From contig PWLL01000109.1 in assembly GCA_003559395.1 (NCBI GenBank), positions 1-7,284 of the forward strand: DNA of 7,284 nucleotides, given 5' to 3'. The position numbers and the translations under genes were made by a program. Positions within the stretch are counted from its first letter, which is position 1. Every line of letters starts with the position of its first letter. The notes under the pieces are model-generated. The model saw only the letters and a program-made list of their open reading frames with translations, had not been told where the DNA came from and did no database searches. Of the stretch, positions 1-7,284 are shown piece after piece. Origin of the DNA: Candidatus Iainarchaeum sp. GTDB taxonomy: Archaea; Iainarchaeota; Iainarchaeia; Iainarchaeales; CSSED10-239.

Positions 1-2
1 AT

Positions 3-851
3 TTTTATAGAACAGATAACATATCATGTAATGATGATCCTGGTAGAGCAGATTGTTCTATTTTTTCAAATTATGGTTCTAAAAGCCATGGAGGTATTGG
101 TTCTGATAAAGTGATTATGTTACCAAAACCAAACTCTAGTGATATAATTGTAGAACATTTGTTAGATGGAAGTAGGCTTCCAAAAAAAATAACAATAGAA
201 GGCATTGATTTTGGTAATTCAGAAATTAAGATTGATGGATGTTATATAAACAATCTTAGTGATGAAAGCAAATCAATTTTTTCTGGGTTTTCTAATTTAA
301 CAATTTCTTCTGCAAATAATTATCATTTTTCAGATTCTGTTCAATGGAATGGTGAAGAAATAACAAATCCCGATCTTGTATTTTCTGAATCTGAAAATTG
401 TAACTTCTGTCACGCAACAGATCTAAAAGACCCTTTCTATAGAACAGACAAACCACTTTATATTTATTCAGATCTGAATGGTTATGTCTATGCTAGTATA
501 AGCTATGTAGATGAAGAAGATGAACTTCTTTATCGTGCAAAAGAAAATAACGAGAACATTCGTGAGATTCCTGGAGTTTGGGATGAAGATCTACAAATGT
601 ACAAATATGAGTTGTCTTATAATACATTAGAACCAGTTTGGGATTATTCAAAAGCTATGAATGGTTACACAAAAAATATTAATAGTAAAAGCCTTCCGTT
701 CTGGTATTCAAAAGACTATGGTCTTAGACAAGATGATAGATTGTTTTGTTATGGTCAAGAATACAGAGTTAAAGGATATATTAGAAATTACGGTGATGGC
801 GCTCAAATAAGATATTTTGATTTCCCATTTACTATATTGTTTGAAGACTAA
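3..851 (+). CDS. 5'-truncated CDS: C-terminal >=282 aa of a Cys-containing, probably secreted or surface hypothetical protein
   Basis: Frame 3 has no stop from nt 3 to TAA 849-851. The ORF track starts at GTG 111, but the 36 codons upstream are also open (FYRTDNISCNDDPGRADCSIFSNYGSKSHGGIGSDK...). My rough estimate is about a 5% chance of that in DNA this AT-rich. GGAGG at 90-94 lies 16 nt from GTG 111 and 22 nt from ATG 117, too far for a typical Shine-Dalgarno. The product has 6 Cys and several N-X-S/T sequons. Composition (N/D/E/S/Y/F-rich) matches the downstream giant protein. No family recognised. Confidence 0.7.
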   Translation, partial: FYRTDNISCNDDPGRADCSIFSNYGSKSHGGIGSDKVIMLPKPNSSDIIVEHLLDGSRLPKKITIEGIDFGNSEIKIDGCYINNLSDESKSIFSGFSNLTISSANNYHFSDSVQWNGEEITNPDLVFSESENCNFCHATDLKDPFYRTDKPLYIYSDLNGYVYASISYVDEEDELLYRAKENNENIREIPGVWDEDLQMYKYELSYNTLEPVWDYSKAMNGYTKNINSKSLPFWYSKDYGLRQDDRLFCYGQEYRVKGYIRNYGDGAQIRYFDFPFTILFED

Positions 852-858
852 ATATAAA

Positions 859-864
859 AAGGAA
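859..864 (+). promoter_or_regulatory. Possible Shine-Dalgarno-like ribosome-binding site (AAGGAA) for the giant ORF
   Basis: The AGGA core at 860-863 sits 6 nt upstream of ATG 870. It is only a 4-nt match to the GGAGG consensus in an A-rich spacer, so support is weak. Confidence 0.35.
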
Positions 865-869
865 TTATT

Positions 870-3800
870 ATGCAAAAAATAAAAAAAGAAATCCTAGAAA
901 AGATATATAATCTTAAAAAAAATAAAGATAGTAAGTCTGATATAAATAAATATCTAGAAGATAATAATCTTCCTAAAGAAGCAACAGAAGAAATAAACAA
1001 AATAGATCTTAAGAAAAATACGAAAAAGAAAACACTTGCAAAAATACAAAAAAACATACAAAAAAATTTTAAAAAAACACAAGATAAAAAACCAATACTT
1101 ACTTACATAAAAACGTTCTTTATTGGAATATATTTTTTCTTTGAAAATATTTACTATTCTTTACTTGAAAAAATAAATAAAATAATTCCTATTAACAAAA
1201 TAACTGACAAAATAGATGATGTTGTTCCAAGCTTTGTTATCTTTATTTTAGTTCTGGCTTTGTTAGTTTATTTATTGTTATTTGCAAACATCTTTGTTTC
1301 TGAATATAGCTTTAGTGTAAATGTTCAAGATGAGCTAGGAAATACTCTCCCAAACGCAAACGTTTCCTTATATAGAAACGAAGAATTGCTTATTCAAAAA
1401 ACAACAGACGCTTTTGGACTAACAGATTTTTATAATATAAGAGCAAGAACAGTAACTGTAGAAATAGAAAAAGAAAAATATATTCCTAAAACAGAAGAAG
1501 TAAGACTATCAAAAGATACTTCTTTTTTAGATTTTAGACTTTCTATTGATGGAGATTTTTATCTAGAAGAATATAATACTCCTGAAAGAATAAGAACCAT
1601 TTCTTTTATAACCACAAACGATCTCGTGATTACAGAAAAACTAAACACAAACTTTATTTGTTCAAACCCATCAGTCACACCAGAACCTTCTTCAAAACAA
1701 ATAACAAATGGACGTGTTGTTGTTACTGCACCTGAAAGATGTGGTGCCTTAAGATATAATGTTACCTCAAACAACTATGAAGACAAATCCAATCAGATAG
1801 TGCCAGATAATGATAAAATATTCTTAACTAAACTAACTTCTAAAGAAAACACACATGGAGAACTTTCTTTCAAAGTTAGAGATTTAAAAGGAGAGGCGAT
1901 AACAAATACTTCTTTAACAATCTATCAACAATCAAGACCAAGTATTGCGTTTAATAATGGAATTACAGACATCTATGGTAAACACGTGTTTGAAATAGCA
2001 GAAGGTGATTATTTATTTTCTGCATCTAAACAAGACTATATATCTGTACAAAAAACAGGGCCAGTAAGTGTTTATCCAAAAGAAGTAACTAAAAAAGAGG
2101 TTTTGTTATTAACAGCAAAAGAAATAGACGAGTTTGATTGTTCTGATTCATTATATAGTGATTTTTGTATTGGTAATCATATAGATTGTACTAATGAACT
2201 TCTTAAACCATATCTTTCTTTTGATAATGATTCCTGTCAACTAGGAATCTACAAATATATAGACGTTAGCTTAAGAGATCAAGAAACACACGAGACAGTT
2301 TTTGCGGATATAAAAATATATAGAAAACCAGAAGATAGTAATATCTTTCAAGCAACTGGTCTAGAAGCAATTGATGTTAATCGTTCTGTTTTTGATGTTA
2401 TTGAAGGTCCACAATATCAAGTAAGGGTTATGAACACAGAAGAAAAAGGATATTTACGACCAAAACCAATAACTATAGAAACCTTAGACACAAACATAAC
2501 TGTTGATCTTGAATTTTCTTCAGAACTAAACAGTGGTGATATAAATGTTACTGTCTTTAATGAGCATGGCTATACTGTCTATGGCTCATCAGTATATTTA
2601 TATTATGGAGACGGAGAACATAAAGATTCTCTTTTTAACGACACACCAAAAATAACACCAAACAATGGTTTAGTAAACTTTTCTACTATTCCTTCTCAAA
2701 ATAAATACTATGCCTTTGCAATCTCAAGTGATGGTTCTTTAGAAGGCCAATCAGAAACATACATGATAGATGCAAATGAAACAACTGATTTTTCTGTAAC
2801 TTTAAAAGATAGTCCAAAAGTTCTTAATTTTAAAGCCAACACTAATGATTATGATCTTATGTTTTTTAATAGTTTAGGAGAACCAATATTTTCATATATA
2901 GAAACAGATACAGAAAACACAGGTGAAAAAAGAATTGTTTTTACAGAACGTCAACTAGATAGTGTTTATGCGTTTGTTTCTTCTTCTGCGTATGCTGGTT
3001 ATTTAACAAACGAAATAAGACTTTCATATAACAGAGAAGCAAACAAAACAATTAATTTAAAAACAACAACAGCTTGTCCTTCTGCAGATATAGAATATTT
3101 AGGTTTGTTTAACAAAAATACAAATGAAAAAATCGATCAAATTGATTTTGATGAAAATGGTTTGGATAATGATAAATATGTGTTAAGATATGTTTTTCAT
3201 TCTTGTGGTGATACAGACAATGAATATGCTTTTGTTAGAACTGGAAACAAAACACATTCAGAAGATGATGCGTTATATATTGATTCTATAAATCACTTTC
3301 CTGTATTAGAAAACCTAAACACTTTTGGCACAAGGTTTGCTGGAGAGCTTATGGAATGGGATGAAGTTCATTTTATTAATAATTATGAACTAGATCATAG
3401 TCAAAGTAGTGATGTTTCAAAATGGGTTAAGATAGATTTTACTGATTTTAGTGATTTTGATGCTAGTACTTATGAGTTTTCTGTAAATATTAACTTTAAT
3501 GATATAGGTTCACAAGATGACTATGTTTCTTATTATAGAGCCTTTTCTGCAAAGAACGAGAATTATGCTTTTGACCCATACCCAAGCAACTTTAATCCAG
3601 ATACCTGGACTATTGAAAGACCAGATTGTTTTTTCTACGCACCTACTGAAGAAAAGACCATTGATTTTGATACAGAAAATATATATGATTTTTCAATTTA
3701 TGAGAAAGATAGTCTACGTTCCGTAAGAAAATCAGGTGGATCATATGTATTCTTTTTTTCTGAAGATGAGCCTGGAGAATATGTTTTTGATCTAAATATT

Positions 3801-6800
3801 CTTTATCTTATGAAAGATAAAGTTTCAACTTTTTATTTAGGTACAGAACAAACAAATGGAAACTTGTTATATAAAAACTACAACCTGTTTGGTTTTGAAG
3901 ATGCAGAACAAACTTCAAGAAGAGATACTGGTAAAAGAGAGTCTGCTTCTGGTTTTGTTTTTGAAGATTTAAAAGAAGAGTTTACTGTAGAAGATCTTTT
4001 TGCTAAGTTTGGTAAAAGTTATAATATAAGGTCTGATTTTAAAGTAAAAGACATATTTTCAACAACTACACAACCTAATATGGTTTATAATTTTTTTGAA
4101 GATGGAGTTAAAGAAATAAATATTAGGTCTTATTATGATGGAGAGTATCAAACAATTGTGGAAACAGAAGGTTATAACAATCAAATCTATTTTGGAGAAA
4201 ATAAAGTTACGTTTAGGGTTTTAAATAACGAAAATGAACCTGTAGAAAATGTTGAAATTAAAAGAACATCTCCTTCATCAACAAGTCCTTTATGTTGTAC
4301 AGATAAAGATGGAACATGTACAAAAGACATAACTATTGATAACCACATTATAGAAAATTTTGAACAAATTGAATTTTCCTTTACTTTAACAGATGTGGGT
4401 GCACATAATAATAAGATTGGAGTTGTTAGTAAAGATTTATTTTCTGGATTTAAGATCTTAGATTCTAATAAAGAAGAAATAGATTCAGAAAATAACCTTA
4501 TATATGACGTTGTTCTTTTACATAGTGGAAGTTATGTTGTTCAAAGTAATCTAACAGAACAAGAATATTATATACAAAACTTAACTTCAAAGAAAGGTTT
4601 GCTTGAAGAAATTATATTTAATAGCCATTCACAGCTCACCCAATTTTTAGATATAGACGAAATTTCTAGAGAACTAGAATCAAATGAAGGTAATTTAAAA
4701 AGTTTTTCTAATAATGATGGTTTAAATCTTATAACCGCTCCAATAATATTTAATCTAGAACAAATTCCTACTAGTGGTTTTGATTCAGAAAATAATTTTA
4801 GAAATGTGGTAAAACTAGAACTTGAAGAAATGCAAGATGTTGTTTTGTTATTAGATGCAGATGTGATTGTTAATGTTCTTAATCTTGATATTGGAACTGG
4901 TGCAAACTATACATCACATACATATGGAGTTTATGAAACTAGAGAAAAAACAATTGGTGTTGAACTAATAAAAAACGAACTTGAAGAAATTGATATAGAA
5001 TATAATCTAAAAAACAACTCAAGTGAAAAAATAGAAATAAAAAAGATTGTGCTAGAGATAGATCAGCCAATTATTAATAAAGAAAAAATAGACATTAGTT
5101 TAGCAGAAGATTTGTTTGGTCAAACACTAGATGTTGGTGAAGCAATAGACTTTAACATACCTATTGAAGCACATTCTTCAGGAAATACAAAAGTACAAAT
5201 AAAGATTGAGTTTGTTTTTGATCCAGAAGGAGTTGCTGAAGAGTTTAGTTTGCCAATCGTTTTAGATGTTGATGTTTATAATAAAGAGAATTTATTAAAC
5301 ATCAATGTAGAATCTTTTACAGAGAATCCTATAAACTGTAACAAAGGAAACTGTAAACTACAAGGAAATTATAAAATAACAAACAATACAAAATCACATT
5401 CTTTTAGTTTAGAAAATATTTCTTATGATGCAGAGGAGTTAAATAATTTGTTTGAAGATGTTAGTTTTGAAAGAAACACAATTGTTGATAAAAACTCATC
5501 TAAACAAGTTAGTTTTACTATAGATATTGATGCTGATAAAATTGATTTTGGAGAAATTTATGAAAATAAAGATATTGATATTGAATTTTTGTTTAATCAT
5601 TCAATAAAGAATATTGAAGATGTTTCTTTTAAAAGATCTCATAATTTTACAGTATTTAATTATGAAAATATTGAAGATGTTCCTTCAATAGAAGGAGAAC
5701 TTTGTATTGGTTATGGTGGACAAGAGATAGATGGCTCTTTTATTGTTATTGGTAATTGTGAAACAGAAGAAGAGGTTTGTCAAACAGGAGAATCTGCAGT
5801 TCCAAAGATTGTTTATGATTGGGCTGATAGAGACGAAATAAAAGACTGTGTTGTTGATGATCTGGATACAGATGCAAATCTATATTGTGACTCAACACAG
5901 ATGTTAATCAACATGTTTTATGAGATTGCAGATGGTTTTGATGATTTTTATATTGACTTGATGGGAGATAGAGTTTCTAATCGTATGTTTGAGGATTTTA
6001 TAGACTGTATGTTTAGTGAAGACCCAATTTGTGATGTTTTACCAATGTTACAAGCAACTATAAAAAAACTAAATCAAGAATTTAACGATTTTATTAAAGA
6101 TGAAGAAAAAACAATAAACCTATCTAGAAACAATTACGAGCCAGGCAGATATCTTGTAAGCTTCAATGACTTTAATTTAGATGATGATCCAGATGACCTT
6201 GAAATAACCATTACTTTAAGAAAAACTATGCCAACACGTGAAAGTAATCTTTTCTATTATCTCCCAATAAATTATCTTCTGCTTAATTATGAAAATAGAG
6301 ATTATGGTTTTGATATTGGTGGTGTTTTTGGCGAGTTGATGCTAGACCCTCTTAATGGAGATACACATGTTATTAACAATCAAATAGATTCTTCTGTTGA
6401 TGATGAAAGTAATGTGCCTGTACTAAATCTAGAAGTATTTACTAACAATCTTGAAAGAGCAATAACAAGAAAAAACAACATATTATCAATTACTAAAAAT
6501 AGAGGCGAAAACCAAGATATATACAATTTTTCATATGTTCCTACGATTCCATCTATTGTTTATGCAAAATCTTCTTGTGTAGATACAAGTGATCTAGAAT
6601 ATGTTTTAGTAAATCCAGAAGAGCAAGTAGAAACAATTAATAAAGATAGCTTCTTAACCTGGACGCTAAATAACGAAGAAATAGATGATCAAAAACAAAT
6701 AGATAAGATGGGTGTTTATACAAACCACGTTTTAAAAATATCTTCAGATAGTATTCAAAATAAGCTATTAAAAACAAACGTTTATTTGCCAAAAGACTTT

Positions 6801-7163
6801 GAAAACTCAAATGATTACAAATTAACATTAGATAGACAAATGCTAGAAAATAATCCAGACTCAAACTTTTATTGGATAGAAGGTAATTCTGCAGAAGAAG
6901 GTAGAGAAATAAGTTTTGGAGAAAATACAAGAAAAGTTGATCAAGATATAATATCTAAACTAAACAACTTAACAGATTTGTTTGATCTTATAAAAGAAGA
7001 AAATTTATGTGTTTTAAATACACATAACAGCACACAAATCTACTGGGTTGAAGAAAAATTAGACTATAGCCAAGAAGAAATAAATCTTATAGAACAAAAA
7101 GCAGAAGTAGATAATATAGACTACTGTCCAAAACCTGCAGATCAAGAAGAACAAAGAAACTAG
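870..7163 (+). CDS. Giant (2,097 aa) N-terminally anchored multi-domain surface protein; hypothetical, function unknown
   Basis: Uninterrupted 6,294-nt ORF in DNA where I estimate chance stops about every 12 codons. The start is well defined: TAA at 855-857 bounds the frame upstream, and ATG 870 is the only Met codon in the first 520 codons. It ends at TAG 7161-7163. The product has a Lys-rich N-terminus, one strong hydrophobic helix (aa 120-143) and an acidic region of about 1,950 aa. All 24 Cys and all 26 N-X-S/T sequons lie C-terminal of that helix. Several segments match the carboxypeptidase-regulatory-like beta-sandwich pattern. Confidence 0.93.
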   Translation: MQKIKKEILEKIYNLKKNKDSKSDINKYLEDNNLPKEATEEINKIDLKKNTKKKTLAKIQKNIQKNFKKTQDKKPILTYIKTFFIGIYFFFENIYYSLLEKINKIIPINKITDKIDDVVPSFVIFILVLALLVYLLLFANIFVSEYSFSVNVQDELGNTLPNANVSLYRNEELLIQKTTDAFGLTDFYNIRARTVTVEIEKEKYIPKTEEVRLSKDTSFLDFRLSIDGDFYLEEYNTPERIRTISFITTNDLVITEKLNTNFICSNPSVTPEPSSKQITNGRVVVTAPERCGALRYNVTSNNYEDKSNQIVPDNDKIFLTKLTSKENTHGELSFKVRDLKGEAITNTSLTIYQQSRPSIAFNNGITDIYGKHVFEIAEGDYLFSASKQDYISVQKTGPVSVYPKEVTKKEVLLLTAKEIDEFDCSDSLYSDFCIGNHIDCTNELLKPYLSFDNDSCQLGIYKYIDVSLRDQETHETVFADIKIYRKPEDSNIFQATGLEAIDVNRSVFDVIEGPQYQVRVMNTEEKGYLRPKPITIETLDTNITVDLEFSSELNSGDINVTVFNEHGYTVYGSSVYLYYGDGEHKDSLFNDTPKITPNNGLVNFSTIPSQNKYYAFAISSDGSLEGQSETYMIDANETTDFSVTLKDSPKVLNFKANTNDYDLMFFNSLGEPIFSYIETDTENTGEKRIVFTERQLDSVYAFVSSSAYAGYLTNEIRLSYNREANKTINLKTTTACPSADIEYLGLFNKNTNEKIDQIDFDENGLDNDKYVLRYVFHSCGDTDNEYAFVRTGNKTHSEDDALYIDSINHFPVLENLNTFGTRFAGELMEWDEVHFINNYELDHSQSSDVSKWVKIDFTDFSDFDASTYEFSVNINFNDIGSQDDYVSYYRAFSAKNENYAFDPYPSNFNPDTWTIERPDCFFYAPTEEKTIDFDTENIYDFSIYEKDSLRSVRKSGGSYVFFFSEDEPGEYVFDLNILYLMKDKVSTFYLGTEQTNGNLLYKNYNLFGFEDAEQTSRRDTGKRESASGFVFEDLKEEFTVEDLFAKFGKSYNIRSDFKVKDIFSTTTQPNMVYNFFEDGVKEINIRSYYDGEYQTIVETEGYNNQIYFGENKVTFRVLNNENEPVENVEIKRTSPSSTSPLCCTDKDGTCTKDITIDNHIIENFEQIEFSFTLTDVGAHNNKIGVVSKDLFSGFKILDSNKEEIDSENNLIYDVVLLHSGSYVVQSNLTEQEYYIQNLTSKKGLLEEIIFNSHSQLTQFLDIDEISRELESNEGNLKSFSNNDGLNLITAPIIFNLEQIPTSGFDSENNFRNVVKLELEEMQDVVLLLDADVIVNVLNLDIGTGANYTSHTYGVYETREKTIGVELIKNELEEIDIEYNLKNNSSEKIEIKKIVLEIDQPIINKEKIDISLAEDLFGQTLDVGEAIDFNIPIEAHSSGNTKVQIKIEFVFDPEGVAEEFSLPIVLDVDVYNKENLLNINVESFTENPINCNKGNCKLQGNYKITNNTKSHSFSLENISYDAEELNNLFEDVSFERNTIVDKNSSKQVSFTIDIDADKIDFGEIYENKDIDIEFLFNHSIKNIEDVSFKRSHNFTVFNYENIEDVPSIEGELCIGYGGQEIDGSFIVIGNCETEEEVCQTGESAVPKIVYDWADRDEIKDCVVDDLDTDANLYCDSTQMLINMFYEIADGFDDFYIDLMGDRVSNRMFEDFIDCMFSEDPICDVLPMLQATIKKLNQEFNDFIKDEEKTINLSRNNYEPGRYLVSFNDFNLDDDPDDLEITITLRKTMPTRESNLFYYLPINYLLLNYENRDYGFDIGGVFGELMLDPLNGDTHVINNQIDSSVDDESNVPVLNLEVFTNNLERAITRKNNILSITKNRGENQDIYNFSYVPTIPSIVYAKSSCVDTSDLEYVLVNPEEQVETINKDSFLTWTLNNEEIDDQKQIDKMGVYTNHVLKISSDSIQNKLLKTNVYLPKDFENSNDYKLTLDRQMLENNPDSNFYWIEGNSAEEGREISFGENTRKVDQDIISKLNNLTDLFDLIKEENLCVLNTHNSTQIYWVEEKLDYSQEEINLIEQKAEVDNIDYCPKPADQEEQRN
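1227..1298 (+). other. Predicted signal-anchor transmembrane helix of the giant protein (aa 120-143, PSFVIFILVLALLVYLLLFANIFV)
   Basis: 24 consecutive uncharged, mostly aliphatic or aromatic residues. They follow a strongly basic segment (positive-inside rule) and precede the Cys- and sequon-rich region. No signal-peptidase-like A-x-A site is evident and the helix is 120 aa from the N-terminus, so an uncleaved type II anchor is more likely than a signal peptide. Confidence 0.75.
1308..3065 (+). other. Array of about six tandem, highly diverged carboxypeptidase-regulatory-like (CarboxypepD_reg / Ig-like) beta-sandwich domains (aa 147-732)
   Basis: The family signature recurs every ~80-95 aa: [VI]x[VF]xVxD..G..[LI]..[AT].[VL].[LI]Y ... 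TD..G...F ... G.Y.[VF]......Y. Clearest cases: aa 147-216 (VNVQDELGNTLPNANVSLY..TTDAFGLTDF..VTVEIEKEKYIP) and aa 329-405 (FKVRDLKGEAITNTSLTIY..ITDIYGKHVFEIAEGDYLFSASKQDYIS). Weaker copies lie at aa 232-322, 462-548, 556-646 and 650-732. This is pattern recognition only; no HMM was run. Confidence 0.6.
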
Positions 7164-7170
7164 TGTTTTT
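7164..7170 (+). terminator. Possible oligo-T termination signal just after the giant ORF stop
   Basis: TGTTTTT (T5 at 7166-7170) directly follows TAG 7161-7163. Oligo-T tracts act as archaeal terminators. I found no convincing GC-rich hairpin, so this is not a classical bacterial intrinsic terminator. T-runs are common in this DNA. Confidence 0.2.
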
Positions 7171-7183
7171 CAGCAACAATCAT

Positions 7184-7191
7184 TTTATAAA
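7184..7191 (+). promoter_or_regulatory. TATA-box-like element (TTTATAAA), possible archaeal-type promoter for a downstream gene
   Basis: TTTATAAA at 7184-7191 ends 27 nt before ATG 7219. With a transcription start about 26 nt downstream of the box centre, the leader would be very short or absent. Such AT-rich octamers arise easily by chance here. Confidence 0.2.
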
Positions 7192-7218
7192 CACTTTTGC
7201 TACTAAATAATATTAAAT

Positions 7219-7284
7219 ATGAATCTTATAATCTTAAACTTTTTAAAAGATATGGACTTTGTCTTAAAGATTTTCTTTTTTTTA
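7219..7284 (+). CDS. Possible 5' end of a third gene, open to the window edge (MNLIILNFLKDMDFVLKIFFFL...)
   Basis: ATG 7219 opens 22 stop-free codons to the right edge. The peptide is hydrophobic and could be a signal or TM segment. It is too short to separate from chance. Confidence 0.2.
   Translation, partial: MNLIILNFLKDMDFVLKIFFFL

What the first reader, a model, noticed from the sequence alone, without database searches (positions are those of the whole stretch)
870..7163. Giant 2,097-aa type-II-anchored surface protein, mostly unassignable: candidate host-contact or adhesion system
The sequence shows one 6.3-kb ORF with a clear layout. A polybasic cytoplasmic tail has 23 Lys in the first 74 aa. 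A single strong TM helix spans aa 120-143. An acidic ectodomain of about 1,950 aa follows. All 24 Cys and all 26 N-X-S/T sequons (my manual count) lie after the TM, and none lie in the first 163 aa. That fits an N-in/C-out topology with a disulfide-bonded, possibly glycosylated exterior. I found no HExxH, no other obvious hydrolase motif, no LPxTG and no C-terminal TM. Only about one third of the ectodomain matches a fold family I can name. Giant surface proteins are a known trait of small-celled episymbionts (DPANN archaea, CPR bacteria), where they are thought to mediate host attachment. This gene has that style, but assigning it that role is my inference.
Basis: partly seen in the sequence, partly recalled or inferred. 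Interest (0 to 1): 0.8.

Follow-up and report, generated by a model that had tools for sequence, protein, structure and literature searches.

The report
Giant anchored surface protein, DPANN archaea
This 6.3-kb gene encodes a giant protein, anchored in the membrane by its front end, of a tiny DPANN archaeon; it belongs to a large, undescribed family with a long stalk of beta-sandwich domains and a conserved 500-residue head that matches no known structure. It probably projects from the cell as part of a multi-protein surface apparatus.

Summary
The ORF is real (870..7163, 2,097 aa). The 26 sequons equal chance (26.6 ± 4.6), so they say nothing about glycosylation.

Collinear full-length orthologues exclude a chimera. 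They lie in Diapherotrites/Iainarchaeota genomes, including the complete Ca. Forterrea genome.

An exhaustive profile search found 578 protein clusters. Most of the 150 listed are 2,000-3,250 aa, and the named ones come from Diapherotrites and Micrarchaeota. They share four parts:
- a conserved ~45-aa cytoplasmic motif;
- a TM anchor;
- a stalk of transthyretin/macroglobulin-like beta-sandwiches;
- a ~500-aa head at the extreme C-terminus.

The head has no Pfam, NCBIfam or PDB relative. Its AlphaFold model (pLDDT 76, pTM 0.77) has no Foldseek match.

The gene sits in a conserved cassette: paralogous giant, secreted Gly-rich partner, this gene, then two small multi-TM proteins. The small proteins also follow the giants in distant genomes.

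Topology and taxon are supported. The host-attachment role is untested inference. Verdict: a new variant of a known kind.

The parts
870..7163 (+). Complete ORF for the 2,097-aa giant protein ('giant B' of the cassette), stop codon included
   Evidence: The identical protein, P0001, is in NCBI on a 7,284-nt contig. Orthologues P0002-P0004 are collinear over 97-99% of the length.
870..1094 (+). aa 1-75: Lys-rich cytoplasmic extension, specific to this lineage. It is a shortened version of a small N-terminal domain plus K/E-rich linker seen in the orthologues.
   Evidence: 23 K in 74 aa; the orthologue N-termini share 'EKLYxLL...KMIxDNKLPL'. In the wider family the protein starts directly at the next motif.
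1095..1226 (+). aa 76-119: family-wide conserved juxtamembrane motif, here FFIGIYFFFENIYYSLLEKINKIIPINKITDKIDDVVPSF. The family consensus is GLKDIYFSLEDKYYSLLDKIDKKIPVYKIIDPIDKVVPSF.
   Evidence: conserved columns; 83 of 105 representatives of at least 1,900 aa carry it, at residue ~1..
1227..1298 (+). aa 120-143: single transmembrane helix (signal anchor, N-terminus inside, C-terminus outside)
   Evidence: Kyte-Doolittle peak 3.06; the flanks follow the positive-inside rule across 111 family members.
1299..5636 (+). aa 144-1589: acidic extracellular stalk, mostly beta-sandwich modules in a fixed order conserved among orthologues
1308..1550 (+). aa 147-227: transthyretin-like (CarboxypepD_reg) beta-sandwich 1
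   Evidence: Pfam PF13620, E 1.8e-9. Present in 11 of 11 orthologues. Iterated HMM.
1860..2117 (+). aa 331-416: CarboxypepD_reg-like beta-sandwich 2
   Evidence: Iterated HMM, domain E 7e-21
2118..2249 (+). aa 417-460: small four-Cys module (C424, C433, C440, C456), conserved
   Evidence: these Cys are conserved in 82-91% of 11 orthologues
2538..2813 (+). aa 557-648: CarboxypepD_reg-like beta-sandwich 3
   Evidence: Iterated HMM, domain E 3e-24
4167..4439 (+). aa ~1100-1190: Big_1 / macroglobulin-like Ig domain
   Evidence: Pfam Big_1, sub-threshold at E 3e-6, found in 8 of 11 orthologues. The AlphaFold tile has 10-residue block pLDDT means of 76-82 here.
4929..5339 (+). aa ~1354-1490: beta-sandwich predicted with confidence, ending at the conserved pair C1490/C1495
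   Evidence: 10-residue block pLDDT means are mostly 70-86 for tile residues 265-400..
5637..7160 (+). aa ~1590-2097: conserved C-terminal head module, a new domain family. Family-wide invariant residues are C1630, W1651, C1660, C1673-D1674-x-x-Q1677, D1700, D1709, G1759, P1799, Y1812-G1813, W1931, C2047 and W2059.
   Evidence: 578 representative proteins match this part; the module always ends at the C-terminus.. AlphaFold pLDDT 76.4, pTM 0.77. No Pfam, NCBIfam, PDB or Foldseek relative.
3..851 (+). C-terminal 283 aa of the upstream partner gene F1. F1 is a ~700-890-aa secreted, Cys-rich protein with a Gly-rich repeat region. The ORF runs off the left end of the window and stops 19 nt before the giant's ATG.
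   Evidence: 44% identity to the C-terminus of L001 7300-9981..
7219..7284 (+). First 22 codons (MNLIILNFLKDMDFVLKIFFFL) of the downstream small multi-TM protein F2, cut by the end of the contig
   Evidence: aligns with the F2 N-termini of 8 loci

Best explanation
The gene encodes a giant 'stalk-and-head' cell-surface protein of a Diapherotrites/Iainarchaeota (DPANN) archaeon.

Shown:
- The protein has a short cytoplasmic N-terminus. This is a lineage-specific Lys-rich extension followed by a ~45-aa motif conserved across the whole family.
- It has one TM helix that serves as an uncleaved signal anchor.
- It has an acidic ~1,450-aa stalk of beta-sandwich modules. These are transthyretin/CarboxypepD_reg-like, macroglobulin/Big_1-like and family-specific, and several hold conserved Cys pairs.
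- It ends in a ~500-aa compact head at the extreme C-terminus. The head is the signature of a family of at least 578 protein clusters and has no known sequence or fold relative.
- It is co-encoded, 19 nt and 55 nt from its neighbours, with a paralogous giant, a secreted Gly-rich partner (F1) and two small paralogous multi-TM proteins (F2, F3). F2 and F3 also follow the giants in distant genomes.

Inferred:
- The small membrane proteins and the conserved juxtamembrane motif form the membrane base.
- The stalk holds the head tens of nanometres from the membrane, beyond a conventional S-layer.
- The head, with its invariant Asp, Gln, Arg, Tyr and Trp residues, is the interaction site with something outside the cell. 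That target could be a host or neighbour cell envelope, or a matrix glycan.
- F1 is an accessory or tip component.

The protein therefore probably works as a long-reach contact or tethering structure of an ultra-small cell.
For: - ORF and layout.
- Orientation: the positive-inside bias holds across 111 family members. In most members the motif before the TM is charged and starts at residue 1, so it is not a second TM.
- Extracellular features: Cys is highly conserved and paired. Only secreted-type beta-sandwich domains are found, in 11 orthologues and 19 distant members, and no enzyme domains.
- Family and head.
- Head model: pLDDT 76.4, pTM 0.77.
- Cassette. F2 and F3 are conserved next to the giants in L012, L016 and L018. 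Giants occur in tandem, 3-4 per locus.
- Taxonomy. The HisRS beside the closest long-contig orthologue is 62% identical to that of Forterrea.
- Literature: for Ca. [quoted passage not shown] A conventional 1,039-aa S-layer protein has been assigned to Iainarchaeota (bioRxiv 10.1101/2024.05.28.596244). The giants are therefore something additional.
Against: - There is no expression, localisation or binding data.
- No dedicated topology or signal-peptide predictor was available.
- The head is the conserved part of the family, not a hypervariable tip, and the domain order is fixed. A host-specific adhesin would more likely vary at its tip.
- There are no DNA repeats or signs of a diversity-generating element.
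- The family also occurs in a 1.2-Mb genome that encodes mevalonate-pathway, aspartate-pathway and PPDK genes, so that organism may be free-living.
- The cassette is syntenic with housekeeping genes rather than lying in an island.
- The extended stalk geometry is assumed. The AlphaFold model of aa 1090-2097 was poor overall (pLDDT 45).
Confidence: 0.55

Rival explanations
1. Constitutive envelope scaffold. The giants, F1 and the small membrane proteins build a self-directed cell-wall structure, such as struts or a canopy spanning a pseudo-periplasm. It would be anchored at the membrane and joined head-to-head or head-to-S-layer, as in tetrabrachion or SlaB/SlaA. No role in host contact is implied.
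For: - The domain order is fixed and collinear, and the head is conserved across two phyla.
- The cassette is syntenic with HU, HisRS and AlaRS in at least 7 genomes.
- There are 2-4 paralogues per locus, taking up about 30 kb in L012.
- The family is present in a metabolically richer genome.
- Only structural domains are found.
Against: - A separate 1,039-aa S-layer protein has been predicted for Iainarchaeota.
- There is no S-layer-type Pfam domain, no C-terminal anchor and no PGF-CTERM.
- Nothing here shows lattice formation.
- The middle and distal stalk (aa 1000-1600) is the least conserved part, which is unusual for a lattice strut.
Confidence: 0.25
2. An alpha-2-macroglobulin-like trap or defence protein. 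On this reading it is a membrane-anchored array of macroglobulin domains that captures foreign proteases or other attackers. It would be encoded with membrane partners, as bacterial MagD/YfaS are in the mag/yfa operons (own knowledge).
For: - Sub-threshold Pfam hits to bMG3, MG4 and MG2 recur through the family. bMG3 appears in 16 of 19 distant members.
- The low-confidence stalk model retrieves TEP1r, C3, C5 and alpha-2-macroglobulin among multi-beta-sandwich proteins.
- The size, the N-terminal membrane anchoring and an operon with small membrane proteins all resemble the MagD system.
- An invariant Cys and Gln lie close together in the head (C1673...Q1677).
Against: - The window protein has no CxEQ, and the motif is incidental in the family (9 of 167).
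- No A2M, TED, A2M_recep or CUB Pfam hit appears in the window protein, 11 orthologues or 19 distant members.
- The head model has no Foldseek match to any A2M or complement structure (best E 0.03, TM at most 0.12).
- The head is mostly beta with few helices, not an alpha/alpha toroid.
- The MG hits overlap generic CarboxypepD_reg matches.
- The one search matches come from a model with mean pLDDT 45.
Confidence: 0.07
3. A two-helix hairpin topology, in which the aromatic segment aa 82-99 is a first TM and the 1,950-aa bulk lies in the cytoplasm.
For: aa 82-99 (TFFIGIYFFFENIYYSLL) is moderately hydrophobic, with a Kyte-Doolittle value of about 1.3.
Against: - The homologous segment in most family members is charged (GLKDIYFSLEDKYYSLLDK) and starts at residue 1.
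- The loop before the main TM is richer in K+R than the segment after it.
- Conserved Cys pairs and secreted-type beta-sandwich domains fill the bulk.
- Short family members carry the head behind a classical N-terminal signal peptide.
Confidence: 0.03
4. An assembly artefact or a spurious long ORF in AT-rich DNA.
For: The contig is short (7,284 nt) with 21-32% G+C in 500-nt windows, and no coverage data are available.
Against: AT-rich DNA is rich in stop codons, so a chance ORF of 6.3 kb is not expected. Three full-length orthologues at 31-48% identity cover 97-99% of the protein collinearly. Seven further full-length orthologues lie in independent assemblies, including a curated complete genome. 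Both neighbouring genes are syntenic.
Confidence: 0.02

Closest known systems
Generic 'large extracellular proteins' of DPANN archaea, as noted for Ca. Forterrea multitransposorum (PMC5905446) and the large surface proteins of Ca. Mancarchaeum Mia14 (PMC5498576)
   Same: A giant, acidic, Ig-like-rich surface protein in an ultra-small archaeon. An orthologue of this gene lies in the Forterrea genome. [quoted passage not shown]
   Different: Those papers give no family definition, domain analysis or gene-cluster description. The Mia14 proteins are described with PKD, beta-propeller and CARDB domains, which are not found here.
Bacterial alpha-2-macroglobulin-like proteins in multi-gene operons (P. 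aeruginosa MagD / E. coli YfaS; own knowledge, not tested against sequences here)
   Same: About 1,500-2,000 aa, held at the cytoplasmic membrane by the N-terminus. A long array of macroglobulin-type beta-sandwiches. Encoded with several small proteins of unknown function that associate with the membrane.
   Different: There are no A2M, TED, CUB or receptor-binding domains and no CxEQ. The head has a different fold with no match. The organism is an archaeon and the anchor is a TM helix, not a lipobox.
Archaeal S-layer stalk systems (Sulfolobales SlaB/SlaA; Staphylothermus tetrabrachion; own knowledge, plus bioRxiv 10.1101/2023.10.27.564410 for SlaA/SlaB features)
   Same: A membrane-anchored elongated protein of Ig-like domains that projects a distal assembly. 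It is co-encoded with a partner secreted protein.
   Different: Those proteins are anchored by a C-terminal TM or a coiled-coil stalk, whereas this one has an N-terminal anchor. There is no sequence or Pfam relationship. Iainarchaeota have a separately predicted S-layer protein.
Gram-positive MSCRAMM/pilin-type adhesins built from prealbumin-like domains (SdrD_B, SpaA)
   Same: Stalks of transthyretin/prealbumin-like beta-sandwiches. SpaA and SdrD_B Pfam hits occur in family members. A binding module is held at the end far from the anchor.
   Different: The polarity is opposite: those adhesins carry a C-terminal LPXTG anchor and an N-terminal binding head. This protein has no LPXTG, and no signs of isopeptide or sortase machinery were seen.
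SPEARE giant proteins of Nanohaloarchaeota (own knowledge)
   Same: A giant DPANN protein proposed to mediate host interaction.
   Different: SPEARE proteins carry serine-protease, adhesion and restriction-endonuclease domains. No enzyme domain is detectable here.
Extended signal peptide regions (ESPR) of very large autotransporters and TpsA proteins (own knowledge); an analogy for the N-terminal motif only
   Same: A conserved N-terminal extension directly in front of the hydrophobic export segment, found specifically in very large exported proteins.
   Different: There is no sequence similarity. Here the hydrophobic segment seems to stay as an anchor, and no small-x-small cleavage site was noticed by eye. 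The function of the motif is unknown.

Membership tests
Undescribed DPANN giant-protein family defined here (N-motif + TM + beta-sandwich stalk + C-terminal head) | C-terminal ~480-690-aa head module ending at the last residues of the protein | tested here: met
   Window aa ~1590-2097. The profile search gives 578 representatives at E<=1e-3 and 479 at E<=1e-10. The module ends a median of 1 residue from the C-terminus. The window protein scores E 5e-107 against the A6 profile, which includes the window sequence itself.
Undescribed DPANN giant-protein family defined here (N-motif + TM + beta-sandwich stalk + C-terminal head) | Conserved juxtamembrane motif (...YYxLEDKYYxxLDxxxxxIPVYKxIDPIDKxxPSF) immediately before a single TM helix | tested here: met
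   Window aa 82-142 match the motif HMM at E 4e-22. 83 of 105 long representatives carry the motif.
Undescribed DPANN giant-protein family defined here (N-motif + TM + beta-sandwich stalk + C-terminal head) | Invariant head residues, including Y-C-D-x-T-Q, D1700, D1709, Y-G (1812-1813), W1931 and C2047 | tested here: met
   All are present in the window protein. They are conserved in 97-100% of 95 aligned modules.
Undescribed DPANN giant-protein family defined here (N-motif + TM + beta-sandwich stalk + C-terminal head) | Cassette context: partner F1 upstream and small multi-TM proteins F2/F3 downstream | tested here: met
   Window 3..851 is the F1 C-terminus (44% identity). Window 7219..7284 is the F2 start. 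F3 and giant A lie beyond the ends of the contig, so they cannot be seen.
Alpha-2-macroglobulin / thioester-containing protein family | Thioester motif CxEQ in a TED domain | tested here: not met
   The window protein has no CxEQ, and only 9 of 167 family proteins have one, incidentally.
Alpha-2-macroglobulin / thioester-containing protein family | A2M, TED, A2M_recep or CUB domains detectable by Pfam | tested here: not met
   Only sub-threshold bMG3 and MG4 hits, which overlap CarboxypepD_reg. No A2M, TED or receptor-domain hit appears in the window protein, 11 orthologues or 19 distant members.
Alpha-2-macroglobulin / thioester-containing protein family | C-terminal region with the CUB-TED-MG8 fold | tested here: not met
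   Foldseek of the head model (pTM 0.77) against the PDB gives a best E of 0.03 and TM at most 0.12, with no A2M or complement entry among the listed matches.
Alpha-2-macroglobulin / thioester-containing protein family | Protease bait region and conformational trapping | not testable with these tools
   This needs biochemistry.
Archaeal S-layer proteins (SlaA/SlaB, MSTP-like, halobacterial csg) | S-layer-type domains, or a C-terminal TM or PGF-CTERM anchor | tested here: not met
   No such Pfam or NCBIfam hit. There is no PGF motif and no C-terminal hydrophobic segment.
Archaeal S-layer proteins (SlaA/SlaB, MSTP-like, halobacterial csg) | Forms a 2-D lattice and is among the most abundant proteins | not testable with these tools
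   No expression or imaging data. A different 1,039-aa protein is the predicted S-layer protein of Iainarchaeota.
LPXTG-anchored MSCRAMM adhesins | C-terminal LPXTG sorting signal followed by a hydrophobic tail | tested here: not met
   No LPxTG.
SPEARE proteins (Nanohaloarchaeota) | Serine-protease and restriction-endonuclease domains in a giant protein | tested here: not met
   Pfam finds no enzyme domains.

The most novel reading that the evidence does not exclude
On this reading the window shows one component of an undescribed multi-protein envelope apparatus shared by Iainarchaeota and Micrarchaeota.

Its parts would be:
- two to four giant stalk proteins that carry a head with a new fold;
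- a secreted Gly-rich partner;
- a membrane platform of small three-TM paralogues that dock the giants' conserved juxtamembrane motif.

The head would use its invariant Cys-Asp-x-x-Gln / Asp / Trp site for a specific chemistry on the partner cell. That could be glycan binding or a covalent capture of the thioester type. This would make it the long-sought attachment device of these DPANN lineages.
Probability: 0.15. Interest if true: 0.85.

Novelty: new variant of a known kind. Interest (0 to 1): 0.58.

Why it matters
How ultra-small DPANN archaea hold on to other cells, and what their envelopes are made of, is largely unknown outside a few cultivated Nanobdellota and Nanohaloarchaeota.

This gene leads to a concrete, searchable family of at least 578 clusters at 50% identity. 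The named members come from two phyla. The family has three defining features that can each be tested:
- a cytoplasmic motif next to the membrane anchor;
- a head domain with no known relative, small enough (about 500 aa) to express and solve;
- a conserved set of co-encoded small membrane proteins.

These loci take up roughly 13-30 kb in genomes of about 0.8-1.2 Mb, so the cells invest heavily in them.

Micrarchaeota have cultivated members. If the family is present in them, its localisation and role could be tested directly.

If the role is only structural, the family is still a new class of archaeal envelope protein and a new domain for the databases.

Tried and rejected
- Word-indexed protein searches with alignments. 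These added almost nothing, because only the 8,000 candidates sharing most words were scored. The exhaustive profile search was what revealed the family.
- AlphaFold on aa 1090-2097 with a 7-sequence alignment. Mean pLDDT was 45 and only two beta-sandwiches were confident. Its Foldseek matches are only a weak hint of macroglobulin/PapD-like arrays.
- PDB sequence-profile searches. The N-terminal half, the C-terminal half and the head found nothing significant. F1 gave only a weak Obg Gly-rich match.
- Foldseek of the head against the PDB and against viral models found no match.
- NCBIfam found nothing beyond one weak sub-threshold hit for a distant relative (P0129), and Pfam found nothing for the neighbours F1, F2, F3 and the small signal-peptide protein.
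- Thioester or alpha-2-macroglobulin membership was rejected.
- S-layer protein identity is not supported.
- Recent internal duplication or a diversity-generating target. No meaningful DNA repeats were found.
- RNA genes in the window. None were found.
- A relationship between the head and the F1 C-terminal domain. None was found (hhalign probability 0.1%).
- Sequon enrichment as evidence of glycosylation was rejected, because the count is at chance.
- Two Pfam calls failed on size limits.

Full report
**1. The observation**

The window holds one 6,294-nt ORF, 870..7163 on the + strand, encoding 2,097 aa from an ATG start.
- The first 74 residues hold 23 Lys and no Arg.
- There is a single strong hydrophobic segment, with a Kyte-Doolittle 19-residue peak of 3.06 at aa ~120-143.
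- There are 24 Cys, the first at aa 264.
- There are 26 N-x-S/T sequons, the first at aa 164.
- The region after the TM has a net charge of -189.
- HExxH, LPxTG, PGF, GxSxG and CxEQ are absent, and there is no C-terminal hydrophobic segment.

- The 26 sequons equal the number expected from composition (26.6 ± 4.6 in shuffles). Their absence from the first 163 aa has P~0.12. They carry no information about glycosylation.
- The Cys-free N-terminus is only marginal (P~0.04). The real argument for disulfides is conservation. 18 of 24 Cys are invariant among the four closest proteins. After Trp, Cys is the best-conserved residue type across 11 orthologues (0.68 against about 0.34 overall).

**2. 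A real gene, and its organism**

The identical protein is on record from a 7,284-nt NCBI contig. Three full-length relatives (48%, 46% and 31% identity) align collinearly over 97-99% of the length.

A scan of one genome per species found more full-length orthologues (26-30% identity in the best segment). These came from 'Candidatus Diapherotrites', 'Candidatus Iainarchaeum', several unnamed archaeal MAGs, and the complete genome of Candidatus Forterrea multitransposorum, CP045477.1.

The closest orthologue on a long contig (L001) sits next to archaeal-type genes, including an ATP-dependent DNA ligase and a ProRS with the ProRS-C_1 domain. Its HisRS is 62% identical to that of Forterrea.

Chimerism is effectively excluded, although coverage could not be checked.

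**3. Anatomy**

*Cytoplasmic end.* The Lys-rich tail is not a family feature. In the orthologues it corresponds to a small conserved N-terminal segment ('EKLYxLL...KMIxDNKLPL') followed by a K/E-rich linker of variable length. The window protein has a shortened version.

What is conserved is the next ~45 residues. Here they read FFIGIYFFFENIYYSLLEKINKIIPINKITDKIDDVVPSF, directly before the TM helix. In the wider family this motif has the consensus GLKDIYFSLEDKYYSLLDKIDKKIPVYKIIDPIDKVVPSF. It starts at residue 1 in 83 of 105 representatives of at least 1,900 aa. Because it is charged there, the aromatic version here is unlikely to be a second TM.

*Orientation.* Over 111 family members, K+R averages 2.15 in the 15 residues before the TM and 0.77 after it. 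This fits an orientation with the N-terminus inside and the C-terminus outside. I noticed no small-x-small cleavage site after the helix by eye, but no signal-peptide predictor was available.

*Stalk (aa 144-1589).*
- Pfam names only a CarboxypepD_reg domain (aa 149-224, E 1.8e-9) and a sub-threshold Big_1 match (aa 1110-1155).
- An iterated HMM finds three CarboxypepD_reg-like domains, at aa 147-227, 331-416 and 557-648.
- Across 11 orthologues and 19 distant members, the only families hit are beta-sandwich types: CarboxypepD_reg, Big_1, bMG3, MG4, SpaA, SdrD_B and Ig_DR_A0283-like. No enzyme domain appears.
- AlphaFold on aa 1090-2097 with a shallow alignment was poor overall (pLDDT 45). It did give two confident beta-sandwiches, at aa ~1110-1190 and ~1354-1490.
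- Foldseek matches for that model are other multi-beta-sandwich proteins, including TEP1r, complement C3 and C5, PapD/ASH arrays and pilins. This is only a hint, given the model quality.
- There are no DNA-level repeats, so the array is old and each domain is individual. The domain order is collinear even with distant paralogues.

*Head (aa ~1590-2097).* This is the key result. An exhaustive HMMER search of 1.84 billion representative proteins, using a profile of aa 1090-2097, found 578 proteins at E<=1e-3 and 479 at E<=1e-10.
- Most of the 150 listed are 2,000-3,250 aa long. For most of them the match is to the last ~460 profile positions, at their extreme C-terminus.
- The module is 480-690 aa long and ends a median of 1 residue from the protein's end.
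- Some complete 760-990-aa proteins carry only a signal peptide, a short N-terminal part and the head. This independently shows that the head is exported.
- Family-wide invariant residues are C1630, W1651, C1660, the motif Y-C1673-D1674-x-T-Q1677, D1700, D1709, G1759, P1799, Y1812-G1813, W1931, C2047 and W2059.
- The head has no Pfam or NCBIfam family and no PDB sequence relative at E<=10.
- With a 27-sequence alignment, AlphaFold gives a compact mixed model. It has a small helical sub-domain, beta-sandwich parts and an alpha/beta C-terminal cap, with mean pLDDT 76.4, pTM 0.77 and 143 residues above 90.
- Foldseek finds nothing similar in the PDB (best E 0.03, TM at most 0.12) or in viral models. 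AlphaFold DB could not be searched.

**4. Genomic context**

In the Iainarchaeota loci that hold an orthologue, the gene order is largely conserved: giant A, a small signal-peptide protein, F1, giant B (this gene), F2, F3, HU, HisRS.
- Giant A is a paralogue with the same head, sometimes split into two genes.
- The small signal-peptide protein is ~130-220 aa.
- F1 is ~700-890 aa, with a signal peptide, a Gly-rich 'SGxGGxGG' repeat region and a Cys-rich C-terminal domain.
- F2 is ~120 aa with about 3 TM helices, and F3 is ~115 aa with 3-4.

The window shows the same arrangement. Positions 3..851 encode the C-terminal 283 aa of F1 (44% identity), and the ORF stops 19 nt before the giant's ATG. 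Positions 7219..7284 encode the first 22 residues of F2, which starts 55 nt after the stop.

Two loci carry an extra F1-giant pair.

In more distant genomes (L012, L016, L018; 37% G+C in L012, against 27-31% in L001 and L002), three or four giants lie in tandem. They are followed by clear F2 and F3 homologues plus two to four further small multi-TM proteins. One distant member stands alone.

In a Micrarchaeota contig, and in a 1.2-Mb genome that also encodes mevalonate-pathway, aspartate-pathway and PPDK genes, the giant is split into two or three consecutive genes.

F1, F2, F3 and the small protein have no Pfam or NCBIfam family. F1 is unrelated to the head.

**5. How it most likely works**

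Shown: the protein is an N-terminally anchored, exported, acidic giant, built as a fixed series of beta-sandwich modules that ends in a conserved globular head. It is encoded together with a paralogue, a secreted partner and small polytopic membrane proteins that co-occur with giants across the family.

Inferred:
- The small membrane proteins and the conserved juxtamembrane motif form the membrane base, or a dedicated insertion platform.
- The roughly 15 stalk modules hold the head tens of nanometres out.
- The head, with its invariant acidic, amide and aromatic residues, is the interaction surface.
- F1 is an accessory or tip component.

A conventional 1,039-aa S-layer protein has been predicted for Iainarchaeota (bioRxiv 10.1101/2024.05.28.596244). 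The giants are therefore probably an additional, longer-reaching structure. Contact with another cell or surface is the reading I favour (0.55). It agrees with what the authors of the Forterrea genome proposed in general terms for 'large extracellular proteins' (PMC5905446).

The main rival (0.25) is a self-directed envelope scaffold. It is favoured by the conserved head, the fixed architecture, the housekeeping synteny and the presence in a possibly free-living genome.

An alpha-2-macroglobulin-like trap (0.07) is suggested by the recurrent sub-threshold MG hits and by the analogy with the MagD/YfaS operons (own knowledge). It fails the membership tests: no CxEQ, no A2M, TED or CUB domains, and no fold match for the head.

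A cytoplasmic bulk (0.03) and an artefact (0.02) are unlikely.

**6. Comparison with what is known, and novelty**

Giant surface proteins are a recognised trait of DPANN and CPR organisms, and an orthologue's genome paper already mentions them generically. What I did not find in Pfam, NCBIfam, the PDB or the searchable literature is this family itself. That covers the N-terminal motif, the head domain and the cassette with small multi-TM proteins.

I therefore rate it a new variant of a known kind, not categorically new.

The most novel reading that is not excluded is a dedicated multi-protein attachment apparatus whose head performs a specific chemistry at the invariant C-D-x-x-Q site. I give this a probability of about 0.15.

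**7. Limits**

No expression, abundance, coverage or localisation data were available. No dedicated topology predictor was available. AlphaFold DB could not be searched by fold, and model coordinates could not be inspected, so disulfide pairing and clustering of the invariant residues are untested.

Only about 20 family members carried organism names. The statement 'Diapherotrites and Micrarchaeota' rests on those names and on the archaeal gene contexts.

Noticed in passing
window 3..851 (+); full-length copies at L001 7300-9981, L005 7359-9776 and others: The upstream partner F1 has a central Gly-rich repeat region ('SGxGGxGGxxG...NxG', alignment A8). Its only weak similarity is to the Gly-rich N-terminal fold of Obg GTPases (PDB E~0.06; Pfam GTP1_OBG in 1 of 11 members). 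This might indicate a polyglycine-II or beta-solenoid structure. The window holds only its Cys-rich C-terminal domain.
   Followed up: partly
window 7219..7284 (+); L012 24762-26915, L016 27422-29060, L018 18166-21148: F2 and F3 are small three- to four-TM paralogues. They follow the last giant gene even in distant genomes, together with 2-4 further small multi-TM proteins. No Pfam or NCBIfam family matches them. They could form an oligomeric membrane platform.
   Followed up: partly
L001 1-6843; L013 2721-9808; L014 3866-12364: Family members can be split into two or three consecutive genes. The N-terminal piece keeps the motif and TM, while the C-terminal piece carries the head behind its own hydrophobic N-terminus or signal peptide. 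This suggests that the stalk and head can work as separate chains.
   Followed up: partly
L012 535-2265 and L016 1-1407: In L012 the first gene of the large distant cluster (576 aa) begins 'NEKAFNLFTALLSFILIILTVLL'. This looks like a class III (type IV pilin-like) signal. L016 has a similar-sized first gene (594 aa) whose N-terminus lies outside the fetched locus. Not tested.
   Followed up: no
L018 1-8267: One distant giant (2,982 aa) carries a CAP domain (PF00188, cysteine-rich secretory protein family) in addition to the beta-sandwich domains. This was the only non-beta-sandwich Pfam domain seen in any family member.
   Followed up: no
L001 10001-10700 (P0003 N-terminus): The closest long-contig orthologue replaces the Lys-rich tail with about three extra TM segments. 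One of the 11 orthologues hits Pfam DUF5684, and I infer it is this one. The called start codon might also be too far upstream.
   Followed up: no
window aa 1673-1677 (nt 5886-5900): The motif Y-C-D-x-T-Q is invariant across the family, and 159 of 167 proteins have CDxxQ. The close Cys and Gln recall the CGEQ thioester of complement and alpha-2-macroglobulin, but with different spacing and in a different fold. C1673 may simply pair with the invariant C2047.
   Followed up: partly
window 7164-7218: A T5 run (TGTTTTTC) lies directly after the TAG stop. It is followed by a 55-nt AT-rich spacer before the F2 start. This may be an archaeal oligo-T terminator or attenuator between the giant and the small membrane genes.
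   Followed up: no
window 3000-6000: The coding strand shows a sustained positive GC skew (up to 0.44 at 5501-6000) in the distal half of the gene, but not in the first 2 kb. The cause is unknown.
   Followed up: no
L008 ~1970-2170: The orthologue in L008 has a masked run (X/N) inside a repeated 'NNPQTTSDKTEKPKKG' N-terminal segment. The cytoplasmic extension can therefore contain tandem repeats in some lineages.
   Followed up: no
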